DNA of 64,000 bases from Ostreococcus lucimarinus (lineage: Eukaryota), in assembly GCA_000092065.1 (NCBI GenBank), contig CP000583.1; one strand, 5' to 3'. This document shows positions 1-64,000 of the stretch, piece by piece; the stretch's first letter is position 1; each line of letters opens with the position of its first letter. The notes under the pieces are model-generated. The model was given only the letters and a program-made list of their open reading frames with translations, made no database searches and was not told the origin of the DNA. Made by a program: the position numbers and the translations under genes.

Positions 1-170
1 CGATGCGGCGCGTCACTTCGCGCCGCGACGCGATTCGAATCGATTCGATTCGCGTCGCGCGACGCGCGCGACGCGACGCGACGGAGCGGTCGACGCGCGC
101 GACATAGAGACGCGATCGATCGACGGGACGACGCGCGACGCGAGGCGAGGCGTCGACGAATCCGCGAGAC

Positions 171-202
171 GATCGATCGATCGATCGATCGATCGATCGA
201 TC
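171..202. repeat. (GATC)8 palindromic microsatellite ending about 24 bp upstream of the ATG at 226
   Basis: Direct reading: gatcgatcgatcgatcgatcgatcgatcgatc. Confidence 0.85.
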
Positions 203-225
203 ATCTTGCGAACGGAATCTTCGGG

Positions 226-1965
226 ATGGGGACGCGGCGGCGCGCGCGATGGACGACGGCGACGGTGATGGCGTGCGCGATGATGGTGATGGCGACGGTG
301 ACGGTCGGCGGCGCGCGGGCGCAGACGTGCGAGGCGGGGTGCGCGCCGGAGAGGGAGGCGCGGGACGCGGCGAGGCGAAGCGCGACGCTGGCGCGAGAGC
401 GAGACGCGATTAAAAGCGATTACGATGGGTTGACGAAGGATTTGGAGCGAGCGAGGCGAGAGGCGAAGGAGGCGGTGCGAGCGGCGACGGCGCGGGCGAC
501 GGCGGCGGAGAGTGAGAGGGATCGGGCGAAGGCGGACGGGGAGAGGCGAAGGAGCGACGCGGAGACGATGGAGAAGCGACTCGAGCAGACGATGAAGGAA
601 TTGGACAAGGTGAGGAGCAGCGAATCGAGGCGAGTGACGATGTTGGAAGAACAGGTGCAACTCGCGGAAGAGGCGTGGGTGCCGATTTGGCTTCAACGTC
701 GCGCGGAGCCGGTGACGAAGCGGGCCAAGGAAGCGGTCGAGATTGGGAAGAAGACCACGGCGCAAGCCGTCAAGTTGGGTCAAGAGAAGACGGCGCAAGC
801 GGTGGAGTTCGGCAAGGAAAATATCCCCAAGGTTGTTCAAGCGGTTGAGAAGCAAACGAAGAAAGTGGTGGAGGTGAGTAAGGAACAGACGGCGAAAGTC
901 GTCAACGCCGCCAACGAGCGCATCCCGCACGTGGTGAACGCCGGGAAAGAACAAACCGCCAAGCTCGTGAACGCGGGTAAAGGCGTCGTGGACGGCGTCT
1001 CTAAGACGGTCGGTCAGATTCCGAAAAAGGTCAAGGTTCTCAAAGAACTCAAGCAAGACTTCAAGGAGGCTAAAGCTATTCACGAAAAGAAGCTGAAGAC
1101 GGGCAAGCCGCAGAAGAAGTATCCGCAAAAGTTTTCGACACGACAAGCCGTTCGCGCGCTCGAGCTCACGACCGAAGCCAAGAGTCTCTGGCGTGTCGTT
1201 ACGGCGAAAATATCCGCGGCGGGGTTCCTCAGAGGAATTTTTACCTTGGTTAAGGACGAGTTCAATCGCATTTTCAACGCCGTGAAGAAGTCGTACCGCG
1301 AACGTTTCATCCCGTTCACGCAAACCGTACGAGCGTTCACGGCCAAGCACGTTGGGATCAAGCTCGCCACACTAATTCTTGGGCTTCCGACCGACGTTCT
1401 TCAGAAGATTCCTTTCAACTTGTCCTCGTACGGTGTCGAGAAGCTTTCGGTGAAGATTGCCGACGGAATTTGGACAGTCATCGTGAGCATTTTTGTCATT
1501 GCGATTCTGCGCGACATTTTCATCATCCCTGAAAACAGCTACGCCGCGACGTACTCTTTCATGAAAGTTCCCGAAGAGAACGGTGTTGACGTCCTCATTC
1601 GTTTGCCGCGCGTGGAGAGCATGGATGAGGTCGATTTCCAATTCGATCAAACGTTCAACCAAATCACCATCGACGCCGAGCAAGCGGGGCACAGCGAGCT
1701 TATCGTCGTGCCCAAGTGCAAGATTGGCGTCAAACGATGGGCCAAGCCTTCCCCAATTTTTTTGGAAGGTGAAGAGGTTGTGCTCGTCGAACTTCGTCCC
1801 GTCGGCTCTGGAAGAGATCGCTCCTCCATCGCAGACACTCAGCCACCGCGCGCGCCGTCAGCTCTGTTTCAGCCGTTTGCGCCGGTGACGAAGCGCGCCG
1901 CGCCCAAGAAAAAGGCATCAGCGGACAAAGTCACCACGGCTCGTACGTCGAGAAGCCGACGCTAA
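226..1965 (+). CDS. Secreted/membrane protein: signal peptide, Glu/Arg/Ala-rich coiled coil, then about 9 amphipathic 11-residue repeats (KEQTAKVVNAG / KTAQAVKLGQE) resembling apolipoprotein/synuclein/LEA lipid-binding repeats, then one predicted TM helix
   Basis: ATG-initiated 579-aa ORF. N-terminal hydrophobic signal-like segment (MACAMMVMATVTVGGARA). Periodic K-E/T-Q-T-A-K-V-V repeats visible in translation. AATAAA and TGTAA downstream of the stop. Confidence 0.6.
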   Translation: MGTRRRARWTTATVMACAMMVMATVTVGGARAQTCEAGCAPEREARDAARRSATLARERDAIKSDYDGLTKDLERARREAKEAVRAATARATAAESERDRAKADGERRRSDAETMEKRLEQTMKELDKVRSSESRRVTMLEEQVQLAEEAWVPIWLQRRAEPVTKRAKEAVEIGKKTTAQAVKLGQEKTAQAVEFGKENIPKVVQAVEKQTKKVVEVSKEQTAKVVNAANERIPHVVNAGKEQTAKLVNAGKGVVDGVSKTVGQIPKKVKVLKELKQDFKEAKAIHEKKLKTGKPQKKYPQKFSTRQAVRALELTTEAKSLWRVVTAKISAAGFLRGIFTLVKDEFNRIFNAVKKSYRERFIPFTQTVRAFTAKHVGIKLATLILGLPTDVLQKIPFNLSSYGVEKLSVKIADGIWTVIVSIFVIAILRDIFIIPENSYAATYSFMKVPEENGVDVLIRLPRVESMDEVDFQFDQTFNQITIDAEQAGHSELIVVPKCKIGVKRWAKPSPIFLEGEEVVLVELRPVGSGRDRSSIADTQPPRAPSALFQPFAPVTKRAAPKKKASADKVTTARTSRSRR

Positions 1966-2022
1966 ATAAAATTTTAATTAACATTCCATTTCTACAGCTG
2001 CTGTAAGCTCTACTGCTATTCG

Positions 2023-3180
2023 CTACGTTGTTGCCCGTCTCGCGTTTTCGTGCTTGAGCTGGCTCGCGACGAGCTTCCGAATGCTCGCGCTCTCTTTGAT
2101 CAGAAACGAGTCATCGCGGTCGTTTTGGTGTCGCGTCATCACTTTTTTGACGACTTTTTGCTCCACGATGCTCGCCAAAGCTGCCTCGCACGCGCCCGTG
2201 TCGACGAGAAGTTGCACGTAATCGCAACACAGCTTCCTCACCGCGACTTCTACTGCTGAGTGAGTTATCTTCTTACCGGCGACTTCGTTAATTGGCTCAT
2301 CGATACGCGTCGCGGCGTCGCACGCTTCGTCGAGCGCTTCGCTCTCTTCCGCGTCGACGTCCTCTTCTCCGCCAACCTCGACTTTGACTTCGTCCACGTT
2401 GGCAGCACGATGCGCCGAGCCGTCGCGATGCTTGCAAGCAGCGATGAAAAATTCGACCGCTTCATCTCCTCTCACGGTTGAACATCGCGTGAGATCGATA
2501 TCGTTCGCCGCCGAGCACTCGTAGTCTTGCTTCAGCGCTCCAGGCTCCGCTTTCGCCGATTCACCACCGCGCAACATCAGTTGCGCGCTCAAATTCCTAT
2601 ACGTCGCCTTGCTCGTCGCCTTTGCGTGCAATTTCATCTCTTCCTTCACCGCCTCCTCGACCGCCGATTTACGCTCATCTGGATGTGCAGATATCCACGC
2701 TTCGCTCACGCGCTCCCTGACTCCGACGTTCGCCCGACTGCGAAGCTTTCTCGCCGCGAGCGCGTTCAGAAATCGCTGTCGCACCGCTCGCGGCACCTTC
2801 GCCGGCGCTCGCATCGAAAACGCCTGCGTCACCATCGGCCGTTCGCTCTCCGGTAAATGCATCAATAATTTCGCATCCTCCTTCGCCCACGCCTCGGCGT
2901 CGACCGCGTTCGGCGTCGACGGCGCCGTCGACGGCGCCCGCGCCGGCGCCGCCGTCCCGCGCGCGCCGTCGTCCGCCGCCCGCGCCGCCGCCCGGCGATC
3001 TCCCGGCGGACGAAACGGCGCGTCTTTGCGCTCGCGCGTGAGTTCTTCGAGCGGGACGAACGTCCGTCGTCGACCGAGCGGTTGAACGCCGTCGACGTCG
3101 CGCGTCGACGCGTCGGCGTCGTCGGAGGAAGATTCTGCGAGCGCCGCGGCGCGCGCCAAGATGGCCTCGCGACGGCTCAT
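2023..3180 (-). CDS. Hypothetical nuclear protein, weakly TFIIS-central-domain-like (KATYRNLSAQLMLRGG motif)
   Basis: 394-aa ORF on the minus strand. The ORF-track start is TTG; the first ATG (MSRREAIL) is at 3180. The assignment to TFIIS domain II is by motif recollection only. Confidence 0.35.
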   Translation of the reverse strand: MSRREAILARAAALAESSSDDADASTRDVDGVQPLGRRRTFVPLEELTRERKDAPFRPPGDRRAAARAADDGARGTAAPARAPSTAPSTPNAVDAEAWAKEDAKLLMHLPESERPMVTQAFSMRAPAKVPRAVRQRFLNALAARKLRSRANVGVRERVSEAWISAHPDERKSAVEEAVKEEMKLHAKATSKATYRNLSAQLMLRGGESAKAEPGALKQDYECSAANDIDLTRCSTVRGDEAVEFFIAACKHRDGSAHRAANVDEVKVEVGGEEDVDAEESEALDEACDAATRIDEPINEVAGKKITHSAVEVAVRKLCCDYVQLLVDTGACEAALASIVEQKVVKKVMTRHQNDRDDSFLIKESASIRKLVASQLKHENARRATT

Positions 3181-3348
3181 CGTCCTCGACGCGACGAAAC
3201 GGTCCAAGGTGCTCGCGCGCGGCGCATGTTCGCGCGCGCGTTCGCGCGCGACGCGCGACGCGGCGTTAAATGAAGGGTTGAATGATTTACTACAACTTTC
3301 CTACGCCGCGCCGCGAGACGCGGAGTGGCTCGCTAAAGAATTAAATCG

Positions 3349-5637
3349 CTATTTTGAAGGCTGGGGCCTCGTGAGCTCGTGCAAGAAGCGCCTCGCGAGC
3401 TCCTTCGCGTCCGATACCGCGGTGTGTCCTTCGGTGCGACGGTTGGCGCGCAAAACGTTGAGGCGTTGACAGGCGAAGCGCTTCGAGTCGCGAGCGACGC
3501 GAAGCGTCTCGACGTCGAGCGCGGCTCGACCGAGCACGGGGATCCAAAGGTCCGGGTTGTCACCTAACGCGATGATGGTCGATCGAATGGCGTCGATGGC
3601 GTTGTCGACGGTGAACGCATCGTCGGACGAACTTTCGCCATCGCGACGCGCGTCGCGAGCGAGGAGCGTTTCGAGCGCGGCGACGAAATCATCGATGAGT
3701 TTCTGACGAGTCGACTCGCCTCGTTCGCTCAACAAAAATTTGAGCGCGTCCTCCATCGCCACTTTCGTCGCTCGACGAGCCTCTTCTTCGCCATTTTCGG
3801 TCGCGCGCTCGCCCGACACGAGCTCGGTGATACCAACGACGGTTTTCTCGAGCGCTTGACGGAAATCAGATTTCGCCGTCGCGTCGGACGACGCCATCGG
3901 CGTCGTCTCGACACCGTACGCGCGAATGAGGCGTACTAAGCGCTTGTAACGAATGGATCCATCATCCGACAGCAATAATCTTCGCAGACTTTCTCGCATT
4001 TCGGGACTTCGATCGCTCAAAACTCGAGACAGTACGAAGGGATAACTCCTGTCCACGACGCGAAACGACGGGTCGATGGTCGTCGCCGTGCCTTCCAATG
4101 CCGCGAGCGCACGCAGAATGCGCGAAAAGTACGGCGGCAGTCTGAATCCATGTTTCATCAGTGCCGTGGATAACTGGGAGACGACGCCCATGAAATCGTT
4201 GCTGTTACGAACCTTGGTCGTGCTCTCGCCCGCGAAGACGGATCGCAGCGCCTCCTCCGCCGCCGCGCGGTCGACGTTTGGGGGGAGAAAATCCATGACT
4301 TTCAAGTCATCTACCAATCCCCGCGCGTCGCGATTGACGAACCCGATCAATCCGCGAACCATCGCTCGTCTGGTCTCGATCGGGACCTCCACCGTCATGC
4401 CGAAATCGAGATACGTCAAACCGCCGTTTTCGGCGACTAACAGGTTACCCGGATGCGGGTCGGTGTGCATGAATCCAGAACTCAGTAACTGATGGAGAGA
4501 CGCGCGCAAGCCTCGATCGAGGACTTCTTTCGGGGTGATCCCTCGCGATTGCATCAGCGACACGTCCGTCAAACGCAAGCCTTGCACCCACTCCATGGTC
4601 AGCACCGTGGGCGTGCTCAGAAAGTCGACGACGCGAGGCGCGTACACCAAACCCGCGAGTCCGACCCCGGCGTCGCCATTCGCGGCATACATCTCTCGAA
4701 ACCGCTCGCAACTCTCCGCCTCCTTGCTATAATCCATTTCCTCGAATATTCTCCCCACGAGCTCGTCCACGATGCCCACAACATCGCTCTTAAAGTTCCT
4801 CCACTTGCCGACGACGCCCACAAAGCGCCGCAAAATCACCGCGTCCAACGCCACGAGCTCGGCCAATCCCGGACGTTGAAGCTTAATCGCCACCTCGTGC
4901 CCCCCCGGAAGCGTCGCGCGGTACACTTGCGCGAGCGACGCCGCCGCCACGGGCGTTGGCTCAAACTTCTCGAAGAAATCAATCGAAATCCCGAGCTCGC
5001 GCTCGAGCGTCTCCAGACTCGTCGCCAAATCCGACGGCGGCAGCGCGTCCTGCAATTTCGCCAGCTCCTCCACGTACTCCACCGGAAACACGTCCGCGCG
5101 CGTCGACATCACCTGTCCCAATTTTATGTACGCCGGCCCGAGCCTCGTGAGCGTCTCCGTGAACGCTCGCGCGCGCCTTCTCCGCTCCCCCGCGCGCGCC
5201 GCGACGCCCAGCCCGATCGCCCCCAGCTCGTACCCCACCACCATCGCCCTCGCCAGCACCCGCAGCGGCCGTCTCGCGAACCACGCCTCGAACGCCTCGA
5301 CGTCGTACCGCAGCGCTCGTCGCCACGGCGCGCGCGCCTCCGTCGCCGTCGTCGTCCCCCGCGCGTCGTCGCCGCTCGTCGACGTCGTCCCGCCGTCCCG
5401 TCGCCGCGCCGCGCGCGCGTCGTCCACGAGCGCGCGCGCGCGCGCCAGCGCCGCCTCGCTCGCCCGCGCGCCGTCGTCGGCGCGCGCGCGCGCGCGTCTC
5501 GCGTCTCGCGCGCGCGCGCCGCCGTCGTCGTCGTCGTCGCGCGCCGTGCCACGCATCGCCGTCGTCATCGTTCGCGCGTCGCGCGCCGTCGCGCCGTTCC
5601 GCGCGAGCGCCGCGACGCGCCCGCGCGCGCGCATCAT
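3349..5637 (-). CDS. ABC1/ADCK/UbiB-family atypical kinase (ABC1K-like), with an Arg/Asp-rich N-terminal extension that may be a targeting peptide
   Basis: Core AFTETLTRLGPAYIKLGQVMSTRADVFPVEYVEELAKLQDALPP and the downstream kinase-like region are typical of ABC1/UbiB proteins. Start codon uncertain. Confidence 0.8.
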   Translation of the reverse strand: MMRARGRVAALARNGATARDARTMTTAMRGTARDDDDDGGARARDARRARARADDGARASEAALARARALVDDARAARRRDGGTTSTSGDDARGTTTATEARAPWRRALRYDVEAFEAWFARRPLRVLARAMVVGYELGAIGLGVAARAGERRRRARAFTETLTRLGPAYIKLGQVMSTRADVFPVEYVEELAKLQDALPPSDLATSLETLERELGISIDFFEKFEPTPVAAASLAQVYRATLPGGHEVAIKLQRPGLAELVALDAVILRRFVGVVGKWRNFKSDVVGIVDELVGRIFEEMDYSKEAESCERFREMYAANGDAGVGLAGLVYAPRVVDFLSTPTVLTMEWVQGLRLTDVSLMQSRGITPKEVLDRGLRASLHQLLSSGFMHTDPHPGNLLVAENGGLTYLDFGMTVEVPIETRRAMVRGLIGFVNRDARGLVDDLKVMDFLPPNVDRAAAEEALRSVFAGESTTKVRNSNDFMGVVSQLSTALMKHGFRLPPYFSRILRALAALEGTATTIDPSFRVVDRSYPFVLSRVLSDRSPEMRESLRRLLLSDDGSIRYKRLVRLIRAYGVETTPMASSDATAKSDFRQALEKTVVGITELVSGERATENGEEEARRATKVAMEDALKFLLSERGESTRQKLIDDFVAALETLLARDARRDGESSSDDAFTVDNAIDAIRSTIIALGDNPDLWIPVLGRAALDVETLRVARDSKRFACQRLNVLRANRRTEGHTAVSDAKELARRFLHELTRPQPSK

Positions 5638-5701
5638 CGCGCGCGCCGTTTGTCACCCCTCGCGCGTCGCCGCGCCGGCCATCGTGAATGCGCGCGCGTC
5701 A

Positions 5702-6484
5702 ATGCGGGCCGTCCCGCGCGCCGTCCCGAACAATTCGCCGCACCGCGACGCCATGCGCGCGTCGCGCGCGCGTCGCGACGTCGCGATCGCGCCGTCGCGT
5801 CGCCGACGTCGCGCCGGCCATCGTCGCGCGACGGACGCCGACGGATTCTGGATCCCGGGGCCGTTCTTAAGACCCGAGGGATCGCCCGCGAGCGAGTCGT
5901 GCACCGGGCCGACGGTGTGGCGATTGATGCAGACGGAGCTCGCGGAGAGCGGACTCGAGCAGATCGCGCCGTCGCGCGCGCGCGCGATGGCGACGTCGAA
6001 CGGGTGGACGCTGCTCGACGTGCGACCGCGGAGCGATTATCGCGAGAGACACTGCTGGGGCGCGGCGAACGCGCAGTATTATCGAGCGATGGACGCGCGC
6101 GCGCCGGAAAATTGGGGAAAGGCGGCGCTGAGCGCGATGATGTTTCCGGAGCGCGTCGGGAAGGGGTATCTGAACGTGACGGAGAATGAGAATTTTATGG
6201 AGGAGGTGCTGGAGGCGGTGGAGTGGGGGTCGAAACTCATCGTGTACGACGACGCGGGGGGGGTGATCGGGGAGCCGGGAGTGAATTTCGAGAACGGCGT
6301 GCAGACGCCGAGCTTGATGGCGATCTACGAGCTCGCGGCGCGGGGGTGGGGGACGGAAAATTTATTGCACATGGCGGGGGGGCTCGTTTACTGGGACGAG
6401 GTCGACCGCTTCGACTGCGGGGAGATCGACGCGAGCGCGCTCGAAGAGGAGGCGCGAGCCGACGGCGCGAGCGAGGGCTGGTGA
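5702..6484 (+). CDS. Rhodanese-domain (sulfurtransferase-like) protein
   Basis: C-terminal WTLLDVRPRSDYRERHCWGAANAQYY ... LIVYDDAGG matches the rhodanese fold. The ORF-track ORF (5126..) carries a long Ala/Arg/Ser junk N-terminus; the start is taken at the in-frame ATG 5702 (alternative 5753). Confidence 0.55.
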   Translation: MRAVPRAVPNNSPHRDAMRASRARRDVAIAPSRRRRRAGHRRATDADGFWIPGPFLRPEGSPASESCTGPTVWRLMQTELAESGLEQIAPSRARAMATSNGWTLLDVRPRSDYRERHCWGAANAQYYRAMDARAPENWGKAALSAMMFPERVGKGYLNVTENENFMEEVLEAVEWGSKLIVYDDAGGVIGEPGVNFENGVQTPSLMAIYELAARGWGTENLLHMAGGLVYWDEVDRFDCGEIDASALEEEARADGASEGW

Positions 6485-6566
6485 TCGCTAGTGATTAATG
6501 ATATCTATTCAAGCGCTACGTGATCAATCTATTGGAAACTAAACGGCGAGCCGAGCCATCGCGCGC

Positions 6567-7499
6567 TCACCATCCCGACTGCTTGAGCGTCTCGTAAACG
6601 CCAAAGGAAATCGCGGAACCGGGCGCGACCGCGGCGACGCGCGCGCCCGCGCCCGCGAACAATCCACGCGCGCCTTCGCGCTTAAACACGTCTCGTAACA
6701 CCTCACGCAACGACGCCGACGTCGTCGTCTCGAACCGCATCGTCTGCAAGCGCGTCTTGGCCAAATCGAGCGGGTGCGTGAGCGTCGTCGCCGCCGTCGC
6801 CGCCGCCGTCGCGCTCACCGCGCTCACCATCGGCGACGCCTCACCACCGCTCGACTCCAACGCAACGCGCGATCGTTCGTATATCGCAAAGTACGCCGCC
6901 GACCACGGCCACCACACGAAATTCTGCGCCCAGTATCCCCGAAACAGTCCCCGCGCGCCCTCCTCTCGCGCGATGACGCGCGCCGCGTCCACCCAATGTC
7001 TATACCGTCCCATCCTCGCGCGTTCGCCCAGCACGTCTTGCGTCTGCAATCTTTCCTTTATCACGTCCATCGGCGTGTACACCACTCCCGCGAGCGCTTG
7101 CGCCCACATCCCCGTCGCCGCGCTCGCGCTCGCGCTCGTCCCGAACCATCGCGTCCCGCTCTCGTACCCGACGAAGTACGCCCCGCTCGCGAGCGGCGCG
7201 AGCGCCGCGACGGCGCCGAATCCTTTATATAATCCCACCGCGCGCGTTCGTCCGCCCTCGGCGCGCGCGACGGCGCCGCGCGCGCCTCGGACTTGCGCGC
7301 GCGCCTTGAGCGTGTCCATGGGGTGCGTCAAGAAACGCGCCGCGAGCCCGCTGACGGCGCCGCGCGCGCCGTCGGCGAGGACGCCGTCGAGCGCGGACGC
7401 CGCGGCGGGGTCCGCGCCGCGCGCGCGGGCGCTCGACATGCGGCGAGCGACGCGCGCCGCGTCCGCGTGTGACGCGTGTGTTGTGTGATAAATACACAC
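6567..7499 (-). CDS. Mitochondrial carrier family (SLC25) protein
   Basis: Three repeats with P-x-D-x-x-K-x-R signatures (PMDTLKARAQ, PMDVIKERLQ, PLDLAKTRLQ). ATG at 7499; alternative start MSSAR at 7437. Confidence 0.75.
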   Translation of the reverse strand: MCIYHTTHASHADAARVARRMSSARARGADPAAASALDGVLADGARGAVSGLAARFLTHPMDTLKARAQVRGARGAVARAEGGRTRAVGLYKGFGAVAALAPLASGAYFVGYESGTRWFGTSASASAATGMWAQALAGVVYTPMDVIKERLQTQDVLGERARMGRYRHWVDAARVIAREEGARGLFRGYWAQNFVWWPWSAAYFAIYERSRVALESSGGEASPMVSAVSATAAATAATTLTHPLDLAKTRLQTMRFETTTSASLREVLRDVFKREGARGLFAGAGARVAAVAPGSAISFGVYETLKQSGW

Positions 7500-7635
7500 A
7501 TCGGTGCTTTTTCGATTAAATACGTAAAGTAGGGTTTACGTGGTGCGTCGACGTCGATGCGTCGCGCGCTTATCCGGCGCGCGCCGCAGACGACGACGCG
7601 CGCGCGCCACGCGAGCGGCGCGCGACGCGGCGCAC

Positions 7636-10600
7636 ATGACGCCCGCATCGCGCGATGCGCGCGCGAGCCCGCGCGGTGCGGCGCGCGCGACGCGAGCGCC
7701 GCGAATGCGCGCGCGGCGCGGCGACGTCGCATCGTCCCGAGGACGACGACCGCGCGCGCCGCGCCCGCGCGCGAGCGTCGACGAAGAGCGCTCCGAGCGC
7801 GCGGACAGCGCCGACGGTGCGTCGACGAGCGCGAGGCGGCCGACGATGGAGCTGCAGATGACGCCCGCGAGCGGGGCCCCGTTCGGGGGGTCCAGGGTGG
7901 TGGACTTTGTCGCGGCGTGGGACGCGATATCGCCGCGATTGGCGGCGCGCGAACACGGAGAGGCGGACAAGGAGATGCTGCTGAGCGCGTTGACGCTCGC
8001 CATACCGCGGCTGCAGCAGATCGTGCGAACGGAAGGGAAAGGAAAGAAGCCGGCGCACGAGCGAGCGGTGGACGTGACGCTCACGCTCGTGGACATGGGG
8101 ATGGACGCGGAATGCATCTCCGCGGGATTGCTTCGAGAGGCCGTGGTGCACGGGACGGTGAGTTTGGATGAGATAGAGGACGTGCTCGGGGAGCGGGTGA
8201 TGCGGTTGGCGCACGATGTGGGGCGAGTGCACGATTTACCGAGACGAGTGCACTCGTACGACGAAAACGCGGCGGAACGCTTGCGGTCGTTTTACCTGTC
8301 GTTTCACGACATAAGAGCGATCGTGGTGGAGTTGGCGTGCAGACTTGATACTTTGAGAAACATCGATGAGCTTGAGCCGATCCAGCGGACGACGATTGCG
8401 TTGGAGACGATGCAGATTTACGCCCCCATGGCGCACGCGTTGAACACGGGCGCCCTTTGCGCAGAGTTGGAAGATTTAGCGTTTAAGATTTTGTTTCCGA
8501 CGTCTTACGCCTCGCTGGAGAGGTGGCTGACGGCAAAAAGTCCAGGGGACTCGGCCATCTTGGATAAGATGACAAAGATGCTCACGGATACGATGAACGC
8601 CGACACGACGATGAACGCGTTGATCGGCCGCGGAGGGGTCAAGGTTTTGGCGAGAAGGAAATCTCGTTACTCCACCATGAAGAAGATCATTCGCGATGGG
8701 CGAAAGCGTGAAGAGGTGCACGATTTGCTCGGACTACGCCTCGTTTTGACCCCGCAACCTGGGAGTGGGGCGGAATTGCCCGGCATGGGTCAGGTGTATT
8801 CGGGTGAGGTTACGTACGAGCACATGGAGGCGAGAGCGTTAAAAGCGGCGAACGCGGCGTGCTATCGCGCACAGCAAATAGTGCACGGTTTATTTCCAGC
8901 CGTAAGCGGACGAACCAAGGACTACATCAGTGATCCCAAGGCGAACGGATACTCGTCCTTGCACAGCACTCTCAAGGTCGCGTTTGGCGACGACGGCAAA
9001 CCTTTGGCGTCGAGCGAAGCGTACAAACGCGGCGTGAATGTCGAGATGCAGATCCGAACGGCAGCCATGCATCTCGCCGCTGAAGCGGGCACTGCGTCGC
9101 ACAATTCGTATAAGGGTGGCTTGAAGGAAGACACGGGTATGGCGGGCTCGCTCGCGGACTTGGCCTCGGCAGCGAATCGCGCCGCGGAGGAAAAGTTTGG
9201 CGCTTTCACGCACGCCGATTTGCGCGAACGCGACGAACTCCACGACAGATTGTTCGAAGCATTCGATCTTGATGGTGATGGTCGCGTCACGATGAGTGAG
9301 CTGCGTACGGTACTGGAGAAAATATGGGACACGGAGATGAACGATTTGCGCGAGGAAGCTCACGCGTTGATGGAGCTCCTCGACGTTAACCAGGATGGTA
9401 CTATCGACGCTGATGAATTTGCAAAGTTCCGCGCGTCGCTCACCGCGATTAGTGCGCTACCTAAAGCGGATGCGGCGACCTTGGCGGCGATTGAAGCCGT
9501 TGCGATTGACGTTGAGATCGCCGAAGACGCGCCGGCGGCGCAAGTCGAGGACAAAGCTTTGGTGATTGACGTCAACCCCACGGAGGTGCCCACGGGTGAA
9601 AATATCGAAGAGAAGGCCGAATTGATAGCCACCGTGCGCGCGAAGGTACGAGCCGCGGTATCTGAGAGCTACGAGTACACCGGTAAAGTAGATTTAGCCG
9701 GGCGCAAGGCAACTGCGGCGATGCGCGATTCCGAGTCGGGTCCGGTGGAATGGCAACTGGTGTGGGATTTGATGCGAACTGGTCGAGCCGAGACAGCGCG
9801 TCAACTGTTTTACCAGCGTACTACGCGAGCGCCGAGTCAGATTCTTGTATGGGAGCAGTGGGCACGTTTTGAGCTTCTTCAAGGAGACCCCGAACGCGCG
9901 CGAAGCCTCTACCGCGCTGCATTGTTGCACTGCGAAGATCAGCCCATGGTGCGGGCCGAAATTTTGCGAAAATGGGCCATGATGGAGATAGTATCCACCG
10001 ATGCGCTGCACCAAACGTCTCATTCTGATTTGTTTTCTCGCACGATTGCGGTGCTGGCAGAGGCTCAGAGCAAAGGGCGCATCACTGCCGAGGAGTCTGG
10101 CTCAGCGCAAGCGAAGACGTACCAAGTTTGGGCGCAGGGGCTCGCTCGTGCGGGGAACATCGACGAAGCGAGAAAACTTTTGGATAAGGCTATCGATCTG
10201 GACGAAAACAATGCAGCCGTTGCGCACGCTCAAGGGCAAATCGAGGAAACGCTCGATAACTTCCCGGCAGCCATCGCCGCGTATCGTCGGGGTCTCGAAG
10301 CGAACCCGAACGACGCCTACTTGCTTCAGTCGTGGGGTCGAATCGAGGCGAAGATGGGTCGTTTGGACAACGCTCGAAAGCTGTTTAGACACGGCGTCGA
10401 AACAAACGAGGAAAATTACCACATTCCCCAGGCTTGGGCGGTGAGTGAGGCGGAGCATCCAGAAGGCGACGCGGCGACGGCGCGTGAAATGTTTCAACGC
10501 GCGAGCTCACTCGCGTACTGGTCCGTCCAAACCTGGGCTGCTTGGGCGCGCTTTGAACTGGACGCGGAAGATAACGAGCAAAGGCTTGAAACTGCGCGCA

Positions 10601-11175
10601 CGCTGTATGAACGCGGTCTCGATGCCGAACCCGGGAACTTGGTGTGTCTCGTCGGCCTCGCAAAGTGCGAGAGTCGACTCGGTCGCTTTGGCGCCGCCCG
10701 CGAAACGCTTCGCCGAGCGAACGCCATCCATCCCGATTCCTCAGCTCTGTGCTTCGCCCAAGCCAGACTCGAAGAAGCCGCGGGCGCGCCCGCGAAAGCC
10801 GCCCACCTCTACCAAAAAGCTCGCCAACTCCAAAAAGAAAGCCGCAAGAAAAAGTCGCGCGTCTCGACGCGCGGTCGCGGTTCCCGCTCCACCTGGGACC
10901 CCGTCGAAGCGTTCGAACGCCAAGAAATCGCATCGGCATCCATCATCTACGCCACCACCGACGACAACCACTTCGCCCACATGGACGAACAAGACGCCAA
11001 CGGCTTTTCCGAGGACGAAAAGCGTCGCTCGAGCGACGATTTGGGCAGTTACGAGCCCCCTCGCTCGTACGAGCGTCGCCGCGTTCGCAAGACGCGCCGC
11101 GCGCCCTCGACGCGCGTCGCCCCGCGCGCCGCCGACGACGACGACGTCCTCGGCAGTAGCCTCGACTCCCTTTAA
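7636..11175 (+). CDS. RelA/SpoT homolog of CRSH type with a C-terminal HAT (half-a-TPR) repeat region, in one uninterrupted frame. The N-terminal HD-like domain has a degenerate HD motif; it is followed by a (p)ppGpp synthetase domain and two EF-hands
   Basis: Synthetase motifs (RRKSRYSTMKKI..., YISDPKANGYSSLHSTLKV, EMQIRTAAMHLAAEAGTASHNSYKGG). EF-hands DLDGDGRVTMSEL and DVNQDGTIDADEF. HAT-like W..WA.FE repeats from about residue 740. The ORF track starts at GTG 7540; the first ATG is 7636 (later ATGs are possible). Confidence 0.8.
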   Translation: MTPASRDARASPRGAARATRAPRMRARRGDVASSRGRRPRAPRPRASVDEERSERADSADGASTSARRPTMELQMTPASGAPFGGSRVVDFVAAWDAISPRLAAREHGEADKEMLLSALTLAIPRLQQIVRTEGKGKKPAHERAVDVTLTLVDMGMDAECISAGLLREAVVHGTVSLDEIEDVLGERVMRLAHDVGRVHDLPRRVHSYDENAAERLRSFYLSFHDIRAIVVELACRLDTLRNIDELEPIQRTTIALETMQIYAPMAHALNTGALCAELEDLAFKILFPTSYASLERWLTAKSPGDSAILDKMTKMLTDTMNADTTMNALIGRGGVKVLARRKSRYSTMKKIIRDGRKREEVHDLLGLRLVLTPQPGSGAELPGMGQVYSGEVTYEHMEARALKAANAACYRAQQIVHGLFPAVSGRTKDYISDPKANGYSSLHSTLKVAFGDDGKPLASSEAYKRGVNVEMQIRTAAMHLAAEAGTASHNSYKGGLKEDTGMAGSLADLASAANRAAEEKFGAFTHADLRERDELHDRLFEAFDLDGDGRVTMSELRTVLEKIWDTEMNDLREEAHALMELLDVNQDGTIDADEFAKFRASLTAISALPKADAATLAAIEAVAIDVEIAEDAPAAQVEDKALVIDVNPTEVPTGENIEEKAELIATVRAKVRAAVSESYEYTGKVDLAGRKATAAMRDSESGPVEWQLVWDLMRTGRAETARQLFYQRTTRAPSQILVWEQWARFELLQGDPERARSLYRAALLHCEDQPMVRAEILRKWAMMEIVSTDALHQTSHSDLFSRTIAVLAEAQSKGRITAEESGSAQAKTYQVWAQGLARAGNIDEARKLLDKAIDLDENNAAVAHAQGQIEETLDNFPAAIAAYRRGLEANPNDAYLLQSWGRIEAKMGRLDNARKLFRHGVETNEENYHIPQAWAVSEAEHPEGDAATAREMFQRASSLAYWSVQTWAAWARFELDAEDNEQRLETARTLYERGLDAEPGNLVCLVGLAKCESRLGRFGAARETLRRANAIHPDSSALCFAQARLEEAAGAPAKAAHLYQKARQLQKESRKKKSRVSTRGRGSRSTWDPVEAFERQEIASASIIYATTDDNHFAHMDEQDANGFSEDEKRRSSDDLGSYEPPRSYERRRVRKTRRAPSTRVAPRAADDDDVLGSSLDSL

Positions 11176-11844
11176 CGGCGCGCGCACCTTTTCTCGCCCG
11201 CCATCCGTCCTTCGCGCGACCTCGGACCCGCGCCTCGCCTCGCGGCGCGTCGACGAAGAAACGACGAATGGCGTCGCGCGCGGCGTCCACGCGCGCCGAC
11301 GCGCGACCGCCCGCCCGACCCCGGGATCGCCGCGAAATCCTCGCGCGCGCGCGCGCGCGCGTCGCTCGAATCACGACTCGTCGAGTCCCTCTTTTTTTCC
11401 CAGCCCGTCGATACTGTTTGCGCGGCCGACGCCCGGCCGCGACGGCCCCCCGCGACGTCCCGCGGCGGTTTCGGGCGCGCTGGCGTGTGTAAAACGACCG
11501 ATCGTGACTCAAGCGCCGTTTACGTATTGCGCGCGCATTTCGCCAATGTATCGCGAACGCGACGCGCGCGTCGTCTCCGGGCGGTCGGTCGCCCGCCCCG
11601 CGCGACGCGCGCGAGCCGCGACGTCGACGCGCGCGCGGCAGTCGCCCGCGCGCGCGACCGCGCGAGCGCGCGCGAACGCGCGAACCGCGCGCGCGCGACC
11701 GACGGGCGAGGGAATCGACGCGCGCGCGACGATCTCGGCGACGGATCGAAGACGCGATCGATCGATCGAAGATATTTCCGCGGGCAGCGCTGGCGGAAAC
11801 GGCGCGCGCGACGCGCGCGAGGGCGAGGACGCGCGCGAGACGGG

Positions 11845-12684
11845 ATGCCGTCGATGACGCGGAGTCGAACGGACTCGCCGAACGCGATCGCGGCGATCGC
11901 GGTGGACGTCGCGGTGCGAGCGCTGGGAGGGAGGCGGGCGACGGAGGCGGGGACGGCGAGCGACGAGGCGAGCGAGGTGGTCGACGCGTTGTTGCCCAGG
12001 GTGACGCGGTTGAGCGTGCGAAAGCGATTGTCGGGGCGGGGGGGGAAGAGTGATAGAGAGGGACGGGTGGGGGCAGACGAGATGGGGTTCGACGCGATGG
12101 ATGCGGATACGTTGTTCGGGGAAAGATCCACGGAGGGGTCGCTTCGCGGAGGCACGGCGATGTTTCACGAACGAAAAAACTCGTTCGATGGGGAAATTAA
12201 ATTTGAATCGGCGTTGCCGACGGCGTCGGACGATGCGGTGATTCCGACCGAGGAGGGTGGGCGGCGACCGCCGACGCCGGGTAAGACTCGCCCTTGGTTG
12301 AAGGAATCGCGAGCGACTCCGATGCAAGTCGACGACGAGCGAGCGAAGACTTGCGGCGACGCCGTGCCCAGTATTTTGGCTTCGCCGAAGAGAAACGGAT
12401 CCATGCTGATCCTGAATGCGGAAGATCACGATACAAAGATGCGCTGCGTGGGAACGCCGACGTTGGTGCCGCGCGCGCGTCGCGCCGAAGTCAATTCCCC
12501 GACGTTGGTTGGGGTCGAATCGCCGTCGGCGGGTACGCCCTCCGAACAATCCATCGAGACGTCTGACCACAAGCCGTTCAGTCGTAGCGCATCCACGCTG
12601 TCGACGGTATCTCTCGCCTCGGCGTTCAGCCCGGTCTCTCGACCGATGTCGAGGAATGCATCCCAAGAAGACCTCAGTAAATGA
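11845..12684 (+). CDS. Hypothetical Ser/Pro/Thr-rich disordered protein
   Basis: ATG-initiated 279-aa reading frame with host-like GC3 codon usage and no recognisable domain. The upstream part of the track ORF looks non-coding. Confidence 0.3.
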   Translation: MPSMTRSRTDSPNAIAAIAVDVAVRALGGRRATEAGTASDEASEVVDALLPRVTRLSVRKRLSGRGGKSDREGRVGADEMGFDAMDADTLFGERSTEGSLRGGTAMFHERKNSFDGEIKFESALPTASDDAVIPTEEGGRRPPTPGKTRPWLKESRATPMQVDDERAKTCGDAVPSILASPKRNGSMLILNAEDHDTKMRCVGTPTLVPRARRAEVNSPTLVGVESPSAGTPSEQSIETSDHKPFSRSASTLSTVSLASAFSPVSRPMSRNASQEDLSK

Positions 12685-12843
12685 GGAATGAAACGTCCCA
12701 TCGTCGCGACACCACGCCCGTTGTATTCACCGATTCCTCGACCACTATTTATGTGGTTCTAGTCGCGTTCTATGTTGTGGATATTGTATTCTCAATCAAT
12801 GTTTATTCCGTCTAGGTGCAATCTATTCCTCCCGTACAAAAGC

Positions 12844-14760
12844 CTACAAAAGTAAAACCTTGGAGGCGGGAGAGGCGCGCAAACCGGAGAACCGGACATG
12901 CCCGCGACGCGCTTGCTGTTGCGGGACGCCACGCACCGCGCGCGCCTTGACACGAACACCACGCTCCCGAACACCCGTCATAGTCGCAGAGATAGTCGCG
13001 GCTGTCCCATCCTTCTTCACATCAAACTTATCCGCCGCGACGTGCACGTTCTTCACCGCCCGGCCAGAAATATCCCCGACGCTCTTCTCCCACTCAGGAT
13101 CCCAGCACACGGCTTCCGGAGTGGAACACGCGATAGATTTGCCAAATGGGCACGTCGCATACGCGCAGTCACCATTCTCAAATCCAGTCACAAAGTGCTC
13201 CTCGAAAATGGAGCGGAGCAAGTAATACTCCTTCGTCGTCGGCGGATGCAGCGGGAAGCGTTGGGCGCGTCTCGCAAAGTCTTCATCCGACACTTCGAGC
13301 TCGGCATGCGCCGCCAAACCGTCGACCCAGTCGTAGCCGACGCCGTCGCTAAATTGTTCTTTTTGTCGCCAAAGCACTTCTTGCGGCAAGTAGGAATCTC
13401 CAGGGGTGTCGAACGCCTTGCGAAGGATGTACTTTTCCAAGTACGGACGCCCATCCGCATCCTTCTTGTTGACATCAATCATCTTGTCCTCCGGTCGCAT
13501 GTTCATCGCGAGATCGATGACTTGCTGAGACAAGAGCGGAGTGCGCACCTCAATGCCCCAACTCATAGTTGATTTGTTCGCGCGCAAAACGTCCCATTGG
13601 TGCAATCGCATGGTCTTCCGACGGCACTCGGCGTGGAATTCAGCCGGGTTCGGCGCCTTGTGAAAATACAAGTATCCGCCGAAGAGCTCATCCGCGCCCT
13701 CGCCCGACAGCACCATCTTGAATCCCAGTGACTTGATATGACGGCTCAAAAGATACATTGGCACCGACGCCCGAACTTGTTCGAACGTTTCCAGATGCCA
13801 AATGACATCCGGAAGCGCGTCCAAGGCTTCCTCAGGCGTGAAATGCACCTCGTGGTGAATCGTTCCGAGTTGCTCGGCAACCTTGCGAGCGGCGACTAAA
13901 TCTGGTGCCCCCTTGATACCGATGGAAAACGAGTGCACGGGTTCGTCCGCACCGTACGTGTTCTTCGCTAACTTACGCTGACGCACAGCGATGGAAGTGA
14001 TCAACGAAGAGTCGAGGCCTCCAGAGAGGAGCACGGCGTACGGGACGTCCGCCATCAAACGCTTGGTGACGGCGTCGACGACGCACTCACGGAGCTCCTC
14101 CAAGTTTGCCTCCTTGGTCGGCACGTAATTTTCATCCGTAATCCACTGCGGGTTGTACCAGCGCTCGATCGTCGCCGGCGCGTCCCCCTTCTTGACGTAC
14201 ACGTGACCAGGGGGGAAGATTTCATAATTCGCCACCCCCGGGTCGTCGTGAAGTGTCTTCATCTCGCTGCTAAACCACACGCTCCCATCCTTCCCGTTCG
14301 CCATATACATCGGAATCTTACCCATGTGATCTCTCGCCGCCACGATCACATCGTTCTCGCGATCCTCAATCACGAACGCGAACATTCCGTCGAGCTCGCT
14401 CACAAAGCTCGGCCCGTGCTGCTCGTACAGGTGCCCGATGACTTGACAATCGCTCTTATTCTCGCTCACGATTCCATACTTTTCCCTCAATTCCGCGTGA
14501 TTATAAATCTCCCCGTTCGCGATGAACGCCGTCCTCTTCGTCGCGTCCGTGAACAGCGGTTGATCGCCGCTCTTTCCCGGCGCCACGATGCTCAGGCGCT
14601 TGTGCACCATGAAGGTTTGTCGTCCCGCGTCGTCCAATCGCACCTCCATCCCGTACGAATCCGGTCCTCGGTGTCGCAGCCGCTTCGCGAGCTGATACAC
14701 GCGCTGCCGATTCTTGCGCGCGTCGCCCGTGAGGCGCAGGACGCTGAAGATCCCGCACAT
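12844..14760 (-). CDS. ASNS: Asparagine synthetase (glutamine-hydrolysing)
   Basis: Begins MCGIF (class II glutamine amidotransferase, N-terminal Cys nucleophile). Full-length AsnB architecture including the SGGLDSS PP-loop. Confidence 0.9.
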   Translation of the reverse strand: MCGIFSVLRLTGDARKNRQRVYQLAKRLRHRGPDSYGMEVRLDDAGRQTFMVHKRLSIVAPGKSGDQPLFTDATKRTAFIANGEIYNHAELREKYGIVSENKSDCQVIGHLYEQHGPSFVSELDGMFAFVIEDRENDVIVAARDHMGKIPMYMANGKDGSVWFSSEMKTLHDDPGVANYEIFPPGHVYVKKGDAPATIERWYNPQWITDENYVPTKEANLEELRECVVDAVTKRLMADVPYAVLLSGGLDSSLITSIAVRQRKLAKNTYGADEPVHSFSIGIKGAPDLVAARKVAEQLGTIHHEVHFTPEEALDALPDVIWHLETFEQVRASVPMYLLSRHIKSLGFKMVLSGEGADELFGGYLYFHKAPNPAEFHAECRRKTMRLHQWDVLRANKSTMSWGIEVRTPLLSQQVIDLAMNMRPEDKMIDVNKKDADGRPYLEKYILRKAFDTPGDSYLPQEVLWRQKEQFSDGVGYDWVDGLAAHAELEVSDEDFARRAQRFPLHPPTTKEYYLLRSIFEEHFVTGFENGDCAYATCPFGKSIACSTPEAVCWDPEWEKSVGDISGRAVKNVHVAADKFDVKKDGTAATISATMTGVRERGVRVKARAVRGVPQQQARRGHVRFSGLRASPASKVLLL

Positions 14761-15122
14761 GATCGTCCGCGCGCGTTCGACGCGCGGCAAAGCCCTGAAC
14801 GCTGGAACCCTCGAGTCGGGCGCGCGCGCCGGCGGACGCGCGCGCGACGCCGCGAGGCCGCGAGGCGAGGCGCGCGACGGGTGCGCGCGCGGTCGAACGA
14901 CGCGAGCGCGGCGGACGCGGCGCGCGGTGGACGCGACGCGACGGCGTGTGCGCGCGAGACGACGCGAGCGCGCGCATTATCCGACCGAGCCGCCGCCGAT
15001 CGATGGGCGACCGACCGCCGTGTGGGCAAACAGTGACGTGTGGGGGGGATTCGGGATGGATCGCGCGCGAGCGAGACGCGGCGAGGCGACGCGACGACGG
15101 CGCGCGCGAGAAAAGTGCGTCG

Positions 15123-16241
15123 TTAACAACGAACGAGAATTTTTAAACGGCCGATCGAGGCCGAGGGGTCGAGGTCGGCGGCGGCGTCGAGGCGAAGGGC
15201 CTCGGGAAGACCGCGCAGGGGGACGTCGCGGAGACGGGACGAGGGCGTGCGGAGCGCGCCGTCGTGAATCTCTCGCGAGATTTGGGCGAGCATGTCGCGG
15301 CGACCGGCGCCTTGAGTGGTGTTTTCGTCGTGCTCGAGCCAGCGGGTGAGCCAGAAGCCTTTGAGGGTGATGTCTTTGAAGATGAAGGCGCCGGTGGGAA
15401 CGACGAGCGGTTGCTTGGACATGCCGCCGTAGGTAACCATGACGGACGATGCGTTCGGCTGAAGCAGTCTAAGCATGGTTTGCGCGCTATATCCACTCAC
15501 GGCGTTAAACCCAAACCGCGCCCTCGTCGCGAGTTCGCGCGTTTTCGCGTCGAGTCGGAGGAATTTACCCTCGACGTCTGGTATCACGACGTCGGCGCCG
15601 TCGGCGCGCAACGATTCAAAAACCTCCTCCGTCGCCGTCTCGCTCGATCTCGGCCGACACATAGCTATCGTTCTAATACCCCTCGCGCGTGCGAGCTGCA
15701 ATAACGCCCGTCCAACCCCCGAAGTCGCGGCGTTCACGACGATCGTATCCCCCTCTCGCGCGTCGTTATCGACCAACAGCCGCAGCGCCGTGCACGGATT
15801 CACCGTCATCATCGCCGCCTCGTGCACGGGCACGTCCCGATCGATCACATCAAACGCGTTCGCGTTCGCCACCACCTCTCGTCGCCACGTTCCCAGCGCG
15901 TACGATCGATTCGGCACCACTCTGTCGCCCGTTCGCGCGCCCCTCGCCAGCGCCCTCGTCCCGCACGCCGTCACCTCCCCCACCATCTCGTTCCCTCCGC
16001 ACGCCGGCAGCTCGCGCGCGACCGGGTACTTACCCTCGATCATGTTCACGTCCGACGGGTTCACCGGCGCGGCGAGGACGCGCACGCGCACGTCGTCCTC
16101 GCCCAGTTCGTCCGGCAACGGTATCGACGCCACGCGCAGGACCTCCCCCGGCGCGCCGCGCTCGGCGTACACGCACGCCTCCGTGTGCGCGCGTCGACGC
16201 GCGATGACGTCGCGGATCGCGCGCGGCGCGCGTCGGCGCAT
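15123..16241 (-). CDS. MDR-superfamily NAD(P)H enoyl reductase, trans-2-enoyl-CoA reductase (MECR/ETR1)-like
   Basis: About 370 aa from MRRRAP (ATG at 16241), with PVNPSDVNMIEGKYP and the GVG Rossmann region typical of MECR/quinone oxidoreductase-like proteins. The 210 aa upstream in the track ORF is Pro/Arg-rich junk. Confidence 0.7.
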   Translation of the reverse strand: MRRRAPRAIRDVIARRRAHTEACVYAERGAPGEVLRVASIPLPDELGEDDVRVRVLAAPVNPSDVNMIEGKYPVARELPACGGNEMVGEVTACGTRALARGARTGDRVVPNRSYALGTWRREVVANANAFDVIDRDVPVHEAAMMTVNPCTALRLLVDNDAREGDTIVVNAATSGVGRALLQLARARGIRTIAMCRPRSSETATEEVFESLRADGADVVIPDVEGKFLRLDAKTRELATRARFGFNAVSGYSAQTMLRLLQPNASSVMVTYGGMSKQPLVVPTGAFIFKDITLKGFWLTRWLEHDENTTQGAGRRDMLAQISREIHDGALRTPSSRLRDVPLRGLPEALRLDAAADLDPSASIGRLKILVRC

Positions 16242-16324
16242 CGCGCGTCGAGCGCGACGCGATGCGGCGTCAGAGCGCGACGCCGCGAATCGATCCGCGC
16301 GCGCGTCGATGCGAGTCGACGCGA

Positions 16325-17524
16325 ATGGACGGTGAGAGCGCCGCGACGACGTGCGGGGCGTGCGAGAAAGCGCGCGCGAGGTACGCGTGTCCGAAGTGCG
16401 GCGCGAGGCTGTGCGCGCTGGCGTGCTACGAGCGACACAACGATGGGAAGTGTCAAAGTCGATTTCACGAGGACGCGCTCGCGAGCGCGATGCGAGGGAT
16501 GACGGCGACGGCGGAGACGAAGCGGGAGATGATGGAGACTTTGCGGCGACGCGCGGTGGCGGACGGGACGCTGGATCTCGGGATCGAGGAGGAGGAGGAG
16601 GAGGAGGAGGGCGACGACGACGACGACGGCGGCGAGCGGTGCGTGCTGAGCGAGGCGAGCTTGGAGGTACTGCGCGCGGGGGGAGAGTTGGATTTAGAAG
16701 CGTTGAATGAGGAAGAACGGGCGAGTTTTGAGCGGGCGGTCGCGAGCGGGGAGCTCGTGGAGGCGTGGGTGCCGTGGTGGGAATCGCCCGAGGCTGGACG
16801 AACGCGCGCGAGCGCGAGGGGCGAGCGCGCGGTGGCGGAGCTCGATCTGTGTGAACCGACGACGAGCGAGGGCGCGAACGACAAAGATAAAGGCATACCA
16901 CCGCTCGCGAGCGCGGATGAAGCTTTGGATCCGTTTGAGAGGTTGAGCGGGGGTAAAGAAGCCCCCGAAGCGCTTCGCTGGCACTGCGTCAACGCGCTCT
17001 CGGCGTACGTCCTCGTCAAGCGATCTTTCAACGGAGATTGGAGCGATGAAGAGGAAATCGCGTGCGACGCGATGTTAGAACTATCCGCTGTGCTCAGCGC
17101 CGAGCGCGGTGCGATCGCGGAGGCCCAGTGCGCGCGAGACGCCGCGCTCGACGTCGTCCGCCGCGCGCCGCGCGCGCTCCCCTCCCCCCCCTCCCCTCGC
17201 GCTCTCCAGCGCGCGCTCACCGCCGACCTCCGCGCCCTGTTCGCCGCCCCAACCATCCCCATTCGAGCCCTGCTCGACCTCTCTCGCGCTCTCGACGTCG
17301 CCGCGCGCGCGTCGGCGTCCGACCGCGCGCGACGCCGCCGCGCCGCGCTCAAGTCCCGCTACCTCTGCGCCTACCTCTGCGCCGACGCCCTCGGCGTCGT
17401 CACCGCCGACGTCGCGCGCGCCGTGAAAGAAATCATCGACGACGACCTCGACGTCGACCCCGACGTCGACCTCGACGTCGTCCGCGTCCGCGACGGCGTC
17501 GCGTCGCCCCGCGCGCGCGGGTAG
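16325..17524 (+). CDS. zf-HIT zinc-finger protein with a poly-Glu/Asp tract
   Basis: CGACEKARARYACPKCGARLCALACYERHNDGKC is a zf-HIT Cys/His pattern. The first ATG of the domain-bearing frame is at 16325. Confidence 0.6.
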   Translation: MDGESAATTCGACEKARARYACPKCGARLCALACYERHNDGKCQSRFHEDALASAMRGMTATAETKREMMETLRRRAVADGTLDLGIEEEEEEEEGDDDDDGGERCVLSEASLEVLRAGGELDLEALNEEERASFERAVASGELVEAWVPWWESPEAGRTRASARGERAVAELDLCEPTTSEGANDKDKGIPPLASADEALDPFERLSGGKEAPEALRWHCVNALSAYVLVKRSFNGDWSDEEEIACDAMLELSAVLSAERGAIAEAQCARDAALDVVRRAPRALPSPPSPRALQRALTADLRALFAAPTIPIRALLDLSRALDVAARASASDRARRRRAALKSRYLCAYLCADALGVVTADVARAVKEIIDDDLDVDPDVDLDVVRVRDGVASPRARG

Positions 17525-17711
17525 CGCTCCACGCACCACGTGGCGCATTTTAACGATCGCGCCTATATACATACATACACGCGCACTGTTTGCCCATACG
17601 TGCCAGCTGGCACCGGCGAAAATAGCCGCGGGGGATCGACGCGATCGAACGGATCGAACGCGTCAGAGCGTGTCGCGCGAGCGCCCGTCGATCGAACCGT
17701 CGACGCGCGTC

Positions 17712-19568
17712 ATGGCGCGACAGCGCTCCTTCGTCGCCGCGGCCGTCGCGGTCGCGCTCGCGTGCGTGGCGCTCGGCCCGATCGCGGGCGCGAACGCGGG
17801 ACACGATGGGTGGGGACCGAATCCCACGCCCACGTCGTCGAATTCGTACAACAATCCGGGGTACTACGGTCCGTACTACGGAGGCGGGTCGACCTGTCCG
17901 CCGACGGTGACGACGTTCGGGAGAGACGCCAACTGCCCGACGTCCGCGGGCGATTGCGGCACGACGTCGTTTTATGGAAGTTCGGATTGCCAGCAAATGA
18001 CGTGGGAGTACGACAATTACAAGTATTACGTCCTCGACGGGCAACCGAACTTGCCGGAACCGTTCACGGGCATTCCGCGCGTGAACATCGAGACGAATGA
18101 GAAGTATGAAGGTCAGATGGCCCTGGATCGGGCGTACGTCGGATCGATCGTCGGTCAAGCGCTGCCGGGCATCGTCATCGCCATCATGTTGTTCGCTTCG
18201 ATGCTTTTGGTGTGCTTCTTCTACCTCATCTCCTCCGTGTGCAAGTGCTGCGGCGTGTGCAAATGCTGCTTCCGACCGAGACCGTATACGCGCAAGGCTT
18301 TGCACGTGGCCAAGGGAGTGCAACTCTTGTTTGTGGCTCTGTGCTTCTGCGGTTGCGTCGTCATCTACGCCGCGTCTCCGGACGTCTCCAGCGGCGTGCG
18401 AACGATCACGAGCGGTTTGGTCAACGCCACGAACGACCTGTCGAACGATGTGAGCTCGCTCCAGACGACATTAGCTGCCGTTCAATCGACCGACATGGAC
18501 ACCGCCGAACTCACTGACCTGAGCACCGCGGCTACCACGGCAAACGTGGAAATTACCAAGACGAAGAATAGCATCGACAAAGCACAAGAAGACGTCCAAC
18601 TCGCCGCCGACATCGTCGCCGGTGTTCTCCTCGGCGTTGCCGTGATCACGATGGTACTCTCTGTGCTGAACTTCTGGCGCTTACTCATCATTTTCTCCGT
18701 CTTGACGTCTTTGATTTTGATCGCCACGTGGATCGTCGTCGGCGCCTTGGCCGCCGTCGGCGTCTTCCTCGACGACTTGTGCTACACGATGGATTTGTAC
18801 GTCCAAAATCCGGATTCTGTCTCCATCAGCAAGGAAATTCCGTGCCCAGACGCGAAAGATGTCGTCCAATTCGGTTCAAAGTTCCGCGAACAAATCAACA
18901 TCATGGTGCATGACCTCAACGACAAAGTTTTCACGCACAACGGTGGTGTGGGTGCTGGAAACCAAAAAAATTTTCTGTGCCCGGCCTATGAAAAGCAGAC
19001 CTGGGATAACTTGTGCGGTACCGCCTCCCAACGTAATGCTGGTTCCTGGGTATCCCCGTTATGGAGCGACGAATTCGCAAACAAAGCCTGCGAAGCCTAC
19101 CACAGGGGCGACCTCGGCGGCACGTCCGCGGCCCCGTCGGCTACGTTCACGCCCTTTGTGACGTGGGATTGTCGGTCAGGCGACACTCCTAGCGGCTACC
19201 TCAACTTCACGTTGAGTTCAAGTACACGCGTTACCCAGACAATCGGCGGGGACATTGGGACTTACTACAACGGAGTAAGTGGCGTGACGACGCAGATGGT
19301 CAGCGACATCACGAACGTCTACAACGTCATTTGGCAGTTTGAGTCCATCCTCAAGTGCGACTTCATCTCCAACACGTTCATGTGGGTTCAACCGGGCTGC
19401 CGCGAAGCCGTTGACGCCATTCAGCTCATGTGGAGAGGTTTCATCGTCACCGCCACCGGCTACTTGTGCTTGTGGATCACCATGCTCGTCACCCTCGGCC
19501 GCATGGCCAACGCCGACTTGATGATTGACGGCGGTAAGTTCAACGCCAAGAAGGCTGGTTTGATCTAA
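17712..19568 (+). CDS. Five-pass membrane glycoprotein with a prominin/tweety-like topology: signal peptide, 5 predicted TM helices, two large loops, and a Cys cluster CKCCGVCKCC after TM1
   Basis: Hydrophobic segments at about residues 150-177, 215-235, 300-325, 330-360 and 585-605 of the ORF translation. Assignment is by topology only. Confidence 0.55.
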   Translation: MARQRSFVAAAVAVALACVALGPIAGANAGHDGWGPNPTPTSSNSYNNPGYYGPYYGGGSTCPPTVTTFGRDANCPTSAGDCGTTSFYGSSDCQQMTWEYDNYKYYVLDGQPNLPEPFTGIPRVNIETNEKYEGQMALDRAYVGSIVGQALPGIVIAIMLFASMLLVCFFYLISSVCKCCGVCKCCFRPRPYTRKALHVAKGVQLLFVALCFCGCVVIYAASPDVSSGVRTITSGLVNATNDLSNDVSSLQTTLAAVQSTDMDTAELTDLSTAATTANVEITKTKNSIDKAQEDVQLAADIVAGVLLGVAVITMVLSVLNFWRLLIIFSVLTSLILIATWIVVGALAAVGVFLDDLCYTMDLYVQNPDSVSISKEIPCPDAKDVVQFGSKFREQINIMVHDLNDKVFTHNGGVGAGNQKNFLCPAYEKQTWDNLCGTASQRNAGSWVSPLWSDEFANKACEAYHRGDLGGTSAAPSATFTPFVTWDCRSGDTPSGYLNFTLSSSTRVTQTIGGDIGTYYNGVSGVTTQMVSDITNVYNVIWQFESILKCDFISNTFMWVQPGCREAVDAIQLMWRGFIVTATGYLCLWITMLVTLGRMANADLMIDGGKFNAKKAGLI

Positions 19569-19666
19569 ATCATCGCCGCGCATCGCGCACGGCGCGCCTC
19601 ACGAGGCGCGATGCCGTGACATTTTCTCAAGTAACAACCTTTATGAATCAAATCTAAAATCCTACT

Positions 19667-20302
19667 CTAACTTTCCGCGCTCGGGTTCGCCGCCGCCTCC
19701 TCGGCTCTCGACTTTGCGAGCGCCGCTCTGCGCGCGTACATCGCCTTCGCCTCTTCACTCCGCGCGGCCAGCGCCACGCGTCGCGCGTGTGCCTCCGGAT
19801 TGAACGCCACCATTCCCTCCGGCGATCGCGCATCCGGCGGCTTACTCAACCCTCGCGCCGGCGCCTCCATGCGCGACATTTTCGATTCATCAAACGCGTG
19901 CTCCGCCCCCGGAAACACCCTCAACTTCCGCATCGTCTCCTTGCTCCGCACGCACCTCGGCAGCATGCGTTCGACCGCTTTTCTCAGCACCCACGTCGGA
20001 TCTCGATCGAACATCTCCCTCGCCGTGCGCGTCACCAATCCCCCGACGTATCCCGTGTGTCGATGATACCGCTTCTTCTTCAGCTTCTCCCCCGTCAGGT
20101 GCACCTCCCCCGCGTTCACCACCACCACGACGTCCCCGCTCCCCGCGCCCGGCGCGTACGTCGGCTTATCCTTACCCTGCAGCGCCACCGCGATCCGCGA
20201 CGCCAATCGACCCAGCACCTCGCCCCTCGCGTCCACCAAGCGGTACCGCAGCCCGCGCAGGTTGGCCACGTTGCGCACGATCGCGCTCGATTTCGACGCC
20301 AT
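19667..20302 (-). CDS. Organellar (bacterial-type) ribosomal protein uL13
   Basis: ATG start; MASKSS...LRGLRYRLVDARGEVLGRLASRIAVALQGKDKPTYAP is a canonical L13 N-terminus. Confidence 0.8.
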   Translation of the reverse strand: MASKSSAIVRNVANLRGLRYRLVDARGEVLGRLASRIAVALQGKDKPTYAPGAGSGDVVVVVNAGEVHLTGEKLKKKRYHRHTGYVGGLVTRTAREMFDRDPTWVLRKAVERMLPRCVRSKETMRKLRVFPGAEHAFDESKMSRMEAPARGLSKPPDARSPEGMVAFNPEAHARRVALAARSEEAKAMYARRAALAKSRAEEAAANPSAES

Positions 20303-20425
20303 CGCGCGCGACCGCGACGCGCCGAGCGCCTCCGCGCGCGCGCCGGGCGCGCCTTCGTCCGCGCGCGCGACCGCGCGCGACCGCGACGACCGCGGACGAC
20401 GAACGACGCGCTCGAGCGTCGATCA

Positions 20426-20494
20426 ATGGCGAAATCGCAGAGGTTTTCGCCGCACACGACGGCGCGAGACATGTCGCGCGCGATCGTCGCGCGC

Positions 20495-20530
<36 letters not shown>

Positions 20531-21493
20531 CGCGCGCGCGCGCGAACGACGCGCGCGGCGCGGACGACGCGGACGACGCGCGCGCGCGTCGTCGCGCGAG
20601 CGACGGAGGATGGGCGAGAGGAGGATTCGAAGAGCGACGCGACGACGACGAGCGCGAGCGATGCGCGCGCGGTCATGCGAGCGTCGGACGCGGTGGAGGT
20701 CGCCGAGGATGATTACCGAGGCACGCTGCGGTTGTTTCTGGACACGGCGGACGAGGAGACGTTCGACGCGTGGTTGCCCACGGGGATGTTCGTCGGCGTG
20801 ACGACGAATCCGACGATATTGGAACGGGACGGCGTGGAGTGTAGCGTCGATGCGCTGAGCGCGCTGGCGAGGAATGCGCTTGAGTTTGATGCGGTGGAAG
20901 AGTTTCAAGTGCAGACGTGGGGGGAGGATAGCGATGAGATGTGGAAGAATGGAATCGCGTTGGCGCGACTGGACCCGGAGCGCGTGGTGGTCAAGGTGCC
21001 GGTGACGCTGGAGGGGATAAAGGCGGCGAACGCGTTGGTCGTGGACGGGGTGCGGGTGACGATGACGGCGGCGTATGCACCGCATCAAGTGCTCGTGGCG
21101 GCGTCGATCGGAGCGAATTATATAGCGCCGTATTTGGGACGAATGAACGACGCCGGTCGAGACGGCTTGGGAACCATCGTCTCGATGCAAGAAACCGTGG
21201 ATGAGTTGGAGAGCGATATGCGCATTCTCGTGGCGAGCGTGCGCACGGTGGCAGAGATGGCGAAGCTCGCGGCGAAAGGCTGCGATACGTTCACCATCAG
21301 CGAAAAGGTTGCGGCAGAAATGTTCACCGATCCTTTAACGAGCCAAGCCGCCATCGATTTCCAAAGCTGCGCCGAGCGCATGGCGCCCAAGCCGCCCAAG
21401 AAGGAGAAGGAAGCCGTCGTCGTCGAGGAAATAGACGTCGACGACTCCGACGACACCGACATCGTTCAAGACAGCGACGCGAGCGACGCGTGA
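20426..21493 (+). CDS. Transaldolase-like protein (TalC/fructose-6-phosphate-aldolase type) with an N-terminal transit-like peptide containing an (Ala-Thr)n tract
   Basis: LFLDTADEETFDAWLPTGMFVGVTTNPTILERDG and the downstream TIM-barrel region match MipB/TalC-type transaldolases. The ORF-track N-terminus (19787-20425) is antisense to uL13 and discarded. Confidence 0.75.
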
Positions 21494-22916
21494 GCTATGA
21501 TTAATGCAAGCTATTCTATTCGTACGACTCCCGCACTCGCCGCGCCGCTTCGCGAACTGGTCCGCCCCGCGCGAGATCGAATCCGGCACCTCCGCCGCGA
21601 ATCGAGGCGCGAGGCTCGACCGCAGGGCGCGCGCGACCGCGAAACGCGGACGCGACTTCGCCCGCGGCGCGAACGACGGACGACGGCGACAGTTGGCGAC
21701 GCGGGACGATGACGACGAGCGACGACGACGCGACGCGCGAGCCGACGACGACGGCGACGACGGTGAACGACGCTTCTAGGTCGTGAAATAAAAGCGCGCT
21801 GAGTCGAGCGCTGTACGCCACGTTCGGGCGAAGGCACGAGGAGAGACGGAATCGAGCGCGAGGTGACGCCGCCGGCGCAAAGTCGAACGCCGCGAAAAAC
21901 GGGAATCGAACGTCGGTGGCCGATAAAGCGTGCGGTGATGATGTTTCGTAGGCGCGATAACGATCGAGTCGCGTCGGCGCGCGAGTTTTGTAAAGTATAT
22001 TGATCAAAAGATGGAGCCACCGCGCGACGCGAGACGCGTCCAACTTGTCAACTTCACAACTTCAACTCTTCAATCTTCAACTCTTTCAACTAGTGTACAG
22101 AGGAGCGAATCGATCGCGCCAGTGCTCGTTCGTGGTGAGTCGGCATGTGTCAATCGATGGAATCTCAGCGCGTGCGCATACTTCTCACGCGAAGCACGTA
22201 TTGAGCATTGAGCTCGTCCAAGCGTCTCGAGATTTCGCGAGCGTCGGGCAAGCGACACGAGTCGCCGCACCAGAACGCTCGACGAGCGGGTGAACAGAGC
22301 GCCTGATTTTGCCAGTATGATGATTTTCCCTTTCCGTTGTTTGCGATCGAAGACGAATACTCATGCGAACGCGCCACGCTCGAGCTCGACGACGGCGCCG
22401 CGGCCGATCCCGACTCGACGTCGGAGTCGGAGTCGTTGAGCATGTTTATCAAATCCACCAAGTCGCACGGAAACATCTCTTCGTGGCTGGCGAGAAACAC
22501 GCTCGGTGACATGAGCGTCACCGTACACGGGGAGGCCGTCGTCGTGGCTTCCGAAGTCGGGGTCGTGCTAATCCTCTCGTCGTCTCGCGAAAGCACCAAG
22601 AGGTCAGAAGTGGGCGACGTGACGACCGAGTCACGCGCGAGGGTATCGGCGCTCGCAGACGCCATGATGAGTGATCGAGACGATGTCCGTCAGTGTACGC
22701 GAGCACTTTGCGGGTAAGGTACGATTGCGCGCGTTAAAGTGTGACCAGCGCCGTGCGCGTCACACTTTTTCGCACGTGAGCGCCGTTGGGTCGTCAGAGC
22801 GAAGGAGCAGCGGAGCCGCGGTTCATATTGAATTCAGATATGTATTATCATGGTACTATACTGCTACGGTGATTGTTGGCTGTGGACATCGGTATGATAC
22901 AAACGGGCTCGCGTCG

Positions 22917-24128
22917 TCATGAAAATGCGTGGCAGTCGTGCACAAACGTCGCCGTCGAGCTTTGTTGACGTATTTCCGCGATTGAATTTGGATCGGCAAA
23001 GGACGCTGGAAGCAGCGCGATCGATTGTAAGGCCTCATTGATGAGACGCATGTAGTACAAACAACCAAACGTGCTTGATTGTACCCTGCTCATGTCGAAC
23101 TGGTATTCGTCTGCTTGCTGTTTCATCTTTGCGACGACGTCGCCGATGGTGCTGGTCTGGAAGATAACAGCCTTCATTCTCTCTATTGGCACTGGACCCT
23201 GCAAGCCACGGAAGCCACTACGCTCCGCAATCATGGATGATTTGTTTTCCATGGCTGCTAATAGATTTTCTTGCATGGCCGCCATGCCGAGATAGTTCGC
23301 GTACGGATGAGCCGGCGCCGCCAACGCCGACGGACCTCGCGTAACCTTCTTATGCGACACACGTTGGCTGCGCCTCTGATCAGACAGGGCAGCGAGCTGC
23401 TTAGCGATCTCTGCTTCTTCGCCCGCGTCTGTAACGTCGTTGAGAAAGAAGGAGCAATAACGATCCGCCACTTGCACGTGTCGCGGAACCTTGCGGAAGT
23501 ATGTGTCTTCTGGAATTTTCCCGAGGTCGGCGTAGAAATCAATCAGAGGTCGCATTTTCCGCGTCCCACGCGGTCTGCGCAACTCGTCCATCGATTCTCG
23601 TATCATCCGTACCTCGACCAAGGGAGGAAGAGGAACAGGCGATGGGTCTCTCACCGCCTCGGCGACTGGTTCGCTCTTCAAGTCCGCGTTGGCTCCGCCG
23701 ATACGAGGTTGTTTCACGGACACCAACCCACTCAACGCGGCTTCTAAGTCATCCTCGAGCACTTCATCGTCGTCGACTGAAGCCTTCGATCGCTTTCTCT
23801 TCGCCGCAACAGCCACTTTTACTTTCTGCTGCGCGGGTTTCGCGAGGGCGACTTCGAGTTCGCGCGGCTCGACGACGACCTCCTTAATCTTCATATACTT
23901 TTCCATCTCCCTCGACGGCTGGACTCCCGGAGGCAGACGCAGCAATAACTTTTCCTTACCCGACCTAAAGTCGATCTGCCAAGGCTTGGTGATCACCAAC
24001 TGCTGCAACGCCTCGGTCTCCGGCAACAAGATCGTCCCCCACAACAACTCCACGCTCGAATCCACGCTCGGCACCCCGACCACGCGCGCGCAAAACTCCC
24101 CCACGGTCTCCCCATCGTACACCGGCAT
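22917..24128 (-). CDS. Hypothetical conserved-looking protein with a possible ubiquitin-like N-terminus and a basic KRKR region
   Basis: 403-aa ORF from the first ATG (MPVYDGE). Balanced composition, unlike the antisense artefacts. No domain recognised with confidence. Confidence 0.45.
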   Translation of the reverse strand: MPVYDGETVGEFCARVVGVPSVDSSVELLWGTILLPETEALQQLVITKPWQIDFRSGKEKLLLRLPPGVQPSREMEKYMKIKEVVVEPRELEVALAKPAQQKVKVAVAAKRKRSKASVDDDEVLEDDLEAALSGLVSVKQPRIGGANADLKSEPVAEAVRDPSPVPLPPLVEVRMIRESMDELRRPRGTRKMRPLIDFYADLGKIPEDTYFRKVPRHVQVADRYCSFFLNDVTDAGEEAEIAKQLAALSDQRRSQRVSHKKVTRGPSALAAPAHPYANYLGMAAMQENLLAAMENKSSMIAERSGFRGLQGPVPIERMKAVIFQTSTIGDVVAKMKQQADEYQFDMSRVQSSTFGCLYYMRLINEALQSIALLPASFADPNSIAEIRQQSSTATFVHDCHAFS

Positions 24129-24610
24129 CTGCGACGCCTCGTAATCCGGCAACGGCTTCGCGCCCGCGTCGCTCGTCGTCCCTCCCGCGTCGTCGCGTCG
24201 TCCCCGTCGTCCTCTCGTCGACGCCTATCCCTCGCGCGCGCGTCCGTTCCATCGTCAGTCCATCGCTCGCGTTCGACCGTCGCCCCTCCTCGTTCCTTTC
24301 GCGTCGTTCGCATCGCGCGCTCGCGCCGCGCGCCCGCGCGCGTCGCGACGACATCGCGCCAATCCCTCGACGCGTTCGTTTCGCGCGCGCGTCGTTCGCC
24401 CCGCGCGCGTCGTCCGCGCGCGCGCACCTTGGTGTCGATCGCGAGCGTCACGTGTCCGATCGGCGCGCGCGTCGCCGCGCGCCGACGCGCGTCGCGCGCG
24501 TCGACGTCCATCGCGCGACGCGACGCGCGCGACGCGACGCGGCGCGCGGAGATGTGCGCCCCGTCCCCTCGCGGGATGTTGCGGCGATCGCGCGGGCGCG
24601 GCGATCGCGC

Positions 24611-24899
24611 GGGTCGGTCGAGTGGGTCGATCGATCGATCGATCGATCGGTGCGTGGGTCGATCGGGTGATCGGTCGGTCGGTGGGTGATCGGTCGGTGG
24701 GTGGGTCGATCGATCGGTGGGTGGGTCGATCGATCGGTGGGTGGGTCGACTCGATCGATCGATCGGTGGATCGGTGGATCGATCGGTGGGTCGATCGATC
24801 GATCGGTGGATGGGTCGATCGATCGATCGGTGGGCGGGTCGACTCGATCGATCGATCGATCGGGGCGATCGATCGGTCGGTCGGTCGGTCGGTCGGTCG
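24611..24899. repeat. Minisatellite of about 290 bp, imperfect (GGTGGGTCGATCGATC)n, inside the divergent intergenic region between the gene starts at 24128 and 24957
   Basis: Direct reading of about 15 tandem units. Confidence 0.9.
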
Positions 24900-24956
24900 C
24901 GGCGACGCGACGCGCGACGCGCGAGACCGCGACGACGACGACGGGGCGGCGGCGAC

Positions 24957-26525
24957 ATGGCGCGCGCGACGGCGGCGCGCGGCGCGGGACGCGCGGTGGA
25001 CGCGCGCGCGGGCGCGCGACGCGGGACGCGCGCGACGCGCGTCGCGCGGGCGACGCGCGCGAACCGCGCGACGACGACGACGTCATCCGCAACGGCGACG
25101 TCCGACGCGGCCGTGGACGCGTTGGAGGCGCTGCGCGAGGTGAAAATCGCGCGCGCGGTGGATGGGGTCGAGGTCGACGCGGTCGGGGACGCGATCGCGC
25201 GCGAGGGACGCGTGGCGGCGCTGTTTTTGACGCAGTTTGGGGATTTCGATTCGTGGGAGCTCGCGCAGCGATTGGTGGACGATTTGGACGCGATGAAACG
25301 GGCGGGCGTGCGCGTGGTGGCGATCGGGATCGGGAGCGCGGACGCGGCGAGGGAGTTCTCGAAGCGCACGAGGTTTCCGCTGGAGAATTTGTACGCGGAT
25401 GAGGGAGGGAAGTGTCACGAGGCGCTCGGTTTCGCGCCGGGACTCGGACGCGCGGGAGGGGATTTCGCGTGGATGGAAGACAAGACGCCGTTTGTGAACG
25501 GGTACGCGAAATTGTTGCTGATGTGCGCGGGGATTGGGTCGCCCGGGACGCTTCCGGCGGTGTTCGGGGGGTATTTTGGGTCGAAATATAAGGATGAAAT
25601 CTTTGTGGAAGGAAGCAACCTGGACGTTCCGGCGATTCGCAAGGCGATGAAACTCACGCTCGGAGACGGTTACTTGCGGCCTTTTGAGCTTGCAACGTTG
25701 CGATTGAACAACATGATTCAAATTCTCAATAACTGGGAAGCGTTGACGCCGAAGGATAGCAACTTGTTGGTGCAGCGCGGTGGGGTCATCGTCTTCGACG
25801 ACGGGAAAGCTGCGTTCAGACACGACGATCAAGGGATTTTAGGATTCTGTCCCGCCGCTCGTGTCGTGGAAAAGGCTTTGAGTGACGATCCGTCGGCGAA
25901 GCCGGATCCCGTGAAGACGTTGCACCTCGCCGCAGAGTCGCGACGGGCGTACGTGGACGATATTTTCACCTCCATCTCTGCGCTCGAAAAGTCCAAAGAC
26001 AAGGACAACGTCAAAGGCGAGGAATTGACCGGTCAGTGGCGATTGATTTACACCACGGGAACAAAGAAAGTTGCGGCGAACGTCAATCGAACGGGTGGTG
26101 GGAGCTACTTTCCCATTCCCGCCGTGCAGTCGTTTGACTTGAACTCGGGACGCATTCGCAACGGAATCTACCTCGGCCCTATTAAGTTCTTTTTCGACGG
26201 ACCATTCATCTGGCGCGAAAAGTTGGACATGTTGGAATTCACTTTTACGCGCGTGAGCTTAGCGCTCGGTTCCCTAGGACCGTGGTCGAAGGATATAGAC
26301 GACGGCAAATGGGAAGCCGTGAAAGCCGCCGAGCAAAGCGCGAGCTCTGGGCAAGGTAACATAGAGAAATCGGACGTAAAAGCATCCAAGCCCGGTGCCA
26401 ATCCTTTCTTCAAGTTCGTGTACACCGACGATAAGTGCATCGCCGCGCGAGGTCGAGGCGGTGGCTTGGCGTTGTGGGCTCGCGTCGGCGAGCCCGAGAC
26501 GGATGCTCAAGAACAGCAGCAATAA
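24957..26525 (+). CDS. Fusion protein: Ala/Arg/Thr-rich transit-like peptide, then an AhpC/TSA-like thioredoxin-fold domain (PRXL2 type), then a C-terminal PAP/fibrillin domain
   Basis: PRXL2-like VAALFLTQFGDFDSWELAQRLVDDLDAMKRAGVRVVAIGIGSADAAREFSKRTRFPLENLYAD. Fibrillin signatures GQWRLIYTTG ... FKFVYTDDKCIAARGRGGGLALWAR. Confidence 0.7.
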   Translation: MARATAARGAGRAVDARAGARRGTRATRVARATRANRATTTTSSATATSDAAVDALEALREVKIARAVDGVEVDAVGDAIAREGRVAALFLTQFGDFDSWELAQRLVDDLDAMKRAGVRVVAIGIGSADAAREFSKRTRFPLENLYADEGGKCHEALGFAPGLGRAGGDFAWMEDKTPFVNGYAKLLLMCAGIGSPGTLPAVFGGYFGSKYKDEIFVEGSNLDVPAIRKAMKLTLGDGYLRPFELATLRLNNMIQILNNWEALTPKDSNLLVQRGGVIVFDDGKAAFRHDDQGILGFCPAARVVEKALSDDPSAKPDPVKTLHLAAESRRAYVDDIFTSISALEKSKDKDNVKGEELTGQWRLIYTTGTKKVAANVNRTGGGSYFPIPAVQSFDLNSGRIRNGIYLGPIKFFFDGPFIWREKLDMLEFTFTRVSLALGSLGPWSKDIDDGKWEAVKAAEQSASSGQGNIEKSDVKASKPGANPFFKFVYTDDKCIAARGRGGGLALWARVGEPETDAQEQQQ

Positions 26526-26530
26526 AGTTG

Positions 26531-27595
26531 TCAATAAAACTGTTGTACGTGCGCGCTAATCATGCACTTTTCCACTTCGATCGCTCGTCGCTTCGTATTT
26601 TCATCGAAAGTTTCCACCGCGAGCACCTCTTGTAAACCTTCGCGCACGTTTGGGACAAACTGTGTCGCTCGCTCTCCGGCGACGCGCAGCGCAGCCTCCA
26701 ACAAATCCAACACTCGCCGCACGACATCTTCGCGCCAACCGACGCTGGCGTGCGCGCTGAGCTCATTGAGCGCTGGAACGAGCACGTCGCCGAGGTGTCG
26801 ACACACCAAATCTTCAAAATCCTCCGCCGAGGAATGCGCGACTTCTTCGCCCACGGCGCGCACGTCGTCGATGTCATCCTTCAACGCACCGAGTATGTAA
26901 GGAAGCACTCGCGGCATTTGATCATCGCGACGGACATTAACAATCGTTCCACATAATCGAATGAATTCCATGCGCACGAGTGGCGATCGATCGCACGCGA
27001 GCGCGCCAAAATAGTTCACGCGACGACTGTCGTCGTCGCCTCGATATCCGCCACCCGTGAGATGAAAAGCGACGTCGTCGTACCCGCTCGCCGACATCGT
27101 CTCCCGCAGCGCGCACAGCGCGTGTTGACGCACTTTACTCGAACGATGCGTCAAGCTCGGCGCGATTATTTCGCGCACCACGACGACGGCGTCGGCTCGA
27201 TCTCGCGCCGCCGCGCGCGCCGCGCCGAGCGCCGAAATCGCCACCTCCGCGCACTCCTCTCTCGCGCACCCCCCGAGCGCGCGCACCACCGCATCGCGCG
27301 CGTCCGCATCCAGCGCCAAAAACGTCGACGTCGACGGCATCGCGCGCACCCTCTCCAAAATCCTCCCCATCGCTCGCGCCGCGCTCTCGCGCGCCTCCTC
27401 GCGCGCCTCCTCCCCTCGCGCCAGTCTCCCTCCCAGCCGCACCAGCGCCTCGCGCGCCTCCTCCCTCGTCGCGCTCGCCGCCATCCATCCCACCGTCTCG
27501 CACGCCCGCGCGCGCGCCTCCCCGTCCCGCCCCCCTCCCGCCGCCGTCTCCAGCGCCCGCGCCCGCGCCTCCCGAGTCAACGCCGAAACGTCCAT
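26531..27595 (-). CDS. HEAT/ARM-repeat protein of unknown function
   Basis: Alpha-helical repeat composition. The start is taken at the ATG for MDVSAL. The stop codon lies 5 nt from the stop of the convergent gene. Confidence 0.4.
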   Translation of the reverse strand: MDVSALTREARARALETAAGGGRDGEARARACETVGWMAASATREEAREALVRLGGRLARGEEAREEARESAARAMGRILERVRAMPSTSTFLALDADARDAVVRALGGCAREECAEVAISALGAARAAARDRADAVVVVREIIAPSLTHRSSKVRQHALCALRETMSASGYDDVAFHLTGGGYRGDDDSRRVNYFGALACDRSPLVRMEFIRLCGTIVNVRRDDQMPRVLPYILGALKDDIDDVRAVGEEVAHSSAEDFEDLVCRHLGDVLVPALNELSAHASVGWREDVVRRVLDLLEAALRVAGERATQFVPNVREGLQEVLAVETFDENTKRRAIEVEKCMISAHVQQFY

Positions 27596-28123
27596 TCGCG
27601 TCCTCGCCCCCCTCGCGCGTCGCGCGTCGTCGTCGCGTCGGCGTCGCGATCGCGGCGACGCGCGGTCGACGCGACGTTCGCGTCGCACCGCGCGCGCGTC
27701 GCGCGTCGTCGCCCGCGCGCGCCGGCGTCGCGTCGCCCGCGCGTCGCCCCGATCGCGACGATCCGGCGACGCCGACGCGACGATCGACGTCGCGCGCGCG
27801 GGCGCGCGGGCGCGAAATACCCATACACACGGATCCGAAACCACCATCACGCGCGCGGACCCGAGACACCGATAAAGCGGACCGCGCGCGCGAGATCACG
27901 CGTTTAACGTGCGCTCGACGCTATAAACGTGGATGGACGAAACGCACGAAAAACGGCGCGGCGCGCGCCGATCGGGCGAGGGGAACGAAGCGCGGGAAAC
28001 GAATCGGCGCGACGGCAAAACGGCGCGCGCGACGACGACGCGAGGCGCCGACGACGCGCGACGACGACGCGACGCGACGCGACGCGTTGATTCGCGGCGA
28101 ACGCGCGCGGTCGGGATCGGGAG

Positions 28124-30040
28124 ATGGCGCGCGGCGCGAGCGCGACGCGACGAAGAAGCGCGCGATCGAGCGCGAAGGGGACGAAGGCGATGGGTGATTC
28201 GGAGGACGGACGCGGGGGGGGGTGCGAGACGGGCGCGGGAGAGGCGACGGAGACGTTTAACTTTACGCCGATTAACGCGATGCGATCGCTGGAGAACGTG
28301 GAGCTGAGCGCGGAGCGCGAGGGAGGGATGGGGAAGCGCGCGAGGCGGGCGTCGACGCCGGCGGCGAAGAAGGCGAAGGACGGGGAGAATTTTGATACCG
28401 CCGACGTGGAGGCGACGACGACGACGACGACGACGACGGATAGCTTCACGTTTGCGATGCAAGGGGATAGGAGTGAGTCGAAGACGTTTTGGGCGACGCA
28501 GAGCGAACAGAAGCGGTTGGCGCCGTTGGCGCACACGAACGGCCTACCGCCGACGCCGGCGGTTTATAACGCGGTGCCGTGGCCGAGCTCGATCCCCCTT
28601 CGTGAAAAGTCACCACTTCGTGGTGTTCCGGCGATGTACAGTAATGCGTGTGTGACGCCGGACGGGCGCGAGTTTCAGGGACGCGTGCAGGGCGCGACGG
28701 TGTCTGCTCGAATGTCACCGCTCGTCATGGAACCTTTGGCGACGACACCCAAGGAACTTGCAGCGCAGTTGGTCGAAGTCAAGCGTGAGATTGCAAAGCG
28801 ACAAAGCGAAGCGGTCGATGTCACACGCGCTTTGCGTCAACTTCAAAGCGAGGAAGCGGACCTGTACGCCAGAGCCGCGGCGATTCAGCGACAGTTACTC
28901 GAGTGCACGAGCGACGAACAACCGTATGACTTGAATGTTACGGTACCGTCTAAAGGGGTGGCAAAATTGATAACTCTCGAAAACGAGATACATTCGAACG
29001 AAGAGACGCAGAGACGAGTCGTGCGCGAGGAAGGCTCGCCACTGAATGATCAGCAGCCGTCGACGTCTGAAATCGCCGTAAACGCTATGCAACCATTTCA
29101 AAAGCTGGATGTGCGAAAGTCATTGATTTCCCTCGATTTTATCGATGGTCCGGGTGGCTTATCACTTTTGACTGCAAGCGCTGACGACTGTCTCCGCTTG
29201 TGGGCACCCGACAGCCGAAAGCCAGCGGCACTCATGCGCGCACCCAGGGGCATGAGTGCGACGACGGTCATGAACGAGCGCATCGTTTGCGTGGGTACAG
29301 ATATGGGACAAATCGTGCAAATGGATCTCGCTACTGGCCAAATTTTTGGTGCGCTTACGCAAGGCGAACACGCGGCACCGTGGAGCGTGAAGACGCTCAC
29401 CAAGGTTGGCCGAGACGCGGAGCAACTCGTCGCCGCGGCGGGCTCGGGCGGCGACATCAAGGTCTGGGACGCACGCATCGCCATGAATGGCGGGGCTCCG
29501 ATGGTGATGTACTCACATGGTGCATCCGAGATTCGCGGGCTTTCGTTTTCATCAGACGGTCGTACCGTCGTCGCCGCGGCCTCGAACGATTTGCGCGTTT
29601 TTGACTTGCGCATGAACGGGCGTTCTACGCGAATGAACGTCGCGAGTGATTCGCAACCCTCGTGGACGTCTGTCTTGCATGATGCATCAACGAGTGAGAT
29701 CATCACAACATCTAGTGTAGGCGACGTATATGCGTGGTCTACCGCTGCGCCGTATCCGTTGTCGCGAACCGTCGCCAAAGCGTGTGCGCCAAACTCTGGC
29801 GCCGCCATCGCAACCGCGGGCGCCCTGCTCTGCGCTTCTGGCGCCGACGCGAGCGACGTGGACTTCGTTCGGCATTCATCCGGCGAAATTGTCGCTCGCT
29901 GGTCTCCCGAATCCACCGAACGCGCGTGCGTCACGTGTGTCGCCGTCAGCGACGTCGGCGCTCGAGCGCAGCCCTACGCCGCAGGTTCCTTCGCCGCAGG
30001 CACTGCCTCCGGCACCGTCGTCGTCTTTGCCTCGTCGTAA
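28124..30040 (+). CDS. Coiled-coil plus C-terminal WD40 beta-propeller protein (ATG16-like architecture, unassigned)
   Basis: Coiled coil at QLVEVKREIAKRQSEAVDVTRALRQLQSEEADLYARAAAIQRQLLE. WD repeats (DIKVWD, LRVFDL ...) follow. Confidence 0.65.
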   Translation: MARGASATRRRSARSSAKGTKAMGDSEDGRGGGCETGAGEATETFNFTPINAMRSLENVELSAEREGGMGKRARRASTPAAKKAKDGENFDTADVEATTTTTTTTDSFTFAMQGDRSESKTFWATQSEQKRLAPLAHTNGLPPTPAVYNAVPWPSSIPLREKSPLRGVPAMYSNACVTPDGREFQGRVQGATVSARMSPLVMEPLATTPKELAAQLVEVKREIAKRQSEAVDVTRALRQLQSEEADLYARAAAIQRQLLECTSDEQPYDLNVTVPSKGVAKLITLENEIHSNEETQRRVVREEGSPLNDQQPSTSEIAVNAMQPFQKLDVRKSLISLDFIDGPGGLSLLTASADDCLRLWAPDSRKPAALMRAPRGMSATTVMNERIVCVGTDMGQIVQMDLATGQIFGALTQGEHAAPWSVKTLTKVGRDAEQLVAAAGSGGDIKVWDARIAMNGGAPMVMYSHGASEIRGLSFSSDGRTVVAAASNDLRVFDLRMNGRSTRMNVASDSQPSWTSVLHDASTSEIITTSSVGDVYAWSTAAPYPLSRTVAKACAPNSGAAIATAGALLCASGADASDVDFVRHSSGEIVARWSPESTERACVTCVAVSDVGARAQPYAAGSFAAGTASGTVVVFASS

Positions 30041-30799
30041 ACAAGCAACCGAAGAAAGAATGGAAACTCGCCTACGTTTTAATCGATCAATCAATCATTC
30101 AACAAGTCTTCGCACACGCGCTCGTGCCCGCGCGCGAGGTAGAAAATCACAAGCGTCGACCATATTTTTGCGGTCTAGCTCTCGTATGCGCAATCAGTGT
30201 GGCACATGATACTAAAATACTTTTACCACTGGGGCCGGTCGCCGTTTTCGTCGCGGAAAGTCGAACCGTTTACGCACACGCGCGCGCCGGTATGCGTCTT
30301 AGCCACGTCAACGACCGGAAGTCGACCGGAACGCGCGATGACGACGGAAACGACGACGATCCCTCCAATAAAGGGGGGTCGAAACGCCGCGCGTTGTCGA
30401 TGGAAACCGCCATCAATACGGCAGTCACGGCGACGGCGGCGGCGACGAAAGACGCGCGAGTTAAAGGCGAAGAGGTCTTAACGGAGTCCACACCCCTCGA
30501 GGTGGATCGTGCGATGAGCGAGCGAAGCGGTGCAAAGGAACATCTCGTTCACGCCGTGAAAAATCCAAAGCGGCGTCGGCGCGGTCGCCGCACGCCACCG
30601 TTGAGCGAGCGTCCGAAGACGTTGAGCGGGGCAATTCGTGAGATCCGCGCCACATTGGTCGATCCAACGATAGCAAAGCTCGAATTCTATCGGGAAAAGA
30701 TATCCGGCGCCGCGGGCCAGGAGGAAGGTGGAGACACGACCGAGCCGTGAGCGTCGCCGCGACCGACGGCGACCCCCTCGCCCGGACGCCGGGCGCTCG

Positions 30800-30840
30800 A
30801 GCGCCAAGACACATCAACACACATCAACACACATCAACAC
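30800..30840. repeat. (ACACATCA)n tandem repeat, about 4 units
   Basis: Direct reading: acacatcaacacacatcaacacacatcaacac. Confidence 0.8.
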
Positions 30841-30970
30841 GAGTAAACACGATTAATATCCTGTGTTTTACTATCTTAGCATCGTAGACAACGTCGGTAG
30901 CTGACGTACGTATTAATATAGACGGTAAAACACTACTACTGTACTGTGGGTGAACCACCCCGCCCCAGCG

Positions 30971-31004
30971 GTCGGTCGGTCGGTCGATCGATCGATCGTC
31001 GTCG
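30971..31004. repeat. (GGTC)n/(GATC)n microsatellite about 40 bp upstream of the CCT5 start codon
   Basis: gtcggtcggtcggtcgatcgatcgatcgtcgtcg. Confidence 0.8.
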
Positions 31005-31044
31005 ACGACGCCGCACAATCAGCCCGGCGGCCCGCGACGGAACC

Positions 31045-31092
31045 ATGTCGCTGGCGTTCGATGAGTTCGGGCGACCGTTCATCATCATCAAG
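31045..31092 (+). CDS. CCT5: CCT5 exon 1 (MSLAFDEFGRPFIIIK), followed by a GTGCGAGG donor
   Basis: Matches the N-terminus of TCP-1 epsilon (human ...LAFDEYGRPFLIIK). Coordinates +/-2. Confidence 0.65.
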
Positions 31093-31247
31093 GTGCGAGG
31101 GCGACGAACGAGCCGTCGCGGTATCCGCGCGCGCGGCGGACGAACGAACGGACGCGCGCGCGCGACGTGCGCGCGCGATGGTGAAGGACTCGCGCGATGC
31201 GATCGGGACACTGACGCTGGAACGCGTTTGTCGTTTACGCGATGCAG

Positions 31248-31352
31248 GAACAAGGAGCGAAAACGCGCGTGCGCGGGATCGATGCTCAGAAAGCGAACAT
31301 CGCGGCGGCGAAGAGCGTCGCTCGAACGCTTCGGTCTTCGCTCGGGCCAAAG
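31248..31352 (+). CDS. CCT5: CCT5 exon 2 ([35 protein letters not shown]), with a CAG acceptor and a GTGAGA donor
   Basis: Aligns with human CCT5 [32 protein letters not shown]. Coordinates +/-2. Confidence 0.6.
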
Positions 31353-31469
31353 GTGAGATGAAGACGCGGCGACGCGCGCGACGTTTGACTTTTTCGTAAA
31401 GCGAAGCGAGACGCGATTCATTCGCGCGGCGACTGACGAGAGGCGACGCGATGTCGCGAAATATCGTAG

Positions 31470-31515
31470 GGTATGGATAAGATTTTACAGTCTGGCGACG
31501 GCGACATCACGATAA
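31470..31515 (+). CDS. CCT5: CCT5 exon 3 (GMDKILQSGDGDITIT, split codon), with a TAG acceptor and a GTGCGT donor
   Basis: Aligns with GLDKMMVDKDGDVTVT. Coordinates +/-2. Confidence 0.6.
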
Positions 31516-31602
31516 GTGCGTGTGCGATTTCGAAACTCGAGGCGAAGCGCTCGCGAGGTTTGACTTTCGAACGCGATGACTGACGGTCATTTTATCTCGC
31601 AG

Positions 31603-33014
31603 CAAATGATGGAGCGACTATTTTGGATCAAATGGAAGTCGAACATGAGATCGGTAAGCTCATGGTTGAGCTGTCCAAGTCGCAGGACTACGAGATCGGT
31701 GATGGGACGACCGGCGTGGTGGTTTTAGCGGGCGCGCTGTTGGAGCAAGCCGAGTCACTTCTTGACCGCGGTATCCATCCCCTTCGAATCGCGGAAGGCT
31801 ACGAGATGGCGTCCAAGGTGGCGACAAAGGAGCTGGCAAGAATCAGCGAAAAGTTCGAATTCGATGCGGAGAATATCGAACCGTTAATTCAAACGTGTAT
31901 GACGACGCTGAGTAGTAAGATTGTGAACCGGTGCAAGCGCGAAATGGCAGAGATTTGCGTGAAGGCTGTGATGGCGGTGGCCGACTTAGAACGTAAGGAT
32001 GTGAACTTAGACTTGATTAAGGTTGAAGGCAAGGTGGGCGGCAAGCTAGAAGATACCATGTTGGTGAACGGTATCGTGTTGGACAAGGACATCAGCCACC
32101 CGCAGATGGCGAAGGAGATTAAGGACGCAAAGATCGCCATCTTGACTTGCCCTTTTGAGCCGCCAAAGCCGAAGACGAAGCACAAGATTGAAATCGACAC
32201 GGCGGAAAAGTACGAGGAGCTCCGTCAGCAAGAAGAAAAGTACTTTAACGACATGGTGAAGCAATGCAAGGACTGTGGCGCGACGCTCGTCATTTGCCAG
32301 TGGGGTTTTGATGACGAGGCAAATTCGATGCTCATGCAGCAAAAGCTTCCCGCCATTCGCTGGGTCGGTGGTGTCGAGCTTGAGCTTTTGGCTATCGCCA
32401 CTGGCGGTCGTATCGTACCGCGATTCACGGAGTTAACGCCAGAGAAACTCGGTTCAGCGGGCATGGTGAAGGAGGTTTCGTTTGGAACGACTAAGGAACG
32501 CATGGTAATCATTGAAGACTGCGCCGCGAGCAAAGCGGTCACAGTCTTCGTGCGCGGCGGCAACAAAATGATGGTTGATGAAACGAAGCGTTCTCTGCAT
32601 GACGCGATCTGTGTTGCTCGCAACTTGGTTCGATCGAACAACATTGTGTACGGCGGCGGTTCTGCTGAAGTTGCGTGCGCAATCGCCGTCGAGGAGGAAG
32701 CCGACAAGATTCCAAGCGTCGAGCAATACGCCATGCGCGCCTTCGCGGACGCTCTTGACGCTGTTCCGAACGCTTTGGCCGAAAACAGCGGCCTTCCTCC
32801 GATCGAGAGCGTGGCCACGATCAAGGCGCAGCAATTGAAGGACAAGAATCCGTTCCTCGGCGTCGACTGCAAAGAAATTGGCACCAACGACATGAAGTCT
32901 CAGGGCGTGTTCGAGACTCTCATCGGCAAGCAGCAACAAATTTTGCTCGCCACGCAAGTCGTCAAGCTCATTCTCAAGATTGACGACGTAATCTTAGCGG
33001 GAGAAGGGCAGTAG
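31603..33014 (+). CDS. CCT5: CCT5 exon 4 ([28 protein letters not shown] ... to the stop); T-complex protein 1 subunit epsilon
   Basis: A TCTCGCAG acceptor precedes the exon. High identity to CCT5 throughout; the four exons together encode about 536 aa. Confidence 0.85.
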
Positions 33015-33039
33015 TCGCCTTCTCTTCATTCAACACTTT

Positions 33040-33807
33040 ATGAATAGACAGCCAACCGACGCGCGTCACTCCCCGCACTCCCACTCCCTTCACGATCGAA
33101 GTCCTCCACCTCGCGCGCGCGCGCGGACGAGGATGCTCATCATCGACATCATCGACCACGTCGCCGCGCGGCGTCTCTTCCCCGAGCTCCGCGCCGCGCA
33201 CGTCGAATGTTTTCCGAACGATGTCCCGAACGACGAGTGCGTCCCGAACGATGGCGAGACCGAGGACGCCTTCTTCGATCGCGTCACCTGGCTCCACGAA
33301 GAGCGCGAAACAACGTGGTTCGTCCTGCGCGAGCTCGATGCGCGCGGACGTCGCGGTGCGATCGTCGGTTTTGCGTGTGGGTGCGCGTACGCGGATAGCT
33401 GGTACGGCGCGCACCTGGGCGTCGTCCCGAGACGGCGAGGCGAAGGGCTTGGATCGTATCTCATGTACGTTTCGCAGGCGCACGCGGGGAAATTAGGTAT
33501 CACTCGGTTGCAGGCGAGCGTGGAGGTGGATGGGAAGATCGGGCGAGGACGGTTGCTGAAGTATTACGAAAGGCACGGTGCTCGCGCGGTGGAGACGGGC
33601 TTTGGGAGCACAGGGTCGGTGGCGGCGAGCGTGATTCGGATAGAGAGAGCGTTTACGTTAGAGGTGGCGTTGAGGGAACTAGAAGATTCAGAGCGACGAG
33701 TGCGTGGATCAGCGCACTCGAGGAGTCGAAGCAATCGGTGGTTTGTCGCGGCGGCGATGACGGTTGTTTGCGTCGTCCTTCAAAAGCTGAGGTCTAGAAG
33801 GAAATAG
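33040..33807 (+). CDS. GNAT-family N-acetyltransferase
   Basis: Acetyl-CoA-binding motif region VVPRRRGEGLGSYLM. The ATG at 33040 lies only 25 bp after the CCT5 stop; the alternative start ATG 33133 (MLIIDIID) is more likely. Confidence 0.6.
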   Translation: MNRQPTDARHSPHSHSLHDRSPPPRARARTRMLIIDIIDHVAARRLFPELRAAHVECFPNDVPNDECVPNDGETEDAFFDRVTWLHEERETTWFVLRELDARGRRGAIVGFACGCAYADSWYGAHLGVVPRRRGEGLGSYLMYVSQAHAGKLGITRLQASVEVDGKIGRGRLLKYYERHGARAVETGFGSTGSVAASVIRIERAFTLEVALRELEDSERRVRGSAHSRSRSNRWFVAAAMTVVCVVLQKLRSRRK

Positions 33808-33876
33808 AGTAGCATTAGTTGGTCTTCGTTGTATTTTACAAGGTACAAATGTAGGAAATAACTAATGTCAGCTAAT

Positions 33877-35472
33877 TCAGAGCTCTGTGACTTTCCAATT
33901 CGTTGGGATCGCGGGCTCGGCGTCGTCATTCTCTCTCCGCGCCGCGACGTCCTCGATGGGCATCTGTTCTCGCCTCACCACTCTCGGTCTTCCAGTTTCT
34001 CTATTCAGTTCGACGCCGAGACTTCTAGAGAGAAGCTCTTCACTTTCTTCTACGGCTTGAGGTTGAAGCTCGGCGATTTTACTGCGCGCCAGCTCACTAC
34101 TTTGCGTTAAGTTTCGCACTGCCCAAAGCGCCCACTCTCGGAGGTACGCCTCGCCTTCTTCGCCTCTCGTATGATTTAACACTATGGGTAATCCTCCCAA
34201 ATTCGCGACATCGTCACAGACACGCGCGCGATTGAACGCTGCGTTTCCAATAATCGCGATCAGGTCGACTCTGTAACCAGACCACGGGACTCGAGACGGA
34301 TACGTGACGTCGCTCTTCAACTCTTCCGGCACGCTTTGCTTGAGCTTCGGAGCGGCGGCGGGTCCCGTTGCCTTACTCGTCTGTCCTATACCTTCTGGTG
34401 CAGGTAACGCCGCGAGAAGCGATAGGGTAAGCCTGACGAGACCCATTGCCGCTAAACACGCGACGGTGTCGCCAGCATGAGGCTTCACCTCGCGCTCACT
34501 CATCGCGCGCAAAATACTCACGCACTCCATGAGTATCGACAGCGCAACTTTTCGCTCATCATCATCTACCGCGGCTTCGAACCGTGCGGCGACGACAGAG
34601 GTGGTATCTAATAGAAACGCTAAAACGCCTTCTGGCATTAAAAGTGGTGGTTGCTCGCCCTCGCGTATCTCGGAGTGAGGAATGTCGACGTACGACGTCG
34701 CATCTTTGTCGTTCAACAATGCAGCAATGAAATGCAGCAAAGTCGCCTGTTCGGACGTAAACACCATCTGAGGTAGATTCGTTTTGTGCGTACTTTCCAT
34801 GACCTCATTCACCCGAGAATCATCTTCGGCGAGCTCGACAAGACGCGCGCGAAGCATGGCCTCATTGAGAGCAGAAATTTCAGCACCGTTCGGCGATAAC
34901 GCGCGGAAAAGTTTTGGTAAACCGCCTCCTTTGCAACATATCGTACGAATCAGCGTCATCAAATGCGTACCACCGCCGACATTCTCGGGTTCTTCAACTT
35001 CTGTTGACGCACGCAATAGCGAGAGCCAAAAACTCTGCGCCATATCCACGACTTTCTCCGCGCGAGCGCCGTCGTGCTTCACGCACGCGTCCACGAATAC
35101 GCACGCCAATCCGTGCGTCTTCGCCCCTCCAATCCCGCGCAGTGAAGTCACGGCTTTGAGTGCATCTTCCATCGCCTCGCACTCCCACGCCTCGGTCAAA
35201 CACTCGCCATCGTCCATCCCCGCGTTGACGACGGTTTGCAACGCGAACATCGCGCACTTCGCCCGCGCCTCCTCCTCCCTCCCACCGCGTGCCTCCATCG
35301 TCCCCATCTCGCGCACGATCTCCATCAACATTCTACATCCCTCGTTTTCCCTCAACCGAGTCGTCTCCGCCGCGTTCCCCGCGCACGCGTTCCGTCCCTC
35401 TCTCGCTTCCTTCGACGCGCCCTCCGCGTCTCGTCCCCGCGCGCGCCTCGCGCACTCAACAACGCTCTCCAT
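33877..35472 (-). CDS. Ataxin-10-like armadillo-repeat protein
   Basis: C-terminal LREWALWAVRNLTQSSELARSKIAEL matches the conserved Ataxin-10 domain motif. ATG at 35472. Confidence 0.6.
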   Translation of the reverse strand: MESVVECARRARGRDAEGASKEAREGRNACAGNAAETTRLRENEGCRMLMEIVREMGTMEARGGREEEARAKCAMFALQTVVNAGMDDGECLTEAWECEAMEDALKAVTSLRGIGGAKTHGLACVFVDACVKHDGARAEKVVDMAQSFWLSLLRASTEVEEPENVGGGTHLMTLIRTICCKGGGLPKLFRALSPNGAEISALNEAMLRARLVELAEDDSRVNEVMESTHKTNLPQMVFTSEQATLLHFIAALLNDKDATSYVDIPHSEIREGEQPPLLMPEGVLAFLLDTTSVVAARFEAAVDDDERKVALSILMECVSILRAMSEREVKPHAGDTVACLAAMGLVRLTLSLLAALPAPEGIGQTSKATGPAAAPKLKQSVPEELKSDVTYPSRVPWSGYRVDLIAIIGNAAFNRARVCDDVANLGGLPIVLNHTRGEEGEAYLREWALWAVRNLTQSSELARSKIAELQPQAVEESEELLSRSLGVELNRETGRPRVVRREQMPIEDVAARRENDDAEPAIPTNWKVTEL

Positions 35473-36007
35473 CTCCCCTCGCCTTCCCTCGGCTCGGTCC
35501 TTGACAGCACAGCAGCAACGTCCACCCTCGCGCCAGGGCGAAGACGCCCGCTTCGCAGTGATTCCTTTCGCGCGCCGCTTTCGTCCCCGCGTGTCGCGGT
35601 TTCACCGGCGCGAATTCCGCGTCGTCCGCCGCGCTCGCGAACGCGCTCGCCGACGCGCTCTCGCTCAGCGCGCTCGCGGACTCGCTCGCGCTCAGCGCCG
35701 GTCCCGTCGTCCCGTCCCGCGCGCTCGATCGAGCGTCGCGCGCGTCGCGCATCGACGACGCGGCGCCGAGTGCCGCCGAGCGACCGCAATCCGCGACGCG
35801 CGGTCGATCGACGCGTCGAGCGCGACGCGCGATGAGCGGGACGATGCGCGTGGCGAACTGCCCGAGTCAGGTGCGCGCGCGCGCGGCGCGCGAGGGCGAG
35901 ACGAGCGCGAGCGAGCGCGATTCGAGATTGCGAATCGAATCGCGCGTCGAATCGTGAAACGATGAAACGACGAAGACTGACGGAGACGCGACGCGCGCGG
36001 GACGCAG

Positions 36008-38194
36008 GAACTGGCGCTGACGAACTGCGCGTTCGTGAACGATGCCGACGTCGAGGCGTGCGCGCCGTACGTGGAGATTGGCGATTGCGTGTTTTTGACG
36101 CGCGCGAGCGCGGAGGTGGCGCCGGGGGCGGTGGGACTCAACGGCGTGCAGCGAAAACAGCTGCGAGTGAGCACCGGAGACGCGGTGAAGTGGCGAAAGT
36201 ACGAACCGCCGAGCCGAGAGTTCGATTGCGCGGGAATGACGATCGAGTTGGAGTTCACGCGACCGGCGTTAGCGGCGAGTTTGATCGCGAAGAACGCGCA
36301 CGAGGGCGTGGACGCGAATTCGATGACGACGATTTTGCGTAGGACATTTAGCTCGCAGGTGTTCACCGTGGGACAAAAGGCGGCGGTTGAGTACTGTGGG
36401 AATAATTATTTGCTTAGTGTGAATCACGTCGTCGTGGAGGGGGCGAGGGAAGGCGTGACATCGCTGCGAGGGATGTTTACGCCGTCGACGGCCGTCGTGT
36501 ACGAGGCGTCGTCCAATAGCGGTATAAAAATTTTAGGTCAAAAAGCGGCGGTGATGAACACAGGGTTGTTCAAGAGTAAAGATTTTAGTTTTTCCAAGCT
36601 CGGAATCGGGGGTCTGGATCAACAATTCGAGGACATCTTTCGACGAGCGTTTTCGTCGAGAATTTTCCCGCAGAGCGTAGTGCAACGCCTCGGGATCCAA
36701 CACGTCAAAGGTATGCTCCTTCACGGTCCCCCGGGTACGGGCAAAACTCTGATCGCGAGGCAAATCGGGAAAATGTTGAACGGCAAAGAGCCGAAAATCG
36801 TGAACGGGCCGGAGGTAATGTCCAAGTACGTCGGACAATCGGAAGAAAACGTTCGTAAGTTGTTTGAAGACGCCGAAGCCGAGTACAAAGCGCGCGGAGA
36901 CGATAGTGATTTGCACATCATAATCTTCGACGAGATCGATGCGGTGTGTAAATCTCGTGGAAGTGTTTCGAGTGGCACAGGCGTGCACGACTCCATAGTC
37001 AACCAGTTGCTTACGAAGATTGACGGCGTCGACGCGTTGAACAACATCTTGCTCATCGGTATGACGAATAGAAAGGATATGTTGGACGAGGCAATCTTGC
37101 GCCCCGGTCGCTTAGAGGTGCACATCGAAATCGGTTTGCCCGATGAGAACGGACGGATACAGATCTTGAACATTCACTCGAATAAGATGAGTGAAAATGA
37201 GTTTCTCGGCGGCGACGTCGACTTGGCGGAATTGGCCAAGCGCACGGGCAACTTTAGCGGAGCTGAGATTGAAGGCTTGGTGAAATCCGCGGTGTCGTTC
37301 GCGCTGACGAGGCAAGTGGATATGAATGATATCGGTGCACCGATTGACGAAGATAATATCAAAGTCACGATGGCAGATTTCGAGCTCGCGCTGCTCGAGG
37401 TCAAACCAGCGTTTGGGGCGTCGACGGATCTATTCGAACGGTGCATGTTGAATGGAATGATTTCGTACGGAGAAAAGTACGAAAAGCTCGTCTCGACCAT
37501 GGAGTCACTCATCGAGCAAGTCAGGGTGTCGGAGAAGACTCCCATGCTGACGTGCTTGCTCGAAGGTGGCGCCGGGAGTGGAAAAACGGCGCTCGCAGCC
37601 GCGCTCGCGATCAAGTCGCAGTTCCCGTTCACCAAGCTCTTGACCTCAGACGGTTTCGTCGGTGCCTCCGAAGCGGCGAAGTGTCAAGCTCTCGCAAAAT
37701 TGTTCGATGATGCCTACAAGTCGCCGGTCTCGTTGATCGTATTGGACGATATCGAGCGCTTGCTCGAGTACGTCGCCATCGGCCCGCGCTTTAGCAACGT
37801 CGTCTTGCAGGCGCTCTTGGTGTTGCTCAAACGTCAACCCCCACCCGGACGAAAGCTGTTGGTGATCGGTACGACGTCGTTACCACTCGTTTTCGAGGAC
37901 ATGGGTCTCAACGCCGCCTTCAACGTCTCCTTACACGTTCCCGAGTTGAGCCCTAGCGAAACCTCCGCCGTGCTCGCCGAGCTCGGCGCCTTTGACGCCG
38001 TCGATCTTCCGCGGGCGTGTCAAGCGCTCCAAGCCCTCACGGGCGACCGCGTGCCGATTAAGCGATTATTCATGCTTCTCGAGATGGCGCGTCACGGCAA
38101 AGACGATCTCGGCGATTCCATGGACGTCGGCGACGGCCGTCGCGTCGTCGCCCTCGACCGCTGGGTCGCCTGTCTTCGCGATCTCGCGCAGTGA
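36008..38194 (+). CDS. NSF: N-ethylmaleimide-sensitive factor (AAA+ ATPase; N domain plus D1 and D2). The 5' end is unresolved, with no in-frame ATG upstream of the first conserved residues
   Basis: ELALTNCAFVND... (compare human ELSLTNCAVVNE). Walker A GPPGTGKT in D1 and GAGSGKT in D2. A CAG acceptor at about 36005-36007 suggests an upstream mini-exon carrying the ATG. Confidence 0.85.
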   Translation, partial: ELALTNCAFVNDADVEACAPYVEIGDCVFLTRASAEVAPGAVGLNGVQRKQLRVSTGDAVKWRKYEPPSREFDCAGMTIELEFTRPALAASLIAKNAHEGVDANSMTTILRRTFSSQVFTVGQKAAVEYCGNNYLLSVNHVVVEGAREGVTSLRGMFTPSTAVVYEASSNSGIKILGQKAAVMNTGLFKSKDFSFSKLGIGGLDQQFEDIFRRAFSSRIFPQSVVQRLGIQHVKGMLLHGPPGTGKTLIARQIGKMLNGKEPKIVNGPEVMSKYVGQSEENVRKLFEDAEAEYKARGDDSDLHIIIFDEIDAVCKSRGSVSSGTGVHDSIVNQLLTKIDGVDALNNILLIGMTNRKDMLDEAILRPGRLEVHIEIGLPDENGRIQILNIHSNKMSENEFLGGDVDLAELAKRTGNFSGAEIEGLVKSAVSFALTRQVDMNDIGAPIDEDNIKVTMADFELALLEVKPAFGASTDLFERCMLNGMISYGEKYEKLVSTMESLIEQVRVSEKTPMLTCLLEGGAGSGKTALAAALAIKSQFPFTKLLTSDGFVGASEAAKCQALAKLFDDAYKSPVSLIVLDDIERLLEYVAIGPRFSNVVLQALLVLLKRQPPPGRKLLVIGTTSLPLVFEDMGLNAAFNVSLHVPELSPSETSAVLAELGAFDAVDLPRACQALQALTGDRVPIKRLFMLLEMARHGKDDLGDSMDVGDGRRVVALDRWVACLRDLAQ

Positions 38195-38366
38195 GCGCGT
38201 CGCGCTCGCGCGCGCCGCGCGTCGCGCGCGTCGTCGCCGCGTCGCGCGCGTCTTAGATCTACTACTTCGTATATATCACAATCAAATCTCGCTCTTCGTC
38301 ACCGCGCGCGTCGCCTCTCGCCTCGCCGCTCGATCACCCATCAATCGCCCCGTCCTCCGCGCTCGC

Positions 38367-38501
38367 TCACTTCTTCGCCGACGACCGCCCGAACAGCCCG
38401 GTGAATCCGTTGACGACGATCCCGTACGTCAATCCCGCGGTCACCGCGCCGACGCGCAGGAACGCGGCGAGCGAGCTCGTCCCCGAGTACGGCCCACCCA
38501 T
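38367..38501 (-). CDS. Possible 44-aa single-pass membrane micro-protein (MGGPYSGTSSLAAFLRVGAVTAGLTYGIVVNGFTGLFGRSSAKK)
   Basis: First ATG in its frame. Gly-rich GxxxG-type hydrophobic helix. Sits in the 3' region after NSF. It could be a chance ORF. Confidence 0.2.
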   Translation of the reverse strand: MGGPYSGTSSLAAFLRVGAVTAGLTYGIVVNGFTGLFGRSSAKK

Positions 38502-38582
38502 CGCGCGCGTCGCAGTGCCGGCACCCAGGCAGGCAGTCGACCGGCGACCAGTGGCCGAATGCTGAACACTTAATACTTTTAA

Positions 38583-38692
38583 TTCTCGTCGAGTTTTCTG
38601 CGCATTTACCGTGATTTAGAGCTATGCGTTCAAAACTCGCGAATGCGTTTTGTCCAGCCTGCGCAACGCCGATTTCTTAAACCCTTTTCATA
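38583..38692. repeat. Left copy of a dispersed repeat pair: segment A (38583..38665, about 83 bp) followed by segment B (38672..38692, atttcttaaacccttttcata)
   Basis: Segment A has 80/83 identity with 39752..39834; segment B is identical to 39715..39735. The order here is A-B, but B-A in the right copy. Confidence 0.85.
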
Positions 38693-38742
38693 AGGAATTT
38701 ACCGTACTGTAATTTACCCCCGGGATCTCGCGGGATGATAGG

Positions 38743-38749
38743 TATAAAT
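38743..38749 (+). promoter_or_regulatory. TATAAAT box about 200 bp upstream of the ATG at 38948
   Basis: ggTATAAATcaattaatata, in the only AT-rich stretch of the window. Confidence 0.3.
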
Positions 38750-38947
38750 CAATTAATATATGTGGTCATACGGCCAAATAGTGAGGCTCCATATGTCCGA
38801 CCGACCATGTCGACACCCGCGACACCCGTGTCAACACCCGCGAGTATGGGTCCATGTTTGATTTGATTCTCGCGCGGGGTTGGCAGGCAATTCACTCACT
38901 CCTCCACGCGTCCGCGTCAGCAATTCACTCCTCGACGCGTCGCGGCG

Positions 38948-39676
38948 ATGAACGCGTACGACTCCATCGAACGCGGCGCTGCCGACGAGTGCGAACCTTT
39001 AACAGGACGACGACCACGGACGTTTACTCTCACGCAACTGCTCGTCGCGTGCGGCGCCGTGTGCGTCTGTGCGATCGGGGCGACGATGTTCGTGAACACT
39101 CACGCTCAACTGGCCGACGCTGGTTATGGTGGCGACTCGATCCAATCCTCTGGTTGTCCAATTCAAGACTGGGTTGATGATTCTTTGTGCGCGGCGAGTC
39201 CGCCCGGCCTATCCGAGTCTAAAAGCCGAGGTCGCGCGCTGCTTGGCTCGCGAAACACATCAAGTGAAACATCAATTGACACATCAAGTGACACATCAAG
39301 TGAAACATCAATTGACAACACATCAAGTGACACATCAAGTGACACATCATCAGACACATCAAGTTCCAATCAAGTGTCCATTCCGTCGTGCGCAAAAATA
39401 CCGCCGCGTCCGAAATCAAGTGATTCGGTAAGCTGCAACGGCCACGGTTGGTGTCATGAAGGCACAACGGCAAGTGGCAACAAGCCACACTGCGATTGCA
39501 ACGCTGGTTATGGTGGATCTCATTGCGAAACGAAGATTCTGAACCTGGAAGACCTCAGTATCAAAGTCGCCGACATCGAGGAGGAGATGGAGAAAATGGC
39601 TGAATCCGCAGTCGAGACCATCAAACTCGAGGAGCAACCGCTGCTGCACGAGCACGGGCACGAGCATGGGGAATGA
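38948..39676 (+). CDS. Secreted/type-II membrane mucin-like protein with (SSDT/SSET)n repeats, one EGF-like Cys domain (CNGHGWCHEG...CDCNAGYGGSHC) and a His/Glu-rich C-terminus. Its codon usage is unlike the rest of the window
   Basis: Signal-anchor LLVACGAVCVCAIGATMF. The repeat region is encoded by a 12-bp tandem DNA repeat. A/T-ending codons (tca agt gac aca, gaa aca tca att) contrast with the GC3-rich neighbouring genes. Confidence 0.65.
   Translation: MNAYDSIERGAADECEPLTGRRPRTFTLTQLLVACGAVCVCAIGATMFVNTHAQLADAGYGGDSIQSSGCPIQDWVDDSLCAASPPGLSESKSRGRALLGSRNTSSETSIDTSSDTSSETSIDNTSSDTSSDTSSDTSSSNQVSIPSCAKIPPRPKSSDSVSCNGHGWCHEGTTASGNKPHCDCNAGYGGSHCETKILNLEDLSIKVADIEEEMEKMAESAVETIKLEEQPLLHEHGHEHGE
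39255..39365 (+). repeat. About 9 copies of a 12-bp coding tandem repeat (acatcaagtgac) encoding the Ser/Thr/Asp-rich mucin-like region
   Basis: Direct reading. Confidence 0.8.
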
Positions 39677-39714
39677 CACTACTGAGCGACCCACAATTTC
39701 AAGCAAATTCAAGA

Positions 39715-39834
39715 ATAATTTTCAATTTCTTAAACCCTTTTCATATATATCTTATATATATTTCTTGTCGAGTTTTCTGCGCATTTACCGTGATTTAGAG
39801 CTATGCGTTCGAAACTCGCGAATGCGTTTTGTCC
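39715..39834. repeat. Right copy of the dispersed repeat pair: segment B (39715..39735) then segment A (39752..39834)
   Basis: See the left copy. Together the two copies bracket the AT-rich gene 38948..39676. Confidence 0.85.
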
Positions 39835-39912
39835 AGCCCGCGCACGCCCGCGACTGAAATTTGAAACGTTCGCGACGACGCGCGACGCTGGCGCGAGAGC
39901 GAGACGCGCGAC

Positions 39913-40123
39913 ATGCTGCGCGCGACGCGCGGAGGGATGGCGTGCGCGTCGATGGCGCGCGCGCGGGCCGCGCGGGCCGCGACCCCGACGCCGCGATGCG
40001 TCGCGGCGGCGGCGTTCGGACGCGGACGCGCGGGCGCGGGGAAGGCGATGACGGTGCGCTTCGGCGTCGGGGCGACGCGCCGAGGCGCGGCGCGAGGGAA
40101 GTCCGCGAGCGTGGGCGGTGGGA

Positions 40124-40165
<42 letters not shown>

Positions 40166-40770
40166 GCGACGGCGGTGGCGACGGCGCGGCGGGCGGCGTT
40201 CAAACGTTGTGGGCGGCGTATCTCAACGCGCTCGAAAAGAATCCGTTGGCGACGAAGTGCGCGACGAGTGGGGTGCTGAATGCGTTGGGTGATTTGTTTG
40301 CGCAGTTTTCGTTCGATGACGCCGCGAAGAAGGGGATCGATTGGCGTCGGGCGGGCGTGTTTACGTTTCTCGGCGGCGCGTTGGTTGGACCCGCGCTGCA
40401 CTTTTGGTACGGCACGCTCGGGAAGATTGTCACCGCGCAAGGCAGCGCCAAGGCGTTCATCAGCTTGGTTTTAGATCAAGGTTTGTTCGCGCCGGCGTTT
40501 TTGTGCGTGTTTTTGAGCTCGCTGTTCACGATCGAAGGCAAGGCGAGCGAAATCGTTCCCAAGCTCAAGCAAGATTTTGCGCCGACGGTGATGGCGAACT
40601 GGAACATCTGGATCCCTTTCCAGTTCTTGAATTTCCGTTTCGTTCCGCTGAACTTGCAAGTCGCTGCCGCTAACGTCGTGGCGCTGTTATGGAACACGTA
40701 CCTCTCGTGGGCGTCGCACAAGGAAGTCGTCGTCGAGACGGCGAGCAAAGGAAAGAAGAGTAAGAAGTAG
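39913..40770 (+). CDS. Mpv17/PMP22-family membrane protein with an N-terminal transit-like peptide and a poly-Gly tract
   Basis: WAAYLNALEKNPLATKCATSGVLNALGDLFAQ ... NWNIWIPFQFLNFRFVPLNLQVAAANVVALLWNTYLSW are typical of Mpv17/PMP22. A (GGC)12 run at 40126..40163 encodes G13. Confidence 0.8.
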
Positions 40771-40831
40771 TTCTGGTGGAGGTTAGTTGTTTTTAATACG
40801 ATATACACTACAAGCAAGCGAACAGATGAAA

Positions 40832-42037
40832 TCAAATCGTCGCCCCCGAACACGAAGACCCCGAGCCCGCGGTGCAGCCGAAACAATGGTTGTCCGCGAC
40901 GATGCGCGAGCCGACCAAGTCGTCGCACGAGTCGAGATCGAAAATTGTCTTCTTCTCATCGCGCACCGGCATGTCGAGTTGTTGGTTGAAGTCGCAGTCG
41001 TACAGCGTTCCATCCCAAGACACGCTGATCAGATCACGGCACATTACCCCCACCGAAGCCGCAACGTTGAAATTTTCGACGAGTAAACTCATGTACTCGC
41101 TCGTCTTGCCCTCGCGATGCAAATAATCGGCAAAGCGCTTGATGGGCATGTTCGTCAACGTGAACAATCGCGAGAATTCCACGCCCCAAGTATCTCTCAA
41201 CTCGCTGCGGTACGCCACCTCTAGGTTTTCTTGCGCCGGTGGCAAGAATGCTCCTCCAGGATTATACATGAGATCGAGCTCGAGCCCCGAGCCTTCGACC
41301 CCGTATCCGACGGCGTTCAAGTCGCGCAACGCCGCGATGGATCTTTCGAACACCCCTTTTCCTCGCTGCGCGTCCGTGTTCGCCTCGCTGTAACATGGTA
41401 ACGAAGCGACTACTTTGACCTTATTTTCTGCCAAAAACTGTGGCAAATCCTCCTGCCCCTCCTCGTACAGCACCGTCAAGTTGCACCTGTCGATGACGTC
41501 GACGCCGAGCGCCCTCGCCTCGCGAACGAGAAATCTAAACTGCTCGTGCAACTCGGGCGCCCCCCCAGTGAGATCCAACGTCTTCACGTTCGAAGAATTT
41601 TTCAGCACGCGCACCACGGCTTGCGCCGTCGCCGCATCCATCACCTCCGTCGTGCGCAACGGCGACGATTCCACGTGACAGTGCGCGCACGCCTGGTTAC
41701 AATACAACCCAATGTTTACTTGTAAAATCGTCGTCGGCTCGCGAATCAGCGCCTTCCCCCCTCGCGTCTCGAGATACGACTCGAACGACGGCACCCCGAT
41801 CGTGTCCAGCGCCCGTCGTCGTCGCGCGCGCTCTTCCTTCGTCAGCGCTTTTTGTCCGAGCGTTTCCAGCCGCGTCTTGGCTGTCTGAAACTCGTCATCC
41901 GTCGCCATTTCTGCGAGCGTTTCGTCGATGATGCTGTCGAAACGGCGCGCGACGCGCGCGGAAGTCGTCGAGAACGTCTGTTTGCGCGTCTTCGCGCGGA
42001 GCGTCGACGGCGCGACCGGCGACGCACGGGCGAGCAT
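40832..42037 (-). CDS. Radical SAM/Cys-rich-domain protein of the ArsS family (arsenosugar-biosynthesis radical SAM (seleno)protein)
   Basis: Radical-SAM CNQACAHCH cluster motif plus the family-typical C-terminal Cys-rich tail CFGCTAGSGSSCSG. TGA stop. Convergent with the Mpv17 gene, with about 60 bp between the stops. Confidence 0.8.
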   Translation of the reverse strand: MLARASPVAPSTLRAKTRKQTFSTTSARVARRFDSIIDETLAEMATDDEFQTAKTRLETLGQKALTKEERARRRRALDTIGVPSFESYLETRGGKALIREPTTILQVNIGLYCNQACAHCHVESSPLRTTEVMDAATAQAVVRVLKNSSNVKTLDLTGGAPELHEQFRFLVREARALGVDVIDRCNLTVLYEEGQEDLPQFLAENKVKVVASLPCYSEANTDAQRGKGVFERSIAALRDLNAVGYGVEGSGLELDLMYNPGGAFLPPAQENLEVAYRSELRDTWGVEFSRLFTLTNMPIKRFADYLHREGKTSEYMSLLVENFNVAASVGVMCRDLISVSWDGTLYDCDFNQQLDMPVRDEKKTIFDLDSCDDLVGSRIVADNHCFGCTAGSGSSCSGATI

Positions 42038-42080
42038 GGTGCGGAGTTGTGACGTCGAGTGACTTTTTTGAGATTACAGC

Positions 42081-44042
42081 CTACGGCGTCGAGTCGGCGA
42101 CGCGGTCGTCGTCGTACACGTCTCTAGGAGCAGTGGACACGCGCGGACCGTTTTCGAGATTGAATTTTGTCTCGAGCGAGGTCTTGACCGGGGTTTGACG
42201 GCGCTTAATGAGAGCGATTTCGGATTTGATCTCGTCGAGGCGCTGCTGCGCCGACGACGGCGTCGCCTTGCTCGCGAACGCGGCGCCAGAGCCGAGATCG
42301 GTGACGCGAGACCAACTTGCGCGGGTTTGCGTCGTCGGTGTCGACGTTGGACTACCACGAAGCGTTCGATGGAAGTCAATCGTGGCGCCGAGTTGGGTGC
42401 GCCAGGCCTCGTCGGCGCTCGAAGGCGAGGGCGTCGCCGCGAGACGACCTCGCAAGTCGTGCTTTTCTATTCTCAGACGCTGCACCTCCACGTTGGCTTC
42501 GCGCTGGGCTTGAATCGAGCGCAGCACCGAGGCTTCGGCATCGGCGGTAAAATCGGCGATGGTTTGTTTTGCCGCTTCGATTTGCGCGATTTGACGCTCG
42601 AGATCGATGCGTCGACGCCGTTCCTCGTGAAGCTCGAACTCGAGCTCTTGCTTCGCCATCAAAGCAGAATTCGCGATCGTCGCTTGTTTTTGCGCCTCAA
42701 CCGCGGCATCGCGCGCAGACGCAGTGTGTTTTGACACTTGCATCGCGTGATCTTGTACTTGTTCGGCGCACTCGAAGCGAATCTCTTCTTTTTCACGCGC
42801 CGCCGCTCGTTCGGCATCGCCAATTTTTGCCACCAAGCGCTCAACTTCACCGCTCAACCGCTTGACATCTTTTTCGAAGATTTTCGCCCGATTGATCGCA
42901 TCTGTGCGCTCTTGAAGTGCGATGGCGAGCTCTTTCGAGCTCGTGTGTTCCCGCAAGGTGACGCCATCGATCATTTGCTCCAGTTCAGCGTTACGCGCCT
43001 CCTTTGCAAAGCTCTCTTCCGTTTTCTTCAAAAGCGTCTCCGTCAACCGCACGTTTTCGTCCCTCGCCGCGCGCAAGTGCGCCAGCGTCAACCTTAAATG
43101 TTCATCTGCGGTAGATTTCGCGGAATTTATCACCGCAATCTCACGTCTGAGCTCGAGGTTTTCTTGTACTAACGCCGACTCGGACACCTCGCCGCTTCCC
43201 AACGCGGAGACTTCATTCTTAGCGTGTGCCGCCATGATCTCCGAAGTCTCGGCTCTTCGCATCGCCTTATCACGTTCTTCGCTTGCAATTTGTAAATCTT
43301 TGCGCAGAGCTTCGTTTTCTCGACCCATGACTTCCTCGAGCGAACGATAGCGTTCGAGCTTGAGTCTCTGCTCATCGTAATCGGACCGAAGCTGCGCCGC
43401 GCGTTCTTGCTGAAACTCCAAATTCTTCGTCAGATTCCGCACCTTGATCTCGTAAGACACCGTTGAGTTATCGAAATATCCCTCCTCTGTTGTTCGGCCG
43501 CTTTTTGCCGCCCCCTCGCGCGCTCTCGCCGCCTCTAATTCCGCCTCCGCCTCGCGCAACGCGTCCGAAAGCAACAGATTCTCCTCACGAAGATCCCTGA
43601 CCAACGCGCTCGACGACCCCGACGTCGACGCCGTCGGCGTCATCCTGGCATCACGATCCAATCGTGCGCGCAGACCTTCCCCCCCCCGCGCGCACATCGC
43701 CTCCACGAGCGCCTCCGCCTCGCGCGCGTCTCTCGCCCGCAACCGCATCGCCTTCGTCTCCCCCACCACCACCACCCCGAGCTCCACGTCCGCGCCTCGC
43801 GTCCGCGCGCGCGCGACGCTCGACAGCGGAAACTTCCCCAGCATCGCTCGTCGCGTTCGCGCGCCCGCGCGTCCGCGCGCGCCGTCGTCGTCGTCGATTA
43901 ATCGATCGATGCGCAACCCGCGCGCGGAGACGTCGACCCGCGCGACGACGCCGTCGCCGCGCGCGCCGTCGCCCAGGACGCGCACGTCGAACGTCGCGCT
44001 GTCGTCCTCGCCGCGCGTCGCCGCGGCGGGCATCGCGCGCGA
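42081..44042 (-). CDS. PH-like domain followed by a long myosin-tail-like coiled-coil protein
   Basis: Continuous heptad-rich E/R/A/L sequence over about 550 aa. The N-terminal FDVRVLGDG...GKFPLSS...EAEALVEAM resembles a PH fold. The track ORF extends to 45110 but the upstream part is antisense junk; the first plausible ATG (MPAAATRG) is at about 44042. Confidence 0.5.
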   Translation of the reverse strand, partial: SRAMPAAATRGEDDSATFDVRVLGDGARGDGVVARVDVSARGLRIDRLIDDDDGARGRAGARTRRAMLGKFPLSSVARARTRGADVELGVVVVGETKAMRLRARDAREAEALVEAMCARGGEGLRARLDRDARMTPTASTSGSSSALVRDLREENLLLSDALREAEAELEAARAREGAAKSGRTTEEGYFDNSTVSYEIKVRNLTKNLEFQQERAAQLRSDYDEQRLKLERYRSLEEVMGRENEALRKDLQIASEERDKAMRRAETSEIMAAHAKNEVSALGSGEVSESALVQENLELRREIAVINSAKSTADEHLRLTLAHLRAARDENVRLTETLLKKTEESFAKEARNAELEQMIDGVTLREHTSSKELAIALQERTDAINRAKIFEKDVKRLSGEVERLVAKIGDAERAAAREKEEIRFECAEQVQDHAMQVSKHTASARDAAVEAQKQATIANSALMAKQELEFELHEERRRRIDLERQIAQIEAAKQTIADFTADAEASVLRSIQAQREANVEVQRLRIEKHDLRGRLAATPSPSSADEAWRTQLGATIDFHRTLRGSPTSTPTTQTRASWSRVTDLGSGAAFASKATPSSAQQRLDEIKSEIALIKRRQTPVKTSLETKFNLENGPRVSTAPRDVYDDDRVADSTP

Positions 44043-44520
44043 GTCGCGACGCCGGCCGCGGTCGCGATGTGACGCGACCGGCACTGCACGCCGCGCGACG
44101 CCGCGCGCGCGTCGACGCCGCGACTCGCGCGGACGCGCGAGCGGTGCGCGGCGAGAGAGGGCGCGGTGCGTCGCGACCGCGCGTCTCGCGAGGGCGTCGG
44201 CGCGCGCGAGCGCGAGCGCGAGCGCGATGACGATCGGAAGCAGAGCCGTTACGGCGCGCGCGGCGAACGCGTCGGTGAATCGCGCGTCCACGTCGCGCGC
44301 GCGATGCGACGGCGCGATGGGACGGTTGAGCGCACTCGCGAACGATCGACGCGGACGCGCGAGGACGGGGCGACGGACGCGAGGGAGAGGGACGCGAGCG
44401 AGGGACGGGGACGGGGACGGGGACGACGACGAGCCGGGCGGCGACGGGTACTCCGATCGAGACCGCGCGAGCGGGCGGCGAAGCGCGAGAGAGCGGGCGA
44501 AGAGTCGGGCGGAACGCGCG

Positions 44521-45324
44521 ATGGACGAGGACGACGCGGCGATGCGAGATGCGTTCTTGGACGGGGCGGAAATATTCGCGTTGACGGCGGCGGTGGGCGT
44601 GAAGGCGCGCGCGGCGTACGTGGAACATAAGACGGCTAAAGTGGCGCAGGCGGCGGGATACGTCGAGCATTTACCCCCGAGAGCGGTGACGAGCGTTTGG
44701 GGTGACTTGCCACTGTACGTGGCCGTGGTGGCGGGGACGATTTTGCGAAGGTTGAGTCGAGCGCGGGAGGAGTCAACGGAGGGACGGCTGCAGGGCGTGC
44801 CCAGCTCGGTGAAGGCGAGGCTGGCGTTTTTGGAACAGGCGAACGACAGCGTCATGGAAGTCTCGAGGCGCACGGCGCGAGATGTTTCGCGTTTGGGCAC
44901 GCGCGTGCGGTTGACGAGACGGGAGCTGTCGCCACCACTACGAAAAGTGCAAGCCGAGTCCAAGGAAAACGCGCAAATCTTAGCCGCCGTGGCGCAACGC
45001 ATCGAACTCCTCGAGGGCGAGCTCGCGGAGGGACAATCCACCATGAGTGGACTCCACACCGTGAGCTCCAAGCAGTTCGACGTCTTGTCCAAGGCCATCG
45101 CCGATCTCAAGGCTTCTCAGATCGAGCTTCAGGCCGCGCTCGCCGAGCTCCCGGAGCGCGAGCCGCGCGTCGAGCCCGCGTCGCTCGAATCCGTGGAGTA
45201 CGAGACCGTCTCCGCGTCGCGCGACGAAGACGACGCCAGCGTCAACCACGCTCCCGCGCGCGCTGCGCTTCCTCAGCCGCGCGAGTCCGAGGCCCCGAAA
45301 CCGTCGTCGATGGACTACTTGTAA
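44521..45324 (+). CDS. Hypothetical protein with an amphipathic/coiled-coil C-terminal half
   Basis: Protein-like composition from MDEDDAAMRDAFLDGAEIFALTAAV...; head-to-head with the coiled-coil gene. The alternative ATG 44227 would add a transit-like extension. Confidence 0.4.
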   Translation: MDEDDAAMRDAFLDGAEIFALTAAVGVKARAAYVEHKTAKVAQAAGYVEHLPPRAVTSVWGDLPLYVAVVAGTILRRLSRAREESTEGRLQGVPSSVKARLAFLEQANDSVMEVSRRTARDVSRLGTRVRLTRRELSPPLRKVQAESKENAQILAAVAQRIELLEGELAEGQSTMSGLHTVSSKQFDVLSKAIADLKASQIELQAALAELPEREPRVEPASLESVEYETVSASRDEDDASVNHAPARAALPQPRESEAPKPSSMDYL

Positions 45325-45714
45325 GACACGTTTCCAGGCGCCTCGTCAGCGACAAACCCAGTGCCCTCCACACACGTCCACGCAATTCTCTAATGATCGC
45401 CACCACGAACACCATCGCGCGCCCGTGCGTCGCGCAGAGGTGCGTCGCGATGAAACAAAACGCGCGCTCGAACGCGGCTCGTCGCGCGGCGTCGCGCGAT
45501 GGACGACGCGGGCGGGACGCGCGCGGGACGACGACGACGCGGACGACGTCACCGTCGAGCCGCGCGCGCGCGCGCGCGACGCAGAGGACGCGCGCGAACG
45601 CGCGCGAACGCGCGAGCGACGAAGAAGATCGCGCGGTCGCGCCGTCGCCGCGCGTGGACGTTCGAACGGCGCGCGGGAGGCGATGGAGACGCGAGAGGGG
45701 CGACTGACGCGGAT

Positions 45715-46065
45715 ATGGTTTGTTTCGCTCGCAGGACGACGGTTCGCAAGACGCGCGCGGTTCGCGTGCACGCGGGCAAGGGACCGAACGTCGATCGCAC
45801 GACTGGTTATATTGAGAGCGATAACACGGGTAGTGGTAACATCTTTGCGATTGAGCCGCGCCAGTTGTACACGGAATCGCCGACGAGCGACAAGTACGCC
45901 AAGCAAGGTTTGGGCGGTATCGGCGGCGTCATCGTCGCGGTCGGTGTGCTCGGAGCGGTGGCGTTCGCGACGAAGGGTTTGGCCGGCTTCGAAGAAGCGA
46001 ACAATGAGTTCGCAAACTACAACGGACCGAGTGTTTCCGCGCTCGAGCAACAGTTTGAGCGTTGA
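45715..46065 (+). CDS. Small (about 116 aa) probably organelle-targeted single-TM protein (…GLGGIGGVIVAVGVLGAVAFATKGLAG…)
   Basis: Transit-like MVCFARRTTVRKTRAVRVHA, then a soluble part, then one Gly-rich TM helix. A possible upstream exon at 45393-45470 (MIATTNTIARP...) lies in another frame. Confidence 0.45.
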   Translation: MVCFARRTTVRKTRAVRVHAGKGPNVDRTTGYIESDNTGSGNIFAIEPRQLYTESPTSDKYAKQGLGGIGGVIVAVGVLGAVAFATKGLAGFEEANNEFANYNGPSVSALEQQFER

Positions 46066-46428
46066 GCGACTCGAATCCTCCGCGCCGAGCGGTGGCGCGA
46101 TTCCAAAATCAACGCCGCTCGCGCGCTTCTCTCAAATAGCCCGCGCTCGTCGATGCGATCGCCGTAAATGATTGTTTGTGATCGATGTATATGTTTTGCC
46201 ACATCAGTCGTCGCCTCGGCGCGACCATCGTCTCGCGTCTGCGTCCGCGTCCGCGTTCCGCGCGAGCGCGAGCGCCGAGTCGAGTTCGGCGCGCGCGCCG
46301 CCGCCGCCACACTGCGCGCCGCATCGCGGATGCTCGCGAGATCGCTCGCGGCGCGAAACGCCGTCGTCGTCGCGCGCCTTCACCGCGCCAGCGCGCGTCG
46401 AATCGTCGCCGCGACGACGCGAAGCGAC

Positions 46429-46911
46429 ATGTCCTCCGACGCCCGCGCCCACGGCGACGGCGTCTCCTTCGGCCCGATCGCGATCCCCGGCGCGCAGGTC
46501 TTCTACGAAACCTCTCAGACGTTCGCGCTGGTGAACCTGAAGCCCGTCGTTCCCGGGCACGTCCTCGTGTGCCCGCGGCGCTCGACGCCAAAGTTTACCG
46601 ACCTGAGCGACGAAGAGATATCGGACCTGTGGCGAACCGTCGCGGTGATTCAGCGCGCGCTCGAGCGCGAACACGACACCTCGAGCTCTACTTTAGCGAT
46701 TCAAGACGGCCCGTTGGCTGGACAAACGGTGCCACACGTGCACGTGCACGTGCTTCCGCGTCGCGTCGGCGACTTTGCCAGAAACGACGACGTGTACGAC
46801 GATTTGGAGCGATGGAACGCGGACGGGAGCAAGGCTTTGGACGACGACCGTCCACCGAGGAGCGCGGAAGAGATGCGCGCGGAGGCGGACGCGCTCAGGG
46901 CGCTGTTTTAG
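46429..46911 (+). CDS. FHIT: FHIT-type HIT-family dinucleoside triphosphate hydrolase
   Basis: FGPIAIPGAQVFYETSQTFALVNLKPVVPGHVLVCPRR plus the histidine triad HVHVHVLPR. Confidence 0.8.
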   Translation: MSSDARAHGDGVSFGPIAIPGAQVFYETSQTFALVNLKPVVPGHVLVCPRRSTPKFTDLSDEEISDLWRTVAVIQRALEREHDTSSSTLAIQDGPLAGQTVPHVHVHVLPRRVGDFARNDDVYDDLERWNADGSKALDDDRPPRSAEEMRAEADALRALF

Positions 46912-47054
46912 ACGCGAAGTGGTTCGCGTTGTAAAATATTAGTCAACCACCACCTGGCTGGTTTCATCCAGAGTCGCGCCGCACTTCGAGTCGCTCGTCG
47001 CCGATCGCCCTTCGCCCGTCATCGTCGCGAACGCCGCGCGCGCGCCGAGCGACC

Positions 47055-48098
47055 ATGCACGGCGTGTTCGACGCGCTCAAGGACGTCTTGCGCGTCGGGT
47101 ACGACGCGTCAAAGACGAAAACGGCCCTGCGATTGGCGCTCGGGCGCTTGAAACTGCTTCGTAATAAACGCGAGAGCGCGCGACGCGCGATCGAGACCGA
47201 GGTGGGAGAGATGCTGAAACAGAGTCGAGGGTTCGGGTACGACGCGGCGCGCATCCGATGCGAGACGGTGTGCCGAGAGGATGCGACGCTGAAGGGATAT
47301 GAGATTCTGGAATTGACGCTGGAGACGCTGCTCGCGCGTCTGCCGGCGGTGAGCGCGTCGAAAGCGGTGCCGGAAGAACTGCGCGAAGCGATCGCGACGG
47401 TTATTTACGCCGCAAAACGCGCGGGGACGGAGGTTCCGGAGTTGGAGACACTAAAGAAGCAGTTTGGACGCAAGTACGGACGTGAATACGTCGCGGCGTG
47501 CGAAGGCGAAGGCACGGCGAGTGCGTGCGGAGCGAATGCGACGGTGCTGGAGAGCCTGAAGGTGAAGACCGTGGACGATAATACGGTGCAGAGGCGATTA
47601 GAGGCGATTGCGGCGAAAAATGACGTCGTGATGGAGACGCCGATCGCGATCGGGGAAGAGGTAGCGATGCCCGCTTCGGAATCGAACGCGGCGTACGCGA
47701 GCGCGGCGCGGGCGGCAGCGGCGGCTGAAGCGGCGGCGCAACGCGCAGAAGCGGCGGCAGCGATAGTAGCGAGCGCATCACTGCATGCGCCGAGCGATGA
47801 TGCGACGAAAGAATTGAGCGACGCCGACGTCGAAGCCGTCATCGACGAAGTGCTCGCGATGCCAGACTTGACGGTTGAAGACGCCACTGCGAAGCCCAGC
47901 GCGCCCTCAGGCCCACCTCCGGGCGTGGGTCAACCGATCAGTGACAAGAAAGTTGAGCTCGAATCGAGCGACGCGAGCGACCCGGCCAAGCCCAAGGCTT
48001 ACCCAAAACCTTCCGCTCCCGAAGAGCAGCGCGGACCGCCAACCGCTGACGCGGACGACCTCGCCGGGCGATTCGCCGCGTTAAAAAAAGGCCCGTGA
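47055..48098 (+). CDS. IST1: IST1 homolog (ESCRT-III-like regulator of VPS4)
   Basis: N-terminal DALKDVLRVGYDASKTKTALRLALGRLKLLRNKRESARRAIETEV is the IST1/DUF292 signature. Pro-rich MIM-like C-terminus. Confidence 0.8.
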   Translation: MHGVFDALKDVLRVGYDASKTKTALRLALGRLKLLRNKRESARRAIETEVGEMLKQSRGFGYDAARIRCETVCREDATLKGYEILELTLETLLARLPAVSASKAVPEELREAIATVIYAAKRAGTEVPELETLKKQFGRKYGREYVAACEGEGTASACGANATVLESLKVKTVDDNTVQRRLEAIAAKNDVVMETPIAIGEEVAMPASESNAAYASAARAAAAAEAAAQRAEAAAAIVASASLHAPSDDATKELSDADVEAVIDEVLAMPDLTVEDATAKPSAPSGPPPGVGQPISDKKVELESSDASDPAKPKAYPKPSAPEEQRGPPTADADDLAGRFAALKKGP

Positions 48099-48286
48099 CC
48101 AGAGACAGTACCGTGTAAAACGATTAGAGCATTATTTCCACTTCCGAAAATCGCGTACCATCGCGGCAGCGCGGCATTTGCCGCACTTCTGAAGCTGCAA
48201 AGTTTAATCGATTCTCTCGCCAACGCTTTAAAAACAGCCGTGTGACGTCACACATCGGACCCGACTCGGCCTCAGACCACGCCTCG

Positions 48287-50095
48287 ATGTCGTTCCGTCG
48301 CGCCGTGCGAACGGCTACTGGTCTTACCGCCACGGCCACGGCCACGGCGCTCGCTGTTCACGGCTTTGTGAGCTCAAACGACGGCCAACTTCCGAAAGAT
48401 CCTTGGAGCGAGTCGAGCACGCCGTTACCGTCACGAAGCGCCACTGTGCGCGCGCTGAAGCGAGCGCAAGAGCCGTGTGACGTGCTCGTCATTGGTGGTG
48501 GTGCCACGGGCGCGGGATGCGCGGTAGATGCGGCGACGAGAGGGCTGAGCGTGACGCTGGTCGAGGGCGAGGACTTTGGCGCCGGGACGAGCGGCCGAAG
48601 CACGAAGCTGGTGCACGGCGGCGTGCGATACCTCGAGAAGGCGGTGTTTCAGCTCGATCCAGGACAGTTGAAGCTTGTTTTTGAGGCGTTGCAAGAGAGG
48701 AAAACGTTGTTAAATAACGCGCCGCACTTGACGCGAGCGTTGCCCATAGCAACGCCGTGTTACGAGTGGTGGGAGGTGCCGTATTACTGGGCGGGAATGA
48801 AGGCGTACGATTTAGTCGCCGGATCGCAAGGTTTGACGATGTCGATTTTCGCGAGAGCAGGGTCCATGAAGTCCCAGTTCCCACAATTGACGCAAATGCG
48901 CACAGATATCGGAGAAAAGTCGATGAAAGGGGCGATTGTGTACTATGACGGGCAGTTTGACGACGCTAGATTAAACGTCGCTTTAGCGTGTACGGCAGCG
49001 CATGCAGGCGCTGCCGTCGTGAATTACACGAGAGTTGTGAAGTTTCACAAGGATGGCGATCGAATCTCCGGCGTGCGAGCTCGCGATATGCTGACTGGGA
49101 GTGAATACGACATTTACGCCAAGACGGTGATCAACGCAAGCGGACCTTTCACGGACGAGCTTCGTAAACTGTCAGACGACAAAGCAGAAGAAATCATGAT
49201 GCCTGCCGCTGGTGCGCACTTGACGCTTCCAGCGTACTACTGCCCGAGCGACCTCGGTCTCATCATTCCAAAGACAAAAGACGGACGTGTCGTCTTCGTA
49301 CTCCCGTGGCTGGGTGCGTGCATTGCAGGTACCACAGATACCAAGTGCGACGTAACGATGACGCCATCGGCCACGAAGGACGAAGTTGATTTCATTTTAG
49401 AGTCAATCGCACCTTATCTGAAAGTTGAGACGCGTCGTTCCGATATTTTGAGCGCGTGGAGTGGTATTCGTCCACTCGCGGCAGATCCGGGGGCAAAGAA
49501 TACAGAAAACATGTCCAGAGATCACGTGATTGCCGTCGAGAAGGATGGAATGGTGACCGTCACTGGAGGTAAATGGACGACTTACAGACGAATGGCTGAA
49601 GAAGCAGTCGATAAGGCCATCGAAACCGGAGGGTTATCGGGAGAAGCTGGCAAGTGCCGAACTCATGCTCTGGGCGTCGTCGGCGCGCATGGTTACACAA
49701 ACGACTTGTTTGTCCAAGTCGCTCAGAGGGGTGGTAGCAGCTTTGGAGGTACGCCAGATGAATCCGTCGCCAAGCATCTCGCTCATTCATATGGCGACAG
49801 AGCTCTCGTTGTAGCGGATCTCGCGGCTTATTCGCACCTGTCAAAGCGTCTCGTGCCAAACCATCCCGTCATTGAAGCGGAAGTCGTGTATGCTGCTCGA
49901 GCGGAATATTGTCAAACTGCGATTGATTTCCTCGCTCGTCGCACACGTCTTGCGTTTTTAGATGTTGATGCTGCCGAAAAAGCTTTACCACGCGTGGTGG
50001 CTCTCCTCGGCGCCGAACTCAACTGGAGTTATATTCGGCGTCGACGAGAGTTGGCTGCCGGTCGAACGTTTCTCTCCACTTTTAAGACGGCATAG
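48287..50095 (+). CDS. FAD-dependent glycerol-3-phosphate dehydrogenase (mitochondrial-type GlpA/GPD2-like) with a transit-like N-terminus
   Basis: DVLVIGGGATGAGCAVDAATRGLSVTLVE FAD-binding fold and the C-terminal GlpA domain. The track starts at GTG 48242; first ATG at 48287. Confidence 0.9.
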   Translation: MSFRRAVRTATGLTATATATALAVHGFVSSNDGQLPKDPWSESSTPLPSRSATVRALKRAQEPCDVLVIGGGATGAGCAVDAATRGLSVTLVEGEDFGAGTSGRSTKLVHGGVRYLEKAVFQLDPGQLKLVFEALQERKTLLNNAPHLTRALPIATPCYEWWEVPYYWAGMKAYDLVAGSQGLTMSIFARAGSMKSQFPQLTQMRTDIGEKSMKGAIVYYDGQFDDARLNVALACTAAHAGAAVVNYTRVVKFHKDGDRISGVRARDMLTGSEYDIYAKTVINASGPFTDELRKLSDDKAEEIMMPAAGAHLTLPAYYCPSDLGLIIPKTKDGRVVFVLPWLGACIAGTTDTKCDVTMTPSATKDEVDFILESIAPYLKVETRRSDILSAWSGIRPLAADPGAKNTENMSRDHVIAVEKDGMVTVTGGKWTTYRRMAEEAVDKAIETGGLSGEAGKCRTHALGVVGAHGYTNDLFVQVAQRGGSSFGGTPDESVAKHLAHSYGDRALVVADLAAYSHLSKRLVPNHPVIEAEVVYAARAEYCQTAIDFLARRTRLAFLDVDAAEKALPRVVALLGAELNWSYIRRRRELAAGRTFLSTFKTA

Positions 50096-50131
50096 CGTGT
50101 ACAGTAGAATAAATTACATACTAGAATAACT

Positions 50132-51607
50132 TCAGCCAAAGATATCTTGCGTTATGCGACGCGCCTGGAGCTTGAGTACCTCGGAGTTGCTCTTCATGAT
50201 GACATCATACAATTTCATCGAGAGATTCGCATACTGGTCAATCTCCATCTTCAAGAGCTCTGCGGACGCGTGCTTGATATTTTGTTCCATCGGACTTGGT
50301 GCTGCTTGCGACGAAATCTGAAGCGTTGATAATAATGCAACTCCCTCGGCCGCATCCGGGTTCCCACTTTCAAGGCTGGCGTGAAACGCGTCGAGCGCGT
50401 CGTCCAAGTCTCCGTTTACGATTTCCGCATACCCTAACGCGGTGAACGCGCTCATGACTCCACCTCTCACGGCTTGCTCATAGTAATTCCTCGCCTCGTT
50501 GAAACTGGCCGGCACACCGACGCCCTCTTCGTAGCACACAGCGAGGTTGTTCATGGCCGCAGCGTTTCCCTTCGCCGCGGCTACTTTGAAGTATTCAGCC
50601 GCATTTTCTCTATCCGCCCCGATCCCTAGCTCCAAGTACTCGAGCGATCCTAGATTATTATTGCATATCGGACACCCTTCTTTCACACCCTCTTTGTACC
50701 ATCCACGAGCTTGATCATAATCACATTTCACACCGATACCGAGCTCGTAAATCTTGCCAATGCTCGAATACGCGGGAACGTATCGATCCTTCGCAGCTAA
50801 AACGTAGCACTTTAGCGCCTCTTTCGCCTTCTCATCACTCGTTTCTTCGTCAACATCTACGTCGTAAGATTCCGCCTCCAAAGCTTTCCCTCGAAGAAAC
50901 AATGCGTGCGCTTCGCTCATCGGCCCAAGCGGTACCTCGGGCAAAACGATTTCCTTTCGCTTCCCCTCTGATTGCTGTTTGTCCGCCAACATCGCCACCA
51001 CGGGCGTGCGCGTCGAAGCGATGTCGAAATTTCCGTCGCTATATCTTACCGCTCGCAAAATACACCCCACGTCAACGTCTTGACACACATATCGTTCGCC
51101 TCGAGCGTTTTCGATCAACTCCACGCCGCCCTGCGGCCCGACGCGTTGCCACCGCAGCGTCGTCAATCCTCCCATCTTCCGCCGCGTGATCGCCTCCACG
51201 CACTCCCCCGCGCGAACCATACCAGCCAATCGCATGTAATCCTCGGCCCCATCACCCTCACCACGACTCAGTGCGTCGCCGTAATCCAACGCTCTCGTCA
51301 GCGCTCGCTCGCGCGCGTCCCGCTCGTCCTCGTCGCTCGCCGTCTCGCTCGGCGGCACGTACCCATCGTCGTCCACCACCGCTTGATCCTCCAAGTATTG
51401 CATCGTGAGTGCGTGTTTATGATCGTCGCGCTCGCGCGTCACCGTTCCGGGCGGCGCGTGCCGTTCGCCGGGCGTCATCACCGAGGCCTCGCGCGGGACG
51501 CCGTCGTCGCCCGCGGGGACAATCACGCGCGGCGTGGGCGATTGCGGCACGTGCGTCGGTCGAGACGCGCGCTCTGGAGTAGTGGGTGGACTTTTTTCAC
51601 GCACCAT
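50132..51607 (-). CDS. Sel1-like (TPR-like) repeat protein
   Basis: Repeated ...A..YY..AA..G...A...LG..Y..G.GV motifs in the C-terminal half (GNAAAMNNLAVCYEEGVGV). Confidence 0.6.
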   Translation of the reverse strand: MVREKSPPTTPERASRPTHVPQSPTPRVIVPAGDDGVPREASVMTPGERHAPPGTVTRERDDHKHALTMQYLEDQAVVDDDGYVPPSETASDEDERDARERALTRALDYGDALSRGEGDGAEDYMRLAGMVRAGECVEAITRRKMGGLTTLRWQRVGPQGGVELIENARGERYVCQDVDVGCILRAVRYSDGNFDIASTRTPVVAMLADKQQSEGKRKEIVLPEVPLGPMSEAHALFLRGKALEAESYDVDVDEETSDEKAKEALKCYVLAAKDRYVPAYSSIGKIYELGIGVKCDYDQARGWYKEGVKEGCPICNNNLGSLEYLELGIGADRENAAEYFKVAAAKGNAAAMNNLAVCYEEGVGVPASFNEARNYYEQAVRGGVMSAFTALGYAEIVNGDLDDALDAFHASLESGNPDAAEGVALLSTLQISSQAAPSPMEQNIKHASAELLKMEIDQYANLSMKLYDVIMKSNSEVLKLQARRITQDIFG

Positions 51608-51871
51608 CGCGCGCGATCGCGCGGGAGACGCGAGCGAGACGCGCAGTGCGGGACGGCGCGCGAGCGGGCGAGCCGAACGCGAGCGAGCGGGACCGACGCG
51701 CGAGACGCGCGAGAGTAACACGACGCGCGGGCGCTCGGATCGAGCGAAGATGATTTTACGAACGTGTATTCGTTATTACACATAAGAATCCCACTAGCTG
51801 GGCCACCAAATTCCAAATCTCTCCTCTCTCTCCTCCTCAACTTGCAAAAGCTCCGATGCGACGCATCGCTT

Positions 51872-52426
51872 TTAGTTCATGCGGCGGATGAGCGCGTTGA
51901 TCTTATCTTCGCGGTTACCAGCCATGCCACCTTCGATGAAGTGTTGCTTCTTCACAGTCATCCCGCCGTTCGGGGCGGAGAGCTTGAACGGCCACAAAAA
52001 GTTGGCGCACTCCTTGAAGTGCGGACCGACGGTGTAAATTTCGTGAATCAAGTCTTCGACGCAAATGATCCCCTTGTCGCCGAGGGCTTGCTCAACCACG
52101 GCGTTATCCGTGAGCGGAATGCGCTGCTTGTTCACCTTACCGTAACCACGCTTGTAGATGAGCTCTCTAACCGTCTTCAAGTTCGGGTAACCAAACATGA
52201 TGTACGGCTCCACCTTGCGAAGCTGGTTGAGCGTCGCCTTGTTCACCTTCATGAAAATCCCGTTGTGGATTTGACGCAAGCGAAGGAGCTGGAGAATCTT
52301 CTTCGTCTTCGGGTGAATGTCATTCAAACCGCGCAAGCGCATGACAAACATGAGCTTTTCCTCGGGTTCGACGTAGAAACCACCCTTGGCGCGCGCCTCG
52401 CGCTTGAGACGCACGAGGTCGGCTTC
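51872..52426 (-). CDS. RPL7: 60S ribosomal protein L7 (uL30), exon 2
   Basis: [56 protein letters not shown]... aligns with RPL7 through the C-terminus. A CGCGCAG acceptor precedes the exon. Confidence 0.85.
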
Positions 52427-52665
52427 CTGCGCGCGCGAACAGACGCATCGTCGTCGTCGTTAGTCATCGCGTCCAATCGAGCGTTCGCGAGCGCAACGCG
52501 ACGCATCGTAATGTCGCCTCCGCCTATCAATCGCAAGCGCGCATCCAACACGCGTCGCGCTCATCCCAAGGCCGCCGCGCGACGCGCGCGACGTCCCGCG
52601 ACGTCCCGACGAACCCTAAAACAATCCCATCGCGCCCAGTCACATCGCTCGCTCACATCACGCAC

Positions 52666-52866
52666 CTGGTCGCGGTACTCCTTGACATACTTCTCCGCGC
52701 GCTTGAAAATTTCCTCGCGCTTCTTCTCGCCCGCCTTCTTCGCTTCGGCCGCGGCCGCCGCCTTTTGCGACGCCCACTGCTCGTCGCGTTTGCGCTTCTT
52801 CAGCACGGATTCGGGAACGGTGGAAGGCTGCACGTCGCGCGCGCGAAAGCGTCCTCCGTCAGTCAT
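52666..52866 (-). CDS. RPL7: 60S ribosomal protein L7, exon 1 (MTDGG...KEYRDQ), followed by a GTGCGT donor and an intron of about 239 nt
   Basis: 67 codons matching the RPL7 N-terminal region (…KRAEKYVKEYRDQ versus human EKAKHYHKEYRQM). Confidence 0.8.
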
Positions 52867-53423
52867 CGTTCGTCGCAAACATATCCATCCACCGATCGCC
52901 CTCGATCTCCCTCCCTCTCGCGCCGCGACCGCGCCGACATCGCCCTCCCATCGACGCATCGACGCGCCGCGCGTTAGGGTCACGCATCGCGCGAATCGCG
53001 TGCACCGTCGCGCGCACCGCGCGCGCATCGCCGATCGACGACGCGCGCGCGCGGTGACGAGTGCGAATGCGCGCGTCACGCGCGGTCGCTTCGCGTTCGC
53101 CGCGCACCATGCTCGCGTTCGCGCGTCGAGGTTAGAGGCCGACGAGGTCGCGATCGACGCGCGACGCGCCCGTCCGCCGGCGCGTCGAGGGTCGTGTGTC
53201 GTCGAGTCTTGTCATGTCCGAATGTCCGAATCTCTGCGGACGGTCGATCTCACATCGGCGCGCGCATCGGATCGTACGGTATTCTCGACCGACGAAGATT
53301 CGCGATAAATCGTTTCGCACTGAATGCCCAGGCGATGCACGAACGACGACGCGCCCGCGGCGCGCGAATGCCGAGCGGATCCGAGGCGCCAGATCGACGC
53401 GCGCGCGACGATTCGCGCGAGCG

Positions 53424-54233
53424 ATGTCGATCTCGAACAGCGTGCGAAAGCTGGAGACGGACGCGTACGGCGCGATCCTGAAAGCGATGGCGGTGACGGG
53501 GCTGACGTGGGAGCGCGAGGAGTTTTTAGGACGGCTCAGGGTGGAATTAAACGTCTCGAGCGAGGAGCACTTGAAGATGAGGGACCAGGTCGAAACGGAC
53601 GAACGCGTCGCTAAATTGCGACAAGGGCTGACGGATCATAAGGATACGCAGGAGGCGAAGCGACAGCGAACGGAGGCGGCGGCGATGGCGGCGGCGATGG
53701 CGCCGGCGGCGCCGCCGAGGGCGCACGCGGCGCCGAGGCGAAAGCCGCAGCACTCGGCGACGAGAGCGCCGAAGATCACGCCCGCGCAGTTGGAAGCGAT
53801 GGGGGTGAATGAGCTCATCTGTAAGAAGGTGAAGAGATTCTGGCCGAGCGAGGGGGGGTGGTTTGATTGCATCATCACGGATTATAACACCGAGACGAAG
53901 CAGCATTGCTTGACGTACGAAATCAATACCCCGAACGAGTCGTACGAATGGGCGGACATCTCGACGTTTTCCCCGCATGAGTTCAAGATTGAAGAGGGCA
54001 GGGTGGATATTCGTGAATTGCAGGCGTTCACGCAAGGACCAGGGGCGGCAGCGGCGCAAGCGCAGGCCAACACGTCGGTGGTGGGCGCTCCCGCGGACCA
54101 CATCGTTGCGGCGGCGACCAAGGCGCGTGATCCGGCCAAATTCGAGGCGGTGAAGACCTCTTTGACGGCCGAAGAGGAGGCGCTACGAAAGCAACTCGCA
54201 GAATTGGAAGACAGCGAAGATGAAGACGATTAA
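53424..54233 (+). CDS. ENT (EMSY N-terminal) domain protein with a C-terminal Agenet/Tudor-like domain (plant EMSY-like type)
   Basis: ETDAYGAILKAMAVTGLTWEREEFLGRLRVELNVSSEEH is the ENT signature. RFWPSEGGWFDCIITDYN is Agenet/Tudor-like. Confidence 0.7.
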   Translation: MSISNSVRKLETDAYGAILKAMAVTGLTWEREEFLGRLRVELNVSSEEHLKMRDQVETDERVAKLRQGLTDHKDTQEAKRQRTEAAAMAAAMAPAAPPRAHAAPRRKPQHSATRAPKITPAQLEAMGVNELICKKVKRFWPSEGGWFDCIITDYNTETKQHCLTYEINTPNESYEWADISTFSPHEFKIEEGRVDIRELQAFTQGPGAAAAQAQANTSVVGAPADHIVAAATKARDPAKFEAVKTSLTAEEEALRKQLAELEDSEDEDD

Positions 54234-54306
54234 CACTGATGTCGAAGGGAAATAATCTAGAAAAAAATTTACAGCCCCGATGATGTAACGATTTCGTCGT
54301 CTTTGT

Positions 54307-55119
54307 TTACGTTTTCTTGTACCATTCCGCGAGCTTTTCCATGGGCACGCCGATGTGATAACCTAATATAATTACTTGATTCATCAGAGTCACTTTACTG
54401 AATCCTCGCTCGTCCCATCGCCTGCCGCTCGTCGTCACGGGGGCGCTAAATAGCGCCGGCGCGCCGCGTCGCCGCAACTTTCGCGCCATGATGTAGTCCT
54501 CCATAAACGGTAGCTCATCGAACCCTCCGACGCTGTCAAACGTTTCTCGTCGCATAACCAAAGCCTGATCACCGTAAGGCATTCTAAACAGTCTACACCG
54601 CGCATTCGTCCCGAATTCGATTGCGCGCCGAGTGCACGTTCGAGCGAACCCTTCGTCCTCTCGCTCGCCGCCCATCTTAAATTCGAACGCCCCCCACTCG
54701 CGCGATCGTCCAGTCACGCGTTTCGCCAACGCGCGCGTTATTAACTCCCCGTACCCAGTCGGTAGCGTGCTATCGGCGTGCAGAAACACCAACACATCGC
54801 TCGCGTCTCGCGTCCCCGTCGCCGCCGCCGCCGCCGCCCCCGCGTTCATCTGTCTCCCTCGTCCTCGCTCGCTCCTCACCACGCTCGCCCCGTGCTTCCG
54901 CGCCACGCGCACGGTGGCATCGGTGCTTCCGCCGTCAACGACGATCACGCGCGCGCTCGCGTTCGCGCGCGCGCTCGCGATGGCTTCGCGCACGCGCGTC
55001 TCTTCGTTTAGCGCTGGGATCACCACGGTGAACGACGCCTTCGACGACGGCGCCCTCGACGACGACGCGCGACGCCCATCGCGCGCGTCGCCGTCGCGTC
55101 CCGCGCGATCGAACCGCAT
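54307..55119 (-). CDS. Small GT-A-fold family-2 glycosyltransferase of bacterial type
   Basis: FTVVIPALNEE ... VVDGGSTD ... GT2 motifs in about 270 aa. Resembles the 'rSAM/selenodomain-associated transferase 2' class by recollection only. First ATG at 55119. Confidence 0.7.
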   Translation of the reverse strand: MRFDRAGRDGDARDGRRASSSRAPSSKASFTVVIPALNEETRVREAIASARANASARVIVVDGGSTDATVRVARKHGASVVRSERGRGRQMNAGAAAAAATGTRDASDVLVFLHADSTLPTGYGELITRALAKRVTGRSREWGAFEFKMGGEREDEGFARTCTRRAIEFGTNARCRLFRMPYGDQALVMRRETFDSVGGFDELPFMEDYIMARKLRRRGAPALFSAPVTTSGRRWDERGFSKVTLMNQVIILGYHIGVPMEKLAEWYKKT

Positions 55120-55202
55120 CGCGCGCCGCGTCGACCGCACCGCGCGCGCGGTCAACGAGTGACGATTTGTATTCGTTTCGACTTCAGAACGACGCGCGAC
55201 GC

Positions 55203-57173
55203 ATGCGACGCGCGGTCGTCAACGTCGCCCTCGGCGCGCTGACGATCGTCGATGTTGTTTCGCGCGCGAGCGCGAGCGCGGTGACGATGCGCGCGCGCGC
55301 GATGCGGGCGTACGTCGCCGATGCGATGACGTGCGGCGTCGAAGGACGGTTGCGCGACGAAGCGTCGTCGAGCGATCGGGACGGCGGTGGCGCGCGCGTC
55401 GTCGCGGCGATCGGTGACGGCGGTGATGGATGCGCTGTCGATGCGCGAGGACTGGCGCTGGGCGAGGCCGCGGGACGGGTTGAAGCGATGGAACGCTCGA
55501 GCGCGGCGGACGCCGAGGCGCTGGCGCGCGCGATGATAAACGCGACGACGACAGAGTTGTGGTTGAGGAACGATTTTCGAGCGGTCGAGGAGCTGCTAAT
55601 CCCGATATTCAGCGTTCGCGACGACGACGATGGCTGGCGATGGATGACGCTGTGGGTCAACGCGAATGGAGACGCGCGAATGGGCGGCGACGATTTCTTT
55701 ACGCCGAAGTCGTTCTCTCTCGAGGCGGATGAGGAGAATCAGACGCACGTCGTCGTAATCGTCGACGATGCCGCGGTGAAAACATATGTAAACGCCGCGT
55801 TAAAGTTACAAATGCCTCGGGGGGATGTATGGAGGCTGTCGCGTCCATATGCGCGAGCGCGCATCGTCCTCGGAGGAAGGGCGACCAACGCCGATATTGC
55901 GTGGTCGGGCACGATATACGCTGTCGCGCTCTACCCGTTTGCGCTCACCGCGAGTGACATCGAAAACATTTATGCAGCCGGTTTACCTCACGCTACGCTC
56001 GAGACGTCGGGCGAAATTATCGATATTGACGTGAATCGAGGCGAGGCTATTTCAGCTACGTTTGACGTCGAGACACAAATTGAATTCGATAGCGATCGCC
56101 TCGACGCGCTGTGTGATGAGAATGAGAGTTCTTGCGATTTGTACGTTGATTCTGAATTGATCATCCTAGAGTGGCCACTTTACGGGACGGTTTACTCGTG
56201 TGGATATCCGCGATCTCAGGGCAATGTACGGCGCCTGCCCGCGGACGAGCTGTGCTACCTTGCGACGAATGCTCCGAGCGGTGTAGACGAACATTCGATG
56301 GTGTACCGCGATGCATTTAGATTTGAAATCGCCGGTATCTCTCAGTCACCACGGTTCAAGATTGCGGTTGACGTCCACAAGGGCGTGCTTGCGTGTGACG
56401 TCAACATCCATATGGACGAAGGAGGCGTCGCTGTCACGACGCTTCAGATCATGAACACTGGACACGAATCCGAAGACACGGGCTTCATAGTGAACACATT
56501 TATGGAGCATGGGGTATTTTTTTTTGAGAATGGAACGACCGTACCGATTTATGAGCGCATCGTAGGACACGCGTGCGGGGCTCAGCCCGCATGCAAATAT
56601 TATTCAGTCGATCAGCAAATGCGTCGATGGTGCTTAAACGTCGTTATCGTGCCGTTGCCGGAGTATTTCAATGCGCAAGATACGTTCTTGGGTCCAGAAT
56701 ATCCACCTTGGGAGATGAAGCCGACGAAGATCTCATATTCGGGCTTTGTCGGCGAACACCTATCAAAGCCGGCAACGTTGAACATCACCGTGAGTGCCGT
56801 ATCGAACGAACCGCGGCTTCGAGTGAACCGCAGTGTTTTTACAGCAAAATACCTCGATCGGGTGAGTATCGGAACTTTTCGAATAGACGCGGGTGATTAC
56901 GACTCAAGAGCGTCGCGCGTCGCTATTCGCTCCGCAAAAGCAAATTTGTTATCAGTCTCCAACCTGAGCGCCGTGGCGCTTTGTGAGAATCCGTTCGTCG
57001 CAGGTGATGGAACCGGCAATGATGAGATTGTCTTTGATGCCGTACCGAGCGTCATCGCCTCCGTGCTGAACAGTTTGGTTTACGTTCACATCAAACGCGG
57101 CGCCACACAAGACGAGGTGCGAATAGAAGTCGGCGCAAAAAAGATCGTCTTGATAGCGCTGCTGGGCGCGTAG
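55203..57173 (+). CDS. Large secreted protein with a probable ConA-like/LamG-like lectin domain
   Basis: Signal-like MRRAVVNVALGALTIVDVVSRASA. DGWRWMTLWVNANGDARMGGDDFF ... AWSGTIYAVALYPFALTASDIENIY is reminiscent of LamG/ConA-like folds. Low certainty on family. Confidence 0.45.
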   Translation: MRRAVVNVALGALTIVDVVSRASASAVTMRARAMRAYVADAMTCGVEGRLRDEASSSDRDGGGARVVAAIGDGGDGCAVDARGLALGEAAGRVEAMERSSAADAEALARAMINATTTELWLRNDFRAVEELLIPIFSVRDDDDGWRWMTLWVNANGDARMGGDDFFTPKSFSLEADEENQTHVVVIVDDAAVKTYVNAALKLQMPRGDVWRLSRPYARARIVLGGRATNADIAWSGTIYAVALYPFALTASDIENIYAAGLPHATLETSGEIIDIDVNRGEAISATFDVETQIEFDSDRLDALCDENESSCDLYVDSELIILEWPLYGTVYSCGYPRSQGNVRRLPADELCYLATNAPSGVDEHSMVYRDAFRFEIAGISQSPRFKIAVDVHKGVLACDVNIHMDEGGVAVTTLQIMNTGHESEDTGFIVNTFMEHGVFFFENGTTVPIYERIVGHACGAQPACKYYSVDQQMRRWCLNVVIVPLPEYFNAQDTFLGPEYPPWEMKPTKISYSGFVGEHLSKPATLNITVSAVSNEPRLRVNRSVFTAKYLDRVSIGTFRIDAGDYDSRASRVAIRSAKANLLSVSNLSAVALCENPFVAGDGTGNDEIVFDAVPSVIASVLNSLVYVHIKRGATQDEVRIEVGAKKIVLIALLGA

Positions 57174-57313
57174 AGCTGTGCAATGCGTACAATGAATTTT
57201 TGCAGCTGATTATCGTCGAATTTACCCGCACTAGCTCGATCAACTGCGCGCCGCGCCTCACTTCTCCGCGGTGACTACCTCGCAGTGGTCACAATCGCAC
57301 TCGTGCGGACGCC

Positions 57314-57685
57314 ATGCCCGGTAAACCGCCGCGAAACGAGCGCTCGCTGGTGTGTTTCATCCAAGCTCTAGTCGGGACCACGGTCGTGATCGAATGCCGC
57401 GATGACGTCGCGCTCAGGGGTCACCTCGAGCAGTGCGATGAGGGCATGCACTGCACGCTCACGAATGCAATCCGCGTCACGCCCGAGGGGCACAAGACTA
57501 AGCTCGAGCGCGTGTTCGTGCGCGCGCGCATGATACGTTACGTACACTTCGCGCCGACGATCGATCCGTTAGAGCTGATCGAACAGAAGAGGCTCGAGTG
57601 GTTCAATGCGTCGAGGCACTACGCGGGCAAGGCGGCGTTTGGTCCCAAGAACGCGCCCAAGGTACGGGATGCGGAGGCTAGGTAG
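57314..57685 (+). CDS. Sm-like protein, closest in motif to LSm10 (U7 snRNP)
   Basis: SLVCFIQALVGTTVVIECRDDVALRGHLEQCDEGMHCTL ... VFVRARMIRYVHFAP (compare LSm10 LFVTGRNVRYVHIPD). Confidence 0.55.
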   Translation: MPGKPPRNERSLVCFIQALVGTTVVIECRDDVALRGHLEQCDEGMHCTLTNAIRVTPEGHKTKLERVFVRARMIRYVHFAPTIDPLELIEQKRLEWFNASRHYAGKAAFGPKNAPKVRDAEAR

Positions 57686-57754
57686 AAAAGCGTACAGTAG
57701 ATAAATAGAATGAATAGCATGCTTTGTGTAATATTACAGTGTATCATCAAATCA

Positions 57755-59926
57755 TCAAATTTGTTCCGCGTTCATCTCTTCGGCTTCAGCCAAGACACCT
57801 TCCAAACGTTCCCACTCTGCGTAATAAAGCTCTTGCTTGGCCACCTTGGCGTCTTTTTTCTTTTGGATTTCCAAAGCTTTGGAGACGTCTGCACCAGCAT
57901 TGAAGAGCTCGGAATCAAAGGTAGTGATCTCCTTGTCCAAGACTTCGAGCGCTTTCTCAATCTTCGCTATGAGGCCAGGCGCATTGTGCGCTTCACGCAA
58001 TAGCTCGCGCTTGCGCTTCTCTTCCTCTTTCGCGGCTTCTTTATCCTCTTCGCTCGCAAATTCGATAGTCTTAACTTTTTTGCCGATCTTTTTGTCCTCG
58101 GCGTCTTGTTCCTGCTTCTTCACATAGTCGCGCAGTTCGGAGTAGGATCCAGACCAGTCAGAAATCCCACCTTCGCCATCAAAGACGAAGATGTGATCTG
58201 CCAAGTTGTTCACGAATTGTCTATCGTGACTCACTATGAGGACACAGCCATCAAAATTCGAGAGCATATCCTCGAGTGCTTCGATAGTGTCCAAGTCTAA
58301 ATCATTCGTCGGCTCATCGAGGATCAGAAAGTTTGGACAGAGGGCCAAGACAGTGAGCATCTGAAGCCTTCTCTGCTCACCACCGCTCAAAGCTCCGATT
58401 TGTACTGCTTGTTTACCATCTGTGAAGTTGAATCGCTCGAGCAAGGTGTAAACACTCAATCTTTGTCCGGCAAAACCACCAATCAGGTCCTTTGCCTCAC
58501 CCTCAATTTCCTTCACGTAGTCGACAACGCGTTGCGTCGGGTCACGAAAGTTCACGACTTGGCTGTAATAGCCGAAAGACACCGTCTCGCCGACTGAAAC
58601 CCAACCCGCATCGAGGGGGACTTGCCCTAAGATGGTTTTGATGAGCGTCGTCTTGCCAGCACCGTTGGGCCCGACGAGGCCGATTTTCTCACCCTTATTG
58701 AATGCATAGCTGAAACCATTCAATATCGTCTTATTGCCGAATGAAAGACGCGCCTCGTCGAATTCCACGATAACATCGCCCATTCTAGAAGATGACACCT
58801 CTCCAAGCTCGATTGTTTTCGTTTTCGTGCCTTTGTAGTTGACTTTGTTTGTCAAGTCAGAGAAGCGTTCAATACGAGCCTTCTCTTTGGTCGATCGAGC
58901 CTTCGGTTGTCGACGCATCCATTCTTGTTCTCTTCTGAAAGTGTTCTTCGCCGCTTGTAACTGTTGCGCTTCCGTCGACCAACGCTCTGCACGCTGCTCG
59001 AGAAACGTCGCGTAGCCGCCGCGGTGTCTGTATGACCCTCCCCTTCCGTCGAGCTCGATAATGTCTGGACAAACGTTATCGATGAACATTCTGTCGTGAC
59101 TCACCAACAGTACCGTGAGTTTGGGATCTTGAAGTTGACCTTCCAACCATTCCACGCCCTCGACGGATAAATGATTCGTAGGCTCGTCTAAAATTAACAG
59201 ATCCGGCGTCTCCACGAGCGCCGCCGCCAACGCCACGCGCTTTCGCTGCCCTCCCGAAAGTTCGCCCATTTTATTCTCGATGAACGAATCGCACCCGAGC
59301 TTTTTCAACGCAACTTGCGTCTTTTCTTCTAAATCCCAAGCCCCCAGCGCGTCCATATCCGCGATCGCGGCCGACATCAACCCTTCGTCGAGCGTTCCTC
59401 GAGCGGCAGCCGCCATCACCGCGTCGTATTTTCTCAACGCTCGCATCACCGGCGTATCGCTCGCGTACACCGCATCAATCACCGTGAGTTCGGCATCAAA
59501 GTCCGGTTCTTGATCGACAAAGCACACTCGCAGCCCTTTCCTGCGCCACACCTCCCCATCCTCCAGCCCGACTTTTCGGCCTCCCAAAACCTGCAGCAAG
59601 GTTGACTTCCCACTCCCGTTCGGTCCGACGATCGCCACCTTTTGCCCTTCGCTCAGTCCGACGTCGACGTTTAAGAATTGATACCGCTCACCATCGTACG
59701 TTTGTCGGAGATTTTGCGCCGAGAGCACGCTCTCGCGATCGCGCGCGTCGTACGTTTGCTGTCGGCCATCCTTGTAGACGTCGCCGCCGCGTTTGCCCGC
59801 GCCCACGCGCGCGAGTCTTCGCCTCGCGGGCGTTTCGCTCGCGCGCGCGCGACGTGCGCTCGGTGTTTGAGCGTCGCCAGCGCGACTCGCGCGGTGCGGC
59901 GAAGCGAAGCGCGCGGGCGACGCCAT
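57755..59926 (-). CDS. ABC-F family ATPase (two ABC cassettes, no TMD; GCN20/ABCF3-like) with an Arg/Ala-rich N-terminal extension
   Basis: Two Walker A motifs (GPNGSGKST, GPNGAGKTT), two LSGG signature motifs, and an inter-domain linker. Confidence 0.85.
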   Translation of the reverse strand: MASPARFASPHRASRAGDAQTPSARRARASETPARRRLARVGAGKRGGDVYKDGRQQTYDARDRESVLSAQNLRQTYDGERYQFLNVDVGLSEGQKVAIVGPNGSGKSTLLQVLGGRKVGLEDGEVWRRKGLRVCFVDQEPDFDAELTVIDAVYASDTPVMRALRKYDAVMAAAARGTLDEGLMSAAIADMDALGAWDLEEKTQVALKKLGCDSFIENKMGELSGGQRKRVALAAALVETPDLLILDEPTNHLSVEGVEWLEGQLQDPKLTVLLVSHDRMFIDNVCPDIIELDGRGGSYRHRGGYATFLEQRAERWSTEAQQLQAAKNTFRREQEWMRRQPKARSTKEKARIERFSDLTNKVNYKGTKTKTIELGEVSSSRMGDVIVEFDEARLSFGNKTILNGFSYAFNKGEKIGLVGPNGAGKTTLIKTILGQVPLDAGWVSVGETVSFGYYSQVVNFRDPTQRVVDYVKEIEGEAKDLIGGFAGQRLSVYTLLERFNFTDGKQAVQIGALSGGEQRRLQMLTVLALCPNFLILDEPTNDLDLDTIEALEDMLSNFDGCVLIVSHDRQFVNNLADHIFVFDGEGGISDWSGSYSELRDYVKKQEQDAEDKKIGKKVKTIEFASEEDKEAAKEEEKRKRELLREAHNAPGLIAKIEKALEVLDKEITTFDSELFNAGADVSKALEIQKKKDAKVAKQELYYAEWERLEGVLAEAEEMNAEQI

Positions 59927-60028
59927 CGCGACGCGCGCGATGATGCCGACACATCGCGACGCGCGTCGCGACCGAGCGAAGAACCGACGCAGATGCGCGC
60001 GAACTCGCGCGCGCGCGCGACGGCGACG

Positions 60029-60682
60029 ATGCTGGTGCACGCTCGGTGCGCGCGCGCGTCGCGCTCGGCGCGCGCGCGGAGAAGGGCGTGCGCGCGAGCG
60101 AGGCGACGCGTCGGTGCGAGCGGTGACGATGACGAAGGACGCGGTGTTGGACGACGCGAGGACGACGCGAAGAGGGGGGAGTACGACGTGCCGTACGATG
60201 TGGTGAACGCAAAAAGCGATGATCCGTACGAGCTGAGGGTGTACGGGGCGTATTACGTCGCGGCGACCACGTACGAGAATCGCGAGCGAGGGCTGACTAC
60301 GCTGCTAGAGTACTTGGAGGGCGGGAACGTCGAGGGAGCGATGTATCCACCGACGCAGCCTTTGACGACGAGATACTTTGAGGGTGGAAAAACAATGGAA
60401 CTCGCGTTGCTCGGTCGACGAGCCAAGGAAAGTATCGCGGCGCCGTATGAAGATAGCGACGTGAAAGTGGTGGCGGGCGGCGGCGAGTTGTTGGCCGCGA
60501 TGACTTTTGAAGGCAACGCAACGCCCGATGTGGCCGAGTTTTATCGATCTAAACTCGTTTCTGCGTTACAGGCGAATGGTTTGAAGTGTGTGGACGATCA
60601 AGCGTTCCGAATAAACACGTTCGGGCCGTTATATAGTTTGAAGACGCGGCGCAACGAGCTTTTGATGCAAGTGGCAATGTGA
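60029..60682 (+). CDS. SOUL/haem-binding-protein family member
   Basis: YDVPYDVVNAKSDDPYELRVYGAYYVAATTYE ... typical of the SOUL/HBP fold. ATG about 100 bp from the divergent ABC-F start. Confidence 0.65.
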   Translation: MLVHARCARASRSARARRRACARARRRVGASGDDDEGRGVGRREDDAKRGEYDVPYDVVNAKSDDPYELRVYGAYYVAATTYENRERGLTTLLEYLEGGNVEGAMYPPTQPLTTRYFEGGKTMELALLGRRAKESIAAPYEDSDVKVVAGGGELLAAMTFEGNATPDVAEFYRSKLVSALQANGLKCVDDQAFRINTFGPLYSLKTRRNELLMQVAM

Positions 60683-61738
60683 TTCGCGCGCTTCGGGACG
60701 GCGCAAGCGGGCTCTTAGATGTACAGTTTGCGTTTCGTTCTACAATTCTCTAGAAAGCTATAGTAATATACTCTGTTAACGATCGGTATCGCCAACCTGC
60801 TCGGATGACGTGTTGTAAAAGAGAAAACCATCACGCGGTGCAAATTCGAAATTTTTCGAAAATGTCGCCAGCCCCACCGCGCGTAGCTCTCAGAGTCAAC
60901 GGTAACTCTCAATGTGAGTAAAACCAGTAAAATTATGTCAGTGCGTAGCGTGTCCTTTACGCTGTCCGGCCAGCAACCTCGCCGCCTCGACGGCCTCCTT
61001 CGCCAGTCTCTGGTGTTTGCGACGCGCGATTTTCGCATCCGCCGCGGCGCGCTTCTGTGCCGGCGTCAGCGCGTCTCGTCGCCTCTGCGACCGCAGCCGT
61101 TCCTTCTCTCGATGCTCGGGGGTCTGAACCAACCGACGCCGTATGCTTCGCATTCTCTTGCGATCGGATTCCGTCGCGTCGGCCGCGTCGGCCTCGTACT
61201 CCGGCACGATGACTATCGCCACCTTGGTCTCGCCCGCCCCCCCCCCCGTCGCCTCCCTCTCGCCGCTCGCGCCCGTCTCCTCGCCCTCTTCTTCCCCACG
61301 ACCGACCTCGTTCTTTTTTTCTTCCCGCGCGTCGCGGTCGTCCGCGTCCGCGCCGTCGCGCGCCGCTCGCGCGTCCTCCTCCTCGCCGTCGATGAATCGC
61401 AATCGCGGCAGCGCCGCGTCCCGCGCGCGCGCGCGTCTTCCGCCCCTACCCGTCGCCGCCGTCGTCGTCGCCGCCATCGGACGCGCGATCGGGCGACGCG
61501 ATCGACGATCGTCGTCCATCGCGCGCCTCGATCGCGCCGATCGCGCGCGTTCGCGCCGCGCGTCCGACACTCGCGCGACCGCGCGACCGCGCGATCGCGC
61601 GGACGCGCCAGCGGACGCGCCTCGCGGATACGCAGTTACGCTTTGCGCAGTGACGCGGATATCGCGCGCGTCGCGATCGACGTCGATCGATCATCGCGAT
61701 CGACGACGATCGACGCGTCGAGGTTCGATCGATCGTTC

Positions 61739-61853
61739 GGGTCCGCTTTAAGTAGTTTGGGTCCGCTTTAGTGGTATTTGGATCCGTCATGCTATCTTGG
61801 GTCCGCCCTCAGTGGTCGTCCGGCGTCGCGGGTCCGCCCTCGGTGGTATTTTT
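61739..61853. repeat. Five tandem units of about 20-22 bp (GGGTCCGC[C/T]YT-N-AGTGGT...) flanked on both sides by GATC-rich palindromic blocks (61660..61738 and 61858..61960). This composite element ends about 60 bp upstream of the PRPF19 ATG
   Basis: Direct reading: gggtccgctttaagtagttt / gggtccgctttagtggtattt / ggatccgtcatgctatctt / gggtccgccctcagtggtcg... / gggtccgccctcggtggtattttt. The right flank contains (GATC)10. Confidence 0.85.
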
Positions 61854-62023
61854 CGGCGATCGATCGCGACGTCGATCGATCGATCGATCGATCGATCGAT
61901 CGACGCATCGACGCATCGAGGCGTCGATCGCGACGCGCGATCGATCGATCGCGTCGCGCGTCCGTCCGCGCGCGCGTCCGTCCGCGCGCGCCGCCGGCGC
62001 GCGGGAGTGCGCGACGCCGGGGC

Positions 62024-62119
62024 ATGTTTTGCGCGATCAGTGGGGCGGCGCCGGCGCGCCCGGTGGTGACGCCGAGAGGCGTGCTGTACGAGAGATCGTT
62101 GATCGTGAAGGCGATCGAG
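62024..62119 (+). CDS. PRPF19: PRPF19 exon 1 (U-box start MFCAISGAAPARPVVTPRGVLYERSLIVKAIE), followed by a GTGCGC donor
   Basis: Matches the PRP19 U-box N-terminus (human [34 protein letters not shown]). Confidence 0.75.
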
Positions 62120-62252
62120 GTGCGCGCGCGAACCGAGGGCGAGGGGAGGGCGATGGGAGGACGCGCGCGGGCGATCGCGGCGAACGGGGCGCGGATGCGA
62201 CGTGAATTGTGACGCGCGAATGCTGACCGGAACGCGCGATTTACGACGATAG

Positions 62253-63593
62253 GAACGAGGCGAGTGCCCGGTGACGAAAGAATCGCTGAGCGTGGACGAT
62301 TTGATCGAACTCAAGGCGCAGAAATGGGTGAACCCGCGACCGGAGGCGACGATGTCGGTGCCAGGGTTGTTGAGCGCGTTTCACAACGAGTGGGACGCGT
62401 TGATGCTAGAAACGCACACGCTGCGGAAGGAATTACAAACGACCAGGCAAGAGTTGAGTCATGCGTTGTACCAACACGATGCCGCGTGTCGAGTGATCGC
62501 ACGGTTGATGAAGGAGAGAGATGATGCCAGAGACGCGCTCGCGAACGCGAAGGGGTCGGCGAAGCGAAGCGCCGCGGGGGACGCCGAACCGGAATCGAAA
62601 AAGGTCAAGGCGGGACTTCCGGCGGCTGTCGTGGCGAAAATGAATGACGTGCAGAAGGAACTTTCGAGTGGACGCAAGAAGCGCGAAATTTCGAGCGAAT
62701 TGGCGACGATGGGGGATATCTCGGCGTACGAAGCCAAGGTGACGCAAGCTGTGCACAAGACGTCGCCTGCAGGCATCAACGCCGTGGCGATCAAAGCGGG
62801 CGACGATAACGTCATCGCCACGGCGGGTAACGATCATACTGTGGCAATCTTTGACAAAGTAAGCTCGCAGCGCGTTCAGCAGCTCAGCGGACATTCCAAG
62901 AAGGTTCTCGACGTCAAGTTTGTCGGCGACAACGTGTTGTCGTGTGGCGCGGACAAAGTCGTCAAGCTTTGGGGTGCCGATGGCTCTGAGATTGCAACGT
63001 TCGGTGATCACACTGGTGATGTAACCAGCGTCAGCGTGCATCCCTCGAACAGCTATTTTGTGTCCACTTCAACGGACAAGACTTGGGGATTTCACGACCT
63101 TACCACGAGCTCGTGCATCACCTTGGTGAACGACGACACCGATTCTGCCATCACGTGCGCAAATTTCCACCCCGATGGTGTGATTTTGGGAGCGGGCACG
63201 AAGGATTCGGTAGTTAAGCTTTGGGATGCTAAAGATGCGCGCAAGTTGCTTCAATTAGACGGCCATGCGAGCGAGATTACCGGTTTGTCTTTCTCGGAAA
63301 ATGGCTACTATCTCGCCTCTGCGGCTAAGGACGGTGTGAAGATTTGGGACCTTCGAAAGTCCAAGCTCGTTCACGAGATCGAATGTGCTGGCGCACAGGG
63401 CGTTGCTTTCGACCACAGCGGGTCTTACATCGCCACTGGCGGTCACAATGCGTCCGTTTACCAGGTGAAAGGCAAGTGGGAATTGGTCAAGGAGTTTGAG
63501 GTGAAGAAGGCTGTCAAGGCTGTCGCCTTCGGCGGCGACGCGCGGTCGCTCGTCGTCGCTAGTGCCGACCATAACTTGCGTATCTTCGCTTAG
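62253..63593 (+). CDS. PRPF19: PRPF19 exon 2 (ERGECPVTKESLS ... coiled coil ... 7 WD40 repeats, to the stop)
   Basis: HNEWDALMLETHTLRKELQTTRQELSHALYQHDAACRVIARL is near-identical to the PRP19 central region. A TAG acceptor precedes the exon. Boundary +/-2. Confidence 0.8.
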   Translation, partial: ERGECPVTKESLSVDDLIELKAQKWVNPRPEATMSVPGLLSAFHNEWDALMLETHTLRKELQTTRQELSHALYQHDAACRVIARLMKERDDARDALANAKGSAKRSAAGDAEPESKKVKAGLPAAVVAKMNDVQKELSSGRKKREISSELATMGDISAYEAKVTQAVHKTSPAGINAVAIKAGDDNVIATAGNDHTVAIFDKVSSQRVQQLSGHSKKVLDVKFVGDNVLSCGADKVVKLWGADGSEIATFGDHTGDVTSVSVHPSNSYFVSTSTDKTWGFHDLTTSSCITLVNDDTDSAITCANFHPDGVILGAGTKDSVVKLWDAKDARKLLQLDGHASEITGLSFSENGYYLASAAKDGVKIWDLRKSKLVHEIECAGAQGVAFDHSGSYIATGGHNASVYQVKGKWELVKEFEVKKAVKAVAFGGDARSLVVASADHNLRIFA

Positions 63594-63765
63594 ATCTAGG
63601 ATTCGATTAATTTACACACTTCTAAAGTGAGCTAAACCTCTCGCAGTCTCGCGCACAAAGCGCCAGCGCGTCGGCAAATTCGCTAAAACTCGCGCATCAC
63701 CGACCATCGCGAGACGACACGACAGGCGCGAGGTCTACGGCTAAAGCTCGTTACACGATCGACAC

Positions 63766-63981
63766 TCACGATTTCTTCTGCGCCGAGTTTGCGGCTTCGT
63801 CGACCTTAGGGACGTCGTAGCCGCCCATAAACCACTTCTTCAAGTCGAAGTCGTCCGGCGCTGGTTCTAGGTCGTAGTAACGCGCGGCGCCGTACGCAAC
63901 GGCCGCACTGGTGCACAAGAGTATGGTAAACTTGTCGTACGAGCGCATGAAGCGTTTAGCCGCCTCAGATTGCGGCGCCAT
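63766..63981 (-). CDS. Small 71-aa single-TM protein (MAPQSEAAKRFMRSYDKFTILLCTSAAVAYGAARYYDL...), possibly a mitochondrial membrane-complex subunit
   Basis: ATG-initiated complete ORF with one hydrophobic helix and balanced composition. Family not identified. Confidence 0.35.
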   Translation of the reverse strand: MAPQSEAAKRFMRSYDKFTILLCTSAAVAYGAARYYDLEPAPDDFDLKKWFMGGYDVPKVDEAANSAQKKS

Positions 63982-64000
63982 GACGATGCGTGTTCGAGAA

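Follow-up and report, generated by a model that had tools for sequence, protein, structure and literature searches.

The 64-kb stretch of Ostreococcus lucimarinus DNA analysed here, hereafter the window, contains on its plus strand a gene that the earlier note had named PRPF19, and profile searches bear this assignment out. The spliced product of 478 aa, whose reading frame is interrupted after codon 32 by a 133-nt intron, matched the Pfam Prp19 family (PF08606) at 119 bits against a cut-off of 22.7, and the WD40_Prp19 model at 316.9 bits (E 1e-94), just below its curated cut-off of 320. Homologues from green plants are ~45-52% identical to the product. Its closest relatives are metagenome proteins that are 79-99% identical, among which one 79%-identical cluster includes a UniRef entry from Ostreococcus mediterraneus, and 1113 indexed blocks of the assembly collection contain the exact exon-2 protein. 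Related contigs share a conserved gene order, namely LSM, ABC-F, SOUL, small ORF, PRPF19, RecQ and coatomer-epsilon, which places the window in an Ostreococcus species.

The small ORF of this series lies on the minus strand, is divergent from PRPF19 and would encode a small basic protein (Table 1). It has no Pfam match, and its conservation is confined to a short core, RERERLRSQRRRDA, with 68% identity over 31 aa and a BLAST E value of only 1.1; at the syntenic position, other Ostreococcus contigs have a called gene of 150-193 aa, and we tentatively regard the ORF as a gene. What had been described as a low-complexity region at the left of the repeats is largely the 5' part of this probable gene. 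With the minus-strand gene on the left and PRPF19 on the right, the composite of repeats and GATC-rich sequence described below therefore occupies a divergent intergenic region of ~500 bp.

Table 1. Features of the PRPF19 locus, in window coordinates. TIR, terminal inverted repeat; TRF, Tandem Repeats Finder; U1 to U5, repeat units.
Feature	Position	Strand	Description
Small basic-protein ORF	60938..61522	-	Divergent from PRPF19; probable gene, tentative
GATC block A	61661..61738		TRF period 4/10 at 61674-61739; putative host microsatellite/palindrome left of the insertion
Predicted solo TIR, right-end orientation	61734..61821	+	Inner edge 61734; outer terminus ...CAGTGGTCGTCC at 61821
U1	61739-61758		GGGTCCGCTTTAAGTAGTTT
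U2	61759-61779		GGGTCCGCTTTAGTGGTATTT
U3	61780-61798		GGATCCGTCATGCTATCTT; degenerate
U4	61799-61821		GGGTCCGCCCTCAGTGGTCGTCC
Spacer between U4 and U5	from 61822		GGCGTCGC, 8 bp
U5	61830-61855	+	GGGTCCGCCCTCGGTGGTATTTTTCG; second copy of the terminal unit, variant terminus ...GGTATTTTTCG
GATC block B	61857..61951		TRF period 4, 25.5 copies; length-polymorphic microsatellite
Perfect runs in block B	61874-61901; 61939-61950		(GATC)7 and (GATC)3, respectively; pattern search
16-bp tandem repeat	61950..61991		CGCGCGCGCGTCCGTC x2.6, between block B and the ATG; TRF score 75, 96% matches
PRPF19	62024..63593	+	Exon 1 62024-62119; GT..AG intron 62120-62252; exon 2 62253-63593

From left to right, the intergenic region holds GATC block A, five repeat units, GATC block B, the 16-bp repeat and the PRPF19 start codon, with the array of units lying ~200 bp upstream of the latter. 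The earlier note had described five 20-bp tandem repeats between two GATC-rich blocks; the sequence agrees with this description, and the units exceed chance expectation, but they do not form a regular tandem array. All five begin with GG(G/A)TCCG at the positions listed in Table 1, and the motif said to occur in five copies is present as four exact units with a GGGTCCGC core and one that is degenerate. Exact matches to GGGTCCGCYYT number four in the 64-kb window, every one of them within 61739-61855, against a chance level of 0.11 estimated from 100 shuffles, none of which (0/100) reached four. The GGGTCCGC core is found six times in the window where 3.7 occurrences are expected, and 4/6 of these lie in the array. 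Successive units are spaced 20, 21, 19 and 31 bp apart, which makes the array irregular, and Tandem Repeats Finder made no call for it, even at a minimum score of 30, because the units are too divergent and their spacing too uneven; the array was instead established by pattern search and repeat finding.

The flanking blocks are part of a wider pattern in the window. The 500-bp bin starting at 61501 contains 25 GATC tetramers, against 0-8 in all other bins except two, and the sequence GATCGATCGATC occurs 22 times in the 64 kb, at five separate spots, where 0.03 occurrences are expected. One further GATC run, at 171-202, ends 23 bp before an ATG at 226, and the runs at 24629-24861 lie ~100-330 bp before an ATG at 24958. 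A perfect 18-nt inverted repeat with one arm in block A (61665-61682) and the other in block B (61922-61939) brackets the array. Two details reported earlier for this region required correction: block B does not contain (GATC)10, its longest perfect run being (GATC)7, and 72 bp rather than 60 bp separate it from the start codon. An Rfam search of 60600-62300 returned 27 matches, all below gathering scores and on GATC or GC low-complexity tracts, so that no RNA gene is indicated. A Pol III-type small RNA, considered on account of the T-run after unit 5, was dropped following the Rfam result and the identification of the repeats that is given below.

Metagenome contigs were scanned with the 18-mer GGGTCCGCCCTCRGTGGT, and 99 stretches were returned. 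When their context was inspected, approximately two-thirds of these proved to be chance matches in unrelated GC-rich contigs. The remaining one-third, approximately, shared the entire block ...GGGTCCGCTTTAAGTAGTTTGGGTCCGCTTTAGTGGTATTTGGATCCGTTATAGTGCTATCTTGGGTCCGCCCTCAGTGGTCGTCC, far beyond the 18-mer itself, and the sequence adjoining these copies differed from contig to contig immediately after ...GTCGTCC. Pooled over the Ostreococcus strains present in the metagenomes, whose assemblies can be chimeric at repeats, the ~86-bp block was found at at least 15 sites besides PRPF19. The presence of the same block at many sites with diverging flanks indicates that it is the end of a mobile element. 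A scan of viral contigs with the same 18-mer gave a single chance match, which had none of the surrounding block.

The array in the window belongs to this block. In blastn, positions 61733-61821 align with both TIRs of the element on contig L068 at 92% identity over 91-92 bp (E 1e-32), and an nhmmer profile built from 13 independent copies, none of them from PRPF19, matched 61735-61820 at 83.8 bits (E 3.6e-25). The window copy is collinear with the L068 TIR unit for unit, apart from a 3-bp deletion in U3. Homology begins at CGTTC (61734), on the inner side of unit 1, ends at 61821, and extends beyond the repeated core to cover the full TIR, including the non-core spacers. On this homology, we identify the 20-bp repeats as internal sub-repeats of the TIR of a Mutator-like element (MULE). 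Elsewhere in the 64-kb window, the profile gave only one weak match, 34 kb from the PRPF19 copy (27806-27883, E 0.023), so that the window has one good TIR copy and one doubtful relic.

Several contigs reveal the element from which such ends derive. L068 carries the block twice in inverted orientation (337-427 and 1957-2047), the two copies being 91/91 identical and 1.7 kb apart; in L086 and L124 the block adjoins an intact ORF of 739 aa; and on the inner side of many copies, a common internal sequence and a transposase ORF follow (L027, L068, L086 and L124). Intact copies comprise a TIR of 86-91 bp at each end with the 739-aa MULE-domain transposase gene between them. The L086 ORF matched the Pfam MULE family PF10551 at 35.0 bits (cut-off 27.6, E 1.9e-8) and fell just short of the cut-off for Transposase_mut (PF00872; 20.4 against 21), and PF10551 is present in 8/8 database homologues of this protein. 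Neither a FAR1/WRKY nor a SWIM finger was detected in the ORF with Pfam at E<=0.1. The family displays two features of Mutator elements, namely a predicted MULE-domain transposase and long TIRs.

The TIR consists of four direct sub-repeats of ~21 bp with the core GGGTCCGC(T/C)(T/C)T..GTGGT and ends in ...CAGTGGTCGTCC, and active elements have four or five such units per end. In two further subfamilies, with transposases at 58-61% identity, the TIRs comprise 3-5 direct repeats that have a related core, GG[G/T][T/A]CCG.TTTA.GT, and the TIR of one subfamily also ends in CAGTGGTCGTCC. The spacing of units is 19-22 bp in all three diverged subfamilies. That this architecture is kept at 58-61% transposase identity argues that the sub-repeats are, most likely, transposase-binding sites, a function predicted here from their conservation. 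As the units are two helical turns apart and would face the same side of the helix, several transposase molecules might be loaded at each end.

Two other properties of the family bear on the copy at PRPF19. First, the full-length element L124 has both ends, each with a duplicated terminal unit, so that such duplication can be taken as characteristic of the family. The two flanking sequences of L124 are perfectly reverse-complementary, a symmetry that probably arose in assembly. Second, the transposase ATG of full-length elements lies ~42 bp inside the inner TIR edge, so close that the element's own promoter would have to sit largely within the TIR. At at least five other loci, TIR copies are found 51-93 bp upstream of start codons, and the downstream genes confirmed with Pfam encode a thioredoxin, a cytidylyltransferase, a peroxidase, an RRM protein and a Tcp10_C protein. 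We also observed that the inner breakpoint is shared by independent solo TIRs.

The copy at PRPF19 retains little of such an element. Neither blastn nor the nhmmer profile found an inverted second TIR near 61.7 kb in the 64-kb window, and neither internal element sequence nor a transposase gene is present anywhere in it. As far as homology can identify it, the feature in the window comprises a solo TIR and U5, a duplicate of the terminal unit. Unit 5 itself matched the TIR profile weakly (nhmmer E 0.09). Its ...GGTATTTTTCG terminus occurs at other loci (L035/L069/L101 and L077, where it belongs to a variant TIR that we call family 2) and in conspecific haplotypes of the PRPF19 promoter (L016/L017/L018/L020). 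With one end only, the relic would be unable to transpose.

A target-site duplication of 9-11 bp is a further defining mark of Mutator transposition, and in this respect direct repeats at the borders of these insertions give a mixed picture. The sequence CGATCGATCG is found on both sides of 61739-61855 and could be a target-site duplication, but it is indistinguishable from the microsatellite motif itself. At other loci, deletion derivatives in L065/L079/L105 have a 10-bp direct repeat, GCCGGTTCGG, on either side, and the solo TIR in L035 lies between direct repeats of 9-10 bp, CGCATTTTTC, (C)GCATTTTTC. No target-site duplication was found at two copies that have both ends, the element in L068 and an 83-bp mini-element in L034.

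The GATC-rich blocks have a different origin from the array, and appear to be host sequence that is independent of the element rather than its termini. This conclusion follows from the unrelated flanks at other TIR copies and from the occurrence of such blocks without a TIR elsewhere. The perfect 18-nt inverted repeat on either side of the insertion points the same way, and no homology was detected between block A and the interior of the transposon. The PRPF19 promoters of two of four sister species (L010 and L125) contain GATC-rich palindromes that lack the TIR, the one in L125 having arms of 46 nt that are 91% complementary. Within the species, block B differs in its numbers of GATC and ACGCATCG units among contigs L001 and L012-L021.

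We then compared the insertion within and between species, using ten conspecific contigs that had been retrieved through their PRPF19 protein and so were not chosen for the motif. All of them (10/10) contain the insertion and keep the first and last units, and the interior of the array varies from 2-5 units with two diverged alleles. Six haplotypes, including the window itself, have the five-unit array; four contigs carry a variant allele with two or three units; and the L015 haplotype has lost ~50 bp, including unit 5. In L017, which is one of the four contigs with the variant allele and was also recovered as L119, a module of ~157 bp made up of the TIR and a GATC block is present three times, together with a 65-bp AT-rich segment whose origin was unmatched among the sequences compared. 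Short-read assembly errors may add to these differences between haplotypes, several of which recur in independent samples.

The PRPF19 promoters of four further species of Ostreococcus (L004, L010, L125 and L127) have neither the TIR nor the 20-mers. The earlier note had asked whether the 20-mer is unique and whether it is conserved at related PRPF19 promoters; it is multicopy, being part of the block found at the additional sites counted above, but it is not conserved between species. Given its presence in all ten conspecific contigs and its absence from the four sister species, the TIR insertion is to be regarded as species-specific and, as sampled, fixed in the population, and it appears structurally unstable. 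By eye, the O. mediterraneus promoter (L010) has a short motif apparently in common with the array, GTGGTAT...ATCCGTCA, which is too short to evaluate.

Together, these observations suggest a history for the locus. An element would have landed inside a pre-existing GATC-rich palindrome or microsatellite, of the sort found before several start codons in this genome, and split it in two, and it is because of this insertion into a GATC tract that the blocks would now flank the TIR. The rest of the element would then have been lost, and the terminal unit duplicated with a variant terminus to give unit 5. We consider it highly probable that the repeats are a solo MULE TIR in the intergenic region between PRPF19 and its neighbour, inserted in a GATC tract and persisting as a near-neutral relic. 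The array is an ordinary transposon relic rather than a dedicated regulatory device, and it probably affects the expression of PRPF19 little or not at all, although it may add promoter activity toward the divergent neighbour, in the inward direction, or toward PRPF19, in the outward direction.

An extension of this last point is that the TIR, while derived from a transposon, has been exapted, that is, it is now part of the promoter of PRPF19, of the divergent neighbour or of both, and is kept by selection. The promoter deduced within the TIR of full-length elements lends this idea some substance, given that the inward direction in the window faces the minus-strand gene, as do the position of other TIRs just upstream of start codons and the retention of the insertion in every conspecific contig. 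There is also precedent in the TIR promoters of maize Mu elements, with which the analogy is drawn: the TIRs of MULEs are documented to hold promoters as well as transposase-binding sites, as in maize MuDR (PMC3310237). However, the population shows extreme variability in the middle of the TIR, where units are freely lost or replaced, which argues against strong constraint, and in four sister species PRPF19 is expressed from a promoter that has no TIR. Proximity to start codons would be expected in any case, as MULEs and Mutator elements in general insert preferentially at the 5' ends of genes; the closeness of these TIRs to start codons fits this preference and retention for function equally well. 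On balance, we regard exaptation as unlikely.

A broader version of the idea, which we hold to be similarly doubtful, is that solo MULE ends in the ultra-compact genome of this genus act as portable promoter cassettes, repeatedly kept 50-200 bp upstream of start codons on account of promoter activity in the TIR, and that their array of putative transposase-binding sites leaves these promoters structurally hypervariable. Were it true, residual one-ended cleavage or ectopic repair against other copies would generate expression polymorphism at essential genes such as PRPF19.

The composite had also been proposed to be a miniature transposable element with termini built of GATC repeats. Its derivation from a transposon is upheld, but with the parts reversed: the 20-bp repeats are the terminus and the GATC-rich sequence belongs, we propose, to the host. 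A complete MITE in which the GATC blocks are inverted termini and the 20-mers are cargo would account for the perfect 18-nt inverted repeat that brackets the array and for the tandem repetition of the TIR and GATC-block unit in haplotype L017/L119. Against this, no other copy of the composite was found, since all matches to the 18-mer that are flanked by GATC represent the PRPF19 locus, and the flanks at other TIR copies are unrelated to it. In addition, GATC palindromes without 20-mers are present in the PRPF19 promoters of sister species and in other promoters of the window, and the repetition in L017 is a local tandem duplication of the kind expected from unequal exchange between GATC tracts. 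We therefore judge this possibility to be very improbable.

Finally, we give almost no credence to the proposal that the 20-mers are clustered cellular transcription-factor sites serving PRPF19 with no link to a transposon, since, in spite of their close spacing near helical phasing and their location ~200 bp upstream of the ATG, the motif occurs elsewhere in the window no more often than by chance and at no other promoter in it, is missing from the orthologous promoters of four species, and forms part of an 86-bp block that is common in its entirety, spacers included, to the ends of transposase-bearing elements, with whose TIR the array is collinear.

The solo MULE TIR identified here can be set against what has been described in other systems. 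Like plant Mutator/MuDR elements and MULEs, the family has a MULE-domain transposase, long and near-identical TIRs and copies near the 5' ends of genes, and it includes solo and duplicated TIRs as well as internally deleted derivatives. Plant MULEs are likewise well known to occur as solo TIRs, tandem TIRs and deletion derivatives (PMC3310237). Unlike those of plant MULEs, the family's TIRs measure ~86-110 bp, at or below the low end of the quoted range of 100-500 bp, and in contrast to Mutator/MuDR, in which there is one ~32-bp binding site, they consist almost entirely of four ~21-bp direct repeats. Within the genus, MULEs of the same superfamily have been reported in O. tauri, mainly in the low-GC outlier regions of chromosomes and close to giant PKS genes (bioRxiv 10.1101/2025.04.21.649811). 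The present case differs from these O. tauri/Mamiellales MULEs in that only a solo TIR is present, not an element, and in that it lies in a window of ~60% GC that is dense in housekeeping genes. No description of the TIR of this family was found in the literature searched.

Ends with several direct transposase-binding motifs are also a feature of other transposons, including the IR/DR ends of Sleeping Beauty and Tc3 and the subterminal arrays of En/Spm and Ac. These belong to other superfamilies, and their likeness to the TIR described here is architectural only, with transposase binding being a prediction in our case.

The identification removes a false lead, as what appeared to be an organised promoter device is the end of a transposon embedded in a microsatellite, and it provides a usable description of a MULE family of marine picoalgae, with a TIR of 86-91 bp built of four ~21-bp units and a transposase of 739 aa. 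It also places TIR copies right at the starts of genes in a genome that has almost no spare DNA. If such relics affect transcription or favour rearrangements nearby, regulatory variation would arise from them in one of the most abundant eukaryotic phototrophs of the ocean.

The palindromic (GATC)n tracts before start codons appear to be a separate habit of this genome. A literature search on GATC repeats in Ostreococcus promoters yielded nothing relevant, with most matches to "GATC" apparently using the term in another sense. The enrichment of tandem repeats in 5' regions has been reviewed (PMC3887541). Like the microsatellites of plant and yeast promoters and 5'-UTRs, the tracts are period-4 repeats upstream of start codons whose length varies between strains; unlike them, the Ostreococcus motif is a palindromic GATC/CGAT that often forms long inverted repeats capable of folding into hairpins.

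Solo copies of the terminal inverted repeat (TIR) of this Mutator-like element (MULE) share a common inner boundary. In independent solo TIRs at different loci, namely those on metagenome contigs L031, L035, L055 and L059 and the copy at window position 61734 upstream of PRPF19, the inner breakpoint falls no more than ~5 bp from the first unit, and several members of this set are bordered by direct repeats of 7-10 bp. Such a recurrent breakpoint is not expected from random internal deletion. On L124, the contig with a full-length MULE, the sequences outside the TIRs (1-32 and 2574-2605) are exact reverse complements of one another; the likely cause is misassembly of short reads at the inverted repeat, and L124 was therefore unsuitable for identifying a target-site duplication.

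A further candidate TIR lies elsewhere in the window, in a divergent intergenic region whose neighbouring ORFs end near 27847 and start at 28124 (see table). Its units, read on the minus strand, are CGGTCCGCTTTA.., GGGTCCGCG..GGTGGTTTC and GGATCCGTG.., and we only tentatively regard it as the relic of a related MULE TIR, as the E-value in the profile search was only 0.023.

The PRPF19 locus itself varies within the species. One conspecific haplotype (L017 2196-2260, equivalent to L119 2411-2475) carries a 65-bp AT-rich segment, GGGCTGGTCGAAAGAAAGTGACCC...CAATTTGAC, in place of GATC block A, followed by additional copies of the TIR-plus-GATC module; the segment had no match elsewhere among the window and the collected contigs. 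Every haplotype call at this locus must be read with caution, given that short-read assemblies may break at the array and GATC tracts. The conspecific metagenome contig L001 terminates within the fifth unit (its position 1 corresponds to window 61832), consistent with disruption of such assemblies by the repeat array and GATC tracts. Separately, the length of a poly-C tract apparently differs between conspecific contigs (window 61238-61249; L017 ~1800-1815); this tract lies in the 5' portion of the probable gene divergent from PRPF19 on the minus strand.

On L004, from another Ostreococcus species, the PRPF19 promoter contains two tandem copies (4708-4775) of an unrelated ~33-bp unit, TGAGACCACGTGTGCGTGCGATGTGGACCGTCG, which includes CACGTG; the 3' edge of the repeat is 44 bp 5' of the ATG; PRPF19 promoter repeats therefore differ between species. 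The intron after codon 32 keeps the same position across Ostreococcus species, with a GC-rich, low-complexity sequence and a length of 133 nt to ~330 nt.

Tracts of (GATC)n occur at five separate spots in the window, which contains 22 occurrences of GATCGATCGATC compared with a chance expectation of 0.03. A start codon follows closely downstream at three of the five, these being the three inspected in sequence. A literature search found no paper describing such tracts ahead of Ostreococcus start codons. The tract at 24629-24861 belongs to a complex array (24560-24900) in which GATC is interspersed with GGTG/GGTC units.

Positions of GATC tracts, the PRPF19 intron and the candidate TIR relic
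Feature	Sequence	Position	Strand	Remarks
(GATC)n, n at least 3	window	171-202		23 bp to ATG at 226
(GATC)n, n at least 3	window	11756-11767		
(GATC)n, n at least 3	window	24629-24861		~100-330 bp 5' of ATG at 24958
(GATC)n, n at least 3	window	30986-30997		
(GATC)n, n at least 3	window	61874-61950		
PRPF19 intron after codon 32	window	62120-62252		
PRPF19 intron after codon 32	L010 (other Ostreococcus species)	1056-1383		
PRPF19 intron after codon 32	L125 (other Ostreococcus species)	~2226-2482		
Tentative degenerate relic of related MULE TIR	window	27806-27889	minus	profile search (nhmmer)
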